Shown here: in pieces, positions 1-64,000 of the stretch
Numbering within the stretch: the first letter of the stretch is position 1
Layout: each line of letters opens with the position of its first letter
From: Desulfomonilia bacterium
GTDB lineage: Bacteria > Desulfobacterota > Desulfomonilia > UBA1062
Length of the DNA stretch: 64,000 bases
Reading direction: 5' to 3'
Assembly (NCBI GenBank): GCA_963664325.2
Contig: CAXXDQ010000004.1
Location: 416,001-480,000 of the forward strand
Notes under the pieces: model-generated
Told to the model about the DNA's origin: nothing
The model's input: the letters and a program-made list of their open reading frames with translations, nothing else
Databases searched by the model: none
Program-made: the position numbers and the translations under genes

Positions 1-436
1 CTCTGAATGTAACGTCTTTCAGGACCTCGGTAAAGATGCCTCCCAGTCCAAACATAACACACGGACCGAACTGCGGGTCACGGACAAGTCCTGCAACAAG
101 CTCGCGTTCACCCTTCACCATTTCCTGTACAAGAATGCCTTCAAGTTCACCCCGCCCCCTTTCTTCAAGGGCTTTGTATGCCTTAACAAGCGCTTCGTCA
201 TCGCCGATGTTGAGTTCAATCATGTTCTTTTCTGTTTTGTGGGCAAGAGTTTTTGAGTGCCCCTTGAGTACGACCGGATACCCGATTTGAGAGGCATGGC
301 TCTTTGCTTCATCAAGTGTTTTCGCAATCAATTCTTTTGTGACAGGTATTGAATATGAGTGCAAAACCTGTTTAGATTCGTATTCTGTTAAATTTTTGTC
401 TCCTCTGGCAATAGCTTCTTCTACTGTTTTCATCAT
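1..436 (-). CDS. ATP-grasp (beta) subunit of ADP-forming acyl-CoA synthetase / acetate--CoA ligase family, 3' end outside window
   Basis: Not in the ORF track. Reverse strand from ATG at 436 (RBS GGGAGG) reads MMKTVEEAIARGDKNLTEYESKQVLHSYSIPV...IGYPVVLKG...HKTE...GILVQEMVKGERELVAGLVRDPQFGPCVMFGLGGIFTEVLKDVTF, the typical ACD-beta ATP-grasp pattern. Confidence 0.85.
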   Translation of the reverse strand, partial: MMKTVEEAIARGDKNLTEYESKQVLHSYSIPVTKELIAKTLDEAKSHASQIGYPVVLKGHSKTLAHKTEKNMIELNIGDDEALVKAYKALEERGRGELEGILVQEMVKGERELVAGLVRDPQFGPCVMFGLGGIFTEVLKDVTFR

Positions 437-597
437 GTTACCTCCCGTTCGGGTTGAATTCTATCCATTTAGCAGATTTGATCATATATGAAAATTAGCT
501 TTTGGTGAATGTCAAAGTTAGGGCCTTTTTTCATATTACTGGTTATTCATCATCAAATGATGTATAAGGAATTCATTACAATTTTAGGAGAAATAAT

Positions 598-951
598 TTG
601 AAGATTTATGTGGGAAATCTAGCTTACCAGGTAACGGAAGATGATTTAAAGCAGGCCTTTGGGGCGTTTGGACAGGTCGAAACTGCAAATATTATCAAAG
701 ATAAATATTCGCAGCAGTCAAAAGGATTCGGATTTGTCGAGATGCCTTCAAGCGCAGAGGCCCAAGCATCAATTGCGGGTCTTAACGGACAGGAGCTGAA
801 AGGAAGGGCGATTAAAGTCAATGAAGCAAAGCCTCGCCCTGAAGGAAGCGGCAGCCGAGGAGGATTTCGTAGTGGAGGAGGAGGCGGCCGGGGATTTGGC
901 GGCGGCGGAAACCGCAGCAGCGGCGGTGGCGGCGGAGGAAGACGCTACTAA
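598..951 (+). CDS. RRM-domain RNA-binding protein with Gly/Arg-rich tail
   Basis: IYVGNL (RNP2) and KGFGFVEM (RNP1), RGG-rich C-terminus; TTG start after AGGAGA. Confidence 0.95.
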   Translation: MKIYVGNLAYQVTEDDLKQAFGAFGQVETANIIKDKYSQQSKGFGFVEMPSSAEAQASIAGLNGQELKGRAIKVNEAKPRPEGSGSRGGFRSGGGGGRGFGGGGNRSSGGGGGGRRY

Positions 952-965
952 TTAATTATTAACAG

Positions 966-997
966 TTATTGGGGCCGGTCATGAGTTGTCCCAATAA
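966..997 (+). terminator. Imperfect hairpin downstream of the RRM gene
   Basis: TTATTGGG...CCCAATAA inverted repeat 15 nt after the stop codon. Confidence 0.4.
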
Positions 998-1000
998 TTG

Positions 1001-1060
1001 CCAATGGTCATATTATACCTGCGTGTCTTAAAACAGATTGATTAGAAACCAATGGTCATA
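1001..1060. promoter_or_regulatory. Two copies of a 12-bp box, candidate repressor operators upstream of enoyl-CoA hydratase
   Basis: CCAATGGTCATA at 1001-1012 and 1049-1060. Confidence 0.45.
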
Positions 1061-1114
1061 GTAGAAATGTTTTGTTGTCGTTGTATTTCCATTTAAAAAT
1101 AAAGGAGGCAACTG

Positions 1115-1879
1115 ATGGAATATGCAAATGTCATTGTTGAGAGAAAGGGTTATACAGGTATTCTTACCATTAACCATCCTCCTGTTAATGCTATTAATGT
1201 TGCTACACTGGAAGATATAAACAAGGCCCTCAACGAACTTGAAGAAGATAAAAATGTAAGGGTTATTATATTTACCGGTTCAGGCGAGAAGGCTTTCTGT
1301 TCGGGCTTTGACGTAACAGATGCAGGAAGGGCTGATATATCTCTGTATACGGGACAGGGCACATGGACGAGGATTGACAGATTAAGTAAACCAACGATTG
1401 CCGCGATAAACGGTTATGCACTTGGGGGCGGATGCGAATTGGCGCTGGCCTGTCATTTTCGAATCATGTCCGATAACCCTAAAGCCAAAATCGGCCTAAC
1501 CGAACTTAACCTTGGAATTATTCCGGCCTGGGGCGGTACGGTCAGAATGACAAAATTGCTCGGCCGATCGAAGGCCCTTAATCTTATTCTTTTCAGTAAA
1601 AAAATAGAAGCAACAGAGGCCCTTGATGCGGGACTGATCGACAAGATTTCCCCTGACGTGATGAAAGATGCCCTTGAACTTGCCGGATTAATAGCAGAAA
1701 GACCGCCCGTGGCTGTATCATGCGTGCTCAAGGCAATGGACAGCCTTAGTTATAATGGTCTCAATGAAGGACTGAAGCTTGAGCGCGACGGTATAAAAAC
1801 CGTAAGCCGCAGTGCAGATGCAAGAGAAGGGTTTAATGCATTCTTTGAACGCCGGAAACCCGATTTCAAAGGCGAGTGA
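1115..1879 (+). CDS. Enoyl-CoA hydratase/isomerase (crotonase family)
   Basis: AFCSGFDV, GYALGGGCELALAC, ELNLGIIPAWGGT motifs; RBS AAGGAGG. Confidence 0.93.
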   Translation: MEYANVIVERKGYTGILTINHPPVNAINVATLEDINKALNELEEDKNVRVIIFTGSGEKAFCSGFDVTDAGRADISLYTGQGTWTRIDRLSKPTIAAINGYALGGGCELALACHFRIMSDNPKAKIGLTELNLGIIPAWGGTVRMTKLLGRSKALNLILFSKKIEATEALDAGLIDKISPDVMKDALELAGLIAERPPVAVSCVLKAMDSLSYNGLNEGLKLERDGIKTVSRSADAREGFNAFFERRKPDFKGE

Positions 1880-1885
1880 TGCCCA

Positions 1886-2800
1886 TCAAATGATAATCCT
1901 GCCTTTTTCCATGCACAGGTAGGCTGCGCCCAAAACGCCTGCATGGTCAGGAAATGAAGAGCATGCAACTCCTTTTGGCGGAAACATATAGGGCCTAGCG
2001 CTAAGCATCTCCCTGAGCTTTTCAACGGCCTTTCCCAGGAACAACTCAGATGATTTTGAAAGTCCGCCTGCAATAATAATGACTTCGGGATTCAGAATAA
2101 TCGTATAATTGTATAGAGCGATTCCCAGATATGATGAATATTTTTCCATAACCTTTAAAGCGAGAACATTGCCCGAAGAAGCAAGTAAACAGACATCCTT
2201 TGCAGATTTTGCTTCCAGGCCTTCGGAGACGGCAATATTTGCAAGTGCCGTTGCCGAACAGAATGTTTCAATGCAGCCCGAATTTCCGCAGCCGCATCTG
2301 TAGACACTGTCAAATCCCATTGCAATATGACCCCATTCACAGCCCAGATTGAGGCCCCCATGAACGACCTTGTTGTGCAGGACCGCACCTGTGCCGACAC
2401 CTGTACCGAGCGTTACGGTTATGAAGGTTGACGAGGATGCCGCCATACCCACCCAGCCCTCCGCAAGGGCGGCACCGACAGCGTCGTTTTCACAGAATAA
2501 AACGAGCCCGGTCCTTTCCTGAAGGATTTCAACGACCGGAACTTCTGTGAGGCCCTGTATGTTGACCGGATAGAGCAGCAGCCCCCGCTTCCTGTCGACC
2601 TGTCCTGCAGATACTAGCCCGGCCCTCTTTACAAGCGGATATTTTTTCTTGAGTTCGAGAACGGTTTCAACAACTGCACCCATGACCACATCACATTCGC
2701 CTTTATAATAGGGCCTGGCAACATAATCTATGATATTGCCGTCGCTGTCTATTACGCCGGCATGAATGTTGGTTCCCCCGAGATCTATGCCTATTACCAT
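1886..2800 (-). CDS. ROK-family sugar kinase (glucokinase/amino-sugar kinase)
   Basis: GIDLGGT, END, TLGTGVG, EWGH...CGCGNSGCIE Zn motif. Confidence 0.92.
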   Translation of the reverse strand: MVIGIDLGGTNIHAGVIDSDGNIIDYVARPYYKGECDVVMGAVVETVLELKKKYPLVKRAGLVSAGQVDRKRGLLLYPVNIQGLTEVPVVEILQERTGLVLFCENDAVGAALAEGWVGMAASSSTFITVTLGTGVGTGAVLHNKVVHGGLNLGCEWGHIAMGFDSVYRCGCGNSGCIETFCSATALANIAVSEGLEAKSAKDVCLLASSGNVLALKVMEKYSSYLGIALYNYTIILNPEVIIIAGGLSKSSELFLGKAVEKLREMLSARPYMFPPKGVACSSFPDHAGVLGAAYLCMEKGRIII

Positions 2801-4659
2801 ATCAGCACCTGAGCCCCTGTCGAAATAAGATATTTTATTATGTTCCCATCGATATTTTTTTCCAGGATTATTTGTCTGTCTATCTTTATCCCGGGTACCT
2901 CAATTTCTGCGCGCTTATCGGCCACGTTTATTTTTAGCGGCGGTCCGCTGTGCTGCAGGCCCAGCGCGTCAATTATTTCATAAAGGGAGACGGTATTCGA
3001 ATCAAGAACCTGGTAGCCTTTTTTAACAAGCATGTCCTTGATGTCATCATCGACAGGAGATGAAACGAGAATAATCCTGCCGGCAAGGATAGGTGCCTTG
3101 AACGAAACATTAACCGTCTCTTCATCCAACAGAAGGATTTCCACTTCCTTTTTGTATTTCACGTCAAGGGCATCGAAAAGGGCTTTGTATGAATGCGTTA
3201 ACTCTTTTGCGCCGCTTCTTGAAGAGGATGATTCAGAGGCCTTTCCCCCTATGTCAATTATGTCAAGACCGAAATGAGCCGCATACTCCATGATTGTTTT
3301 AGGGGTACGTATCTGGTCGTCATTCAGGATGTTTATCACGTAAACATTGCTTCTCGTAAAGTCTTTATAAACAATCCACCGGCCGGAAAGCTTGACCTTT
3401 TCCTCGGCGCCTACGATTATCGGATCACCATCCTTGTTTATTGAGAAATACCCGGAAACATTCAAAACCTTGTCCATCACAGCCTCAAGATCTGAACCCG
3501 GATCGCTGATTATCCTGCAGTCAGGGAATGTTTTTTCGATAAGGCCTTTTACCTTTGGGGATAACTTTCCATTGAAATCAATGATCACCTTTTTGCCGGT
3601 ATCGAGTTCAAGCACGGGGATTTCCTGTGTATTAATCGCCACATTGCCGCCTGATACAGGCATGTAATATTTCCCGTCCTCGCGGCTTGTGGCCCCCATC
3701 TGCTTGAAGGTCGGGATAAGGGAATTTTTAATAATCCTTGCAGCATTTGCCTTGCTGGCAGGAATGGAAACGGGTTTAGTATTTGTCAGTGGTTTTTCCG
3801 GCAATGCTGTTGGAGGAGCGCTGCTTTGCATGGATTTTACTGATTCACGGGGAACGGAGACCTTCTGTTCTTTTATCGGAGGGGATGGTTTGGCCTCAGC
3901 TTTTTGTTCGCCTGGACTTGGCTTATCGACCTTTACTTTCGCCTCCGGCTGTACGACTTCAGTCTTTGCCTCTGGCTGTATAACTTCAGGCTTGGGTTCG
4001 GGCATTGGAACTGCTGCAGCAACTTTTTTTTCGGACGGTTCCGGCAGCACAGGAGCTGTTTTTTCAGGCACCGGAACCGGGACCGGAAGGGGCTCTTGTT
4101 TTAAAGCAGCCGCAGGTTTTTCACTAATTGAAGATTTTTCAACAAGCTGTTTTGGCATTTTTACCCGCTGGCCTGGAACTACATAGTTCAGGTTTTTTAT
4201 TTCAGGATTAAGTTCGGAGATGGCCTTTAAATATTCTTTCTGGATATCTTCATCTGTAAGCCCGTAAACCTTTTTTAATATCTTTATAAGGTGCTCTCCC
4301 TGCTTTATGGTGTAGTAGTCTTTCCCGACTTCCTGCATTTCAAGCGATTTCGACGAAGCCTTCACCCTGTTTATTTTTGGCAGGACAATCTTCTGTTCAG
4401 GCTTGATAATGTTTAAATTTTTAATTCCCGGATTCAACAGTTTGAACTGATGGTAGAGGTAAGGCAGTTCCTCCGGTTTTGCCCCGAGTGCCCCGGAAAG
4501 GATTTTGTATAAAGTATCGTTGTTTTTTACCGTATAAGATGACTTTCCATCAACAGCGGGAGACGCTTTTTTGGCATGCTTGACAAGTGTTATGTCATCG
4601 GCAAGAGAAGCAGAGAAGAAGAGGAATATTGCCAAGGCGACAAAAAGCCCTTTTTCCAT
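2794..4659 (-). CDS. Exported LysM-repeat protein with Pro/Glu/Lys-rich linker and unknown C-terminal domain
   Basis: Signal peptide; two LysM-like units (YTVKNNDTL...LNPGIKNLNIIKPEQKIVLP; YTIKQGEHL...LNPEIKNLNYVVPGQRVKMP); low-complexity linker. Confidence 0.8.
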   Translation of the reverse strand: MEKGLFVALAIFLFFSASLADDITLVKHAKKASPAVDGKSSYTVKNNDTLYKILSGALGAKPEELPYLYHQFKLLNPGIKNLNIIKPEQKIVLPKINRVKASSKSLEMQEVGKDYYTIKQGEHLIKILKKVYGLTDEDIQKEYLKAISELNPEIKNLNYVVPGQRVKMPKQLVEKSSISEKPAAALKQEPLPVPVPVPEKTAPVLPEPSEKKVAAAVPMPEPKPEVIQPEAKTEVVQPEAKVKVDKPSPGEQKAEAKPSPPIKEQKVSVPRESVKSMQSSAPPTALPEKPLTNTKPVSIPASKANAARIIKNSLIPTFKQMGATSREDGKYYMPVSGGNVAINTQEIPVLELDTGKKVIIDFNGKLSPKVKGLIEKTFPDCRIISDPGSDLEAVMDKVLNVSGYFSINKDGDPIIVGAEEKVKLSGRWIVYKDFTRSNVYVINILNDDQIRTPKTIMEYAAHFGLDIIDIGGKASESSSSRSGAKELTHSYKALFDALDVKYKKEVEILLLDEETVNVSFKAPILAGRIILVSSPVDDDIKDMLVKKGYQVLDSNTVSLYEIIDALGLQHSGPPLKINVADKRAEIEVPGIKIDRQIILEKNIDGNIIKYLISTGAQVLIW

Positions 4660-4660
4660 T

Positions 4661-7111
4661 TTAAAATACCTCCTTCATCAAGGTGTCTTCTGGTACCGGG
4701 ATGTCCTCGTCTTTCTTAGGCAGGGTGCCTTCCTTGAAGCATTCGAATCTTGCGCCCGGCAAAGGGCTCGCTGTTACAAGACCGGTTTTCGGATTGATCT
4801 GTGCAAAGACAATACCGGCAGGAACCTTGAAGTCTGCAGATGGTTTTCCTGATTCCGCAGCCTTCATGAAATCAAGAAATATAGGCGCTGCAGCCCTCCC
4901 CCCGGCTTCTTTTTCTCCCAGCGGCTGCATATCATCATAACCAACCCAGACTCCGCAAAGGATATCCGGTGTGTAGCCGATAAACCATGCGTCTTTGAAA
5001 TCATCGCTGGTACCAGTTTTCCCGGCCACAGGCCTTCCAAGAGCCTTTACTCTTGTGGCTGTCCCGTTCTGGACCGCATCGGCGAGCATATTTGTAATAA
5101 TGTAAGCTGTCTGAGGGTCAATGATGACAGGTTCTTCTTCTGCTTGAATCTCGGGAGAATCTTCAGCGTCAATTGTGTCATCATCGGATGGCTGCTCCGG
5201 TCCTGCTGCTGTAGTCTCAGGAGGGCTTTCTTTCTGTGGCGGTTCAAAGCCGGCTTCCTCATTTTGTTCTTTCTTTTCCTGAATTGTGATTCCCGTGGAT
5301 GTATAAACTTGAGCCCCGGCCTGTGGGGCAGTATAAATCGATGTTCCGTTTGCCTCGAGGATGCTTTCTATTGCGGTCGGCTCAAATGGTTTGCCAGAGC
5401 CTGCAAAGACCGCAAATCCCTTTGTCAGGTTATACGGGGTGACCGCGCCGGTTCCCAGGGCGAGGGAGAGATCTCTTGGAAATTCACCTTCCATTCCGAA
5501 TTTTTTCAGATAGTCCAGGGCGTAATCTATTCCAATATCCTTCAGAATTTTTACTGTCACGACATTCCTTGACATAACAAGGCCGGTCCTGAGCGTTGTT
5601 GCCCCATAATATTTTCTTTCATAATTCTGGGGATTGTAACCTTCATCAAGTTCATCTTTTTTGAATGTCTCCGGGGCATCTATTATGATGGATGTAGTGG
5701 TGTACCCTTTGTCAATGGCCGCCGCATATATGAAAGGCTTGATTGCGGAACCGCTCTGGCGTCTGGCGCTGATAGCCCTGTTAAACTGGCTTCTGGCGTA
5801 ATCAACACCACCGACGATGGCAGTAAGTTTGCTGCCTGACAAGTCAAAAGCCACAAGTGCGGATTGAATCAACGGATCCTGTGACAAAATAAAATTATTT
5901 CCGGCGCTGAGGACCCTGACCAGATCGCCCGGCTTCAGAATATCAGCAGGAGTCCATTTCTTAACCGGCGAGATCCATTCATACGATTTTGGCGTCAGGT
6001 CGACGGTCTTTGTGCCGATATCAACCTTAAGAGGTAAAACCGACTTTACTTCACCGTAGTAAATTTCGTAATCAGTAATACCTTCCCATTCAATGCGGTT
6101 TTTCTGAAAGGCCATAATATCGGCTATCTGTGTTTTATCGAAGCCGGTGACGGGTCCACGGTAAAGGCCCTGGCGCATCTCAATCTCGATGACACCCTTT
6201 CGGGCCGCCAATTCTGATGCATCCTGCAGTTTTGGTATAATGGAGGTCTTTATCGTGATGCCGTTATTAAATATTTCAGTCCCGTATTTCTGGGTTATAA
6301 ACTGGTGAACATAGTCGGTTACATATGGATATCGCGTGAACATTGCATAATTCTTGCCTGTGATTCGCAGGGGCTCCTGATATGCCTTTTCAGCCTCTTC
6401 CTGTGAAATGTACCTTTCAGCGGCCATGCGGGAGAGCACGTAATTTTGCCTTTTCTTGGCAGAAGGAAGGCTGTTGAGCGGCGAATATCTTGCTGGTGCA
6501 GGCGCAAGTCCGGCGAGCAGGGACATTTCCGGGAGAGTAAGCTCCTTGCACTCCTTGTTGAAATATCTGAGTGATGCGGCGCCTACGCCGCTTGCCCCGC
6601 TGCCAAGGTAGACCCTGTTGAGATACAGGTTAAGTATCTGGTCTTTTGTGAGGGATCGCTCTATCCTTATTGCAAGAACCGATTCCCGGACTTTTCTGTA
6701 TATGGTTTTTTCCCTGCCGAGCAGATAGGTCCTGACAACCTGCTGGGTTATGGTTGATGCGCCCTGCGAGTATGAAGCCGCCCTTATATCGGTAATAACT
6801 GCCGCTATGATGCGCCGGTAATCAAGCCCTGCATGGGAATAAAATGTAGCATCCTCTGCGGAAATAAAGGCCTTTTTAAGCATCTCAGGGATGTCCTTGT
6901 CGTCAAGGATAACCATGCCGCCGGGGGGATAATATCCTATGACGGAACCGTCGGCCGCCAGAACCTTGCTTACAAGGGTAGGCTGAGGCTCCTTGAGCTC
7001 CTGAATGGAAGGCAGTCCCTGCATCATAAAAAGCCAGAGACCGGCAGCAAAGATTATTATTGCACAGAGAATGCCTAAAAGAATTACCGGGATCCACCTG
7101 ATTTTTCTCAT
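4661..7111 (-). CDS. mrcA: Class A penicillin-binding protein 1A
   Basis: Transglycosylase motifs EDATFYSHAG and GASTITQQ; transpeptidase motifs SAIK, SRN, KTG; N-terminal TM anchor; start set at MRKIRW (7111). Confidence 0.92.
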   Translation of the reverse strand: MRKIRWIPVILLGILCAIIIFAAGLWLFMMQGLPSIQELKEPQPTLVSKVLAADGSVIGYYPPGGMVILDDKDIPEMLKKAFISAEDATFYSHAGLDYRRIIAAVITDIRAASYSQGASTITQQVVRTYLLGREKTIYRKVRESVLAIRIERSLTKDQILNLYLNRVYLGSGASGVGAASLRYFNKECKELTLPEMSLLAGLAPAPARYSPLNSLPSAKKRQNYVLSRMAAERYISQEEAEKAYQEPLRITGKNYAMFTRYPYVTDYVHQFITQKYGTEIFNNGITIKTSIIPKLQDASELAARKGVIEIEMRQGLYRGPVTGFDKTQIADIMAFQKNRIEWEGITDYEIYYGEVKSVLPLKVDIGTKTVDLTPKSYEWISPVKKWTPADILKPGDLVRVLSAGNNFILSQDPLIQSALVAFDLSGSKLTAIVGGVDYARSQFNRAISARRQSGSAIKPFIYAAAIDKGYTTTSIIIDAPETFKKDELDEGYNPQNYERKYYGATTLRTGLVMSRNVVTVKILKDIGIDYALDYLKKFGMEGEFPRDLSLALGTGAVTPYNLTKGFAVFAGSGKPFEPTAIESILEANGTSIYTAPQAGAQVYTSTGITIQEKKEQNEEAGFEPPQKESPPETTAAGPEQPSDDDTIDAEDSPEIQAEEEPVIIDPQTAYIITNMLADAVQNGTATRVKALGRPVAGKTGTSDDFKDAWFIGYTPDILCGVWVGYDDMQPLGEKEAGGRAAAPIFLDFMKAAESGKPSADFKVPAGIVFAQINPKTGLVTASPLPGARFECFKEGTLPKKDEDIPVPEDTLMKEVF

Positions 7112-7168
7112 AGAAGAAGAATAAATGCAAGATGCCCAAGATTCAAGGATAAATAACACCCGTGAACA

Positions 7169-7891
7169 TTATATTGGAGATTTTTTTATAAGATAAAGAT
7201 ATGCCGTGCCGAAAAAAACGGGCGTTTTCTCAAGAATTTCAAAACCGCAGCCTTGCATCATCAATGCAAGATGGGCAGGTGCTGGAAAGCGCATGACCGA
7301 ATCCCTGAGATAACGGTATGAATCGTGATCACCCGACAGAAGGCCTCCCAGAAAAGGCAGAATGGACCGGAAATAAATTAGGTAAACAAACCTGATTAAC
7401 CTGTTATCCGGGAGTGACAGTTCCATGATGGACATAATCCCGTCAGGTGAAAGAATCTTACGGCACTCCCTTAAAAAGCCTTGGATATCGGGAATATTCC
7501 GCATTCCGAAGCAGATCATCACCTTATTAAAACTGTTAACGGGAAACGGCATATCAAGTGCGTTGGCCTTAATGGGAATAAACCTTCCCTCCTCAAGATA
7601 GGCCTGAAGGCGGATTTTTGCTTTGGCCAGCATGCCGGAGGAAAGATCAACCCCGATTACACGGCAGCCGGCTTTCCTGAGGGCGGCAAGAGCCAGCATA
7701 CCGGTGCCTGTCGCAATATCAAGAACAATATCGCCGTCTTTTATTTCAAGTGCGGCAACTGCCCTTGAGCGCCACAATCTGTCGATGCCCAGAGACAGGA
7801 TTGTGTTTATCGGGTCATATGACGATGCTATCCCGTCGAAGAGCCTGCCTATCCTGCCGGCGGATTTGTCCAGGTTGGTTTGAATATCCAT
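7169..7891 (-). CDS. ubiE: UbiE/MenG-family quinone C-methyltransferase
   Basis: FDGIASSYDPINTILSLGIDRLWR, VLDIATGTG, FGMRNI, YRYLRDS; start set at MDIQ (7891). Confidence 0.9.
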   Translation of the reverse strand: MDIQTNLDKSAGRIGRLFDGIASSYDPINTILSLGIDRLWRSRAVAALEIKDGDIVLDIATGTGMLALAALRKAGCRVIGVDLSSGMLAKAKIRLQAYLEEGRFIPIKANALDMPFPVNSFNKVMICFGMRNIPDIQGFLRECRKILSPDGIMSIMELSLPDNRLIRFVYLIYFRSILPFLGGLLSGDHDSYRYLRDSVMRFPAPAHLALMMQGCGFEILEKTPVFFGTAYLYLIKKSPI

Positions 7892-8167
7892 TTGATAACC
7901 ATATATGTTAGCGAACCTGAAATAAACAAGAATCCTCAAAAACGCTAAGTAATTCAGGGATATTAATGAATCTTTTGATAAAGTTTCATCAGATTAGACC
8001 GATAAAATAAATTGTGAGATATCACAACAGCCAGCCAGTGAATAGAAAATCAATAGTGATATCTGAGTGTATTCCCTTTAGAAATTGCTAACTGGAGGAA
8101 CAATACAAATATGAAAGAAGATTATGCGGAATATAAGGCGGATAATCATGAAGACAAGGGGGAACAA

Positions 8168-9397
8168 ATGAAACAAACAAATTTTAATGTTTATTTAATG
8201 TCTTTTTGCAAGATGTTTTTAATAATATTTACTGTAGCTGCATTTTCAACAGGATGCAGCAGTAGCAGCAGCAATCAAACATCAACCCCATCCCCACCCG
8301 TCTCATTAATTCCAGTGTCTACCCAATACGCCGCCAGCGTATGGCCGAGGCTGCATCAGAACGATTTCAACAACGGCCAGAGCATGGTCGATACAAGCTC
8401 CAATACAGGCGCACTGAAATGGACGTTTTATGCCGGGGCCAAGGTGGATTCCTCGCCTGCGATCGGTGCAGACGGCACGATCTATATCGGGTGTGAAAAC
8501 GGCAATCTCTATGCGCTCGACCCATCGGACGGCACGCAAAAATGGGCGTATCAGACCGGCGGCATAATATATACATCCTCGCCTGCGGTTGCAGCTGACG
8601 GTACGATCTATATTGGCTCCCAAACTGGTTTTTTTGCGATCAATCCGGATGGCTCGCTTAAATGGTCATATGGGACCGGTGACACAGAGGCCGGCTCGCC
8701 TGCCATCGATGCAAACGGAATAATCTATGTGCCGTCATACGATTATAATCTCTACGAGTTCAACCCTGACGGCGTGCGGCGATTTACCGTTTCCACCGGA
8801 AATTCCATGGCCGGCGCGCCTGCGATAGACCCGAACGGCACGGTATATATTGGATCTAATGATAAGACCGTCTATGCGCTCGGTGACGGCTTTTCAATAA
8901 TGTGGACATTTAAAACCAAAAACGGGATGGGCATGCCGGCGATAGGGCCTGATGGCTACACGCTCTATGTGGGCGGACTCGACGGCTATCTTTACTCGCT
9001 CGATGGATATACCGGCAAAGAGAACTGGAAACTTTATCTGCATAATCCGATAGAAGCTACACCCGCAATCGGGACGGACGGCACGATCTATGTGGGGACG
9101 ACTGCACCAAATTCCTCTACAAATGACACCGTCTATGCAGTCAGCCCGTCCGGCAAGAAGTTATGGGGATTCAGGGCCAATGATCAATTGGATTCTTCTG
9201 CCGTAGTTGGGTATGACGGCACGATCTATATCGGGGGTGAAGGTTCGGATTTCATTGCGCTAACTTCGGCCGGCAAGATGAAATGGATAATTGGCGGCAT
9301 TTCTAATTTTTTAACCATCAATTCCACGCCTGCAATCGGTGAAGACGGCACGATCTATTTCGGCGCCGATGACGGCTACGTGTATGCGATACACTGA
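8168..9397 (+). CDS. Lipoprotein with PQQ-like beta-propeller repeats
   Basis: Lipobox-like FSTGC then Ser-rich linker; repeated (S/T)PAIGxDGTIYxG...LYAL...G..KW blades; RBS AAGGGGGA before 8168. Confidence 0.85.
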   Translation: MKQTNFNVYLMSFCKMFLIIFTVAAFSTGCSSSSSNQTSTPSPPVSLIPVSTQYAASVWPRLHQNDFNNGQSMVDTSSNTGALKWTFYAGAKVDSSPAIGADGTIYIGCENGNLYALDPSDGTQKWAYQTGGIIYTSSPAVAADGTIYIGSQTGFFAINPDGSLKWSYGTGDTEAGSPAIDANGIIYVPSYDYNLYEFNPDGVRRFTVSTGNSMAGAPAIDPNGTVYIGSNDKTVYALGDGFSIMWTFKTKNGMGMPAIGPDGYTLYVGGLDGYLYSLDGYTGKENWKLYLHNPIEATPAIGTDGTIYVGTTAPNSSTNDTVYAVSPSGKKLWGFRANDQLDSSAVVGYDGTIYIGGEGSDFIALTSAGKMKWIIGGISNFLTINSTPAIGEDGTIYFGADDGYVYAIH

Positions 9398-9708
9398 TAG
9401 AAAAACAGAACACTGAACTTAAAAAAATATTCGGTAACATTCCGGAATGGAATCGTCAAAAATATCAACTATTCCGGTCAATTATTCCCTCTCGCCGCCA
9501 CGCTCCGGCCTGACAGCGTAATTTAATCAAAGCGCCGGCTTTTTCAATGAACCCAACCCGTAAAAAGCACTTATAACCCAGCTTTAAAGCAATTTAATTA
9601 TGGATAAGAGCCGGTCTTACTGAAACATTTGACAAAAACCATTAAGTCATGCAGGGGTCATTTAGGCGTTTATTTAAAAAAGTTGAATCAGCGAAAGAGG
9701 AGATGCTT

Positions 9709-10800
9709 ATGACGGGCAGGGAAAGAATACTGACAGCACTGGAGCGCCGGGAACCGGACCGCGTTCCTGTTTGGGAAATGGCTTTCAATGAGGAGTCGAT
9801 CATCAAGATCGGAAAATTTTTCACCGATGATCTGCCGCCTATGAAATTTGCAAGCCAGATGACAATGGAGGAGAAAATCAAGCTCCTCAATACCCTGTTC
9901 ACATTTGCCAAGGCCTTGGAACTGGACGGCCTCACTTCGATCACGCTGCCCGTCACGGAAAAGATCGACGAGGAACACTACAAAGACGGCTGGGGCCGCG
10001 TTCTTTATGTAGCCGGAGAAGGGGAAGCGACAGCCGTGGGAGGACCCGTTTCAGGACCTGATGACCTTAAGGGGCTCAAAATATACCACCCGCAGGATAT
10101 GGATTTCCTTATGCTGATGGCATCGACAGGCGGCATGGGAAAGGATATAGCACAGGTCTTTGTCCAGCCTGGACCCTTCCGTGAAAGCTGGTCGCTACTG
10201 GGGAGCATGGAGAAGCTTCTGTTTTATTACATTAAAAAACCATCTTTCGTGCTGGATCTGGCCCGTATAGTGACTGATTACATATTGGAGGTGGTTGATA
10301 AGGCAGCGGCGCTTGGAGCGGATGTTTTTGCCCTGGACGGCGATCTCGCCTTCAACCAGACGACCCTGATGTCACCGGCCCAGTACAGGCAGTTCATCTT
10401 TCCGTTCCATAAGGAGATCGTCGCGCGTGCTCATGAGCGGGGACTCAAAATCATCAAGCACTCAGACGGCAACATGGGACCTATCCTTGCGGATATCGCG
10501 GCAGCGGGTTTTGACGGCTTCCACCCCAACCAGCCCCAGTGCATGGATATAGGAGAGGTGAAGGCCCGCTTTGGAGACCGCCTTTGCCTGCTGGGAAATA
10601 TCGACTGCACGTATCTCCTTCCCTTCGGTACAGAGGAAGAGGTGGAACAGACCGTCAAAGAAACGATTGCTAAAGCGGCGCCCGGGGGAGGCTACATCAT
10701 AAGCTCATCCAATTCCATCCATCCTGGCTGCAAACCGGAAAATTACCTGGCCATGGTAAGGGCGGCGCGCAAATATGGAACATATCCCATTGGAGTCTGA
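9709..10800 (+). CDS. Uroporphyrinogen decarboxylase-fold protein (MtaA/CmuA-like corrinoid methyltransferase)
   Basis: MTGRERILTAL...PDRVP start, HSDGN, GNID, GGGYIISSSNSIH; adjacent to a corrinoid protein; RBS GAGGAG. Confidence 0.85.
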   Translation: MTGRERILTALERREPDRVPVWEMAFNEESIIKIGKFFTDDLPPMKFASQMTMEEKIKLLNTLFTFAKALELDGLTSITLPVTEKIDEEHYKDGWGRVLYVAGEGEATAVGGPVSGPDDLKGLKIYHPQDMDFLMLMASTGGMGKDIAQVFVQPGPFRESWSLLGSMEKLLFYYIKKPSFVLDLARIVTDYILEVVDKAAALGADVFALDGDLAFNQTTLMSPAQYRQFIFPFHKEIVARAHERGLKIIKHSDGNMGPILADIAAAGFDGFHPNQPQCMDIGEVKARFGDRLCLLGNIDCTYLLPFGTEEEVEQTVKETIAKAAPGGGYIISSSNSIHPGCKPENYLAMVRAARKYGTYPIGV

Positions 10801-10908
10801 TAAACAGGCGAATGGCATCATATGGCCGGCTGCAGGTTCCTAACGTAGCTGTATCGGCCGGCGAGGCTGGCTGATAAAACGGAATAAATACAATGAAGGA
10901 GACAGGCA

Positions 10909-11535
10909 ATGGTTAAAACGCTGGAAGATATAAGAAATGCTGTTCAGACAGGGGATGAAGATAAGGTTAAAACACTTGTGGAAGAGGCCATCCGTGAGGG
11001 GCTTACACCTCGGGAGATTCTGGAAGAGGCCATGATGCCTGCTATGGAGGAAATCGGCGGACGTTTCGCCCAGGGCGAAGCCTTCATTCCGGAACTGATC
11101 GTAGCGGCACACGCCATGGAAGAGGGGATGGCCGCCCTGAAAGCCCGATTTGAAGGAACGATAAAGGATCGCGGGAAGGTGGTCCTGGGTACCGTAGAGG
11201 GAGATATCCATTCCATAGGCAAGAACCTCGTCCGGATGTGCATGGAAGGTGCCGGCTATGAGGTCATCGATCTGGGCGAGGGCGTAAAAACAGAGAAATT
11301 CGTTGAGGCCTATACAAACATGAAACCGGATGTCCTTGGCCTGTCAGCCCTTTTAAGTTCGACTATGCTCTATATGAAAAAGACAATCGATGCCATCCGG
11401 GCCATTGATCCCGACGCCCGAATCGTCGTGGGCGGAACCCCGGTAACCCAGGCGTTTGCAGATCAGATCGGGGCCAGCGGGTATGCCCCGGACGCTTTTA
11501 CAGCCGTTCAGTGCATCCAGGGCCTTCTGGAATAG
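10909..11535 (+). CDS. Cobalamin-binding corrinoid protein (MtaC-like)
   Basis: Cap domain (MEEIGGRF...FIPE) and B12-binding GDIHSIGKNLV, LSAL, VGG motifs. Confidence 0.93.
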   Translation: MVKTLEDIRNAVQTGDEDKVKTLVEEAIREGLTPREILEEAMMPAMEEIGGRFAQGEAFIPELIVAAHAMEEGMAALKARFEGTIKDRGKVVLGTVEGDIHSIGKNLVRMCMEGAGYEVIDLGEGVKTEKFVEAYTNMKPDVLGLSALLSSTMLYMKKTIDAIRAIDPDARIVVGGTPVTQAFADQIGASGYAPDAFTAVQCIQGLLE

Positions 11536-11546
11536 GCCGACATAAC

Positions 11547-12944
11547 TCAACAATCCAGGTTTAACCCTTCAGGAAGGTCTTCTTTCCGTTCAAGGAAGCG
11601 GTACTGCCTGTAGGAAACCTCAAGCGCCCTGACTGCCTCTTCCGGCGATTCGAACAGCGGCACATTGTATGTATGCCTGTAGTTCATGGTTCTTTCTGCA
11701 GAATTAGGTGTATATATAGCCGCAGGTTTTCCATATTTATGGCACTTTGCCACAAGCTCCTTGATTGCTTCTATAACCATAGGATGCCACAGGCTGGGCA
11801 CTGCAAGCAGGCCGTCGACCTCGTTGGAATTAAGCAGGATGTCGAATATTTCCTGGAAAGTGCTCATGGATATGGCAGGCCCGAGGTCTATGGGATTTGT
11901 TAAATTAAAAAGATGGCCGGTTTTGCTCAGCTTAAAACGGGTTTCAACCGAAAGCGATGCCATTTCCAGTCCGGCCTCGACAAGCAGGTCTGCCGTTATG
12001 CCTCCGAAGGCCCCGGAATTGGTGAACACCGCTATCTTTTTGCCTTTCAGCAGGGGCATTGAAGTAAAGATTTTAGGCAGGGAATGGAGTTCGGTTATGC
12101 TTTTTAAACGGATAATACCGGCCTGTGAACAGGCTTTTTCAAACACGGTATCATTGTTTGCCATACCCGCGGTGTGCGACATGGCAGCCTTTGATCCTTC
12201 AGAGGTGCGGCCGACCTTGAAGGCCAGCATGGGCTTTTCCACTTTTGATGCCGTTTCAATCAGCTTGCGTCCGTTCTTGACATTTTCAAGGTACAACCCG
12301 ATTACCTGAGTGGAATCGTCCCTGCTGAAATATTCAATCATATCTGCTTCATCGATGTCCGATTTATTCCCGATGCTGACTACCTTGTTAACCTTGACGA
12401 TGTCCTTATGGAACGATTCAAGGATAATAACGACAATTCCGCCGCTCTGAATAATGTAAGAGATGCTTCCCTTGCTGTGGGCGAACGTATCAAAATCTTC
12501 CTGGGTGATCCCGTAGAAGCAGCAGAACTTGTTTTGCGTATTGAGCACACCAAGACAGTTCGGCCCCATAATGCGAATGCCGTGGCTCTTTGCCGTGGCC
12601 GAGATCTCTTTCTGATACGCCAGCCCGTCCAGTCCCCCCTCTGAAAAACCCGAACTCTCAATAATTATGTGTTTGATACCTTTTGCCGCGCATTGCTTTA
12701 CAAATTCAGGGACTGTAGGGGCAGGGGAAATTATCACTGCAAGTTCGACATCTCCTGGTATGTCGGTAACGCTTACATATCCGTTGCAGCCGTGTACGCT
12801 TTCGCCTTTGCGGTTCACGGCATAAACATTTCCGGTGAACAGGGAGTAAAGCTTGATTGTCTGGATAATTGTTGCACCGAGGTTGAAAAGGGAATTTGAA
12901 GCGCCGATTACTACTACCGATTTCGGATTGAAGAAGACATCCAT
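11547..12944 (-). CDS. CoA-binding (alpha) subunit of ADP-forming acyl-CoA synthetase family
   Basis: FFNPKSVVVIGAS, IMGPNCLG, QSGG, GNKSD, phospho-His motif SHTAG, NPIDL; no fused ATP-grasp domain; start at MDVFF (12944). Confidence 0.88.
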   Translation of the reverse strand: MDVFFNPKSVVVIGASNSLFNLGATIIQTIKLYSLFTGNVYAVNRKGESVHGCNGYVSVTDIPGDVELAVIISPAPTVPEFVKQCAAKGIKHIIIESSGFSEGGLDGLAYQKEISATAKSHGIRIMGPNCLGVLNTQNKFCCFYGITQEDFDTFAHSKGSISYIIQSGGIVVIILESFHKDIVKVNKVVSIGNKSDIDEADMIEYFSRDDSTQVIGLYLENVKNGRKLIETASKVEKPMLAFKVGRTSEGSKAAMSHTAGMANNDTVFEKACSQAGIIRLKSITELHSLPKIFTSMPLLKGKKIAVFTNSGAFGGITADLLVEAGLEMASLSVETRFKLSKTGHLFNLTNPIDLGPAISMSTFQEIFDILLNSNEVDGLLAVPSLWHPMVIEAIKELVAKCHKYGKPAAIYTPNSAERTMNYRHTYNVPLFESPEEAVRALEVSYRQYRFLERKEDLPEGLNLDC

Positions 12945-13133
12945 AGCTGAAAAAGTCCTTTTGACGGGACAGATACAATCGGTTAAGAAAAATGTCAATT
13001 AATCTTAGTATTTCAAAAGGCCCATCTGTTTGATTTTTTAGCGGCATTGGCATATAAATAAAAACTCCTGAACCGGGACAGAGCAGACGGTTTATAAAAA
13101 CTTCCGGTAAAAAAACAAGAGGAGGAACAAATC

Positions 13134-13730
13134 TTGAAACGAGCCCTTATTGCAGTAACAGTGATGGTTGCCTTTGCGTGTACCGCTTATGCGGCGGATA
13201 CACAGAAACCTGCCAAAACATCAGGGAAAAATCCGGTTGTACTGGTTCAGACCAGCATGGGAAATATAAAACTGGAGCTGTTCGAAAAAGAAGCGCCCTT
13301 AAGTGTGAAAAACTTCCTGGCCTATGTAAAATCCGGTTTTTACTCGGGCACCATTTTCCACCGGGTGATCCCGAACTTCATGATACAGGGTGGAGGGTTC
13401 ACGGTGGATTTTAAGGAGAAGCCCACAAATCCTCCGATAAAGAACGAGGCCGGAAACGGCATCAAGAACGCGCGCGGCACGCTTGCAATGGCCCGTACAT
13501 TTATTGTTGACTCGGCCTCTGCACAGTTTTTCATCAACGTGAGAGATAACGATTTTCTGAATCACAGCAGCAACTCCATGCAGGGTTACGGCTATGCCGT
13601 TTTCGGCAAGGTGATTGAAGGCATGGATGTAGTGGATAAGATAGCAGCGGTCCCTACAGGCATGCACGGTGATTTTTCCGATGTCCCCAAGAAAGAGATC
13701 CTTATCGATTCCATGAAAGTGCTCAAATAG
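13134..13730 (+). CDS. ppiA: Periplasmic cyclophilin-type peptidyl-prolyl cis-trans isomerase
   Basis: Signal peptide; FHRVIPNFMIQGGG, GTLAMAR, QFFIN, YAVFGKV. Confidence 0.95.
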   Translation: MKRALIAVTVMVAFACTAYAADTQKPAKTSGKNPVVLVQTSMGNIKLELFEKEAPLSVKNFLAYVKSGFYSGTIFHRVIPNFMIQGGGFTVDFKEKPTNPPIKNEAGNGIKNARGTLAMARTFIVDSASAQFFINVRDNDFLNHSSNSMQGYGYAVFGKVIEGMDVVDKIAAVPTGMHGDFSDVPKKEILIDSMKVLK

Positions 13731-13850
13731 CATTAAGCGGTTATCTGCGGTTTGCTGCAGGCCTTCTGTCGCCGCGGGCAATGGTATAATCTTTGTCCGT
13801 GGCGATGTTTTAACTTGCAAATGAACGGATTTTGATGCTAAACGCCCGCT

Positions 13851-13931
13851 ATGAAAAATTCATTACCACATCATATTAATGTTCATGAAAGTCCTGAACA
13901 CTGGATTAATTCAGGAAACACGCCACCCTGA
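13851..13931 (+). other. Putative 26-aa leader peptide (uORF) upstream of prfC
   Basis: MKNSLPHHINVHESPEHWINSGNTPP*; ATG about 7 nt after a TTGCAA-N18-TAAACG promoter-like sequence. Confidence 0.3.
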
Positions 13932-14057
13932 TATTATAAGACCTTTTATTTATCGGAAGATTAATTCTTTTCTAAGGCCAGAGGATTTCAGAAGGTTTTC
14001 GGATTGAGCTTCTAATAAAAACCCGGCAAAGCCGAACAGTAAAAAAGGTAGAACAAT

Positions 14058-15674
14058 ATGACTAGTATGAATAATGAAATCAACAGGCGCAGGACATTGG
14101 CGATTGTCTCGCATCCCGATGCGGGCAAGACGACCCTTACGGAAAAGCTGCTCCTCTACGGCGGAGCCGTGCAGCTGGCGGGTTCTGTCAAGGCCAGGAA
14201 AAACCAGCGTTCCACAACTTCGGACTGGATGGAACTCGAACGCCAGCGCGGGATTTCCATCAGCTCGACCGTGCTCTCTTTCGAATATAACGGGCATCTC
14301 ATCAACCTGCTTGATACCCCCGGGCACAAGGATTTTTCAGAAGACACCTACCGCGTGCTGACTGCCGTTGATGCGGCAATAATGGTCATTGATGCTGGAA
14401 AAGGTATCGAAAGCCAGACGAAAAAACTCTTTGAAGTCTGCAGGATGCGGGGCATCCCCATATTCACCTTCATGAACAAGATGGACAGGCCGTCACGGGA
14501 CCCTCTGGAACTGCTGGATGAGCTTGAAAGTGTTCTGGGGATAGGGGCTTATCCAATAAACTGGCCTTTGGGCACAGGGCCTCAATTCAAGGGGATATGG
14601 GACAGGCGGACAAAGCTGGCCCATTTCTTCGAACGTACACCGGGAGGTTCTTTCCGGGCGCCTGTTTCAACCTTCGGCCTGACAGATCCGGTCGTCAAGG
14701 ATCAGCTTGATGAAGCGACTTATAAAAACGTATGCGAAGAGCTGGAAATGCTGGACGGAGCCGGTACGTATTACAGACAGACCGAGGTGCTTGACGGAAG
14801 GATCACACCGGTCTTTTTCGGGAGTGCATCGAATAACTTCGGCGTACAGCTCCTGCTTGACGGGTTTATCGAACAATCGGCGCCGCCCATGCCGCGCATG
14901 AGCCGGGGTTTTCCAGTAAAGCCCGAAACCGATACATTCTCGGGGTTTGTTTTCAAGATTCACGCCAACATGGACCCGAACCACCGTGACAGGATTGTGT
15001 TCATCCGGATCGTATCGGGCTGTTTCACCCGGGATATGACGGTGACTCATGTGCCGAGCGGTAAGAAGCTCAGGCTTTCCAATTCGAACAAGATATTCGG
15101 CCGCGACAGAGAGACCGTCGACGAGGCGTATCCGGGAGATGTCATCGGAATCGCCGGCGCTAAAACTCTTTCCATAGGGGATACACTCACTGAAGATCCC
15201 GGAGTGATGTTTAACGAAATTCCGCGGTTTCCTCCCGAATGTTTCGCCTTTCTTCACAATGAGATCCCGTCCAATTATAAACGGTTCTACGATGGATTGA
15301 ACCAGTTGCTTGCAGAGGGAGTGGTGCATGTCTTTGAACTGCCCGATGCCGCACAAAAAAAACCTCTTCTTGCAGCTGTCGGGCCTTTGCAGTTCGAGAT
15401 CGTAAAATACCGGCTGGAATCGGAATACGGGGCGTCTTCCCGTCTTGAAATAGCGGACTGGACTCTGGCCAGGTGGTTCAAGGACCCTGCCGTCAATACT
15501 GAAAACCTTCAGCTGCCGACAGGCTCGAAAATAGCCAGAGACCGTACGGGACAGTCTGTACTGCTGCTTCCCACGGAATGGAACCTGAGATATTTCATCC
15601 AGAACAACAAGGATGTCGAACTGAGCGAATACCCGGCGACGGCGCCTGAAGACGCATTGCAGAGGGTCGCTTAA
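14058..15674 (+). CDS. prfC: Peptide chain release factor 3
   Basis: RRTLAIVSHPDAGKTTLTEKLL, SDWMELERQRGIS, DTPGHKDFSEDTYR, NKMD, VGPLQFE. Confidence 0.97.
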   Translation: MTSMNNEINRRRTLAIVSHPDAGKTTLTEKLLLYGGAVQLAGSVKARKNQRSTTSDWMELERQRGISISSTVLSFEYNGHLINLLDTPGHKDFSEDTYRVLTAVDAAIMVIDAGKGIESQTKKLFEVCRMRGIPIFTFMNKMDRPSRDPLELLDELESVLGIGAYPINWPLGTGPQFKGIWDRRTKLAHFFERTPGGSFRAPVSTFGLTDPVVKDQLDEATYKNVCEELEMLDGAGTYYRQTEVLDGRITPVFFGSASNNFGVQLLLDGFIEQSAPPMPRMSRGFPVKPETDTFSGFVFKIHANMDPNHRDRIVFIRIVSGCFTRDMTVTHVPSGKKLRLSNSNKIFGRDRETVDEAYPGDVIGIAGAKTLSIGDTLTEDPGVMFNEIPRFPPECFAFLHNEIPSNYKRFYDGLNQLLAEGVVHVFELPDAAQKKPLLAAVGPLQFEIVKYRLESEYGASSRLEIADWTLARWFKDPAVNTENLQLPTGSKIARDRTGQSVLLLPTEWNLRYFIQNNKDVELSEYPATAPEDALQRVA

Positions 15675-15693
15675 CAGAGAAATGCCCGGATTA

Positions 15694-16533
15694 TTATATA
15701 GGCTTCATGCCCAGGATTTTCCGGGCCTCTTCGGGGGTTGCCACTTCGCGCCCGATCTCACGCGCAAGTCGAACCACCCTTTCAGCCAGCTGGGCGTTGC
15801 TTTTTGCGAGCTCCCCTTTTTTATAATAGATGTTGTCCTCAAGGCCGACCCGGACGTTTCCGCCCATAATCAATGAAGCCACGTTCATCTCCATCTGAAA
15901 GCGCCCTATCCCGGATACGTTGAAGATCGAGCCTTCCGGCAGGAGATCTATCATGGAAAGCAGGTTTTTTGTCGTTCCGGCATATCCGCCCATGCCGTCA
16001 ACGCCCATGACGCAGTTAATGTAATAAGGCTTTTTGAGCAGGTTTTTCCTGATAAGGTTTTCGACTTCGCCGAACATCGACGGATTGTAAACTTCCAGTT
16101 CGGGCTTGATGTCCAGTTCAATCATTTTAGCGGCGAACGCCTCTATTTCACTGCGCAGGTTCATGAACAGGCTTTCCTTTTTCTCTTTTCCAATGAAAAA
16201 CACAACGGAACCCATATTGAGAGATGCGGATTCGGGCCCGGCATTGAGGCTTAAAACCCGTTCATTTATCGGGATGCCAACACCGCCGGTCGTATTCTGT
16301 ATGATGACAGGGCATTTCGCCCTGATGCCTGAATTGATCTCCTTGAATATTTCGGCGTTGCCTATGCTTCGGCCCTGTTTATCCCGGGCATGCAGGTGAA
16401 CGATAGAAACTCCTGCATTATAGCAGTCGTAAGCATCCTTTATGATTTCATCAGGCTGCTCGGGCAGGTTCGGGTTTGCCTCCTTGCCCTGCATCGCTCC
16501 TGTGAGCGCCGCAGTTATTATAAGTTTTTCCAT
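15694..16533 (-). CDS. Beta-keto acid cleavage enzyme (BKACE/DUF849, Kce-like)
   Basis: LIITAALTGA, HLHARD metal motif, TTGG, SLNMGS, VRVGLEDN. Confidence 0.92.
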   Translation of the reverse strand: MEKLIITAALTGAMQGKEANPNLPEQPDEIIKDAYDCYNAGVSIVHLHARDKQGRSIGNAEIFKEINSGIRAKCPVIIQNTTGGVGIPINERVLSLNAGPESASLNMGSVVFFIGKEKKESLFMNLRSEIEAFAAKMIELDIKPELEVYNPSMFGEVENLIRKNLLKKPYYINCVMGVDGMGGYAGTTKNLLSMIDLLPEGSIFNVSGIGRFQMEMNVASLIMGGNVRVGLEDNIYYKKGELAKSNAQLAERVVRLAREIGREVATPEEARKILGMKPI

Positions 16534-16626
16534 TGCCGCCTCCTGTCGTTTGTTCAGATTCTTCGAGGTTTTTTATCTCCGATGTTTTGGCCATATTTGT
16601 CAAGATGAAGTGACAAGGTGGAACTT

Positions 16627-19266
16627 CTACTTTATTAAAATTCTCAGGGGCCTGCTTTTCGATATGGTTATCTTGTTATCAAGCAGAAGTTCTCCCTTTT
16701 TCTGAACAAAGCCGATCTCTGTTTCGCCAAGCAATAATTTCTTTACCGTACTTTTTGAAAGGTAAGGAAGATTGATGCGGCGCAGAATGAGGTTGCCGTA
16801 AAGCACTCTGATCTCGGTAAATACTTTTTGCTTGTACACTTCACCCCAGCCAGAGGAGAGTGACCAGAAGCATCTGAATCGGTCATGAGTATGCCAGATG
16901 ACTGGATTGAAGCCGATCAGGCCCTTGGCCGTATCGAATTCAAATCCGCTGAACGCGTTAAGCAGGGCATAACTCGCCATTGACCGGGCATAATTGCTGC
17001 CGCATTCAAACTCGTTGAACGGGTTGCGCTTTTCGCCGTCGTAGCGCTCGCGCACGGCTTTCACGACAGACATGCCTTCCTTGACCATGCCTCTCTGTAT
17101 CATATGGCCAGCAGCCGCATATTCATAGCCGTTCTGCGTTTCCTGCGAATAGGTCAAAGGGATCGAAGGCCGGGGCCTTTTACCTGGCCACTCGCAAACG
17201 ATCAGCCCCTTTTCGTCGTTAATGCAGTATACCCGGCAGGGGTTGGGAAAATCGCGCATGGATTTAAAGTTGTATTTGTAAAGGGAAGCGAGAGATTTTT
17301 TTGTCTGTACAGGGTCGAAGATTTCACCGAGCCCATACAGGTTCGCATGCCACTGTGCAAGCACCTGGTCGATGTCGCACCCCTGACCTATCTGATATTT
17401 GATCTCAGCGTGCTCTGCATCCCAGTATTCACCTGCAGCATCGAATTTTTCAGGAATGGTTTTGTCTTTCAGATCAATAAGCTGGCAATAATATTCTCCG
17501 CCATAAAGGTTGGCATCAGCCCAGGCCTTTCCTTTCCTGAACAGGGTCATATATTCCGAGGCCGTAACCGTTTCACCTAGATGGTCGGCCATTTCAGCTC
17601 CGGCCTTCAGGGCCGCCAGGTAAAATCCCGTCAGCCATGAGTTCGGGCCGAACAGCTCCATGTCGAGCGTATGATGCTGGCGCCCCTGAAGTACCCCCGT
17701 TTTTTCCGGGTCCCATGCGTCTATATTGGTTTCAGCCCAGGCAAACTCGATGGACTTCCTGACTGCAGGCCAGATGTTTTTCAGCCAGGTCGTGTCACCG
17801 CTTATTTTCCAGTCGCGGTAAACCTTGAGTACATTTCCGAAAAGCCCGTCTGCGCAGGACCTTCCGCCCTGGTCGTCAGAGCCTACAGAGCCGCCCGCTC
17901 CCCCGGGATGCATAATTCCCAGGGGCAGTTTGAGGCGGAATGGCATGCCGCCGTTTGGCTGCTGGTTGTAGCGATAATCGGCGTCCCGCATGGACCTCTC
18001 AAGTTTCGGAAAAAGAAACGGAAGGGCCTGGGCGTAGTTCCAGACATGAGTGCACGAGCCCTCACAGCAGCCTGTATTGCAGAAGCATCCCTCCCACCCG
18101 TAAAAGGTCCCGTCTTCAAGCCTCATGACGGACGGTGATTTGAGTACGGACAGGTTTGACGATACGGCTTCGATAGCCTCAACCGGCAGGTCGGAAGCCC
18201 AAAGAGCGTTCTTGAAAAGAAGAGTCTCTTTGTAAAGGCGGTCCTGGTTTTTAAGAGCGTAGATGCCGCTTTCCTTCGAATCCTTCCATATGATTGCATA
18301 GTAGTTCTTCCATGTTAACGGTATGCCCGCTTTTTTTGCGAGTTCCGTGGCGTTAGCGTCCCAGTAGTTCTGGCAGTTGGGAAAGTTCCAGCTGATGACA
18401 AATCTGACGCTTTTTCTTGCTCCGGGTTTAATCAACATATGCGCAGCAAGCGTGCCGTGATTATATCCTCCGGCCTGCTCCGGACTGTATATGCGGTTAG
18501 CAAGCCTGCCGGGCGTGGTCATGTCCTTCCAGTAGATTTCAAGGCTGTCGAACCAGTTGCCCCTGTACCAGTACTGCTGGGCGCTAACATCTTTTGCGTC
18601 GGTCGAAATGCACAGATCGCCGAATCCCGGGTCAATGGGCTTGAAGAAATCGGCTGTCATGAACAGGGAAGTAATGCCGTCTTCTTTTGAAATCATGTTG
18701 CTGCTCACTCCGGGCAGCGAGTTTGTCAGAGTTCCCGTGATTGTATAAAGAACCGGTTTTGAGTATGTGTTTTTAACCTCGATATCGAAAAAGGCCGCCG
18801 GGATGCCGGAATCCATGTCGTTAAGGGGAATGAACGGATTGAACGCTGTCAAGATCACATTTCCCGGAAACCTCTTTTCTTTAAAATCAAGCTTGGCGAT
18901 CGGATATTCTCCGGTGAATTCGACCGATCTGAAATGGGGAAGGCCTGCCAGGAATTCCCTCGCCGGACCGAAGCCATAGCCGGTGCCGCTGCCCGTATAT
19001 GGCGGGTGCAGGTCTCCGTTCAGTATCCTGGCATCCAGGATTTTACCGCCGCTTTCCGCCCTGACAGCAAAATGTGAAAAGCCGTTTACACTGCCCTTGT
19101 TGGGCCGGTTGAAGATCTCCCAGTCGATCAGCCTGCCGTTTCCTGCAAGTCCGATGCAGCCAGACCCGATGCCGCCGATAGGGAAGCTTATTTCTTTAAG
19201 TTGCTGCTTTCTGTATATGCGGGGAGAGCCTTTTTCATGGTTATTTTTAGCGGATTGCCGTGCCAT
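16627..19266 (-). CDS. GH116 glycoside hydrolase (GBA2-like beta-glucosidase/glucosylceramidase family)
   Basis: PIGGIGSG N-terminus, [43 protein letters not shown]; 879 aa. Confidence 0.85.
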
Positions 19267-19305
19267 GCTTGCCTCCTTGCCAATGTCTTATGATTTTCAT
19301 CGTTG

Positions 19306-19336
19306 ACCGGCCTTTTCTGAAAAGGGCCGGTTTTTT
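19306..19336 (+). terminator. GC-rich hairpin with T-tract on the + strand
   Basis: ACCGGCCTTTT-CTG-AAAAGGGCCGGT followed by TTTTT. Confidence 0.5.
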
Positions 19337-19483
19337 CGGGAGATTGAAGTATAAGTTTTTTTAGATAGGTTTCCAATAAGATTTCTCTGAAATTTCGGGA
19401 AGAAAAATAAGGCAACTTTTTATTCGGAAAAACCAAAATGAAGAAACAGCTCCTGCTGGGCTTTATAGATACAAATCCGGTGA

Positions 19484-21055
19484 TCAGAAGGCCCTTGCAA
19501 GGATTGCATCGGCGGCCCTGACGCCGTCGACAGCAGAACTTACTATGCCGCCTGCATACCCGGCGCCTTCGCCTGCCGGGTACAAACCGGACACGGAAAC
19601 GGACTGCATATCGTCACCGCGCAGTATGCGAAGAGGGGAAGATGTCCTGGTCTCGACTCCGATGAGCACTGCCTCTTCCGTCATAAATCCCTTCATCCTT
19701 TTTTCGAAATGTCTTAATGCCAGCCTTATTTCGGAGGCGATCCACTCAGGTAGATAAGAGTGGTCTGACGGTTTGATGCCGGGCAGGAAAGATGAAGCAG
19801 GAAGATCACCGCAGGTTTTTTTTGCGGCAAACGAGGTGATACGCTGGGCCGGGGCGCAAAAACCGCCGCCGCCTGCGGCAAAGGCGGCCTTTTCGAGTGA
19901 CCGTTGAAAATTTATGCCTGCCAGGATATCCCCCTTAATGTCATCCGGCCCTATGGTTACCACTATGGCGGCATTTGAAAAGAGGCCGTCCCTTTTGGAA
20001 AAACTCATACCGTTTGTACAGAGCATGCCGGGCTCCGATGAGGAATTGATAACCTCCCCGCCCGGGCACATGCAGAAGGAATATGTCCCGCGGCCGGTAG
20101 ACTTGTTGTTGAATGTCAATACGTACTCCGCTGCGGGAAGCACCCCTTTTCCGGCAACAGGCCCGTATTGCATACGGTTGATGAGTTCCGCAGGATGCTC
20201 GGCCCTGAGACCTATAGCGAACCCTTTTTTTGTTAAGGAGACGCCAGAGCCTTCAAGCATTTCATAGGTGTCACGGGCGGAATGACCTGTTGCCAGCACC
20301 ACTGCGTCAGCAAGGTATTCGTTGCCCGTTTCCGTAATAAAACCTTTAACCTTTGAATCGTGTAAGATAAGCGAGACGGCCTTTTCGGAAAAATAAATTC
20401 GCGATCCCGAATTCAGAATATATTTCCTTATATTTCTGATTATTACTCTAAGCGTGTCCGTGCCCAGATGAGGTTTCTGCTCATACCTTATTTCTTCAGG
20501 GGCGCCCATTTCAACAAGCCTGTCAAACATCCAGGCGATTTCAGGTCTGCGGGTTCGGGTCGTGAGCTTGCCGTCGGAATATGTTCCGGCACCACCCTCT
20601 CCGAAAAGCACGTTGCTGTCTATATTGAGGAGTCCTCTTTGTTTGAGCTGTTCGATGTCCGCAATCCTTTCTTCAACGGGCTTGCCCCTTTCTATTATTG
20701 TTGCCGTACCGCCTGCTTCAATAAGCCTTAATGCACAGAATAGTCCGGCTGGACCGGACCCGGCTATGATTACCCTGGGAAGGCTCGCCAGACGCCGAGC
20801 CGGAATGTTCAAAGGCGATTCAGTCTTGATGCTTATCCCGGGGATCTTCAGCAGACGCCGGGCATCTTCCTCAGAGACATCAGCTTCGATTCTGTAACAC
20901 CATACGATAGCAGCCTTGTTGCGGGCATCAAGCGATTTCCTGAGAATTTTAAACGGGGTGCTGCCCGGCAGGTTATATAGACTTACAAGTTTTCCAGAAA
21001 GGCCGTCTGAATTTTCGAACGGCGAGAGTTCAATGGAATCAAAAACGAGGTTCAT
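19484..21055 (-). CDS. Uncharacterised FAD-dependent oxidoreductase (COG2509-like)
   Basis: GSGPAG Rossmann motif, GEGGAGTYSDGKL, SFCMCPGG, ETRTSSP, GEGAGYAGGIVSSAVDG. Confidence 0.88.
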   Translation of the reverse strand: MNLVFDSIELSPFENSDGLSGKLVSLYNLPGSTPFKILRKSLDARNKAAIVWCYRIEADVSEEDARRLLKIPGISIKTESPLNIPARRLASLPRVIIAGSGPAGLFCALRLIEAGGTATIIERGKPVEERIADIEQLKQRGLLNIDSNVLFGEGGAGTYSDGKLTTRTRRPEIAWMFDRLVEMGAPEEIRYEQKPHLGTDTLRVIIRNIRKYILNSGSRIYFSEKAVSLILHDSKVKGFITETGNEYLADAVVLATGHSARDTYEMLEGSGVSLTKKGFAIGLRAEHPAELINRMQYGPVAGKGVLPAAEYVLTFNNKSTGRGTYSFCMCPGGEVINSSSEPGMLCTNGMSFSKRDGLFSNAAIVVTIGPDDIKGDILAGINFQRSLEKAAFAAGGGGFCAPAQRITSFAAKKTCGDLPASSFLPGIKPSDHSYLPEWIASEIRLALRHFEKRMKGFMTEEAVLIGVETRTSSPLRILRGDDMQSVSVSGLYPAGEGAGYAGGIVSSAVDGVRAADAILARAF

Positions 21056-21561
21056 TTAGGTTTTCTTCGAAGTGCCTTTACGTAAATGATTTTTCCGTCT
21101 CCAGGCATGTAGTAGTCTTTAAGGAAGGCTTCCTTTTTGTAGCCGCAGCGCTTGTAAAATGCCTGTGTCGGGATATACAGGTCCCTTGCCGAAGTCTCGA
21201 TATAAATACGCCTGCAGCCCACAGCAGATGCAATTTTTTCAGTCTCCTTCAGAAGGGATTCGCCAATGCCTTTCCTCTGATGCCGGGGATGTACGGCGAT
21301 CCAGTACAGGTCGAAACTGCCGAAGGTGCAGGGTATTTCTCCGAAGCACGTATATCCTGCAATGTGACCGGCAATATCCGCAAAAAGAAAACTGTACCCG
21401 CTCTCTGTTCCGTATTCCAGCCTGTCGAGAGCAAGTTCAACACCGATCTCTATTTCCTCATGATGGAAAAAGCCGGTTAAAGTGAGTATTTCATGGATGG
21501 AAGCGATATCTTCCTTACGTATGTCATGCCTGAAAACAAGTTCAGGGTTTAACATAAGCAT
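21052..21561 (-). CDS. GNAT-family N-acetyltransferase
   Basis: LYWIAVHPRHQRKGIG acetyl-CoA motif A, ETS...TQAFY..CGY. Confidence 0.9.
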   Translation of the reverse strand: MLMLNPELVFRHDIRKEDIASIHEILTLTGFFHHEEIEIGVELALDRLEYGTESGYSFLFADIAGHIAGYTCFGEIPCTFGSFDLYWIAVHPRHQRKGIGESLLKETEKIASAVGCRRIYIETSARDLYIPTQAFYKRCGYKKEAFLKDYYMPGDGKIIYVKALRRKPK

Positions 21562-22551
21562 TTAATGGCAGGCTGCTGTAATAATCTGACCGATTGTCTG
21601 GGCGTAGCTCAGCCCGGTCTCCTGCGCGGCGGCGGCTAATCCGCTTTCAGGCTGCAGGCACGGATTTGCGTTTATTTCAAGCACCCAGGGCTTGCCTAGA
21701 GTGTCCACCCTGAAGTCAACCCTTGCATATCCCTTGAGGCCGAAGATCTTCCAGCATTTAAGCGTCATTTTTTTCAGTGTGTCGACAAGCTCGTCCTCTC
21801 CTTCGAGGTTGAAACTTCTTTTAGTCATGTCATATTCAGGCGAGTCCTCCGCCCATTTTGCCTTGTAATCCATGATGGGGAGCATGCCTTCATTATGAAG
21901 GAAGTGCATCTCCGCAGGAGGCATGACCTTTATACCCCCCGGCGTATCCATTATTGATATATTAAATTCCCGGCCTTCGATAAACCGCTCTGCAAAACAT
22001 GGTTTGCCGATTATTTCCGAGCGCAGTCTGGTCCGGTCTTCAACGTCTTCAATGTTTACAGCCGTGATAACGGCCTCCGAATCAAGCCCGATAGAGGCGT
22101 CTTCAAAAACAGGTTTGATGATGTAACGATCCGGGAAAGGCAGCCGTGTAAATGGTCTTTCGCCTGGTATAATCCAAGGGGCCGTACAGACTCCTCTTGC
22201 CAGCAGCATTTTTTTGGTCAGCACTTTATTTGTAGTGATCATGATCGATTCTGATGATGAGCCGGTAAAAGGAATGCCCCAATATTCAAACATGGCCGGT
22301 GCCAGATATGAAAGCCTGCTGGATCCCATGACTGATTCCACAAGGTTGAATACGCAAAGCGGGTTATCATTTTTAATGATTCCCAGCATTTCGTCGGGCC
22401 TCATGAAAAACGGCCTTGTCACAGATTCAAGCCCCAAATCAAGGATTGCCTTTGATATCTCCTCTGCGGCTGAGACGACTTCTTTTTCGTCTTCAGGAGA
22501 ATCATCAGTAACCGGATTGTGGAAAATTGTAACCTTCTGTTTTTCAATCAT
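21562..22551 (-). CDS. Ddl-like ATP-grasp ligase (non-canonical)
   Basis: IPFTGS...NKVLTK, IIKPVFEDASIG, ERFIEGREF, ARVDFR, LEINANP; lacks the Ddl GGxSxE and LHGxxGEDG motifs. Confidence 0.85.
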   Translation of the reverse strand: MIEKQKVTIFHNPVTDDSPEDEKEVVSAAEEISKAILDLGLESVTRPFFMRPDEMLGIIKNDNPLCVFNLVESVMGSSRLSYLAPAMFEYWGIPFTGSSSESIMITTNKVLTKKMLLARGVCTAPWIIPGERPFTRLPFPDRYIIKPVFEDASIGLDSEAVITAVNIEDVEDRTRLRSEIIGKPCFAERFIEGREFNISIMDTPGGIKVMPPAEMHFLHNEGMLPIMDYKAKWAEDSPEYDMTKRSFNLEGEDELVDTLKKMTLKCWKIFGLKGYARVDFRVDTLGKPWVLEINANPCLQPESGLAAAAQETGLSYAQTIGQIITAACH

Positions 22552-23528
22552 ACCGTCACCCTCTTTTGAGCTGATGTCATTATTTCTTCAATTACAGTCT
22601 GATAACTGATACCGTTCAGCCTTGCTATAATCGGGAGATCCGAATGCACGGGATTGAGCCCTGCAAGAGGGTTAGCTTCGATGAAATTCAGGATCCCCTT
22701 TTCATCCATGCGGATATCTATACGGCCGGCATCGCGACAGCCCAGGCCCTTCCATGCCTTCAGGGCCAGCTCCGAGCATGCATTCAAAATGTCTTCTTCG
22801 GGGATGTGGTAATCAATAATCTGTTCATAATTGCTTTTGTTGTAATAGGAATAAATCAGTTCTTCGCTCTGAGCTTTTTTTAAAAAAACTTCCATTGCCC
22901 CGACACATTTGGAATCTTCGCCGGTGCCGATTATCCCTGCGGTAAATTCCCTCCCGGGAAGATACGTTTCGGCGATCAGTGGCTGTTTGTATGAAGCGAG
23001 CAGCCGGGAGACAGTAGTTTTCAGTGTTTTCAGGCTATCGACCTTTGACGTGCCGTCAATGCCTTTTCCCGTGCCTTCGCAGGCTGGCTTGATGAACAGG
23101 GGATACGGAAGGTCGATGGCGTCGGTTTCCGTTTCGTTTTCGATTATGGCGAAATCCGCAGTCGTTACCCCGTAATGCCTGACGATTGATTTGGTAATGC
23201 CTTTGTGAAGGCATACTGAAAGCACAAGAGGGTCGGAAAACGTATAAGGGATTCGATAGGCGTCAAGAAGCGCCGGAACAAGAGATTCGCGGCCGGCACC
23301 ATACATGCCCTCCGCGATATTGAACACCATATCCCAGGTTTTTCCTGATGCAAGTTTTTGTATGAGTTCTTTTGCGTTTCCGACGCGCTCCGTATCATAT
23401 CCCAGGGCAACCAAGGCGTTTTCAATGGCCTCTATGGTCTCAAGACTGTCAAACTCTGCTGCTTCTTCTTTGGAAAAACCCTCTCTCAGGTAATCGTCTT
23501 TAAGGTCATATGTCAGGCCGATCAGCAT
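22548..23528 (-). CDS. Ddl-like ATP-grasp ligase (non-canonical)
   Basis: FNIAEG...GRESLVP, IPYTFSD...HKGITK, KPACEGTGKGI, ETYLPGREF, GRIDIR, IEANPLAGL. Confidence 0.85.
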   Translation of the reverse strand: MLIGLTYDLKDDYLREGFSKEEAAEFDSLETIEAIENALVALGYDTERVGNAKELIQKLASGKTWDMVFNIAEGMYGAGRESLVPALLDAYRIPYTFSDPLVLSVCLHKGITKSIVRHYGVTTADFAIIENETETDAIDLPYPLFIKPACEGTGKGIDGTSKVDSLKTLKTTVSRLLASYKQPLIAETYLPGREFTAGIIGTGEDSKCVGAMEVFLKKAQSEELIYSYYNKSNYEQIIDYHIPEEDILNACSELALKAWKGLGCRDAGRIDIRMDEKGILNFIEANPLAGLNPVHSDLPIIARLNGISYQTVIEEIMTSAQKRVTV

Positions 23529-23541
23529 CTTATGTATAATC

Positions 23542-24822
23542 CTAATTGTTGTCCGGATATCTGATTAGGCGACCCTCGTAGTTTCTAAGCAGAAGGTCGT
23601 TACCAATGTTACCCAGGTTGTGCTGAGGAAGAATGGCTATTTTACCGCCGCCGCCGGGAGTGTCGATGACATAATGCGGCACGGCGTATCCCGTTGTATG
23701 GCCTCTTAGATTTTCTATCATTTCCAGACCCCTGCTGACCGGAGTTCTGAAATGCGACGAACCGATAATCGGGTCGCACTGGTACAGATAGTAAGGTCTT
23801 ACCCGTATTTTAAGCAGACCCGTGAACAGCTTTTTCAAAGTTTCAGCGTCATCGTTTATCCCTTTGAGCAGCACGGTCTGGCTTCCCATGGGTACCCCGG
23901 CATCCGCAAGAAGCCCGCAGGCAGCGCTTGTTTCAGGTGTGAGTTCGTCCGGATGGGTGAAGTGAATGCTCATCCACAGAGGCTGGTTTTTGCGAAGGAT
24001 CCTTAAAAGCCGCGATGTAATGCGGTATGGAAGCACAACCGGCACCTTTGTGCCGATGCGTATCATCTCCACATGAGGGATGGCCCTGATTCTGGAAATG
24101 AGATAATCAAGATCGGCGCTGGGCAGCGTCAAAGGATCTCCGCCTGAGAGCAGGACATCGCGCACTTCTTTCGTTGATTCGATATACTCGATCGCCTTTT
24201 CCCACTGCAGTCTGCTCACCCTGAATCTGTTGTTTCCGACCATGCGGGAACGTGTGCAGTAACGGCAATATGTCGAACAGAAACCGGTTGTCAGGAAAAG
24301 CACTCTGTCAGGATAACGGTGGACGATTCCCGGCACCGGGCTCTGGTGATCTTCTCCGAGCGGGTCTTTTTCTTCCCCGATGCTTCTTATGAATTCATTT
24401 TCCACAGGAATGACTGCACGCCTGATCGGGTGGCGGTCATTGAACTGATCGATAAGGCTTGTGTAATAGGGAGTTATCCTGACCGGCAGACGTGTACTGT
24501 CCGTCCTGTTGAGCGCAGATTCTTCTTTGGGTGAAAGTTTTATGAATCTCTGCAGATCGGCAACGGAGCGCAGACTGTTCTGAAGCTGCCATTTCCAGTT
24601 CGACCAGTCGGAGAGGCTCACATGAGGAAAAAATTCGTGGACGAATTCTCGTGTCGAATTGCTTGCAGGGATAAGACCAGAAAAAGGCCTTTTAAAACCG
24701 GTTATCGATAGAACGGGCTCGGCCGCTGTTAGGGACGGAGGCTCTTCCGGGATCTCGTTTACAAGGGGCGGGGGTTCTTCTGAAGTTATCGCCAACTCAG
24801 TTACCATACTCGGTTTTGCCAT
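23542..24822 (-). CDS. kamA: KamA-family radical SAM aminomutase (lysine 2,3-aminomutase-like)
   Basis: HRYPDRVL, CSTYCRYCTR (CxxxCxxC), LSGGDPL, QTVLLKGIND, PYYLYQCD, PLP-lysine motif DTPGGGGK. Confidence 0.9.
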   Translation of the reverse strand: MAKPSMVTELAITSEEPPPLVNEIPEEPPSLTAAEPVLSITGFKRPFSGLIPASNSTREFVHEFFPHVSLSDWSNWKWQLQNSLRSVADLQRFIKLSPKEESALNRTDSTRLPVRITPYYTSLIDQFNDRHPIRRAVIPVENEFIRSIGEEKDPLGEDHQSPVPGIVHRYPDRVLFLTTGFCSTYCRYCTRSRMVGNNRFRVSRLQWEKAIEYIESTKEVRDVLLSGGDPLTLPSADLDYLISRIRAIPHVEMIRIGTKVPVVLPYRITSRLLRILRKNQPLWMSIHFTHPDELTPETSAACGLLADAGVPMGSQTVLLKGINDDAETLKKLFTGLLKIRVRPYYLYQCDPIIGSSHFRTPVSRGLEMIENLRGHTTGYAVPHYVIDTPGGGGKIAILPQHNLGNIGNDLLLRNYEGRLIRYPDNN

Positions 24823-25074
24823 CTTAAATTCTCCTTAATCAGCTTTATCGGTGCCCGTAATAAAATACTTTAAAAAAAATACTATAAATTGACCAAAAAC
24901 TAGGGCTGCTGGCCGTTCCGAGTTGCATCTATAATTCGCATATAGAGAATAAAAAAAATATTTGTCAATGTTTTTATGAGAAAAAAAAGATGATATTTTT
25001 TTGCATCCAATGCCGCTCTGGACGAAACCTTTGATTTGTGTGTAAATAAGCTTTATTCAAGAACCGGAGGAGAT

Positions 25075-27546
25075 ATGTTTTCAGATTATAAACCTGGCGA
25101 AATCGAAGAAAAATGGCAGGAGGTATGGGAGAAAAAAAATCTGTTCAAGGTAAAACCTGACAGCATAAAAATAAAATATTACCTGCTCGAGATGTTTCCA
25201 TATCCGTCAGGCCGCATACACATGGGACATGTAAGGAATTATTCCATCGGCGATGTGGTTGCACGGTTGAAGCATATGATGGGGTTCAACGTACTTCACC
25301 CTATGGGATGGGATGCTTTCGGAATGCCGGCCGAGAATGCGGCTATTGCAAGCGGCGTTCATCCGAAGAAATGGACGTATGAAAACATCGCCTACATGAA
25401 AAAGCAGCTCAAACGCATGGGCTACAGCTATGACTGGGACCGCGAGGTGACGACCTGCGCGCCTGAATACTACAAATGGGAGCAGCTCTTTTTTATCAGG
25501 ATGTTCGAAAAAGGGCTTGTTTACAGAAAGCGCGGCTTTCTCAACTGGTGCGAGAAATGCAACACGGTCCTTGCGAACGAACAGGTCGAGGACGGCGCAT
25601 GCTGGAGGTGCGGAACGCAGGTCATCCTGAAGGAGCATGACCAGTGGTTTTTCCGGATTACGAAATACGCCCAGGAACTGCTGGACAATATTGAAAAGCT
25701 TAAAGCGGGTTGGCCCGAGAGGGTACTCGTAATGCAGAAGAACTGGATAGGCCGCAGCATCGGTTCAATGATAAAGTTCAAGATAGACGGCCTTGAAGAA
25801 GACATAGAGGTTTTCACCACGAGGCCGGATACGATCTTCGGAGCCACGTTCATGAGTCTTGCACCTGAACACCCGCTGGCGAAGAGGCTTTCAAAAGGAA
25901 CGGTTCAGGAAAAGGCCGTCAATGCTTTTATAGAAAAGACACTCAAGGAAGACAAGATCACCCGGACCTCGGATTCCTATGAAAAGGAGGGCGTGTTTAC
26001 GGGCGCATATTGCATCAATCCTCTCACCGGCTACAGGATGCCCGTTTATGTAGCGAACTTTGTTTTATACGACTATGGCACTGGCGCCGTCATGGCGGTC
26101 CCCTCTCATGACCAGCGCGACTTCGAGTTCGCCAAGAAATACGGCCCGGAGATTATCGTGGTCATACAGCCTGAAGAAGAGACCCTTGATGCGTCGAAGA
26201 TGACAGGGGCCTATGAGGACGAAGGAGTCCTGGTCAATTCGGGTCAGTTCAACGGCATGAAAAACAAAGAGGCTATGGGTGCCATCAACTCGTACCTCGA
26301 AGAGATAGGACGCGGCAATGCGACCATAAACTTCAAGCTCAGGGACTGGGGCATTTCACGCCAGCGCTACTGGGGGGCGCCGATCCCGATAGTCCATTGC
26401 GAGAAATGCGGGATGGTGCCGGTGAAGGTAAGCGAGCTGCCGGTGATATTGCCTGAAAATGTCGATATCAGCGGCGCAGGCGACTCTCCAGTTTCAAAGG
26501 TGCCGGAGTTTGTGAATACGGAATGCCCTAAATGCGGCGGGCCTGCAAAAAGGGATACGGACACCATGGACACGTTCGTCGAATCAAGCTGGTACTTCAT
26601 GCGCTATGCATCCAAAGAATATAAAGATCAGCCTTTCGAGGCTGATGAGCTTGCCTACTGGATGCCGGTTGACCAGTATATCGGCGGCATCGAACATGCG
26701 ATCCTTCACCTTCTTTATTCACGATTCTTCACGATGGTTCTGCGCGACCTCGGGTATACAAAATTGAGCGAGCCTTTCGAGAAGCTGCTCACACAGGGGA
26801 TGGTCATAAAGGACGGGGCGAAGATGTCAAAGTCCAAGGGCAATGTAGTCGACCCTGAAGAGATGATAAAAAAATACGGGGCGGATGCCACACGGCTTTT
26901 TACGCTTTTTGCCGCACCGCCGGAAAAGGATATGGACTGGAGCGACAAGGGCATAGAAGGAAGCTACCGTTTCCTTATGAGGCTCTGGCGGCTCGTGCAG
27001 GACATCAAGGATATACCGTCGGGAACGGGCGCCATCCCGCAATCGATGGAGGATATCTGGCGGAAGACGCATCAGACTATAAAGAAGGTCACCGATGATG
27101 TCGACAAGCGCTTCCACTTCAATACGGCAATTGCCGCCATGATGGAGCTCGTGAACGATATTTACAGGATTCGTGAAACGGTACCCGGAAACGACCAGTG
27201 GGTTATTAAAAAATCGGCGGAGTATCTGCTCATACTTCTTTCACCTTTTGTGCCGCATATCGCAGACGAGCTTTGGCAGGTCCTCGGCAAAGAAGGCGAA
27301 CTCTTTGACATGCCCTGGCCTGGTTTTGATGAAGAGTGGGCCAAAGACGCGGAAATCATCATAGCCGTACAGATCAACGGAAAGCTGAGGGGAACGATAA
27401 ACGTACCGGCCGGGTCGGAGCAGGCTTTCATCGAGGAGGCTGCATACCGGGACCCGAAAGTTATCAAGAACATGGAAGGCATGCAAAAGGTAAAGGTAAT
27501 ATATGTCAAGGATAAGATTCTCAATATTATTGTTAAGCCTTGTTAG
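25075..27546 (+). CDS. leuS: Leucine--tRNA ligase
   Basis: [13 protein letters not shown] (HIGH), FTTRPDT editing motif, KMSKS; RBS GGAGGAG before 25075. Confidence 0.98.
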
Positions 27547-27979
27547 CCTGCTCTGTGCGTGCGGTTATTCCTTCGTACTGAAAGGCGGGGGAAACCTCGG
27601 GACCGTTAACCTTTATTCGTGCACAAACCAGACGCCGCTCAGAAGCGCAGGCGTCATGCTTGACGAACATATGGAAAACGTCCTTGCCTCATACGGGCTT
27701 TATTCCACAGACCCCAGCAGACCCAACCTCAAGTGCATTGTCGTGTCCGCTTCAAAATCGCAGGTTACATCAAATGAGATCGGCACACCCAATCAGTATC
27801 TGCTTTCGGTTACCGTAAGGGCCGAGGTTTTTGACGACAATGACAGGAAGATATGGCAGGGCGATTTCACTGATGACGGTGCGTACAGCACCGGCGGCCA
27901 GGAAGAGGACGGGCTGGATGTCGCATTTGACAAGATCGCTACCCGCATTGCACAGGCCCTGTCGGCAATAAAAGTCTGA
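27503..27979 (+). CDS. lptE: LptE-like LPS-assembly lipoprotein
   Basis: Lipobox LCAC-GY; conserved leuS-lptE-holA gene order; overlaps the leuS 3' end by 44 nt. Confidence 0.7.
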
Positions 27980-27980
27980 T

Positions 27981-28940
27981 ATGTCTGAACTTGAAAGGGT
28001 GTATCTCTTTACGGGAGAGGATATGTTCCTCATGGAAGAGGCGATAAAAACCATGAGATGCTCGCTCGGAGAAGATGCCCTCATGAATTTTTATTCTTTC
28101 GGCCCCGATGAGAGCGGGGCTGCCGATACAGCGCTTGAGCTCCTGAATACGATACCCTTCTTTAACGACAAACGCCTTGTCGTTTTCAGAAATGTGCACA
28201 AGCTTGATGCAAGGTCTTTTGAAAAGATCGCTGGATATGTCAGCGATCCGAGTGATACAGCCACGCTGGTACTGACCATGGAAGGCCAGAAACCCTGGAA
28301 GGATAAAGAAAAAAAGCAATGGGAAGAAAAGTATAAAGTCCTGACTGAGAAAGCGAAAAAGCAGTCGTTCAACGAGCTGAAGGAAGGCCAGTTGATCTCC
28401 TGGATAATTGCCAGGGTAAGATCAATGGGAAAGGAAATCGAAGCCGAAGCGGCCAACTTGTTGAAAGAGGCCTTGCTGTCCCAGACCTGGCAGATAGCCT
28501 CGGAGCTTGAAAAACTGTGCCTTTACGCCGGAGTTAGAAAGACGATCACCCATGATGATGTCAAGAAGCTCGTTTTAAAAACATATGATGATACGGTCTT
28601 CAAGCTTGCTGATGCACTGTTTGACAGGAAGGCGGATGTGCTGATGAGAATAAAGGAAATTGAGGCCTCCGGGGTTAATGAGCTTGAGGTAATTGCCTCA
28701 TTGCAGAATCAGGCCATCGACCACTTTCAGGTGCTTTATGCCCCGGCTGCAAAGAGGAGGAACCTGCACTCTTTTGTAGAAAGCAAAATTTCCGCGCGCA
28801 GGAAGTTCTGGAAGGCAAACGAACTGAATGAGCTGATAAGCGCATTTTCCGGCGTTGAACGCGGAATAAAAACCGGCAGGTGCCTGTCTGCGTATTCGGA
28901 GATTACGGAAATCGCCGCGCGGTATATAAAGACGGTTTGA
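27981..28940 (+). CDS. holA: DNA polymerase III delta subunit
   Basis: VYLFTGED, PFFNDKRLV, ELEKLCLY; synteny with leuS-lptE. Confidence 0.88.
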   Translation: MSELERVYLFTGEDMFLMEEAIKTMRCSLGEDALMNFYSFGPDESGAADTALELLNTIPFFNDKRLVVFRNVHKLDARSFEKIAGYVSDPSDTATLVLTMEGQKPWKDKEKKQWEEKYKVLTEKAKKQSFNELKEGQLISWIIARVRSMGKEIEAEAANLLKEALLSQTWQIASELEKLCLYAGVRKTITHDDVKKLVLKTYDDTVFKLADALFDRKADVLMRIKEIEASGVNELEVIASLQNQAIDHFQVLYAPAAKRRNLHSFVESKISARRKFWKANELNELISAFSGVERGIKTGRCLSAYSEITEIAARYIKTV

Positions 28941-28958
28941 AAATATAATATTAAAACA

Positions 28959-30566
28959 ATGAACAGGAATAAAAGCAGAAAGGCTCAGATAATTCCGAGA
29001 GACCATATTTCAGGAGCGGACCACACGGAGTATGAAAAATTTATTGCAGAACTGTCCGCGAGATTTATAGCCATTTCCCCGGACAAGATCGATGAAGAAA
29101 TCGAAAAAGCATTCAAAGAAATTCTTGCATTTTTTGATGTCGACAGGAGTTCTCTGCTCAAGCTCCTGCCAGGCAAAACCTCATGGATGATTACACACTG
29201 TGCCAGTATTCCCGGCATACCGCCGCTTCCCTTAAATGCAGAGCTGCCTGTATCGCTTATCTCATGGGCATATAAAAAACTTGCAAAAGAGCGCAGGCAT
29301 TTTTCTTTTGAAAACCATGACGATCTGCCTGCGACGGCCACGAAAGACAAAGAAACATACAAGACGTTCAATATAGTATCAGGCATTTATATACCCATCG
29401 CAGCCCTGATGTCTTCAGAGTATTCCATCGGCGCCGCCACATTCAACAGAAACAGGTCATGGCCTGAAGAGTTCATTCCGCGGCTGAGGCTGCTCGGGGA
29501 AATTATCGTCAATGCCCTGGAGCGCAGCAGGGGCGAGCTTGAACTCCGGGAACGGCTGGAAGAAATCCAGAAACTGAAGCTTCAACTGGAAAAAGAAAAT
29601 ATCTACCTGCGTGAAGAAGTAAAAAAAGGACAGGGTTTCGAGAAGATCATCGGAAAAAGCGACTCCCTTAATTATGTTCTCTTCAGGGTCAAACAGGTGG
29701 CTCCTACGGATGCGACCGTGCTCATCTTGGGTGAAACAGGGACCGGCAAGGGGCTTGTGGCCCACGCCATACATGAAATGAGCAACCGCAGGGAGAGGCC
29801 CATGATAACTGTAAACTGCGCGGCGCTGCCCGCCAATCTGATTGAAAGTGAACTTTTCGGCCGGGAAAAAGGGGCCTTCACCGGGGCCAGCACCAAGCAG
29901 GCCGGACGGTTCGATGTCGCCAACGGCGGTACGATTTTTCTGGATGAAATAGGAGAGATGCCGCTGGAGCTTCAGGCAAAGCTCTTGAGGGTGCTGCAGG
30001 ACGGCGAATTTGAAAGGCTGGGGAGTTCAAAGACGATCAAGGTTGACGCAAGGGTGATCGCTTCGACAAGCAGGGACCTGAAGGCCGAGGTCCGCAACAA
30101 AAGTTTCAGGGAGGATCTCTATTACAGGCTCAATGTATTTCCCATTTCAATCCCGCCTCTGACCAAGAGAACCGACGACATCCCGCTGCTCGTGAATCAT
30201 TTTATCGGTAAATACTCGCGGAAGTTTGGAAGGAAATTTGAAGCCATTTCTAAAAGTACGATGAAAGCCCTTCAGGAATACAATTGGCCGGGCAATGTAA
30301 GAGAACTGGAGCATATAATCGAAAGGGCCGTAATCACGAGCCAGGGGTCTGTTCTCCAGCTTGCCGAATGGCTTGAGCATGATTCGGCGACAACTGCTGA
30401 AGGCAGATTTGATGATCTTGAGGCAGTAGAACGTCAACACATCATCAAAGTCCTTGAAGGCACATCCTGGAAGATTGACGGAACAGGCGGAGCCGCTTCC
30501 GTTCTCAAACTTCACCCGAGCACCCTTCGGTTCAGGATTAAAAAACTAGGCATCAGGCGTTCCTGA
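28959..30566 (+). CDS. Sigma-54-dependent transcriptional activator (FhlA-like; GAF-like + AAA+ + HTH)
   Basis: GETGTGKG, ESELFGREKGAFTGA, LDEIGE, FREDLYYRLNV, WPGNVRELE, C-terminal HTH. Confidence 0.95.
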   Translation: MNRNKSRKAQIIPRDHISGADHTEYEKFIAELSARFIAISPDKIDEEIEKAFKEILAFFDVDRSSLLKLLPGKTSWMITHCASIPGIPPLPLNAELPVSLISWAYKKLAKERRHFSFENHDDLPATATKDKETYKTFNIVSGIYIPIAALMSSEYSIGAATFNRNRSWPEEFIPRLRLLGEIIVNALERSRGELELRERLEEIQKLKLQLEKENIYLREEVKKGQGFEKIIGKSDSLNYVLFRVKQVAPTDATVLILGETGTGKGLVAHAIHEMSNRRERPMITVNCAALPANLIESELFGREKGAFTGASTKQAGRFDVANGGTIFLDEIGEMPLELQAKLLRVLQDGEFERLGSSKTIKVDARVIASTSRDLKAEVRNKSFREDLYYRLNVFPISIPPLTKRTDDIPLLVNHFIGKYSRKFGRKFEAISKSTMKALQEYNWPGNVRELEHIIERAVITSQGSVLQLAEWLEHDSATTAEGRFDDLEAVERQHIIKVLEGTSWKIDGTGGAASVLKLHPSTLRFRIKKLGIRRS

Positions 30567-30577
30567 AAAAAAACAGA

Positions 30578-30625
30578 CCGCAACAGGCGGCCCTCAATAT
30601 ATTGAGGATCCGCAATATTCTGAGA
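30578..30625. promoter_or_regulatory. Tandem palindromic upstream activating sequences for the sigma-54 activator
   Basis: Perfect 16-bp palindrome CCTCAATATATTGAGG (30592-30607) flanked by related CCGCAATATTCTGAGA (30610-30625) and CCGCAACAGGCGG (30578-30590). Confidence 0.65.
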
Positions 30626-30721
30626 GCCTTCCTCGCCCGTGCATCTTTCCAAAAGAACCCTGTTTTATACAAAACCGACTGATATTGTAAGGTTATAACT
30701 TCACTCCGGGCATGTTCCCTT

Positions 30722-30738
30722 CAGGCATGCTTTTTGGA
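30722..30738 (+). promoter_or_regulatory. Sigma-54 (-24/-12)-like promoter
   Basis: CAGGCATGCTTTTTGGA: GG-N10-GG against the consensus TGGCACG-N4-TTGC; about 110 bp downstream of the UAS palindromes. Confidence 0.5.
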
Positions 30739-30834
30739 TAAGCCTCGATATACCTGCTGCTTGAACCAGCTGGCCGTTTATAATCCTGAACAAGATTTTA
30801 ACGTGAAACAAAGACGGGTGGAGAAAAAAATAAA

Positions 30835-31158
30835 ATGATGCTGACAATTGAAATCAGGGCAAAAGAGGAAAAATTCCAGGAATTGTACCAGATGCTGCAA
30901 GCTCTGCTGCCCACAATCCGCAAAGAAAAAGGCTGCAGGGAATGCCGGATATACAGGGATGTCGAGGGTGGAGAGGTCTTCTTTCTTTGCGCCGATTGGG
31001 AGACCAAGGCAAACCTCATACATTATATGCGGACAGGCAGCGGCAGCGCCCTTCTTGGGGCCATCGATCTTCTGAGCGAAACCGCCAGGGTCAAAAGCGG
31101 CCAGGATGAAATATGGGAGGGCATTGATGCACTGAAACGCGTGCGGAAAAAAACATAG
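30835..31158 (+). CDS. Antibiotic biosynthesis monooxygenase (ABM)-fold small protein
   Basis: 107 aa; IRKEKGC..CRIYRD....FFL...WE....L..Y pattern of ABM/quinol monooxygenase fold. Confidence 0.7.
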   Translation: MMLTIEIRAKEEKFQELYQMLQALLPTIRKEKGCRECRIYRDVEGGEVFFLCADWETKANLIHYMRTGSGSALLGAIDLLSETARVKSGQDEIWEGIDALKRVRKKT

Positions 31159-31312
31159 CCTGCGTCCATGTTTATTCACCAGGGGATAATCTGTGAATGT
31201 TCAGGATGGGGAAACCGAATGATGCGGAGCAGAAAAAAAAAAGGTCGTGGTCAAAGAGAAAAAATCGGCGGCACGGCCTTATATGATAATCCGTAAGGAG
31301 AGGAGGAATTTT

Positions 31313-33741
31313 ATGAGAAAAATGAAAAGAATCACCAAGATCGCCGCTACCCTTGGCCTAACACTGGGTGCAGCCGGCGTGGTAACAGCGGGGGACCAAC
31401 CTGGCGCACCCTCTGCTGCCCAGCCGTTCAAGGGAGTGATCAAGACCGACGTGCGCGATTCCGTTCCGGACTGGGGTCCGTTCATACCCAAGAGGGCCCC
31501 GGAGGGTTCACCGAATATCCTCATCGTGCTCTACGACGATACCGGCCTGGCCATGTGGTCGGCATATGGCGGCCGGGTCAACATGCCCACGCTCGACAAA
31601 CTGGCGGCGAACGGCCTGACCTACACCCAATGGCATACTTGTGCCCTGAGCTCGCCCACCCGCTCCACCATCCTGACCGGGCGTAATCATAACCTCAATG
31701 GCCTATCCAGCATCACCGAAGTTTGCGACGGTTTCCCGGGGGCCAGCGGCCGCATTCCCGAACAATGCGCCACGGTAGGAGAGATCCTCCAGGACAATGG
31801 CTGGAGCACCTTCTGGGTGGGAAAAAATCATAATGTCCCGGTTCAGGACATCGCCTCCGGCGCGACCCGCAAGTATTGGCCGCTCCAGATGGGCTTCGAC
31901 CGCTTCTATGGCTTCCTGGGTGGCGAATCCAGCCAGTGGTACCCTGATCTGGTCGAGGACAATCATTACATCGATCAGCCCTACTTCCCCGAGCAGGGCT
32001 ACCATCTTTCAAGGGACCTGGCCGACCATGCCATTTCCATGATCCGCGACCAGAAGGCCGGCAATCCATCGAAACCCTGGTTCATGTGGTTCTGCCCCGG
32101 CGCTATGCACGCCCCACACCAGGCGCCGAAAGATTATATCGCCAAGTACAAAGGTAAGTTCGACGACGGCTATGATGCCTACCGCAAGTGGGTCCTGCCG
32201 CGCATGATCGCCAAGGGCGTCATTCCCAGGGGCACCGAACTGACCCCATTTAATCCCTTGCCGCCTAATTACACGAACAAAGTGGATTATGTGCGTCCCT
32301 GGGGCTCGCTCAAGCCTGAAGAAAAAAAGCTCTTCTGCCGCATGGCCGAGGTCTATGCCGCATATTCCGAGTACACGGATGCACAGGTCGGCCGCATCAT
32401 CGAGTACCTGAAGGGCACGGGCCAGCTCGACAACACGCTCGTCATCTACTGCGCGGACAATGGGGCCTCGGGCGAGGGCACACCCAACGGTTCGGTCAAC
32501 GAGAACAAGTTCTTCAATGGCTACCCGGACGAGCTGGCCGAGAATATGAAGCTTATCGACAAACTGGGTGGACCGGACACCTACGAGCACATCCCCACCG
32601 GGTGGGCTGCCGCCTTTTCGACCCCGTTCAAGATGTTCAAGCGCTACTCCGAGTATGCTGGCGGCACCTGTGACCCGCTCGTCATTTCGTGGCCAAAAGG
32701 CATCAAGGCGAAGGGTGAAGTGAGGAACCAGTACCACCACTCCGTTGATATTGTGCCGACAATCCTGGAAGTCTGCGGGCTAGAGATGCCGAAGATGTAT
32801 AGAGGGGTCGAACAGTATCCGCTCTCCGGCGTTTCCATGCGCTACACCTTCAACGCCGCACCGGATGCGCCAACCCAGAAGCATCGCCAGTACTATGCCA
32901 TGATGGGCACCCGCGCCCTTTGGGAGGACGGCTGGAAGGCGGTTTCGCTCCATGCCCCCATGGGCGGCAAGGGACATTATGATCAGGACCCCTGGGAACT
33001 CTACCATGTGGATGTGGACCGCGCCGAGTCGAAAGATCTGGCCAAGGAGTATCCCGAGAAGCTTCAGGCCCTCATAAAGGCATGGTTTGAGGAGGCGGAC
33101 AGGAACAATGTGCTTCCCCTCGATGACCGCCCGGCCTTGGAACTGAGCCTGGTTCCTCGTCCCACGGAAGAGGCCCCGCGTGAGCGCTATATCTATTATC
33201 CTGGCACCGCGCCGGTCCCGGAGTCCTCCGCGGCCGACGTCATCGGCGCTCCTACAAGATCCTGGCCGATGTGGTGATTACCGACCCGAACTGCGGCGGC
33301 GTCATCTTCGCCCACGGTTCGCGCTTCGGAGGCCATGCCCTGTTCATCAAGAACCAGAGGCTGCATTACGTGTACAACTTCCTGGGCATAAAGCCGGAGC
33401 AGGAATTCGTCTCACCCATGCTCAAGCCCGGCAAATACACTTTGGGCATGGAGTTCATCAGGGAGAAGACTGGCCCCCACCAGGAAACCCTGGGCACGGC
33501 AAAGCTCTATGTCAACGACAAGGTCGTGGCGCAGGGCCCGATGAAAACCCAGCCCGGCAAATTCACGCTCTCGGGAGACGGCCTTTGCGTGGGATACGAC
33601 AGCGGCGATGCAGTGAGCAGACAATACAAATCTCCGGGTAAATTCCGCGGCGGCAGAATCATTGGCGTCGGCGTCACCATTGAAAAAACCGGGTATCTCA
33701 ATCTCGAAATGGAGGCTCAGAGGGCATTGAGCAGGGATTAG
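31313..33741 (+). pseudogene. Exported Ser-type arylsulfatase (AtsA/AslA-like) split by a 1-nt frameshift at about 33247 (true lesion or sequence error)
   Basis: Signal peptide; PNILIVLYDDTG, SSPTRSTILTGR, GKNH, HAPHQ, DNG, WELY; frame switches at ATC GGC GC TCC TAC AAG into the C-terminal ORF 33271-33741. Confidence 0.85.
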
Positions 33742-33799
33742 ACGGTGCCGCAAGGCATTGCTATTGTGTAAGGACAGGGTGTAAAAAGCAGTTTAACTC

Positions 33800-33829
33800 A
33801 TGGACCGCCGCTTAGCCACGGCGGTCCAT
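33800..33829 (+). terminator. Stem-loop between sulfatase and maturase genes
   Basis: ATGGACCGCCG-N8-CGGCGGTCCAT, a perfect 11-bp stem with a weak T-tract. Confidence 0.5.
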
Positions 33830-33914
33830 TCATCAATGACGTAAGATGCACTTCCCGCGCGATAGCCAGAAGATATTTTTGTTTGAGGTTGATATATGAC
33901 AGAAAGGAATTAGT

Positions 33915-35189
33915 ATGAGTGCTGGTCAGGACATGAACAATTCCATCCCCCAGGGGCTTCACATCGTGGCCAAGCCCGTAGGCCCAGCATGCAATCTCAA
34001 CTGCGAGTACTGCTTCTATCTTGAAAAAAAAGCGCTGTTCCCGCAGGGTGAAAACTTCAGGATGCCGGGGAAAATCCTTTCATCTTTCATAAAATCATAT
34101 ATAGTGTCCCAGCCGACGCCTGTGGTTGAATTCGTCTGGCAGGGGGGCGAGCCCACGCTTCTCGGGATCGATTTTTTCAAGCAGGTCGTTGCAGAGCAGA
34201 AACCCCACAGGAAAAATAAGACCATTCGAAATTCGCTTCAGACCAACGGAACGCTCCTTACTGACGAATGGTGCAGGTTCCTGAAGAATAACGATTTTAT
34301 AGTTGGCGTAAGTCTGGACGGACCGGAAGAAATACATGACAGATACAGGCGGGACCGGAAAGGCAATGGCACGTTTGAAAGGGTTATGCACGGCCTGAGG
34401 CTTCTCAAGAAACATGGCGTTGAACATAACGTGCTTGCCTGCGTCACACGGGATACCGCGTTAAGGCCGCTCGAGGTCTACAGGTTCTTCAGGGACGAGG
34501 GAATCAAATTCCTACAATTCTCTCCGGTGGTCGAATGCCTGCCTGACGACGAGAGCAGAAGGATGGGCTTAAGCCTTGCGTTTCCGCATATGGGAGGCGT
34601 CAGACAGCAGGCGGAGATCGCGCCTTTTTCCGTTGATCCTGTGGGTTATGCCGATTTCCTGATAGCGATTTACGAGGAATGGATAAGGCACGACGTGGGA
34701 GAGATGTTCGTGATGAACTTCGAATGGGCGCTCAATGCATGGCTGGGAAACCCATCGCCCGTCTGCGTTCATGCAGAGCAGTGCGGCCGATCGCTGGTGA
34801 TAGAGCATAACGGAGACGTCTATGCATGTGACCACTGCGTCTACCCTCAGTTCAGGCTGGGCAACATCCTTTCCGGGAGCCTTCCGGACATGGTAAACAA
34901 ATCCTTTAATTCCGGCTTCGGCATTACAAAAGAAAGAGACCTGCCAAGACAGTGCAGGGAATGTGGTGTCCTCAGAGCATGCAGGGGGGGATGCCCGAAA
35001 CACCGCTTTTCGCATGCAGGTGATGACGGTTTAAGGGTCAATTACCTGTGCGAGGGCTATAAAAAGTTTTTCAGCTACATTGCAAAATATTTAAAGGTAA
35101 TGGCGACACTCCTTGAAAACGGCCTCCCCGCCTCTATGGTGATGGAAGCCATCAAAGGCCCGCTCGTTGTTAAACTTGACGGAAAATAG
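33915..35189 (+). CDS. Anaerobic sulfatase-maturating enzyme (radical SAM/SPASM, AtsB/AslB/ChuR family)
   Basis: AKPVGPACNLNCEYCFY, WQGGEPTL, QTNG, SLDG, SPASM cysteines (CVHAEQCG, YACDH, CRECGVLRACRGGCPKHR, YLCEGY). Confidence 0.95.
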   Translation: MSAGQDMNNSIPQGLHIVAKPVGPACNLNCEYCFYLEKKALFPQGENFRMPGKILSSFIKSYIVSQPTPVVEFVWQGGEPTLLGIDFFKQVVAEQKPHRKNKTIRNSLQTNGTLLTDEWCRFLKNNDFIVGVSLDGPEEIHDRYRRDRKGNGTFERVMHGLRLLKKHGVEHNVLACVTRDTALRPLEVYRFFRDEGIKFLQFSPVVECLPDDESRRMGLSLAFPHMGGVRQQAEIAPFSVDPVGYADFLIAIYEEWIRHDVGEMFVMNFEWALNAWLGNPSPVCVHAEQCGRSLVIEHNGDVYACDHCVYPQFRLGNILSGSLPDMVNKSFNSGFGITKERDLPRQCRECGVLRACRGGCPKHRFSHAGDDGLRVNYLCEGYKKFFSYIAKYLKVMATLLENGLPASMVMEAIKGPLVVKLDGK

Positions 35190-35304
35190 TTTTAGGCACC
35201 TCCCCCACACCTTCTGACGAAACTATGCGATTGCGCTAATCTTGAGTCTATAATAAAAGACATTTGTTTATTTAATAAAAGAAAAATCAATTCTAGGAGG
35301 CAGT

Positions 35305-36453
35305 ATGCAGTTTTCACTTAGCGATGAGCACAAGATGGTCCAGGACATGGCGAGGAAGTTCGTTGACAAAGAACTCAAACCTATAGCCGCTCAGCTCGAC
35401 AAGGACCACAGACATTCGGATGCTGTTATAGCACAAATGGCCGAGATGGGCTTCATGGGTGTTGCCGCACCTTGCGAATATGGAGGGGCCGGCATGGATT
35501 ATCTTGCTTATGCGCTGATACTGATAGAAATATCACGCGGATGCGCCAGCACAGGCGTCATCATGTCGGTTAACAATTCCCTATACGGCTTCCCGGTAAA
35601 GACCTTCGGCTCGGAAGAACAGAAGATTAAATTCCTGACGCCGGTTGCATCCGGAGTAAGCCACGGCTGCTATGGCCTTACCGAGGCGAATGCAGGCTCC
35701 GACGCAGCCGGTATGAAGTCTACGGCCGTTCTTGACGGCGATTGCTGGATTTTAAACGGCGAAAAGAAATTCATAACGAACGGCAATATCGCAAAATATG
35801 CAGTCGTGGCCGCGATCACGGACAGGGAGAAGGGTTCGAAGGGCATCAGCCAGTTCGTCATCGACCTTGAAAATACGCCGGGTTTCTCGGTCGGTAAGGT
35901 GGAGGAAAAAATAGGTATCCGTGCGTCAGGCACGTCGGAGCTGGTATTCGTTGATGCAAAAATTCCGAAGGACGCAATAATGGGAGAGCGCGGACATGGC
36001 CTCAAGCAGATGCTCATGACGCTCAACTCCGGCAGGATAGGAATTGCTTCACAGGCCTGCGGAATCGCAAAAGCCTGCCTGGAAGAGGCGGTAGAATATT
36101 CAAAGGAAAGGGTCCAGTTCGGCAAACCCATTTCCGAACTGCAGGCGCTGCAGTTCAAGATGGCGGATATGGCGATGAGAATCGAAGCCTCGGAACTGCT
36201 CATAATGAAAGCGGCATGGCTTGAGAGCAACGACATGCCTTTCGAAAAGGAAGCCGCAATGGCTAAATGCTACGCAGGAGACACTGCAATGGATGCGGCG
36301 ATCGAAGGCGTGCAGATACTTGGCGGCTACGGCTACACATGCGAATACCCGATGGAGCGCCATATGCGCGACGCCAAGATCACGCAGATATACGAGGGCA
36401 CGAACGAAATCATGAGGGTGGTCATTGCCAGGAACCTTCTCGGCAAGCGCTGA
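35305..36453 (+). CDS. Acyl-CoA dehydrogenase (short/branched-chain type)
   Basis: LTEANAGSD, LNGEKKFITNG, KIGIRAS, RVQFGKPI, QILGGYGY, QIYEGTNEI. Confidence 0.96.
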   Translation: MQFSLSDEHKMVQDMARKFVDKELKPIAAQLDKDHRHSDAVIAQMAEMGFMGVAAPCEYGGAGMDYLAYALILIEISRGCASTGVIMSVNNSLYGFPVKTFGSEEQKIKFLTPVASGVSHGCYGLTEANAGSDAAGMKSTAVLDGDCWILNGEKKFITNGNIAKYAVVAAITDREKGSKGISQFVIDLENTPGFSVGKVEEKIGIRASGTSELVFVDAKIPKDAIMGERGHGLKQMLMTLNSGRIGIASQACGIAKACLEEAVEYSKERVQFGKPISELQALQFKMADMAMRIEASELLIMKAAWLESNDMPFEKEAAMAKCYAGDTAMDAAIEGVQILGGYGYTCEYPMERHMRDAKITQIYEGTNEIMRVVIARNLLGKR

Positions 36454-36486
36454 TCTGAAAAATTTAAATAAACCCTTAGACAGAAC

Positions 36487-36518
36487 AAAGGCCGCAGGCA
36501 AATAACCTGCGGCCTTTT
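36487..36518. terminator. Bidirectional rho-independent terminator
   Basis: AAAGGCCGCAGG-CAAATAA-CCTGCGGCCTTTT between convergent genes. Confidence 0.85.
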
Positions 36519-36530
36519 ATATTTGATGAT

Positions 36531-36935
36531 TTAATGATTATTTTTTAAACGGAATTTTATGGCCAGCCAGAGGCCGAAGAGCACGGTCCAGATGTTAATT
36601 GAGGCGTTCAGCGTTGTATCCATGGCTGAGATCTTGTACATGCCGTTCTGGTAATTGAAGCTGAAATCGAGCACTCCCAGGAACATCAGCGCCCCGCCGC
36701 AGGCAAGAGAGAGGGTCCTGCCTGCGGGATGGCCCTTGTAAAGCAGCCGGGCCGCGGCCAGAAGCCCTGCTGACAGAATTGCATCGGGCAGGGGAAAGGA
36801 ACGCTCATATTCGAAATATCCGGGCGGGGGAGTTTTCGGAGCCACACCGACAGTGAAAAAGCCGACCCAGAACAGGATCGTACCCAAAGCGGTAAGCGTT
36901 TCCAGGACAATGATGAGTTTGATATTGTTCAGCAT
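36531..36935 (-). CDS. Small 4-TM membrane protein of unknown function
   Basis: Four hydrophobic segments, YERSFPLPD loop; RBS AAGGAG. Confidence 0.75.
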   Translation of the reverse strand: MLNNIKLIIVLETLTALGTILFWVGFFTVGVAPKTPPPGYFEYERSFPLPDAILSAGLLAAARLLYKGHPAGRTLSLACGGALMFLGVLDFSFNYQNGMYKISAMDTTLNASINIWTVLFGLWLAIKFRLKNNH

Positions 36936-36994
36936 GGCAGGTCTCCTTATTTTATTTTTCTGTTGCCTTCCTTCCGCATCATGGGGACGGTCTC

Positions 36995-38482
36995 TTAATT
37001 TTCCCTTACTTTGAACGACTCCCCGTATTTCTTCCTGTAGTATTCAAGCCGGTCTTCGATGTTCTGAGCAGATGATATTTTTTCGTTTTTCACAGGCGGT
37101 TCATTTTTCAGGTTTTTTGCAGGCTGTTTCCTGCTGGGCGCTTCTCTGCCTTTCGTCTTTTCAGGCGGAGATGCTTTTCGGCTTTCCCTGTTCGCAGGTC
37201 TCCGGCCTTCCCTTTTTGCCGGCCTTTGAGGCCTTTGTCCCGGTCTTGCATTTCTATACCTGTTTGAACGGGCGGGCAGGATATAATCCTTTACGATCAG
37301 GTCGTCATCCGGCCAGATAACCGGGATTTTCATGCCGATAAGTTCTTCAATGGCCTCAAGGCTCTGGACGAACCGGTCGCAGGCGATTGCTATGGCCTTT
37401 CCCTCTTTGCCGACTCTAGCCGTGCGGCCTATCCTGTGGACGTAATCCTCGGGGTCTTCGGGAAGGTCATAGTTGATGACAAGAGGCAGGTCTTCCACAT
37501 GCAGGCCCCGCGAGGCCACATTTGTAGCCACGAGCAGTTTGATATGGCCCTTTTTAAGGCCTTCTATGAGCCTCAAGCGCTTTTTCTGGGGCAGGTCGCC
37601 GATGATATACTCGCTCGGGAAACCGTTTTCTTCCATCCTTTCTGTCACCCTGACAGCCTCGTCCTTTGTGTTTGTAAAAATCAGCGCCGCTGTTGGATTC
37701 TCCTTTTTCAGGATTCCCAGAAGCAGCCCGAACTTGTCTTCGGCGGTGACGTGATACAGCACCTGGCTTACCGAATCGACCGTCACCGTCTCGGGTGACA
37801 TCTCGATCTCTACGGTCTCATTCATGTGTTCCCATGAGAGCTCTCTTGCGCGGTAACCGAGAGTCGCGCTGAAAAGCATGGTCTGGCGCTTGCTGGCAGG
37901 CGGAAGCTTTTTCAGTATTTTCCTTATATCCGGCAGAAACCCCATGTCGAAGAGCCGGTCCGCCTCGTCTATTACGCATATCGCATACTGCTTTAAGTCT
38001 ATTTTCCTCTGGTTTACGAAATCAAGCAACCGCCCCGGCGTGGCCACGATGATCTGGGCGCCCTCACTGATGGCCTTTTCCTGCGGGTCATAGCTGCTTC
38101 CGCCGTAAACAATGCAGGTTTTTATACCGGTGTGCCTTCCCAGGATGTCCGCTTCCCTGCCTATCTGGACGGCAAGCTCACGGGTAGGTGAAATGATCAA
38201 TGCCTTTTTCCCTTTCAGGGAGGCTTCGGTCAGGAGCTTTTGATAGATGGTAACGAGAAATACCGCTGTTTTGCCGCTGCCGGTCTGGGACTGAACGCAT
38301 ACATCCCTGCCATTGAGGGAGTCATTAAGTGCGGCCTCCTGAACGGGCAGGCATTCGGTATATCCTGCTTCTGTTATGCCTTCAAGCAGCCTGGGATGCA
38401 GATTGAAATCTTCAAACTTCATATCCGGCACCGGGGTCTTATGTAATTCATCGTTAGCGGATAATTTTTCATAAGCCCGCAT
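36995..38482 (-). CDS. DEAD-box RNA helicase (RhlB-like)
   Basis: QTGSGKT, PTRELA, TPGR, DEAD, SAT, RGLH, HRIGRTAR; basic C-terminal tail; start may be 38422. Confidence 0.95.
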   Translation of the reverse strand: MRAYEKLSANDELHKTPVPDMKFEDFNLHPRLLEGITEAGYTECLPVQEAALNDSLNGRDVCVQSQTGSGKTAVFLVTIYQKLLTEASLKGKKALIISPTRELAVQIGREADILGRHTGIKTCIVYGGSSYDPQEKAISEGAQIIVATPGRLLDFVNQRKIDLKQYAICVIDEADRLFDMGFLPDIRKILKKLPPASKRQTMLFSATLGYRARELSWEHMNETVEIEMSPETVTVDSVSQVLYHVTAEDKFGLLLGILKKENPTAALIFTNTKDEAVRVTERMEENGFPSEYIIGDLPQKKRLRLIEGLKKGHIKLLVATNVASRGLHVEDLPLVINYDLPEDPEDYVHRIGRTARVGKEGKAIAIACDRFVQSLEAIEELIGMKIPVIWPDDDLIVKDYILPARSNRYRNARPGQRPQRPAKREGRRPANRESRKASPPEKTKGREAPSRKQPAKNLKNEPPVKNEKISSAQNIEDRLEYYRKKYGESFKVREN

Positions 38483-38644
38483 ATATCATTAAAGAGATAA
38501 TATTCATATGCCGAATCAAATATTGTTGAGTCTGCTGCCGGTTTCGGCAAAGTTTGACCGGGGAATTGTTTAACCTTGCATTGACGGTATAACGGTAAAA
38601 ATGATAGTTAGTGGCTCTCAAATCCTTATTTCCAAGGAGCGCAT

Positions 38645-39196
38645 ATGCTTGAAATCAGGTTTCACGGAAGGGGCGGGCAAGGCGCTGTAACATCGGCTGA
38701 ACTGATTGCAATCGCCGCTGTCGGAAAAGGCAAATTCGCCCAGGCCTTCCCGAGTTTCGGTCCGGAACGCAGAGGTGCCCCGGTTGTTGCATTCAGCAGG
38801 GTCGACGACAAAAAGATACTAATCAGGGCCAAGATATACGAACCCGATGTAGTAGTAGTGCTGGACCCGGGACTTATAACGCTGGTCAATCCGCTCGAGG
38901 GTCTGAAGAATAACGGCATCCTGATCGTGAACACGAGAAAATCACCCGATGAAATTCTTAGTGTTTGCTCGGCGTCCTGCAGGGTGGCCACGGTCAATGC
39001 GGATCTGATAGCAAAGGAAGAGCTTGGCAGGGTGATCGTCAATACGACGATGCTCGGCGCGGTCATAAAGGCGACCGGGTTCATGAAGATTGAAGATATA
39101 CGCGAAGCAATACTGGACCGCTTCGGGCCAAAGCTCGGCGAGAAGAACCTCAAAGCGCTTGAACGGGCGTACAACGAAGTCGTGATAAAGGAGTAG
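38645..39196 (+). CDS. porC: 2-oxoacid (pyruvate):ferredoxin oxidoreductase gamma subunit
   Basis: EIRFHGRGGQG, FPSFGPERRGAPV, NTTMLGA. Confidence 0.93.
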   Translation: MLEIRFHGRGGQGAVTSAELIAIAAVGKGKFAQAFPSFGPERRGAPVVAFSRVDDKKILIRAKIYEPDVVVVLDPGLITLVNPLEGLKNNGILIVNTRKSPDEILSVCSASCRVATVNADLIAKEELGRVIVNTTMLGAVIKATGFMKIEDIREAILDRFGPKLGEKNLKALERAYNEVVIKE

Positions 39197-39199
39197 GCC

Positions 39200-39496
39200 A
39201 TGGCAAAACCGATGGATAAGATATCATGGCAGGAACTGGAAATCGGCGCGGCCGTATCCGAAGTGGGAAACGCCATGGATTACAAGACTGGCTCATGGCG
39301 ATCACTGAAGCCGGTCGTAAACGCTTCCCAGTGTATCAAATGCGGCATTTGCTGGATATTCTGCCCGGATACTTCGATAGTTAGAGCGGCCGACGGTCAC
39401 TTCCAGGCCGATCTTGAATACTGCAAGGGATGCGGCATATGCGCGCATGAATGCCCGGTCGGCTGCATAACAATGGTGAGCGAGGAGGAAGTCTAA
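39200..39496 (+). CDS. porD: 2-oxoacid:ferredoxin oxidoreductase delta subunit, 2x[4Fe-4S]
   Basis: KTGSWR, CIKCGICWIFCP, YCKGCGICAHECP. Confidence 0.93.
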   Translation: MAKPMDKISWQELEIGAAVSEVGNAMDYKTGSWRSLKPVVNASQCIKCGICWIFCPDTSIVRAADGHFQADLEYCKGCGICAHECPVGCITMVSEEEV

Positions 39497-40678
39497 ATGG
39501 CCAAGGAAAGAAAAGGAATAGAAGTATCGCTGGCCATATCGGAAGCGGTCTGTCAGGCGGATGTTGATGTCGTCAGTGCATATCCGATAACGCCGCAGAC
39601 GCATATAGTCGAACACCTTTCCGAACTGGTGGCCGACGGCCATCTGGATGCCGAGTTCGTGCCGGTCGAAAGCGAGCATTCCGCGATGAGCGTTTGCGTG
39701 GGCTCCGCAGCTGTCGGCGCGCGATCGTTCACATCCACCAGCTCTCAGGGGCTGGCCCTGATGGCGGAAATATTCTACATCACGTCCAGCCTCAGGCTGC
39801 CGGTTGTCATGGCACTGGCCAATCGATCGCTGTCCGGGCCTCTTTCCATCTGGAACGACCATACAGACACCATGATGGTGCGCGACGCAGGCTGGATACA
39901 CGTGTTCGTCGAAAACGGCCAGGAGGCTTATGACCATATCTTCTGGGCTTTCAGGGTCGGCGAAGACAAAAATGTGATGCTGCCTGTCGCCGTCAACCTC
40001 GATGGCTTCATAATGACGCACATGATCGAACCCATCGATTTCGAGGACAACGAACTGATCAAAAAATATCTTCCGCCCCACAACATGATCCATGCGCTGC
40101 ATCCTGACAAGCCTTCGTCCATGGGCTGCTTCGCGATGCCGGAAATATATACCGAGACCCAGTTCGCAAGGGATCAGGCGCTGCTAAATTCCTACCCGGT
40201 CTGCCTTAAGGCGTGGGACGAATGGGCGGCCCTTACCGGAAGGAAATATCTTCCCGTAGAGACATACAGGGCCGACGATGCGGAATACTGCATAGTCACG
40301 ATGGGCTCTTTCGGCGAAACCGCGATGAACGCCATCGACGAGCTACGCGCCGAGGGCGAAAAAGTGGGCGGCATAAGGATAAGACTGTGGAGGCCGTTCC
40401 CGTTCGACGATTTCTTCAGGGCCGCGGCCGGAAAGAAATACCTTATAGTCCTGGACAGGGCCATAAGTTTCGGAGGCCCCGGAGGCCCGGTTGCACTGGA
40501 AGTCAGGAACGCGCTCTACAAGAAGACCAAGGCGCCCACGGTCGTGGACTATGTGGCGGGTCTTGCCGGCAGGGACGTTGCCGTATCCGACTTCAAGAAG
40601 ATCATCCTGGAGGGCAAGGCAAAGGCCGAAAAAGGCAAAACCAAGGGCTATACGCTGTATGGCCTCAGGTCGTCATAA
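39497..40678 (+). CDS. porA: 2-oxoacid:ferredoxin oxidoreductase alpha subunit
   Basis: AYPITPQT, VESEHSA, TSSQGL, NRSLSGPLSIWNDH. Confidence 0.93.
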   Translation: MAKERKGIEVSLAISEAVCQADVDVVSAYPITPQTHIVEHLSELVADGHLDAEFVPVESEHSAMSVCVGSAAVGARSFTSTSSQGLALMAEIFYITSSLRLPVVMALANRSLSGPLSIWNDHTDTMMVRDAGWIHVFVENGQEAYDHIFWAFRVGEDKNVMLPVAVNLDGFIMTHMIEPIDFEDNELIKKYLPPHNMIHALHPDKPSSMGCFAMPEIYTETQFARDQALLNSYPVCLKAWDEWAALTGRKYLPVETYRADDAEYCIVTMGSFGETAMNAIDELRAEGEKVGGIRIRLWRPFPFDDFFRAAAGKKYLIVLDRAISFGGPGGPVALEVRNALYKKTKAPTVVDYVAGLAGRDVAVSDFKKIILEGKAKAEKGKTKGYTLYGLRSS

Positions 40679-40689
40679 GGAGAAATGTT

Positions 40690-41616
40690 ATGGAAAAGTT
40701 CTCGGTATTCTCTTCGAGACTGGTTGAAAAAGCGGAATTCTTCACATCCGGCCACCGCGCCTGCCAGGGATGCGCCGAGGCGCTGGCGGTCAGGCATGTT
40801 TTGAAGGCGCTCGGCCGCGACACCATCGTCGCCATGTCGACCGGGTGCATGGAAATCATCTCATCTCCTCTGCCCACGACGGCCTGGAAGGTCCCCTGGA
40901 TACACGTCGCATTCGAAAACAGTTCCGCTGTCGCAAGCGGCTGCGAATCCGGGATGAAGGCCATGATGAGAAAGGGCAAGATCCCGAAGAAGAAGATAAA
41001 CTTCGTAGGCATGGGCGGCGACGGCGCAACGGCCGACATCGGAATGGGCCAGCTTTCAGGGGCTCTCGAGCGCGGCCACGACATGATCTATGTCTGCTAC
41101 GACAACGAGGCCTACATGAACACGGGCATTCAGCGCTCCTCCGAGACGCCTTGGGGCGCGAGCACTACGACGAGCCCGGCCGGCAAGAAGTCCATAGGCC
41201 AGCATACGCAGAAGAAGGACATGCCCAAGATCGCGGTAGCACACCATATACCGTACGTAGCGACCGCCTGCTCCAGCTTCCCGTTCGATCTCATGGAAAA
41301 GGTGAAAAGGGCCTCCGAGATAGAGGGACCGGCCTATGTTCACGTGATGAGCATATGCCCGACGGGCTGGCGCATACCCACGGAAGAGGCCATAAAATAC
41401 GGCAGGCTCATCGTCGATTCCTGCGTGTTCCCCCTCTACGAGGTGGTTAACGGCAAGTACTCCATGACCTACGAGCCCGAGAAGATCATCCCTGTCGCGG
41501 AATACATAAAGGGCCAGGGCCGGTTCAGGCATCTGACCCCGCAGATGATCGAGGAGATACAGGAGCACACGACGAAGGAATACGAGAAGATCCTTAGAAT
41601 GTGTGAAGAGGAATAG
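40690..41616 (+). CDS. porB: 2-oxoacid:ferredoxin oxidoreductase beta (TPP-binding) subunit
   Basis: GHRACQGC, TGCME, GGDG...YDNEAYMNTG, CPTGW; true start MEKF at 40690 after AAGGAG. Confidence 0.93.
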   Translation: MEKFSVFSSRLVEKAEFFTSGHRACQGCAEALAVRHVLKALGRDTIVAMSTGCMEIISSPLPTTAWKVPWIHVAFENSSAVASGCESGMKAMMRKGKIPKKKINFVGMGGDGATADIGMGQLSGALERGHDMIYVCYDNEAYMNTGIQRSSETPWGASTTTSPAGKKSIGQHTQKKDMPKIAVAHHIPYVATACSSFPFDLMEKVKRASEIEGPAYVHVMSICPTGWRIPTEEAIKYGRLIVDSCVFPLYEVVNGKYSMTYEPEKIIPVAEYIKGQGRFRHLTPQMIEEIQEHTTKEYEKILRMCEEE

Positions 41617-41618
41617 CC

Positions 41619-42074
41619 ATGATTGATATGAATAAAGTTGACGAGATCATAAACAGGTATGAGAAGTCCGAGGAGGCGCTTCTGGCCATTCTTCAGGATT
41701 TCCAGAGGGAATTCTTCTACGTACCGGAAGAGGGCATGAAACGCTTGAGCGAGGTCATGGGCGTGCCGGAGAGCAAGATATATGCGATGGGCACGTTCTA
41801 CAAGGCGCTCTCGCTCTCTCCCAGGGGCAGGCATACTATCAAGGTCTGCACCGGGACGGCATGCCACCTGAAGGGCGCGCCGCAGATCATAGAGACTCTC
41901 GAACGCGAACTCAAGATCAAGCGCGAAAACACCACGGAAGACGGCAGGTTCACGCTTGAATGCGTGAACTGCGTGGGTGCATGCGCGATGGCTCCGGTTA
42001 CCGTGGTCGACGAAGACTACTACGGACAGACAAGGGCGTCGAAAGTCGGCGATGTCCTGAAGAAATACGAGTAA
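41619..42074 (+). CDS. NuoE/HydC-like [2Fe-2S] subunit
   Basis: LLAILQDFQ, VCTGTACHLKG, CVGACAMAP. Confidence 0.92.
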   Translation: MIDMNKVDEIINRYEKSEEALLAILQDFQREFFYVPEEGMKRLSEVMGVPESKIYAMGTFYKALSLSPRGRHTIKVCTGTACHLKGAPQIIETLERELKIKRENTTEDGRFTLECVNCVGACAMAPVTVVDEDYYGQTRASKVGDVLKKYE

Positions 42075-42080
42075 GAGGGG

Positions 42081-43940
42081 ATGCCAATGTCAGCGATAAC
42101 CTCTATAAACGAACTTGGTGCATACAGGGCCGCAGCCGAAGCGGGACTGAACAAGGACCTTCCGTACGCCCTGGTATGCTGGGGAACCGGTTGCCTTGCA
42201 AACGGCTCCAAAGCCGTTGCCGAGGCGCTTGCCAGAGAGATAGAAACCCAGGGCCTCAAGGTGGACGTGAACATCGGACTCAAGACTACGGGCTGCCACG
42301 GCTACTGCGAAAACGGCCCTCTGGTCGCGCTCATGCCGAAGGGCATCCTTTATCTTAAGGTCAAGGAAAAGGATATCCCGGAGATCGTTGAAAAAAGCAT
42401 AAAGGGCGACGAGATAATCGAACACCTAATCTATAAGGACAAAAACACGGGAGAGCTCGTAGCCCAGTACAAGGAGATACCGTTCTACAAGCACCAGCAC
42501 CGCATAGCACTCAGGAACATAGGCGAGATTGATCCCACGAACATAGACGACTACATACTCTCCGGTGGGTATGACGGCCTCGCCAAGGCACTCACCATGG
42601 ACGGCGACGCGATTATCTCCGAGATCGAGAAATCAGGCCTTCGCGGCCGAGGGGGCGGCGGCTTCCCCGCAGGCACAAAGTGGCGCTCCTGCAAGGCCAT
42701 AGCATCCGATGTCCGCTATGTCATCTGCAACGGCGACGAGGGCGACCCCGGCGCATTCATGGACCGCTCGGTCATGGAGGGCGACCCGCACTCGGTAATC
42801 GAGGGCATGATCATAGGCGCCATAGCCGTGGGCGCGCATCAGGGCTACATATACGTGCGCGACGAATATCCGCTGGCCGTCAAGAACCTTGCGAAAGCGA
42901 TAGCCGCGGCGAGAGAAAAAGGCTTCCTCGGCAAAAACATCCTGGGAACGGGATATGACTTCGATCTGAAAATAAGCAGAGGCGGCGGCGCATTCGTATG
43001 CGGCGAAAGTTCGGCGCTTATGCGTTCGGTCGAGGGAAAGGTGGGCGAACCCAGGGCCAAGTACATACGCTCGGTCGAGAAAGGCCTCTATGACAAGCCT
43101 ACGGTACTGAATAACGTCGAGACCTGGGCGAACGTGCCCGAGATAATCATCAAGGGCGCCGACTGGTATTCTGCGATGGGGACAAAGGGCTCCAAGGGGA
43201 CCAAGGTCTTTTCCCTTGTCGGCAAGGTCAACAACACGGGCCTGGTCGAAGTGCCCATGGGCGTCACAATCCGCGAACTCGTACAGAACATAGGAGGCGG
43301 CGTCCTGGGAGGCAAGAAGTTCAAGGCGGTTCAGACCGGAGGTCCTTCCGGCGGCTGCATCCCGGAAAAGCTCGCCGACCTGCCGATAGACTTCGACAGC
43401 CTCACCGAGGCAGGCTCGATGATGGGCTCGGGCGGCATCATCGTGATGGACGAAGAGACCTGCATGGTCGACGTTGCACGCTACTTCATCAACTTCCTGG
43501 TGGGCGAATCGTGCGGCAAATGCACCCCGTGCCGCGACGGGCTCAGAAAAATGCTGGACATCCTCACGGCAATAACCGAAGGCAAAGGCCAGCCGGGAGA
43601 CATCGATGTCCTGGAAGAGATATGCGGAACGCTCACATGGGCCGCGCTCTGCGGGCTCGGATCATCGGCCGCAAACCCTGTACTCTCCACGATCAAGTAT
43701 TTCCGCGATGAGTATGATGCGCACATCAATGACAAGAAGTGTCCCGCAGGAGTCTGCAAGGCGCTGATAACGTATTCGATTACGGAAGCCTGTACGGGCT
43801 GCACCCTGTGCGCCAAGAAGTGTCCGCAGGAGTGCATCACCGGCGAGAGAAAAGGACTGCATGTCATTGATACTGCAAAGTGCATCAGATGCGGAATCTG
43901 CAAGGATGTCTGCAACTTTAACGCAGTGAAGGTGAGCTGA
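42081..43940 (+). CDS. NuoF/HydB-like FMN/NADH-binding subunit with N-terminal [2Fe-2S] and C-terminal ferredoxin domains
   Basis: CWGTGC...[61 protein letters not shown], two CxxCxxCxxxC motifs. Confidence 0.93.
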
Positions 43941-43941
43941 C

Positions 43942-44670
43942 ATGGAAAAGGTGAAAGTTATAATCGACGGAAGGGAATTCGAGGCGGCCAAAGACACGCC
44001 GGTACTTCAGGTGGCTCATGAAAACGGCGTTTACATTCCGCACCTCTGCCACAACGAGGAAATCTCGAACAGCGGAGGCTCGTGCAGGGTCTGCCTTGTC
44101 GAAGCACATCAGGGCGGAAAGATGCGCATGGTAACATCATGCAACTATCCGGTGAGAAAAGGCCTCGAGATAAAAACGGATACCGAATTCGTCCACAAGA
44201 TCAGGAAGGGCGTTCTCGAACTGCTCCTGGCCCGCGTGCCGGATTCCGATGTGATACAGAAGCTGGCGGCTGCAGAAGGCGTGACCGAACCTCGCTTTAA
44301 AAAGGACGAGGGCGAGGACAACCGCTGGAAGTGTATAGCCTGCTCGCTCTGCACGCAGGTCTGCGAGGATGTGGTCGGCGTCTCGGCCATCTCCATGCTG
44401 AACCGGGGCGGGAACAAAAAGCCAGGCACTCCTTTCAAAAAGGCCTCCATTACATGCATAGGCTGCGGCGCATGCGTTTACGCCTGCCCGACAGGCGCGA
44501 TCAGCCTGAAAGAAAAAGGCGGCGTGCGCCGCATCTGGCAGCAGGACTTCCCGATGATCAGATGCAGCGTATGCGAAAGACCGTACATACCTGAAAAGCA
44601 GGTGGAATGGATTGTTAAGACGACGGGCAAGGAGCGCTCGTTCTTTGACAAGTGCCCGGACCACCGCTGA
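43942..44670 (+). CDS. Short NuoG/HydA N-terminal-like Fe-S subunit without catalytic domain
   Basis: IPHLC...GSCRVCLVE...TSC [2Fe-2S]; CIACSLCTQVC and CIGCGACVYACP; 242 aa; no H-cluster or Mo-binding domain. Confidence 0.88.
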   Translation: MEKVKVIIDGREFEAAKDTPVLQVAHENGVYIPHLCHNEEISNSGGSCRVCLVEAHQGGKMRMVTSCNYPVRKGLEIKTDTEFVHKIRKGVLELLLARVPDSDVIQKLAAAEGVTEPRFKKDEGEDNRWKCIACSLCTQVCEDVVGVSAISMLNRGGNKKPGTPFKKASITCIGCGACVYACPTGAISLKEKGGVRRIWQQDFPMIRCSVCERPYIPEKQVEWIVKTTGKERSFFDKCPDHR

Positions 44671-44793
44671 GCGGCGCGTGATAACTTTGCATACCCGCGT
44701 TGCTCCTTGTCTCGTCGCTGCGGAGTACGCTAGTAAGTACACCTCGCTCCTTAACTGCGTCGCGCCTTGGCCTGCCGTGTTCTGACGCGCCGC
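44671..44793. repeat. Palindromic intergenic repeat element, copy 1
   Basis: Terminal IR GCGGCGCGT / ACGCGCCGC; core CGGAGTACGCTAGTAAGTACACCT and TGCGTCGCG shared with 48604-48727. Confidence 0.7.
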
Positions 44794-44822
44794 CGTTTAG
44801 GAAAAAGAATTTGAATCCCACT

Positions 44823-44854
44823 AACCCTCTTGGCTTCAAGGGGGTTTATATTTT
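44823..44854 (+). terminator. Probable terminator of the por-nuoEFG-like operon
   Basis: AACCCTCTTG-GCTT-CAAGGGGGTT then TATATTTT. Confidence 0.6.
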
Positions 44855-45316
44855 GCCGACATATGGCATGGCTGTCGCCATCCCAAAAACCAGCAAATGA
44901 AAAATCTTTTGTATGTGCTGTATTCCAGATACAGCGATGATTTTTCGGAAGAGATTTTTTAACGGTCTTTGTTACAGTAGCGTGAATAAAACCTTTAACA
45001 AATTACCGTTGAAATTATAAATTGATAAACTCCTGCGAAAAAGATAGACGTTTTTATACCAACAGCCATAACCTGATGCTGATTATTTCCTGATTATGCA
45101 GAATACGGCAAGTTGTTTGCAGTAAGCGGAAAGTAGTAAGACGTTCTTTCCATGGTTTGTGTTATACTCAAGGAATAAACTGAAAAAGCGTCCATTTATA
45201 GGAGGTGAGATGACTGAATATTTTCCATCTACATCCAAATTATATATTAAAAAATCCCACATAACTGTTAGCAAGAATCATGTTCAGTATATTTGAAGAT
45301 AAAACAGGTTAACAAT

Positions 45317-46051
45317 ATGAAACGACAATCTATACGGATGCTTTTGTTGCTTTTCTCTTTTTCTGTATTTCCTATAACAGTTGTTTACCTTTCTCCTGCT
45401 CCACCAATTATGAGCCTGAAGGCAGGAGTCATTAATTTAAGTGTCATCACAATCCTTACAATATTCGTATCTGGATTTATTTTTCGTCGAGCTTTTTGCG
45501 GTTGGCTTTGTCCGGGCGGAGGATGTCAGCTGGTTGCAGAAGCCCTGAACAACAACAGATTGCAACAGCAGAAAACTAATTGGATGCGGATTATACTTGT
45601 TTCCGTCTGGTTCATCATAATGATCTCATTTGTTGTATTCTCTGAACAACTCCCCAAACTGGATTTAGGGCATCCAGGCGCTGGCAAATTTGCCACATCA
45701 AACATTCGTTTCTTTCTGCCGTATATACCGGTGGTAATTTTTATATTTCTATTCGTTTTCCTTATTGGCAGACGAGGTTTTTGTCATCGCGGATGCTGGA
45801 TCTATCCAATCATCGCTTTCAGCTCAAGGGTAGGAAAGTTCATTCACACGCCCAGTCTGTATGTGGCTGCAAAAAACCATGATAAATGCTCGGACTGTAA
45901 GGTATGTACAAAAAACTGTCCGATGAGTATTGACGTATATGATTATATCCAGACACAAACTAAATTACCCAATAATTGCATCCAGTGTGGATCATGCATT
46001 GATAAATGCCCAATGAAAGTTCTCGATTTTTCATTTGGCATTGAGAAATAG
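45317..46051 (+). CDS. Membrane-bound 4Fe-4S binding protein (NapH/NosR/RdxA-like polyferredoxin)
   Basis: TM helices; RAFCGWLCPGG and RGFCHRGCW motifs; CSDCKVCTKNCP, CIQCGSCIDKCP. Confidence 0.85.
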   Translation: MKRQSIRMLLLLFSFSVFPITVVYLSPAPPIMSLKAGVINLSVITILTIFVSGFIFRRAFCGWLCPGGGCQLVAEALNNNRLQQQKTNWMRIILVSVWFIIMISFVVFSEQLPKLDLGHPGAGKFATSNIRFFLPYIPVVIFIFLFVFLIGRRGFCHRGCWIYPIIAFSSRVGKFIHTPSLYVAAKNHDKCSDCKVCTKNCPMSIDVYDYIQTQTKLPNNCIQCGSCIDKCPMKVLDFSFGIEK

Positions 46052-46119
46052 TGATGATCAAATGAATGTCACTTCCAATAAGAGAGCAAAACCATTCAGT
46101 AAACAGGAGGGTACATAAG

Positions 46120-46779
46120 ATGAATTCAGAAAATCATAAGATAAATTTAACAAAACGTGTTGGTGTCGGAGTAACTTTCATAATCTTCCCCTTAATATTC
46201 ATTTTCGCTTTTGCAGGTCACCCTAATCTTTTGAATCCTCGTTTTTTGGGGCCGCAGGAACTCATTCTAAGAGTGCACAATAACCCATTACTACATTTTG
46301 GACATGCATTAGTCACACTATGTACGGGTCTTCTCGTTGTAGTTGCACTACATTTTATGAAGATACAAAATGACAAATCAACTGCTTGGTATGGTTTTAT
46401 TGGTGCCGTGTTTGCTGTCTTAGGAGCACTTATGTTGGCTGCGGACAAAGGAGCCTTATGTTTGACAATGAGCGCCTTGGATACATTGCCTGAAGCCGAA
46501 TTCAACCAAATGATGCCAGGACTGCTTGCCATGTTTGCCAAAAAGGGCTGGCTGGTATTAATTTGGGGGCTTCTCTTTATACCGATTGGCTTTATTATTC
46601 AGGGAATAGGGTTACTAAAGTCCAAGAGTCTTTCTGCTTGGCAAAGTCTATTGTTTATAATCGGAGTACTTTTCATCGGCACTCCTGATGGTGTTGAAAT
46701 CGTCAACCTGACTGCATCCATATTGATAGCAGTAGCTTTAATACCATACGGATTCAAGATAATAGCAGATAAAAACTAA
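46120..46779 (+). CDS. Multi-pass membrane protein of unknown function
   Basis: About 6 hydrophobic segments; RBS AGGAGG before 46120. Confidence 0.75.
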   Translation: MNSENHKINLTKRVGVGVTFIIFPLIFIFAFAGHPNLLNPRFLGPQELILRVHNNPLLHFGHALVTLCTGLLVVVALHFMKIQNDKSTAWYGFIGAVFAVLGALMLAADKGALCLTMSALDTLPEAEFNQMMPGLLAMFAKKGWLVLIWGLLFIPIGFIIQGIGLLKSKSLSAWQSLLFIIGVLFIGTPDGVEIVNLTASILIAVALIPYGFKIIADKN

Positions 46780-47009
46780 GAAGAAGTAGCGAAAGTGTCA
46801 GGACTTGGCATTCGCCTATTAAACAAGTTATAGCTTGTGATCTGAGCATGAACCTTTAGACCTGGCCGCAGGCAATGCAAAAGATTGCATCTTAAAAGGG
46901 TGTTCTGTTATATCTGTTCACACAAATGTCTTTTAGTCCAATTGTTGAAAATGGTTTATTCATAAAAAGCTGATTATTCAAGAAAACGATATAGCGAAAA
47001 GGAGAGATC

Positions 47010-48599
47010 ATGATGAAAATAAAAATACAGAGGGTTGTCATTATCCTTCTTGTCATATTCTTTTCATGTATTGCATACGTCCAGACTCAGGCGGCCGATA
47101 AGCCCAGGTACAGGATAGCCATTGCCGAAGTCCTCCAGGAAACGGATTCCTTTTCCCCGGTTATTACAACCAGGGATAACTTCAGCCCGGGCGTTCCAAT
47201 ACTCAAAGGCGCGGCCATCATCCCTTACAGCAAAAAAGAAAATAAAGAGCTCGGCGGGTTCATAGCCGCAGTGGAAAAAGAGGGCCGGGGCGAAATAGAG
47301 ATAGTGCCGATTCTCAAGGCGAGGTCCGATTCCGGCGGGCCGCTTGACAGCGGTCTGTATGAAGGGTTCAGGAAGGACCTCTCGGAAGGCCTCAGAAAGG
47401 CCGGCAGAATCGACGGGGTATACCTTTCGCTTCACGGGGCCATGGGCGTTGTCGGGATGCGCGATCCCGAGGGCGACCTGCTTGCAGTTGTCCGCTCGGA
47501 ACTGGGCAACAGCGTGCCGGTCGGGATAAGCCATGACCTCCACGCCTGCGTGACGAAGAAGCGCGCCGAACTGGCCACCTTCATAGTGGGCTATCATACG
47601 AATCCGCACAGGGATTTCTATAAAACCGGTTATAAGGCAGGCGATTTAATGATCAGGACCGTCCGGGGGGAAATAAAGCCTGTCATGACGATGCGGAAGA
47701 TGAGGCTCCTCAAGGGCGGCGGCATGGACGTTGATTTTCTTTCCCCCATGAGGAGCATATTTTCAAGGATGAGCCGTATGGAGAAAGAGCCGGGGGTGCT
47801 CTCGGTCTCGAATTTCATAGTGCACATCTGGCTTGATGATAAGGAACTCGGCTGGAGCACCGTCGCCGTGACAAACGGGAATAAGGCCCTTGCCGACAAA
47901 CTGGCTGACGAGCTGGCCGACCTCGACTGGTCGGTCCGGGCCGTGCAGCCTCCCAGGGCGAATACGCCCGACGAGGCGGTGGAGATTGCAAAGTCTTCCT
48001 GGCTGGCGCGCAGGTTCGGAACGACGGTGTTCTGCGATTCGTCCGACGCCGTAGGCGCAGGCGCACCCGGCGAGAGCACTTGGATATTGAAGGCGGTTAT
48101 GAACAAGGCCCCGGAACTTGTATCGTACATCCCAATCAGTGACGCTGCCGCCGCATCCGCCGCTTATGCTGCAAACCTTCACGACAGGCTCACACTGTCC
48201 GTAGGGGGGAAGCTCGATAAAACCTACAACATGCCCGTGAAGTTCTCCGGCGAGCTGATATACAAGAACAAGGGCATGCTCGGAAAAACCGCAATCCTCA
48301 AGGACCGGGGAATACGCCTTATCCTTACCGAACACCCCGACCCGACTTACCATCCGGAGTATTTCACCAGTCTCGGGCTAAGCCTCTGGAAAGCGGATAT
48401 CGTCGTCGTAAAGAACCTCTTTCCTTTCCGGTACTTCTTTCTCCTCTACAACCGCAAGACGGTGAACGTCATCAGCCCCGGAACCTCCAGCATAGATGTT
48501 TTCTCTCTGAAATACCGGAACATCACCAGACCCATTTATCCGCTGGATAAAATAGGGTCATGGAAAATACCGGAACAGGCATCCGGCATCAGCAAATAA
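47010..48599 (+). CDS. M81-family metallopeptidase (MlrC-like) with signal peptide
   Basis: QETDSFSP, LSLHGAM, DLHA, YHTNPHRD, DAVGAGAPG, RPIYPLD. Confidence 0.88.
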   Translation: MMKIKIQRVVIILLVIFFSCIAYVQTQAADKPRYRIAIAEVLQETDSFSPVITTRDNFSPGVPILKGAAIIPYSKKENKELGGFIAAVEKEGRGEIEIVPILKARSDSGGPLDSGLYEGFRKDLSEGLRKAGRIDGVYLSLHGAMGVVGMRDPEGDLLAVVRSELGNSVPVGISHDLHACVTKKRAELATFIVGYHTNPHRDFYKTGYKAGDLMIRTVRGEIKPVMTMRKMRLLKGGGMDVDFLSPMRSIFSRMSRMEKEPGVLSVSNFIVHIWLDDKELGWSTVAVTNGNKALADKLADELADLDWSVRAVQPPRANTPDEAVEIAKSSWLARRFGTTVFCDSSDAVGAGAPGESTWILKAVMNKAPELVSYIPISDAAAASAAYAANLHDRLTLSVGGKLDKTYNMPVKFSGELIYKNKGMLGKTAILKDRGIRLILTEHPDPTYHPEYFTSLGLSLWKADIVVVKNLFPFRYFFLLYNRKTVNVISPGTSSIDVFSLKYRNITRPIYPLDKIGSWKIPEQASGISK

Positions 48600-48603
48600 A
48601 TGT

Positions 48604-48727
48604 TTCCGCTTCCTATTCGATCCCTGCCTTTGGCGGCTGCGTCGGAATGCTCCTCGGAGTACGTTAGAAGTACACCTGCGTCGCGTCCTCCATGCCTTCG
48701 CGGCATCATCCCGAATATAAAGCGGAA
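48604..48727. repeat. Palindromic intergenic repeat element, copy 2
   Basis: Terminal IR TTCCGCTT..TATTCG / CGAATA..AAGCGGAA; core CGGAGTACGTTAGAAGTACACCTGCGTCGCG. Confidence 0.7.
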
Positions 48728-48805
48728 CTTAAAACCAATTTATTTTTACAACTCAATGTCCGATAAGATAACTTTTCCTTATGAATTCTTGAAGGAGAAT
48801 TTAAA

Positions 48806-50899
48806 ATGAAAAAAAGTTTAATATATGTATTGCTGGCGATAGTATTCGTGATTGCAGCTTCCCGGTCCGGCTTTGCGTACGGAGAAGCGGCGCAAGCTGC
48901 CGTTACGGACACATCAAACGGGCGTGTCAGCGAATACTTCAAATATTCGGGATACAGCGCACCGGAATACAGGAGCTTCAGCAAGGAAACAACCTTTGTC
49001 GCCATGCATGACGGGACGAAACTGGCGGTGGACGTGTTCCTGCCCAAGGACGGCCCGAAGCAAGACAAATTTCCCGCCATATTCATTTTCACTCCCTACG
49101 GCCGGTCATACCTCTATCCGCAGATGGCATGGTATGAAAAAATCGCCGCAAGGATAACCAGAGGGACCTGGGGCCCTGTTTTTGACTATTCCGCCAAGTA
49201 CGATATAAAACTCTTTCTTTCTCACGGGTACGCCATCGTCGTGGCGGACATGCGCGGCACCGGCGCCTCCTGCGGGGTGCAGATCCCCTTTACGCCGGTC
49301 CTGGCGGAAGACGGGAAAGAGATGGTCGACTGGATCGGCTCCAGGCCCTGGTCGAGCGGAAAAGTGGGGATGACCGGGCAGTCGTATCTCGGCTGGATAC
49401 AGCTCATGACCGCGGCGAAGCATCCGAAGGCCCTGGCCTGCATCATGCCCGAGATGATAGTTTCAGAGGGCTATACCGAAGGCATACGCCCCGGCGGGAT
49501 CGACGCCATTGCATGGATAGAGCGCTACAGCAAGTTTCTGCAGTATCTGAACCTAAACCGGTTCGATCCCGCCAGCATGAGCCTGCCGACGACGCCCGCA
49601 GTGGACGAGGATAACGACGGTGATCTGGCCGATGAAATACCACTGATGAAAAACGGCTCCTTCCTTGATTGCGGAGCGCCCAGGTACAGCGACGGTAAAA
49701 AGCGGCAGGATCTTTATTTCACTGCCACGAAGGAGCATGAAAAGGACATCCTCTTCAACTTCTTCATCAGAAAGAACGCGCCCTATTTCGACAGTACCGC
49801 ACCTGAAATCATCGGCGACACCCGTTTCGTCGAAAGCAGCCCCGGCTATTATTTAAAGGAAATAATCGCATCCGGCATCCCGGTATATAACGTAGGCGGA
49901 TGGTTCGACGGGTTTACCAAGGGCACGACAAAACTCTATGCGACGATGGAGGGCAAAACGGCGACCCGGCTCAGCATGGCGCCCAGGTTCCATTATTACC
50001 CCTTTGTCACCAGGCAGTATAAGGATTATTTCGGCTATGAGGGGGAGTACATGAAGCAGGTGGCCACCGAGCGGCTCCGCTTTTTCGACTTTTATCTGAA
50101 GGGGATACAGAACGGCATTGACATTGAGCCCCGCGTGAACATCTACGTCATGAACTCCGGCTGGCGCACCGAAAACGAATGGCCTCTGAAGCGCCAGAAA
50201 GTGACGCCCTTTTATTTTGATTCCAAAGGCGGCCTGTCGCCGAAAGCAGACAGCAAGGGTTCCGACAGATACAGGGTGGATTTTACCCACAGCTCCAGCT
50301 ATGGGAAAAACAGCGTCAACCGCTGGCTGATGATGTATGTGCCCGACGGGCTGATGGACCGTACTGTTCTCGATAAAAAATGCCTCACCTATGAGACGGA
50401 AATTTTAAAGACGGACATGGAGGTTACGGGACATCCGGTGGCCGATATCTGGGTTTCTTCGAACAAAAATGACGGCGACTTCTTCGTATATCTCACCGAT
50501 GTGGACGAGTCTGGAAGGTCTCTTTACGTGACCGAGGGAGAGCTCCGCGCCGGATGGGAGCATGAATATGATAATGACGACCAGGTGCTGGGGAAGATCG
50601 ACATAAAGCCCGAACTGCCATGGCACGGATATAAGAAGGGCCAGTATACCGAAAACCCGTTTGCCGGGGGCAGGGTCGTCGAGCTGCGGTTTGACCTGAT
50701 GCCGACATCATGGGTTTTCAAGAAAGGGCACAGGCTGCGGATAGCCATCGCCTGCGCCGATTACAAGAATTTCGAGATGAACCCGTACCTGTGCTCCGGC
50801 AATGAACCCGGGGACTGCCCCGAGACCGTCGTTTCGATAAACCATGCCGAAGCCTATCCATCGAGGATCGAACTGCCGTTGATACCGGCTGCGCAGTAA
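48806..50899 (+). CDS. CocE/NonD-family serine hydrolase (exported)
   Basis: DGTKLAVD, TPYGR, DMRGTGAS, nucleophile elbow GQSYLG, GGWFD, C-terminal FKKGHRLRIAI. Confidence 0.92.
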   Translation: MKKSLIYVLLAIVFVIAASRSGFAYGEAAQAAVTDTSNGRVSEYFKYSGYSAPEYRSFSKETTFVAMHDGTKLAVDVFLPKDGPKQDKFPAIFIFTPYGRSYLYPQMAWYEKIAARITRGTWGPVFDYSAKYDIKLFLSHGYAIVVADMRGTGASCGVQIPFTPVLAEDGKEMVDWIGSRPWSSGKVGMTGQSYLGWIQLMTAAKHPKALACIMPEMIVSEGYTEGIRPGGIDAIAWIERYSKFLQYLNLNRFDPASMSLPTTPAVDEDNDGDLADEIPLMKNGSFLDCGAPRYSDGKKRQDLYFTATKEHEKDILFNFFIRKNAPYFDSTAPEIIGDTRFVESSPGYYLKEIIASGIPVYNVGGWFDGFTKGTTKLYATMEGKTATRLSMAPRFHYYPFVTRQYKDYFGYEGEYMKQVATERLRFFDFYLKGIQNGIDIEPRVNIYVMNSGWRTENEWPLKRQKVTPFYFDSKGGLSPKADSKGSDRYRVDFTHSSSYGKNSVNRWLMMYVPDGLMDRTVLDKKCLTYETEILKTDMEVTGHPVADIWVSSNKNDGDFFVYLTDVDESGRSLYVTEGELRAGWEHEYDNDDQVLGKIDIKPELPWHGYKKGQYTENPFAGGRVVELRFDLMPTSWVFKKGHRLRIAIACADYKNFEMNPYLCSGNEPGDCPETVVSINHAEAYPSRIELPLIPAAQ

Positions 50900-51021
50900 C
50901 GGGAAAAAATTGACTTGTGCCGGGCTGTCGGTTCCCGGCGGATCGGCCTGCGAATAATGAGGTCTCGACATTTTAATGAGGATGCCGGTGTTTTGTAGAA
51001 AAGGAATTTTTTATTATAATG

Positions 51022-51053
51022 GTTGACATATCAACTATAGATATGCCAACTAT
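51022..51053. promoter_or_regulatory. Tandem MarR-type operator boxes
   Basis: GTTGACATATCAAC near-palindrome plus the related ATAGATATGCCAACTAT just upstream of the marR-like gene. Confidence 0.5.
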
Positions 51054-51085
51054 AACAAGCCGAATAACGGGACCGGGAGCGAATC

Positions 51086-51508
51086 ATGAAAAGCAGGGAA
51101 CGTTTCATATTTCTGATAGGCCAGGCCAGGAACAGGCTCTTTGTCAAACTCGACCAGGCCCTTATAAGCGCTGCGGGGATTACCGCCGTGCAGTCCGGGG
51201 CGCTTTATTATCTGCTTGAAAATGACGGCTGCCAGTCCGTTGAACTGAGCAGGGGGCTCATGCTCGATAAGTCCGCCATAACCGGGCTTATCGACAGGCT
51301 TGAAGAAAAAGGGCTTGTTAAAAGACAAGCAAGCCCCACCGACCGCAGGGTCCTGAATGTCTGTCTGACTGATACGGGCCGGGATGCTGCAGAAAAATGC
51401 CTGGGCATTACAAAAAAATTTAATGGCAGAATCATTGAAGGCTTGAGTGAAGAAGAAGCCGCGACATTTGCAGCAGTGTTGAAGAAAATAATAAAGACCT
51501 TCTCATGA
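51086..51508 (+). CDS. MarR-family transcriptional regulator
   Basis: LDKSAITGLIDRLEEKGLV.R..SPTDRR...LTDTG. Confidence 0.93.
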   Translation: MKSRERFIFLIGQARNRLFVKLDQALISAAGITAVQSGALYYLLENDGCQSVELSRGLMLDKSAITGLIDRLEEKGLVKRQASPTDRRVLNVCLTDTGRDAAEKCLGITKKFNGRIIEGLSEEEAATFAAVLKKIIKTFS

Positions 51509-52467
51509 ATAAAACGACAGATCTATTCAGTGCCTCTTTCGGGAAAGTCAGAGTAATACCCGGTCAAAACAACAGCAGGTTTCCTTACAGCGCGAGTGTA
51601 TTCATCGACGATGATGTAAAAGCGGTAATCGATACAGGAGCAGGGAAGAAAAAGCTGGAGGCGCTCAGGACCTCGAATCGAATAGATGCCGTCTACAACA
51701 CGCATTACCACTATGACCATATCAACGGGAACCGTCTTTTTGAAGAAGCGGAAATTTATCTGAATGACAAAGAGTCCGGTGGCTTCAGGGACCGGAAAAT
51801 ACTTGGTGCGTATCTCGGCATGGAAGAGGTTTACGGCCGGGACTGGATAGAAGGCTGGATAGAAAGGATCAAAAATCCTGAAACGCCTCCAAGCCCGCAT
51901 TCTCCACTGAACAGCCACAACTGGTGGCTTTCCACATCGAGGATAAGCGGCGAATATAAATGGGGCGATGTCATAAGCTTCGGAAAGACGTCTATGCATG
52001 TTATTGCTGCACCGGGCCATTCGGGCGGGTTCTGCTGCATGCATTTTCCGGATCAGGACGTTTTGTACGCGGCCGATATTGACCTCGGCGATTTCGGACC
52101 CTGGTACGGCGGCACTGATGGCGATATCGACCTCTTCATCGATTCCTGCCGCAGGGTTGAGCAGACAGGGGCCGGACATATAATTACAGGACATGAAAAA
52201 GGGATTTTAACGGCCGCGCAATTCAAAGCAGGCCTGGTTGGCTATCTGGGTATGATCGATGTAAGGGACTGCCGGATCGTTAAGGCCCTAAAAAATAAAC
52301 CGGCAACGATAGAAGAAATTGCAGCGCAGGGGCATATTTACGGCAGGAAATTCCATGTGGATGAATTCATCTTCATGTGGGAGATGATCATGGTGAAAAA
52401 ACATATAGCCCGGCTTGTTAAAAACGGGGTTGCAGGCATCGAGGGAAAAACGGTGTTTGTGGATTAA
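51505..52467 (+). CDS. Metallo-beta-lactamase-fold hydrolase
   Basis: IDTG, THYHYDH (HxHxDH), PGHS, ADID, TGH; ATGA overlap with marR. Confidence 0.9.
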   Translation: MNKTTDLFSASFGKVRVIPGQNNSRFPYSASVFIDDDVKAVIDTGAGKKKLEALRTSNRIDAVYNTHYHYDHINGNRLFEEAEIYLNDKESGGFRDRKILGAYLGMEEVYGRDWIEGWIERIKNPETPPSPHSPLNSHNWWLSTSRISGEYKWGDVISFGKTSMHVIAAPGHSGGFCCMHFPDQDVLYAADIDLGDFGPWYGGTDGDIDLFIDSCRRVEQTGAGHIITGHEKGILTAAQFKAGLVGYLGMIDVRDCRIVKALKNKPATIEEIAAQGHIYGRKFHVDEFIFMWEMIMVKKHIARLVKNGVAGIEGKTVFVD

Positions 52468-52499
52468 CCGAGGCAGGGATTTTTAAAGAGGGGTGAGTT

Positions 52500-53036
52500 A
52501 TGAGCGTTCTGGATAAAACCGAGAAAAACAGGCTGAGGGATTTCCTGGGCAGGGGCTGGCTTACCCATGACGGCATGTGGTTTTACAATGCATACGCGGA
52601 GCTGGGTGTTGAAGCGGCCAATAAATTAAACCTTGCCGCGATACGCTCGCTTGCGCCTGTTGAACTTATGGGTGTCAGAAGGCTTCTGGGGCTGGATGAA
52701 AAGGAGATTCGTTCCTTTGAAGAGCTCGCAGGATTTATCAATGATTGCCTTGAACTGATCCTGCCCGCATCGCTTTTCAGGAAGATCTCTTTTAAAGCCT
52801 CTGCCGGCAATATTCTCAAGTGGGAATGGGAGCAGGGCGAATGCTTTGCGTATAAGGGCATGCTTCAGATCGGCCTGCTTGAAGAATACAGGTGCGGTGT
52901 GATGTTCAGAATCGAGTGCTGGCTCAGGGCGCTCAATATAAAATATGAAATCAGCCCTGTGATCGATAAATGCATCATGCATGAAAAGGGCATGTGCAAG
53001 GGTGAAATCAAAATAAGCGAGGGATGCATGGCCTGA
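52500..53036 (+). CDS. Uncharacterised protein (DUF6125-like, small-ligand/V4R-like fold)
   Basis: WLTHDGMWF motif plus conserved-looking cysteines (CFAY, YRCG, CIMH...C). Confidence 0.65.
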   Translation: MSVLDKTEKNRLRDFLGRGWLTHDGMWFYNAYAELGVEAANKLNLAAIRSLAPVELMGVRRLLGLDEKEIRSFEELAGFINDCLELILPASLFRKISFKASAGNILKWEWEQGECFAYKGMLQIGLLEEYRCGVMFRIECWLRALNIKYEISPVIDKCIMHEKGMCKGEIKISEGCMA

Positions 53037-53072
53037 TTTTCCGGCTGGCGGCTGATATTTGAAGGGGAAAAC

Positions 53073-53118
53073 AAACGGGACCGGCCCTGCTTTTTATTTG
53101 CCGGGCGCGGTCCCGTTT
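53073..53118. terminator. Hairpin between convergent genes
   Basis: AAACGGGACCG...CGGTCCCGTTT. Confidence 0.6.
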
Positions 53119-53134
53119 CCTGGCTTGTCAAGGA

Positions 53135-55012
53135 TTACTGATTCGCTTTAAACCAATTTACGAAATCCATGAGGTTTATCTTCACCCACGGGTCCGTCAT
53201 ATATCCGTACAGGCCCATCATCACCTTGTCGTCGTTGTCCATCACCGCATGGTGTCCGTCGACGGGGGTATTGACAGGCTTGCTGTAGTCTTCGCCCTGG
53301 TAGAACCAGGGGTAATCCCTCTGCGTGTTAAGAAAATCTATTATCCATCCCGCCGATCCGGTCGAGGGCGTATCCCCGTCGCCAAAGAAATTTATCTTGC
53401 CTTTGTACGTATCGATATACGTTTCCATATTCTCATACCGCCAGACCGACTGGGGGAACTGGCCGCTTAAGAAATATCCGAGATATGTCAGCCAGTCATA
53501 ATGCAGCATGGTAAGTCTGGGGATCGTGAAATGGTTCGTGGCTGCAAGGACTTCGGGATCATTTTCATGCTGAACCGGGAAATGGATGCCTTTTTTGTAA
53601 TATGTGTTGTAGGCTTCAAGATTTTTAACATCCAGTCTTTGTTCGTTGATAAAATTCTCCGGGTACGTCCACTTCATGCTTCTCACCATGACCCCGTTGT
53701 TTATATAGCCGTTCACGAGCTGGTCATCGTCAAGTTTTTCAATCCATGGAGCCATCAGAAGCTGCGTCAGGGGAAGCAGGGTTTCAGGACCTTTTATATC
53801 CCTCTGGTTTGTAATTACTTCAAGTTCCACCGCATTTCCCCACCTGCTGTCATAGTCGTCGTCGGCCACGAAGAATATCCACGACATGCCCCTTGACAGG
53901 TTGTATCTTACCTCGTTTACCGCCTCGTCAAGGGTTGAGCAGTTCTGAACGACGTCCCTTACAACCAGCATGCTCCCTACCCCCGGGGTCAAGCCGCCCA
54001 CCCCGACCAGACAGACATCCTGTCCCATGGAGAGGCCTTCCGTATTCATGCCGAGGGACTGGCCTACAAAGCCCGGAACCGTAACCGTGGCAAAGGGATG
54101 GCCCCTGTCGGGAATATAGACGGCCATGCAGGCGGAATCCTGATAAATGTCGGTAGTGCCGAACATGAAATCCCGGCCGTGATATGTCTTTCCGTCAACA
54201 GTCGCGGCTCCTGTTACGGCAAACTCGTTGCAGCCCCATTGCGGAAACTTTATGGGCCCCAGATTTTCAAGGTAGGTTGCAAGGTCCGGATTGTTGGTGC
54301 CGATGGTGACCAGGATTTCGGTTATATATTTTTTCAGCTTGTTGACGAGGTCGCGGTTTTCATCGGTTACGGGGACATGTCCTGAAACGGCTGCGAGCAG
54401 AAAATATACGGCGTCAACAGCCTGGTTCAGGATAAGAACCTTATTGTAATCAACGTCGGGATGGCCTGCGGCGCTCATTCCGTCGGCGAAACCGTGCATT
54501 TCTTCCCTCAGGTATTCCGGGATATCTGGTTCCGCAACATTGGCCATATCGGTGCATGCGGCATAGAGAATTTCGTAAACCTTGTTGGAGACCGCATTTT
54601 CTTCAGAAAGGTCGATCCCGAGGAGGCTGAGCTGGCCCAGTGCCGTCCGTCTCATGAATGTCGAGCACATGGCATACGCCTGTTCGGGCATCAGCGTTGC
54701 CGCCTGATAGCCGATGTTGTAAGGTTTGCCCGTCAGGATCATGCATTTCTTCGACGTCGGTCCCCTGTGGTCTCCGGCGAGACCGGTCCCCTCGGTATAT
54801 TTGCCCGTGAACTCGCATAGCCAGGCCGGATCACCGTTTACATCGATCTTGTTGAGGACCTTTAATCCCTGGGATGTGAAAAAATCCGTTGCCTGAGAGG
54901 AACCTTCATTGGTTGCCGAGGTTTCTGTGTTGTTTGAGTCGTTTGAGTTGCTGCAGCCCCAGATGCTTATCAAAAAAACAATTGAAACAAGTAAAATAAA
55001 ACTCTTCCTCAT
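53135..55012 (-). CDS. Lipoprotein of the C45/acid-ceramidase-like Ntn-hydrolase family
   Basis: Lipobox IWGC; GYQ...YLREEMHGFADG pro-region; autoproteolytic G-CNEFAV, HGRDF, GMNTEGL, ATNHF; start MRKS at 55012. Confidence 0.8.
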   Translation of the reverse strand: MRKSFILLVSIVFLISIWGCSNSNDSNNTETSATNEGSSQATDFFTSQGLKVLNKIDVNGDPAWLCEFTGKYTEGTGLAGDHRGPTSKKCMILTGKPYNIGYQAATLMPEQAYAMCSTFMRRTALGQLSLLGIDLSEENAVSNKVYEILYAACTDMANVAEPDIPEYLREEMHGFADGMSAAGHPDVDYNKVLILNQAVDAVYFLLAAVSGHVPVTDENRDLVNKLKKYITEILVTIGTNNPDLATYLENLGPIKFPQWGCNEFAVTGAATVDGKTYHGRDFMFGTTDIYQDSACMAVYIPDRGHPFATVTVPGFVGQSLGMNTEGLSMGQDVCLVGVGGLTPGVGSMLVVRDVVQNCSTLDEAVNEVRYNLSRGMSWIFFVADDDYDSRWGNAVELEVITNQRDIKGPETLLPLTQLLMAPWIEKLDDDQLVNGYINNGVMVRSMKWTYPENFINEQRLDVKNLEAYNTYYKKGIHFPVQHENDPEVLAATNHFTIPRLTMLHYDWLTYLGYFLSGQFPQSVWRYENMETYIDTYKGKINFFGDGDTPSTGSAGWIIDFLNTQRDYPWFYQGEDYSKPVNTPVDGHHAVMDNDDKVMMGLYGYMTDPWVKINLMDFVNWFKANQ

Positions 55013-55204
55013 GTCGACCCTCCTCATATTTATTGATGCAGATAATATTATACCACATTATGTAGAAAATAGAGAGATAATATGTAAATAATATATCTAC
55101 TATTGATATCGGTATTGCTTCAGTCCGGCATGTTCGCCCGCCAGCCTGTACGGGTTCTGTCCGCAGGCACAGATCCTTGCCAGCCTGGTTCTTTGGATGA
55201 CCGT

Positions 55205-55714
55205 CTACTCATTATTCGGGTTCAAAGAGGCATACCTCGATAAAACATAAACGCTGTCGGGCGTGCAGGGCTTTTCTTCGGCAAGCGTTAGCGCCTCGCC
55301 GATTGAAAGGAAACGGCCTGAAACGACCTCTTCCTCCTGAAGCGCAAACGGTCCGTCGGTAACACATTTGAAAACCCTTCCCCAGACCCGCTGTCCTTCG
55401 TACTCGCCGTAGAAATCGAACAGGAAATCAAGCGGTACGCCCGTAACGCCTATCTCTTCGGCCAGCTCCCTTTCGGCTGATTCTTCATAGGTTTCTCCTG
55501 CAAGGACAACCCCGCCCGTGCAGATATCGTAAAAGCCGGGGAAGATATCCTTTGTAAGAGTTCTTTCCTGAATAAATATCTCGCCCTTTGAGCTGAAAAC
55601 AAGGATGTAAGCAGCCCTGTGAATCAGGCCTTTTCGCCTCATCACAGACCTCTTGCACGAACCTGCGGGGTTGTTGTCTTCATCGGCAATCATGACAATT
55701 TCATCGGCGCTCAT
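55205..55714 (-). CDS. yfcD: Nudix hydrolase, YfcD/IDI-like
   Basis: HRAAYILVF, QERTLTKDIFPG, Nudix box GGVVLAGE...AERELAEEIG, TPDS. Confidence 0.85.
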   Translation of the reverse strand: MSADEIVMIADEDNNPAGSCKRSVMRRKGLIHRAAYILVFSSKGEIFIQERTLTKDIFPGFYDICTGGVVLAGETYEESAERELAEEIGVTGVPLDFLFDFYGEYEGQRVWGRVFKCVTDGPFALQEEEVVSGRFLSIGEALTLAEEKPCTPDSVYVLSRYASLNPNNE

Positions 55715-55851
55715 AAAAGAATCTCCATACGGCATTTAAATAATCATAATATTTGGGCACATCCCGGTTAAACATGATATTTGAGAGGAGATCAAAGCCT
55801 CCGGCCGGCACCGTGAGGCGGATCTCCTCCTTGCACAGGATTCAGGAACGG

Positions 55852-57144
55852 CTAAAATGCTCCGTGCCGGACCTTGTTCGCGATTTTTTCAATTGTGTTG
55901 ACGATTATGAGCGGAACGTCACGCGAGTCAAGCATCGGAGACGGCATGCCGTAAAGGAACGGCAGCACTCCTGTGAGCTTTACTGCTCCGATCGGGCAAC
56001 CCTTGACTTTCTTTATTTTGCTGGCGTTCCTGATTGTACCCTTGACCTCGGTGCAGTCGCCGATAAGCAGGCAGACACCGCCGCCCGCATCCACGTCGCC
56101 TTCATATATGCCGGTCACCATTGCACCCGGTTTTGCATTCTTGAGCGAACCGGGTCTGCGGGCGTCTATCGTACCCAGGCTGCCCTTTATGGCAGCCACG
56201 CACCCGCCGTAGCAGATCTCGTTGGTGTTCGGGCCGATGCCCTCGTAGAATTTCAGGCGCGTATCCAGTATCTGCATGTCCTGGAACTGGCTCACGATGC
56301 CTTCCGTGCGCTTCCTCAGCTCCGGGATCGTTATGTCGCCGAGGATCTTGACAGAATCCGGTTCGATCGAACCGTATCCGCGTTCGGATGCTATGCGCAG
56401 GTGATGGACCTGCTCCGGTTTGTAGCCCAGTATCTGGGCTGCAACAACGTCGGATGCAATCGGGTTGTTGCTGATCATGATCAGACCGAGGTGGGACGGC
56501 TTGGCGCAGGATTCGAAGCCGTGGCCTATGGTTACGGCATCAGTGACTATAATGTCCGGATAGCCCATCTCCAGTATGTCCACGATCTTTTCATTCAGGC
56601 GGTCATCATGATAGAGCATGCGCTCTTTGTGCAGCAGGCTGCCTATGTTCAATTTGAGGGCGTTGGTGATCTCGCAGCAGATGTGGTACTTGAGCTTGGG
56701 CATCCAAATCTTGAAGTCGGCCTCATGCATGAGCCTGGGGCACAGGATGGTCTTGTGAAACTTGGCCCGGGACATGTTTACCTTGACGTACTTGTCTTCG
56801 TTGAAGTCGATTACAGGCACATTGTACCGCTGGCCCATTGCATAGTATTCGGATTCCTTAAAGCTCATGCGCGTCGGCATGGCAAAGCCTCCGGACTCTC
56901 CGACATTAAGGTCGGTGATGCCGGGAAACTCCCGCACACGGTTGACCACCGTGCCCACCAGGTCGGGGTTGGTGAAGGCATGCATCGAGTATTTCTTGTT
57001 GGCGAATACGACATTCGGCTTGATCAGCACCTTGCCCTTGGGTTTTCGGCCGAGCAGCTCAAAGCCTTCCTTGACGACCTCCGCCATCTTGACCGTGTCG
57101 TATGTTTCCACCCTGCGTAATAAAACCCAGCGATCTTCTGCCAT
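55852..57144 (-). CDS. DUF362 domain Fe-S protein
   Basis: KVLIKPN, T.PDLV, VGESGG, PKLKYH...TNALKLNIG, D.V; C-terminal CYGGC, GDC, KGCP. Confidence 0.85.
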   Translation of the reverse strand: MAEDRWVLLRRVETYDTVKMAEVVKEGFELLGRKPKGKVLIKPNVVFANKKYSMHAFTNPDLVGTVVNRVREFPGITDLNVGESGGFAMPTRMSFKESEYYAMGQRYNVPVIDFNEDKYVKVNMSRAKFHKTILCPRLMHEADFKIWMPKLKYHICCEITNALKLNIGSLLHKERMLYHDDRLNEKIVDILEMGYPDIIVTDAVTIGHGFESCAKPSHLGLIMISNNPIASDVVAAQILGYKPEQVHHLRIASERGYGSIEPDSVKILGDITIPELRKRTEGIVSQFQDMQILDTRLKFYEGIGPNTNEICYGGCVAAIKGSLGTIDARRPGSLKNAKPGAMVTGIYEGDVDAGGGVCLLIGDCTEVKGTIRNASKIKKVKGCPIGAVKLTGVLPFLYGMPSPMLDSRDVPLIIVNTIEKIANKVRHGAF

Positions 57145-57209
57145 ACATGCCTCCTTTTGTTCTGTCCCTTAGCCCGGTCTGTCGCCCGGGCAAGGTCTTG
57201 ATCAAAATG

Positions 57210-58040
57210 TTATTTTTTCATCCTTCTTTGCGTCATCCGGATTACCATATCCGATGTCACTCTCGTGAGCAGCCCGTTGGTCAGGCGGTGCAGGAGCCAT
57301 AGAAAACGGGTCGAAGCCCCCGGTATGAACAGATACTGTTTGCGGGCAATAGCCGCCACAATGACCCGGGCCGCATCTTCCGGGGTCATCAGCGTGCTCA
57401 GGCTTTTTACGGCCCGGCCTTCCGGCGGCAGGGTCTTTGCCTCATCGATATTCATGGGGGTGTCGACCTCGGGCGGACACACCACCGTCACGGCCATTCC
57501 CATCGGTTTGAGCTCGTAGCGCAGGCTGTCGGACAGTCCCAGGAGCGCGGCCTTGGAGGTCCCGTAGGCCGTATAGCCGAACATCCCGAAGAGTCCGGCC
57601 GCCGATGAGAGGATTACGATATGGCCTTTCTTTGCTTTCATGGCGGGCAGCAGAGTGTGGATCACGTTGCGGGGCCCGTAGAGGTTGATCTTGATGACCT
57701 CATCGAACATTTCATGGGTGATGTTTTCGAAACGGTCGGCATACTTGTTGATGCCTGCGCTGTTGACGAGGATGTCCGGGGCGCCGAAGTCCGCAAGGGC
57801 GGTCTTCATTTTAGCCTCGACATCCTGAAGGTCGGCCACATCCACGGACAGGGTTTCGATGCGCTGCGCGGGACGGCGGCGAAAAGGTTCCATGGCCAGC
57901 CGGGCAGTCTGAAGCTTTTCTATATTACGTGCTATCAAAAGCAAATCGGCCCCGTCTGCAGCCAGTATCTTGCCCATTTCGAGCCCGATCCCGCTCGAAC
58001 CGCCTGTTATATAGATCATCTTGCCGTCAAAGCTCTTCAT
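57210..58040 (-). CDS. Classical SDR oxidoreductase (3-ketodihydrosphingosine reductase-like subfamily)
   Basis: ITGGSSGIG, VNSAG, SS.AG, YTAYGTSK, CPPEVDTP. Confidence 0.88.
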   Translation of the reverse strand: MKSFDGKMIYITGGSSGIGLEMGKILAADGADLLLIARNIEKLQTARLAMEPFRRRPAQRIETLSVDVADLQDVEAKMKTALADFGAPDILVNSAGINKYADRFENITHEMFDEVIKINLYGPRNVIHTLLPAMKAKKGHIVILSSAAGLFGMFGYTAYGTSKAALLGLSDSLRYELKPMGMAVTVVCPPEVDTPMNIDEAKTLPPEGRAVKSLSTLMTPEDAARVIVAAIARKQYLFIPGASTRFLWLLHRLTNGLLTRVTSDMVIRMTQRRMKK

Positions 58041-58055
58041 AATCGGTGCCCCTTT

Positions 58056-58625
58056 TTATTCCGTTATGGGCCTGGTATCGCCTGTTATACGGCCGAGACT
58101 GACAAGCCATTCCGGCATGCCGAGATTCAAGCCGAAGGCCTTGGTTTCGATCAGCTCCAGTATCAGGCCCGCCTTGTTCATTGTGTCGAGATAGGCGACC
58201 TTGGTTTTGCCGCCTCCTGCGTATTTCAGGGTTCCTTGCTGGAGAGGTGCAAAACCGCGGTCCTTCATGAGCCCCTTTGTTTTCTCCAGGTCGTTTACCA
58301 CCACTCCGAAGTGATGGAACCCGAACCCCGCTTCTCCGGGATGCGCATTGTAGATGTTGTCATCATTACCGTGCACCTGTATGAGCTCGATCTGGGTCTT
58401 GCCTGAATACCCTACCGCTATATCCAGGAGAATATCAACAGGCCGGTTGCGGTAATAATAATGGCACTCGGTGATCACCGTACGATACCACCTGGGGATG
58501 CCCAGGAATTCCCGGTAGAACCGGACCCCTTCTAAAAGGTCAGGCACCACCATGCCGATCTGGGTCACTGGAGGGATGTCCAGACCTTCAAGGTTTGCCG
58601 CCAGTTTGTTCCATGGTTTCAGCAT
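58056..58625 (-). CDS. VOC/glyoxalase family protein (methylmalonyl-CoA epimerase-like)
   Basis: QIGMVVPDL, QIELIQ, GFHHFGVVV, AYLDT...ILELIE. Confidence 0.85.
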   Translation of the reverse strand: MLKPWNKLAANLEGLDIPPVTQIGMVVPDLLEGVRFYREFLGIPRWYRTVITECHYYYRNRPVDILLDIAVGYSGKTQIELIQVHGNDDNIYNAHPGEAGFGFHHFGVVVNDLEKTKGLMKDRGFAPLQQGTLKYAGGGKTKVAYLDTMNKAGLILELIETKAFGLNLGMPEWLVSLGRITGDTRPITE

Positions 58626-58722
58626 GCGATACCTCTGTATGCCGGTGTTTCAACTTTGTCTTATTATAAGAGTAACACCGTTGACTTTAAAAATCAAGCC
58701 GGTCATCCGGCTCCTGCAAGCC

Positions 58723-59352
58723 TCATGAATACCTCTTCAGCAACTCTTCGAGAATCCAGTCAATGGCCTTGTCGATATCCCGCACCTCGAGCGTTACCCT
58801 GCTTATATACAGGGACACCATCCCGTGCAGGGTGCTCCAGATTTGCAGCAGATGCAAAGGCGTCTCTTCAGGGGAGATGTCCCGGATCTTGGCGGCCACT
58901 TCATTAAGGATCGACATCCCGATCTCTGAGATCTCGAGTGCGACCCTGTTCTGCCTTTCGGCGACAGCCTCCATGGCTGTGCCGCGATAGTCGCTGTATT
59001 TGGGCGTGTCCATGCTGAACATGATATTGTAATAGTGCCTGTTGGCGATTCCCCATCTTACATAGGCGCGCACTGCGGCGCGCAGCTTTTTCAGTGGATC
59101 GCCGGACGAGAGGTATGCCTTGCGAAATTCTTCCGCCATCTCTGTAAAGCCCTTGATCAGCACCATCAGATAGAGCTCATCCTTGTTGGAATAGTAGTTG
59201 TAAATCGTTTTGGCCGTGAACCCGAGGCGCCGTGCCAGTTTGCGCATGCTCAGGCCGGCATAGCCCTCCTCGTTGATGATGGACAGGGCTTCCGTGAGGA
59301 TTCGCTCGCGCACGGCTTCGATCACTTCAGGGGTGGCCGGGGTCTTGGACAT
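58723..59352 (-). CDS. TetR-family transcriptional regulator
   Basis: RERILTEA...EGYAGLSMRKLARRLG..AKTIYNYYSNKDEL; C-terminal WSTLHG; start MSKT at 59352. Confidence 0.92.
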   Translation of the reverse strand: MSKTPATPEVIEAVRERILTEALSIINEEGYAGLSMRKLARRLGFTAKTIYNYYSNKDELYLMVLIKGFTEMAEEFRKAYLSSGDPLKKLRAAVRAYVRWGIANRHYYNIMFSMDTPKYSDYRGTAMEAVAERQNRVALEISEIGMSILNEVAAKIRDISPEETPLHLLQIWSTLHGMVSLYISRVTLEVRDIDKAIDWILEELLKRYS

Positions 59353-59557
59353 TTGCCCTCTCCGGACGGCCGATGGCTGTTCAAACCGTCCGATATTTTT
59401 CCGATGGTATGTTAACAGTAAAACCTTTGTCAATGTTCCTCTCCGGACTTTGTCGCCGGACGGGATCGACTGAGACCAAATATTTGCGATGTCTCGGGGA
59501 AAATATCTTGACTCCCAGACTTTCGTTCGTAAACAATTTGTTATGAAACAGGATGTA

Positions 59558-60031
59558 ATGAAAACCAGAACCGCCGGGAACCGCGGGATAAAGATCCGAG
59601 AAATGACCATTGACGATGTGGCCGATGTTTTTCATCTCGGTGAGAAGCTTTTTACGTTCAGCATATTTCCGAACCTGTTCAGAACCTGGGATGAGTATGA
59701 GGTGATAGATTTCTTTTCATCGGAGACTGAATTCTGCCTGGTGGCCACCCGCAAGGAAAAGATCGTCGGGTTCCTGCTCTCGACGATTATTGAAAAAAGA
59801 TCGTCGCGCAAATACGGCTATCTGGTCTGGTTCGGCGTTGATGAGACGGTGCGCAGAAAAGGCGTGGCATCAAAACTCTTCGATAAGATGAAGCGCATCA
59901 TGGAAAAGAGCGGCGTGAAGATGATTATAATCGACACCCAGGCGGACAATGCAGAGGCCCTTGAATTTTTCAGGGGGAAGGGCTTTTCCTCACCGCAGGA
60001 CCATGTTTATCTTTCATTAAATATTGATTGA
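59558..60031 (+). CDS. GNAT-family acetyltransferase (RimI-like)
   Basis: IREMTIDD, FGVDETVRRKGVA, DTQADNAEALEFF..KGF. Confidence 0.88.
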   Translation: MKTRTAGNRGIKIREMTIDDVADVFHLGEKLFTFSIFPNLFRTWDEYEVIDFFSSETEFCLVATRKEKIVGFLLSTIIEKRSSRKYGYLVWFGVDETVRRKGVASKLFDKMKRIMEKSGVKMIIIDTQADNAEALEFFRGKGFSSPQDHVYLSLNID

Positions 60032-60053
60032 ATAAAGCCAAGCTCAACTGCGA

Positions 60054-60650
60054 TTAACCGTTCATCCCCTTGAATATGAGGCTGAAGAACTGATCTGAGA
60101 TATGTTCTATACTGGGCAGCTTCTTTCTCTTATGGTTAAGGACAAAGTAATAATAAACAACCCGCAAATGGGCGCCGATTAGCATGTTGGCTATAAGTTC
60201 GATATCCAGGTCTTTCCTTACAAAACCTGCATCCACGCCTTTTTTCAGATCATCGACAACATATTGAACCATCTTCCGTTCAAAGGTATCGACAAAGGTG
60301 CTGTGCAGCTCGTTCACGCTGGGGCCGATCTTGAGGTAGAGGTTGCAGAGATCTTCATGCTCCTTGAAGAATTTGAGGCTGCGGGCAACGAGGGCCTTAT
60401 AGTAGCCCAGGATATCCTCCCGCGCGAGTTCAGATAAAGGGACCTGAGCGGCCTGTTCCCATTCATCGAGAAATTTGACAAGGATTGAAATGAAGAGCTC
60501 CTCCTTGTTCTTGAAATAAAGGTAGAAGGTGCCTTTGCCTATCCCGGCTTCTTTCAGGATGGTTTCCACATGGGTATTATAATAGCCGTTTTTTGCGAAC
60601 AGTTTCGTGGCGTATGTAATGATCTGGTTTTTCCGTAATTCAGCCTTCAT
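60054..60650 (-). CDS. TetR-family transcriptional regulator
   Basis: LFAKNGYYNT....I.KEAGIGKGTFYLYFKNKEEL. Confidence 0.93.
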   Translation of the reverse strand: MKAELRKNQIITYATKLFAKNGYYNTHVETILKEAGIGKGTFYLYFKNKEELFISILVKFLDEWEQAAQVPLSELAREDILGYYKALVARSLKFFKEHEDLCNLYLKIGPSVNELHSTFVDTFERKMVQYVVDDLKKGVDAGFVRKDLDIELIANMLIGAHLRVVYYYFVLNHKRKKLPSIEHISDQFFSLIFKGMNG

Positions 60651-60739
60651 CGCTTATCCCGCCTTTTGCATTTCCTTGCCCAATGTAAGCCATGATTTGC
60701 TTGACTTCAACTTTTATCAGCGTATAGAAATATTATAAC

Positions 60740-60759
60740 AGACCTGACGCGTCAGGTCT
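60740..60759. promoter_or_regulatory. Perfect 20-bp palindrome, likely TetR operator
   Basis: AGACCTGACGCGTCAGGTCT in the divergent promoter region, just downstream of TTGACT(60701)...TATAGA. Confidence 0.75.
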
Positions 60760-60811
60760 AATTAATTTATAATGCTGCTTTGAAAATTTCAAACTGAGAT
60801 GGAGTGTACAG

Positions 60812-61723
60812 ATGAAAGAATCCACCAGAATCATGATGAAAAATCACGGATGGCGGTTTGACAGGTTCATCCACAACTACATCTACTTTGTGTTCTACCG
60901 CCCTTATGTGATATTTCTCCTCTGGCTCTTCCGTATTCTTGCCTGGAGCCTGGCGTGGTTCAAGCCGTTGAACGGTGTTCTGTCCATGGCTTTTGCAAGG
61001 TATCACGCAAAGTTTCTGATCATGAATGACGCCACCAAGATATTCACACTCAACGAAGACGTTGTTGCCACTTCCGAAGAAAACAAGCGCATCGTCCCCT
61101 ATGACTATGCCTACAAGATTATCCTTAAAGATGCCGACTGCGTAGCCGTTATGGATTGCCCGTGCATTGTGGCCAAGAAAGGCCGTGATAACCTTGGCGA
61201 CTGCGGCCCCATAAACAGGTGTTTTGCTGTCGGCAAGGGTCTTGCTACCTTCTGGGTCGATCACTGTCAGAAATATAATGCACACTTTATCTCCCAGGTC
61301 GAGGCAATCGATCTCATAAAAGATTTCAGAAAGCGCGGGCATATCACCCAGTGCTTTTTCAAGGTAGCCACGGGAGGACGCACTGGTGTTTTTTGCAACT
61401 GCTGCCCTGATTGCTGCGTGAGCATGGAAGCGACCAAGCTCGCACAAAAGTTCAACTCCAGCCTCTCAATGGCCGCTCAATCCGGATACTCGATAGAGCA
61501 TGACAGCAAAAAATGCAAAAATTGCGGGACATGCGCCAAAACCTGCCATTTCAGCGCAATCGATTTCAAGGAAGGACACCGCTCGTTCTACAGCAAATGG
61601 AACTGTATGGGATGCGGGCTTTGCACAGAGCATTGTCCTAGTGGCGCTCTGAAGCTCTATGTTGATTGCGACAAGCCGGTCCCGCTGGATATCGACCTGG
61701 TCAGGGAACAGTATGCGGATTAA
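60812..61723 (+). CDS. Cys-rich 4Fe-4S dicluster protein of unknown function
   Basis: DCPC...C..INRC, FCNCCPDCC, CKNCGTCAKTC, CMGCGLCTEHCP. Confidence 0.85.
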   Translation: MKESTRIMMKNHGWRFDRFIHNYIYFVFYRPYVIFLLWLFRILAWSLAWFKPLNGVLSMAFARYHAKFLIMNDATKIFTLNEDVVATSEENKRIVPYDYAYKIILKDADCVAVMDCPCIVAKKGRDNLGDCGPINRCFAVGKGLATFWVDHCQKYNAHFISQVEAIDLIKDFRKRGHITQCFFKVATGGRTGVFCNCCPDCCVSMEATKLAQKFNSSLSMAAQSGYSIEHDSKKCKNCGTCAKTCHFSAIDFKEGHRSFYSKWNCMGCGLCTEHCPSGALKLYVDCDKPVPLDIDLVREQYAD

Positions 61724-61790
61724 GAAACCATCCGGCATGGCTGGTTAGGCTGAATAAATAACCGGATTTGGGAAATTGGAGGTCTTATCA

Positions 61791-63098
61791 ATGCAGAAAG
61801 AATATGACGTTATCGTCGCAGGATCAGGTCCCGGGGGCGCCACGGTCGCACGCGAAATGAGCAGGCGCAATAAAAAGGTCCTGCTGATTGAACGCGGAGG
61901 CAATTGGCAGGCGCTCGGAAACACCCTGTCCATCGCCATGATCATGCAATGGGTGCCGCTTATCTTCAGCAGGCAGGCCAATGTCGTTATGGCGGCTTCC
62001 AATTACGGCGGAGCGTCGGTCATCTCCTGCGGGGCCGCGGTTGCGCCGCCCAGAAAGATCTTCGATAAAGTGGGAATCGACCTTTCAGCCGAGGCCGCAG
62101 AGGCCAGGAGCGAGATGTGGATCAGCGCCCTGCCCGATGCATTGGTCGGCAAGACCAACATGCGCCTGCTTGAAGCGGCTAATGACCTGGGCTATCAATG
62201 GGCCAAGATCGAACGTTTCGTGGATTCGAACCGCTGCGTACCCGGCTGCGCCGACTGCATGCTCGGGTGCCCGCGCGGGGCGAAATGGTCTTCGCGCATC
62301 TTTGGCGACGACGCCCTCAGGCATGGGGCGGAGCTTATACTCAATACCCGAGTCAACAACATCATTAAAGAGAATGGCAAGGCCGTCGGGGTGGAGGCCA
62401 GCCGCCTGGGCCAAAAGGTAAAGTACTTCGGCAAGAAGATCGTATTGTCCGGCGGTGTATCAAATGTCGGCATCTTAAGACGCGCCGGCATCAGTGAAGC
62501 AGGCCGCAGCTTTGCCGTGGACTGGCTGCAGTTCATAGGCGGGGTCATCCCGGGAATGAACACTGTCCATGATCAGCCCATGGCGGTGGGCACCATGGAG
62601 CATTACGAATCCGACGGCATCATAATCCTGCCGGTATTCCCTAACTGGTCCATGCTGGCGGCCATGCTTTTGCTTAAAGGCCCGCAGGCCCTGCCGTGGT
62701 TCCGTAACGCCTGGAGAAGCAGCGGTATCATGGTCAAGATCCAGGACGAGCTCCGTGGCGAGATATTTCCAGACAACCTGCTCTATACATGCAGCAAGGA
62801 ACCGTCCGAGCGGGATAAGAAAAGGCTCAGAAAAGGTGCTGACATCGTCCGCAAGGTTCTGGTGAAGGCAGGCGCCCCTGAAGATTCAATAATGGAGCTC
62901 AACCCTTCCGGCGCCCACCCTTCGGCGGCCTGCCGCATCGGCGAGGTGGTGGATACCGACCTCAAGACCCGGATAGACAATCTGTACTGCTGTGATGCGA
63001 GCGTGGTTCCGGAATCGCTGGGCCTGCCGGTGGTCTGGACCGCCGTTTCGCTTGGCAAAAGGCTCGCAAAGCATCTCGATGAGCAACTGAATAATTGA
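61791..63098 (+). CDS. GMC-family FAD oxidoreductase
   Basis: YDVIVAGSGPGG, GGASVI, CVPGCADCMLGCP..AKWS, AHP...CRIG, LYCCDASVVP; RBS GGAGG. Confidence 0.88.
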   Translation: MQKEYDVIVAGSGPGGATVAREMSRRNKKVLLIERGGNWQALGNTLSIAMIMQWVPLIFSRQANVVMAASNYGGASVISCGAAVAPPRKIFDKVGIDLSAEAAEARSEMWISALPDALVGKTNMRLLEAANDLGYQWAKIERFVDSNRCVPGCADCMLGCPRGAKWSSRIFGDDALRHGAELILNTRVNNIIKENGKAVGVEASRLGQKVKYFGKKIVLSGGVSNVGILRRAGISEAGRSFAVDWLQFIGGVIPGMNTVHDQPMAVGTMEHYESDGIIILPVFPNWSMLAAMLLLKGPQALPWFRNAWRSSGIMVKIQDELRGEIFPDNLLYTCSKEPSERDKKRLRKGADIVRKVLVKAGAPEDSIMELNPSGAHPSAACRIGEVVDTDLKTRIDNLYCCDASVVPESLGLPVVWTAVSLGKRLAKHLDEQLNN

Positions 63099-63166
63099 TT
63101 TGTTTTCAACGTAAAATAGTTCAGCGCCCCGGCATTTTCAGCCGGATCGCTGTCCCTGCCCTTTTA

Positions 63167-64000
63167 TCATGGACAGGAATAAAATCCGCCGTCGCTCTCA
63201 CCGAACCTGCGATAAACGACAACAGTGGGGTTATTGACACCTGAAAGCTTTTCAATGCCTTTCAAAGCGTTTTCATAATAACCGATCTCGTCGATCAGGT
63301 GGTGCTTGAGGGCAAAGTTCGCCGCCATTATCCTCCCGTCCCCCGCTATCTTCAAATCTTCTTCGGTCATGCCCGGGCGGTCCTTCTTAACCTTTGAGAT
63401 GAAATCGTCGAACATCTCTCCAACAATGGCCTTGTAAATCCCCTTGTCGTCTTCGGTCATATCCCGCATGGGCGTACCTGCGTCCTTGAATTTGCCTGAT
63501 GTTATCGACTGGTTGTGAACCCCGAGCATGTCCATCAACCCCTGGTAGCTTACCGAGGGCAGCAGAACCCCTATATTGCCGATCATTGACGTGGGCAGGG
63601 CGATAATCCTGTCGGACGACAACGCCGTCATATAGGCGCCGGATGTGCCGCTATTGACTATGCAGGAGACAACAGGAATTTTCTTCGCCTTCTTGAATTC
63701 GATGATTCGCCTGTAAAGAAGGTCGGACGCCGTAGCAGAACCCCCGGGGGAATCGATTTTTAAAATAACACCCTTTATGTCCTGATCTACAGACGCTACA
63801 CTCAGGATTTCATCCAGCCTTTCAAGTGTTCCTTCCTTTGTCATGAACATCTCTTTCGTATGCGTGTCTGTCAGGATCCCCAAAACCTCAACCACAAGAA
63901 CCTTGCTCTGGGAGCCTTTATACAAAACCTTTTCCTGCATCTTCGGAACCTTTATCAGGTTCGCAAGGTCGACCAACACAAATGCGCATCCGTTAAGGAC
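63167..64000 (-). CDS. sppA: Signal peptide peptidase SppA (S49), 5' end outside window
   Basis: IDSPGG, TSGAY.TA, GNIGV, SGKFKD, DGRI, LIDEIG. Confidence 0.9.
   Translation of the reverse strand, partial: VLNGCAFVLVDLANLIKVPKMQEKVLYKGSQSKVLVVEVLGILTDTHTKEMFMTKEGTLERLDEILSVASVDQDIKGVILKIDSPGGSATASDLLYRRIIEFKKAKKIPVVSCIVNSGTSGAYMTALSSDRIIALPTSMIGNIGVLLPSVSYQGLMDMLGVHNQSITSGKFKDAGTPMRDMTEDDKGIYKAIVGEMFDDFISKVKKDRPGMTEEDLKIAGDGRIMAANFALKHHLIDEIGYYENALKGIEKLSGVNNPTVVVYRRFGESDGGFYSCP

Follow-up and report, generated by a model that had tools for sequence, protein, structure and literature searches.

A putative biosynthetic operon from a Desulfomonilia bacterium, built on a widely conserved cassette of a KamA-family aminomutase, two ATP-grasp ligases and a GNAT acetyltransferase

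The AblA/AblB pathway, which is found in methanogens and some bacteria, leads to Nε-acetyl-β-lysine, and Bacillus has the kamA–yodP pair. The operon described here was found in the window (the whole 64,000-nucleotide stretch of DNA that was analyzed) and likewise places a KamA-type mutase gene in one cassette with a GNAT gene; in both systems, β-lysine would be made for use and not for fermentation. The cassette differs from AblA/AblB in two ATP-grasp ligases, G1 and G2, encoded between the mutase and the GNAT. In addition, its GNAT was composed of 169 residues in place of about 266 and gave 17.2 bits on the AblB model (TIGR03827, cut-off 205.1), and its mutase fell below the AblA cut-off and had no zinc site. 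The first-pass annotation had regarded this GNAT as much shorter than AblB, and the profile score agrees that it is a different protein. A profile search of the genome detected no AblB.

Other described systems share parts of this arrangement. In NAGGN synthesis, the bifunctional GNAT and ATP-grasp protein Ngg acts with AsnO. As generally described, this system also combines a GNAT with an ATP-grasp enzyme, fused in some organisms, to give an N-acetylated dipeptide-type solute without the ribosome; the likeness is one of description only, and the Ngg system has no aminomutase or β-amino acid. L-amino-acid ligases (BacD, RizA, and the B. licheniformis ligase) also belong to the ATP-grasp enzymes and couple an unusual amino acid to further ones; their clusters often hold acetylation or deacetylation genes and exporters. 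However, their structural match to the cassette ligases (Z 16.8–19.9) was much weaker than that of Ddl (Z 27–32), and the cassette was stably inherited in whole families, in contrast to sporadic antibiotic clusters. EpmB, which acts with EpmA on EF-P, is described as a short member of the KamA family that lacks the zinc tail and feeds β-lysine to a dedicated ligase. That ligase, EpmA, is a paralogue of LysRS and has a protein as its substrate. Microviridin-type graspetide clusters are also described with two ATP-grasp ligases and a GNAT. The operon contained no precursor peptide gene, and its junctions of 13, −4, 0, and −4 nt left no room for a small open reading frame (ORF). The RiPP ATP-grasp ligases were structurally distant (Z 14.1–15.7), and the KamA of the operon kept the residues that would accommodate a free amino acid. 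The closest likeness of G1 and G2 was to Ddl and VanA, with a full-length fold match and shared ATP-binding and catalytic residues; the cassette enzymes differ in the changed substrate triad of G2, in replaced N-terminal motifs, and in their linkage or fusion to KamA and GNAT.

No description of the cassette was found in the literature searched. We propose, with a probability of roughly 0.6, that the operon is biosynthetic and that its product is an N-acetylated β-lysine di- or tripeptide.

Operon organization and the aminomutase

The operon was composed of five genes on the minus strand. The first (23542..24822) encodes a KamA-family radical SAM/PLP lysine 2,3-aminomutase of 426 residues, which belongs to a short-tail subtype and is extended at its N terminus by about 60 residues. 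It was followed by the genes of ligase G1 (22548..23528, 326 residues), ligase G2 (21562..22551, 329 residues), a small RimI-like GNAT N-acetyltransferase (21052..21561), and an FAD-dependent protein to which no function was assigned (19484..21055, 523 residues). The TAG stop codon of kamA was separated from the ATG of G1 by 13 nt, G1 and G2 overlapped in an ATGA sequence preceded by a GAGGG-like site, the TAA of G2 directly abutted the ATG of the GNAT gene, and a second ATGA overlap contained the GNAT stop and the start of the FAD gene. The first-pass annotation had described five co-oriented genes with these coordinates, junctions, and domains, and the ORF list, the sequence, and the profile searches agreed on all of them.

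A 213-bp intergenic region (24823..25035), presumed to hold the promoter and 5′ UTR, separated kamA from the divergent leuS gene. Neither an Rfam match nor a sigma-70-like site was called in this region, and no sigma-54-like site was found with up to two mismatches allowed. At the other end, a gap of 217 bp (19267..19483) lay between the operon and the next minus-strand gene, which encodes a GH116 protein. This gap contained a G+C-rich hairpin at about 19308–19330, which was not called by the terminator scan.

The KamA protein contained the Radical_SAM and LAM_C domains and scored above the cut-off of the KamA family (TIGR00238, 346.8 against 199.2 bits). Its scores fell below the cut-offs of the AblA equivalog (TIGR03820, 469.5 against 525.4) and of the EpmB model (253.6 against 369.3), and the lysine model scored higher than the glutamate aminomutase (395.8) and arginine aminomutase (380.3) models. 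When aligned with 2A5H (a 424-bit match), the CSTYCRYC sequence of KamA matched the cluster motif, the Asp of YQCD corresponded to D293, and the Asp and Lys of VIDTPGGGGK corresponded to D330 and K337, respectively. In 2A5H, we take D293 and D330 to bind the ε-ammonium group of lysine, and K337 to be the PLP-binding lysine. The match stopped at residue 366 of 416, leaving the Cys tail missing, and the zinc ligand C268 was replaced by Asp; the zinc site of 2A5H presumably consists of Cys268 and a C-terminal Cys triad. These features extended to the cassette KamAs (n = 64), in which CxxxCxxC was present in 64, YxYQCD in 63, and DxPGGGGK in 61. The tail past GGGGK measured 30–59 residues in 60 of 61 proteins and was free of Cys in 43 of 61. 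Thus the retention of both acidic binders of the side-chain amine, the lysine-type binding residues, and the loss of the C-terminal Zn-Cys tail, which the first-pass annotation had all proposed, were borne out by the alignment.

The substrate and stereochemistry of KamA are nevertheless not certain from sequence because the AblA cut-off was missed and the zinc site is absent. These same features, including the membership in a distinct short-tail subtype, could suggest that a basic amino acid other than lysine, for example ornithine or arginine, is the substrate and that the product is built by the same logic on a different β-amino acid. This is unlikely, since both side-chain-binding Asp residues and the nearby motifs were kept in nearly all cassette KamAs, and the score on the arginine model was lower still, against a cut-off of 600. 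No second KamA-family gene was found by profile search in the genome, which was 95.6% complete.

Conservation of the four-gene cassette

The gene neighborhood was surveyed in the best 80 of at least 586 confirmed species matches, with loci from at least seven phyla according to the submitters' labels. KamA preceded G1 in 70 of these 80 loci, G2 followed G1 in 68, the GNAT came next in 51, and all four genes were present in 45. Many of the absent neighbors fell at contig ends. With contig room present, the GNAT was missing in 15 of the 80 loci and G2 in 8, which suggests that the end product varies among lineages. A KamA–G1 pair without G2 was found in six. Protein fusions followed the same order as the genes. 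Among 120 listed long relatives of the 151 passing E ≤ 1e-30, G1–G2 fusions accounted for 90, KamA–G1 fusions for 24, and G1–G2–GNAT fusions for 2; in addition, G2 was fused to the GNAT in two loci. The conserved neighborhood and the fusions in matching order support the earlier proposal that the genes form one functional unit, and the conserved unit is KamA, G1, G2, and GNAT.

Of 401 sampled genomes of the window's phylum, 96 carried G1 and 264 carried a KamA homologue. When the two lists were compared by hand, the homologue was present in 96 of the 96 G1 carriers and in 168 of the 305 non-carriers, a co-occurrence that overstates the support because related genomes are not independent and KamA-family genes are common. 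The KamA family was also above its cut-off in 7 of 14 control genomes. Where G1 had no adjacent KamA, a KamA-family gene was located elsewhere in 8 of 8 genomes. Within families, the cassette was patchy in the window's own (three of six genomes) and complete in another (f13, 11 of 11 genomes). According to the record titles, many carriers came from freshwater, peat, groundwater, and digester samples, and these habitats do not favor a salt-stress solute as the product.

The GNAT matched PF00583 with 57.3 bits (gathering cut-off 20.7) and was below the rimI cut-off (TIGR01575, 54.1 against 86.4). A GNAT–HDAC fusion was located inside or beside the cassette in 13 of the 80 best loci. The GNAT–HDAC-type deacetylase belongs to the family that deacetylates primary alkyl amines. 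Proteins are also typical substrates of RimI-like GNATs and of HDAC-type deacetylases, and the presence of both enzyme types would fit a protein target equally well. Transporters of four Pfam families (MFS in two forms, AzlC, and CitMHS) adjoined some cassettes, with an MFS gene between G2 and the GNAT in one locus, and a bestrophin-like membrane protein adjoined the cassette in some loci.

The ATP-grasp ligases and less probable readings of the operon

Both ligases matched PF07478 (G1, 89.9 bits; G2, 73.1 bits) and fell below every Ddl and Van model cut-off. On NF002378, the scores of G1 and G2 were 159 and 114 against a cut-off of 243, and on TIGR01205 they were 120 and 99 against 245.65. 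A separate, genuine Ddl was encoded elsewhere in the genome, with a score of 245.9 bits compared with 91.1 for G1 and 73.8 for G2. The two ligases shared 28% identity. When G2 was aligned with E. coli DdlB, residues K144, K215, R255, D257, E270, N272, and S281 were retained, and S150, Y216, and L282 were changed to A, W, and G, respectively. The N-domain containing E15 of DdlB was not alignable in G2. Residues Glu15, Ser150, and Tyr216 are taken here to form the substrate triad of Ddl. The positions of S150 and Y216 were occupied by T and S in G1, a less certain assignment mapped through the G1–G2 alignment. The catalytic R, D, E, and N residues were invariant or nearly so in both families. 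The GGxSxE and LHG..GEDG sequences, presumably the N-terminal motifs of D-Ala-D-Ala ligase, were absent from G1 and G2 when read by eye, and family-specific conserved residues were present instead. The first-pass annotation had likewise read the ligases as strongly different from each other, with RxD and ExN retained and both N-terminal motifs lacking, and had set them apart from Ddl; each of these points held.

The AlphaFold model of G1 had a pLDDT of 87.8, and its closest folds were Ddl structures, with TM values of 0.76–0.77. The G2 model (pLDDT 92.1) matched Ddl with Z values of 27–32 (up to 31.9), and the next families followed at about Z 20, including LysX/ArgX. Protein-modifying ATP-grasp enzymes were among the more distant matches (RimK, Z 19.2; TTLL11, Z 15.4). 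These distant matches could point to G1 and G2 as enzymes that graft β-lysine onto a macromolecule. The acceptor would be a carboxylate or lysine of a protein, or the peptidoglycan stem, and the charge of the grafted amine would be switched by the GNAT, joined by the HDAC-type enzyme in those lineages that have one. Such a role is in keeping with RimI-like GNATs and HDAC-type deacetylases, described as classic protein modifiers, lying within or next to the cassette. It is also in keeping with the lack of an EpmA above the cut-off in the genome, where the best match (genX, TIGR00462) scored 228.7 against 286.9 and lay in a 541-residue LysRS-like frame; the first-pass annotation had noted the absence of epmA from the window. 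If true, this would be an ATP-grasp-based β-lysylation, unrelated to EpmA, across many phyla of anaerobes. However, we consider it improbable: the closest folds, by a wide margin, were small-molecule Ddl enzymes, no conserved target gene accompanied the cassette in the surveyed loci, transporter genes joined the operon in several lineages, and the patchy distribution within families is unlike that of a core translation or wall function.

The first-pass annotation had also listed kamDE, kdd, and kal as absent from the window. That the window holds no lysine-fermentation-type gene is not strictly right, since a Kce-like BKACE gene (15694..16533, minus strand; 310 bits, below the cut-off of 382) was located 3 kb downstream on the same strand as the operon. 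This gene, and the acetylation of β-lysine described for a Bacillus operon, could indicate catabolism or salvage of lysine or β-lysine, as in lysine fermentation or Bacillus yodP–kamA, in place of biosynthesis. Such a role is very improbable. ATP-consuming ligases have no place in the fermentation route as it is described, the BKACE was not among the families recurring near the cassette in the 80 loci, and the GH116 gene and the 217-bp gap lay between it and the operon. A search of the genome for KamD (PF09043) gave no hit, which is weak evidence as the control genomes gave no match either. Least probable of all, despite the public annotation of such ligases as D-alanine–D-alanine ligase and the Ddl fold and catalytic residues, is that G1 and G2 serve as additional ligases for cell-wall dipeptides (D-Ala-D-Ala, D-Ala-D-Lac, or D-Ala-D-Ser) and lie beside kamA by chance, given their scores under all Ddl and Van cut-offs, the changed triad residues of G2, the replaced N-terminal motif, the genuine Ddl elsewhere, and linkage and fusion with KamA and GNAT as fixed features.

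Proposed pathway and the FAD gene

The most likely product of the cassette is a small N-acetylated β-lysine amide or peptide. KamA would convert L-lysine into β-lysine by radical-SAM/PLP chemistry, a step proposed because of the strong homology and the retained catalytic and substrate residues; we infer all later steps from context. Ligase G1 is the likely first user of β-lysine because it was fused to KamA in some organisms and paired with it in the minimal cassettes. Based on these fusions and the gene order, G1 would form an ATP-dependent amide bond between β-lysine and a second small molecule; this partner is probably an amino acid and may be another β-lysine. Ligase G2 may form a second amide bond on the G1 product; we place it after G1 because many organisms have a G1–G2 fusion and some a G2–GNAT fusion. 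The GNAT would then acetylate a leftover free amine. The GNAT–HDAC-type deacetylase of some lineages suggests that the acetylation is reversible there and is placed on the ε-amine of the β-lysine moiety. The product may be retained as an intracellular protective solute, or may be exported in lineages whose operon includes a transporter gene.

The cassette is common among the species genomes matched and in the sampled phylum, and its genes are inherited together and joined into fusions in many organisms, with mostly anaerobic bacteria as carriers. In public databases, the D-Ala-D-Ala ligase label on G1 and G2 leaves hundreds of genomes misannotated, and it can misdirect metabolic models as well as searches for ligase genes of the vancomycin-resistance type. 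Once identified, the product would extend the amide-forming reactions known for the Ddl family by a β-lysine branch. It may also prove to be a solute or secreted compound that is widespread among syntrophs, sulfate reducers, Bacteroidales, and other anaerobes.

The FAD-dependent protein matched PF21688 (FAD-depend_C) with 223.5 bits and the uncharacterized VP0956 structure 3NLC with 394 bits. The first-pass annotation had presented a five-gene system and suggested a check of its conservation with or without this gene. The kamA–G1–G2–GNAT part recurred, and the FAD gene proved not to belong to it: it followed the GNAT in only 2 of the 80 best loci and was not found in three of three carriers from the same family. 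The FAD gene is a lineage-specific addition outside the core, and in this operon it may be a passenger or an optional tailoring step. In one genome, an FAD-type gene of this kind was located 776 kb away from G1.

Conservation of the four-gene cassette

Open reading frame calls placed all five genes on the minus strand at the positions first annotated. They encoded KamA, of the lysine 2,3-aminomutase family (23542-24822; 426 aa), the ATP-grasp ligases G1 (22548-23528; 326 aa) and G2 (21562-22551; 329 aa), a RimI-like GNAT acetyltransferase (21052-21561; 169 aa) and an FAD protein of family PF21688 (19484-21055; 523 aa). The four junctions were also read in the sequence as claimed: kamA and G1 lie 13 nt apart, G1 and G2 overlap in ATGA, the TAA of G2 abuts the ATG of the GNAT gene, and the GNAT and FAD genes again overlap in ATGA. 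Each gene product belonged to the expected family in Pfam and NCBIfam. A 213-bp intergenic region separated kamA from the divergent leuS gene, and the next gene past the FAD gene, following a 217-bp gap, encoded a GH116 glycosidase.

One genome per species was searched with an alignment of G1 relatives, and 592 stretches were matched, of which at least 586 were confirmed. The best 80 of these at least 586 loci (L-numbers) were used as the neighbourhood sample. The neighbours were counted by tblastn because the ORF caller was unreliable in GC-rich loci, where it picked antisense frames. Among these best 80 loci, 70 had a co-oriented KamA upstream of G1 (8 were without it despite contig room, and 2 were cut), G2 was next in 68 (8 without it despite room, 4 cut), and the GNAT followed in 51 (15 without it despite room, 14 cut). 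The proposed linkage of kamA, G1, G2, and GNAT thus recurred, with the complete set in 45 of the 80. The submitters' labels of the matched loci, which can be wrong for MAGs, covered Desulfobacterota lineages, Bacteroidota, Ignavibacteria, Planctomycetota, Spirochaetota, Bacillota, Acidobacteriota (Aminicenantes and Thermoanaerobaculia), and a few Pseudomonadota. By record title, the carriers included MAGs assigned to Melioribacter roseus and Desulfatirhabdium butyrativorans.

The first-pass annotation had listed the FAD oxidoreductase with the system, as a possible tailoring step or a bystander. The FAD gene was next to the GNAT in only two of the best 80 loci (L009 and L011), was not found in three of three cassette carriers from the window's family, and was 776 kb from G1 in the genome G399. 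The core is therefore KamA-G1-G2-GNAT, and the FAD gene is a local add-on outside it. Since it overlaps the GNAT stop codon, it is probably co-expressed with the cassette in the window. The closest solved relative of the FAD protein was an uncharacterised Vibrio protein (3NLC).

In a sample of 401 genomes from the window's phylum, G1 was found in 96 and a KamA homologue in 264. KamA was present in all 96 G1 carriers versus 168 of the 305 other genomes, the lists being cross-checked by hand. Where G1 had no adjacent KamA, a KamA-family gene was located elsewhere in all eight such genomes. This co-occurrence is supporting evidence and not proof, since related genomes do not count as independent cases and many genomes carry a KamA gene. 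Solo G1 orthologues were observed among unrelated genes at L084:7995-8981 and L016:7992-8969 (56% and 59% identity), the former near a class II ribonucleotide reductase and TPR proteins, the latter near YchF and an ABC ATPase; both genomes carried a KamA-family gene elsewhere. The Bacteroidota genome of L049 has G1-G2-GNAT with no KamA next to it; its KamA-family match lies elsewhere (G003:C1:66835-67792) and is broken into pieces, one of which contains a TGA.

Gene fusions followed the gene order of the cassette. Among the 120 long G1 relatives listed of 151 at E <= 1e-30, 90 were G1-G2 fusions, 24 KamA-G1 fusions, and 2 G1-G2-GNAT fusions, while 3 had two G1-like halves and 1 a single G1 domain. 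G2-GNAT fusions were found in L063 and L104. Furthermore, six loci (L017, L039, L066, L069, L070, and L085) contained KamA-G1 without G2 or GNAT. In four of these six, a membrane protein was next: AzlC in L017, a bestrophin-like protein in L039, and MFS-HEAT proteins in L069 and L070. These minimal loci, together with the KamA-G1 fusions, indicate that G1 is likely the first user of beta-lysine.

Features of the aminomutase and the two ligases

KamA scored above the cut-off of the KamA family model (346.8 versus 199.2 bits) and below that of the AblA equivalog (469.5 versus 525.4 bits), and the models of glutamate 2,3-aminomutase and arginine 2,3-aminomutase gave it lower scores than the latter. 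In the solved Clostridium aminomutase 2A5H, D293 and D330 bind the epsilon-ammonium group of lysine, K337 binds PLP, and C268 is a zinc ligand. When KamA was aligned with 2A5H (424 bits), the residues at D293, D330, and K337 were kept, and C268 was replaced by aspartate. The match stopped at residue 366 of 416. The alignment agrees with the claims that both acidic residues are retained and that the C-terminal zinc-cysteine tail is missing. In 64 cassette KamAs (63 from related loci and that of the window), all 64 had the CxxxCxxC motif, 63 had YxYQCD, and 61 had DxPGGGGK. Past GGGGK, the tail was 30-59 residues long in 60 of 61 sequences and cysteine-free in 43 of 61. As the window's KamA is a distinct subtype, another basic amino acid is a possible but less likely substrate.

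The window's genome (95.6% complete) contained no other KamA-family gene; AblB was not found in it, and EpmA gave no match above the cut-off. KamD was not found either, a weak result since the control genomes gave no match.

G1 and G2 shared 28% identity, in line with the earlier view that they differ strongly. No NCBIfam model claimed either protein, and both scored far under every curated Ddl (D-alanine--D-alanine ligase) or Van cut-off. A sequence search of the PDB matched only Ddl (75 bits for G1 and 64 bits for G2), and no nearer solved relative was found. The AlphaFold models were confident, with pLDDT values of 87.8 (G1) and 92.1 (G2). The nearest folds were those of Ddl, with TM values of 0.76-0.77 for G1 and Z values of 27-32 for G2, for which the next families were at about Z 20. 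Compared with E. coli DdlB, G2 kept K144, K215, R255, D257, E270, N272, and S281, whereas S150, Y216, and L282 were changed to Ala, Trp, and Gly, respectively; its N-terminal domain was not alignable. The N-terminal motifs of Ddl, reported missing at first reading, gave way in each ligase family to invariant residues specific to that family. In addition, the window's genome has a separate high-scoring Ddl. Therefore, G1 and G2 are Ddl-derived ligases, probably with other substrates, and a true Ddl role is unlikely. A complex prediction for G1 with G2 scored 0.14 (mark, 0.32), which counts neither for nor against a complex.

Proposed reaction sequence and product

From the observed enzyme families and gene linkage, we infer the substrates, order, and product of the most likely scheme, in which KamA would produce beta-lysine, G1 would form an ATP-dependent amide bond between beta-lysine and a second small molecule, G2 would add a second amide bond, and the GNAT would acetylate a free amine. 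Thirteen of the best 80 loci, and also L104, had a GNAT fused to an HDAC-type deacetylase within or beside the cassette. This HDAC-type partner recognises acetylated primary alkyl amines, which suggests that the acetylation takes place on the epsilon-amine and is reversible. The closest analogy for the role would be a protective solute, as are N-epsilon-acetyl-beta-lysine and NAGGN. Many carriers came from freshwater, peat, groundwater, and digester samples, judged by titles. Transporters joined the cassette in several lineages, namely MFS (four loci), MFS-HEAT, AzlC, and CitMHS proteins; the MFS gene of L019 was located between G2 and GNAT. Their presence in the operon suggests export in some lineages.

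It is improbable that the cassette acts on a macromolecule, either protein or wall. RimI-like GNATs and HDAC-type enzymes typically modify proteins, but the Ddl-like fold of the ligases, the transporters, the patchy distribution, and the fact that no target gene is conserved with the cassette argue against such a target. A catabolic role is also unlikely. A BKACE-family gene (15694-16533, minus), co-oriented with the operon and 3 kb downstream of it, was located alone between prfC and the GH116 gene, and its best model was the lysine-fermentation enzyme Kce (310 bits versus a cut-off of 382). In the related loci, this gene was not seen again beside the cassette.

A full-text literature search, covering main texts outside subscription journals, listed no description of the cassette; passages of PMC12363242 dealt with methanogen ablB only. 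Among known systems, AblA/AblB, the pathway to N-epsilon-acetyl-beta-lysine, comes closest, and the cassette differs from it by two added Ddl-derived ligases. Each part comes from a known enzyme family; as a combination with these ligases, the cassette is a variant undescribed in the literature covered.

Candidate control elements and accessory genes

No Rfam match was found at E <= 1 in 19200-25200 or at the gathering score in the whole window, and no riboswitch candidate emerged. In 19100-25100, a scan for promoters and terminators yielded a site count not above that of shuffles. The gap that follows the FAD gene contained a G+C-rich hairpin (19308-19330; 6-bp stem and 11-nt loop). The T-run of this hairpin falls on the plus strand, which has no gene end there, and the scan made no terminator call. 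A sigma-54-dependent activator (28959-30566, plus) is encoded 4 kb from kamA, and members of its sequence cluster also adjoin the cassette in other lineages. Its control of the operon was rejected because it lies beyond leuS-lptE-holA and a consensus search found no sigma-54-like site upstream of kamA.

Sigma-54 activators were located within 8 kb in 9 of the best 80 loci. In 7 of the 80 (e.g., L048:1962-2225 and L083:2693-3031), the gene directly 5' of KamA encoded a short protein of about 80 aa and was often preceded by a sigma-54 activator. This protein had no Pfam family and matched only unnamed Atlas clusters, of Thermodesulfobacteriota. Five Desulfobacteraceae-type loci had an ORF of 127-166 aa before KamA. 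This ORF ended a single base ahead of the KamA start in L018:301-735, L021:5663-6163, and L037:2363-2821, and was separated from it by three bases in L088:654-1037 and by 97 bases in L058:717-1103. It had no NCBIfam match and may be real or an ORF-caller artefact.

Two variant arrangements were also observed. L104:2942-9850 encoded, co-oriented, KamA, the GNAT-HDAC deacetylase fusion, G1, the G2-GNAT fusion, and a CitMHS-family transporter. L102:1149-8213, from one family of the window's phylum, encoded G1, a PAS histidine kinase, an NtrC-type sigma-54 activator, a receiver, a 150-aa unknown protein, KamA, and G2, an order that indicates a dedicated two-component switch embedded in the cassette.
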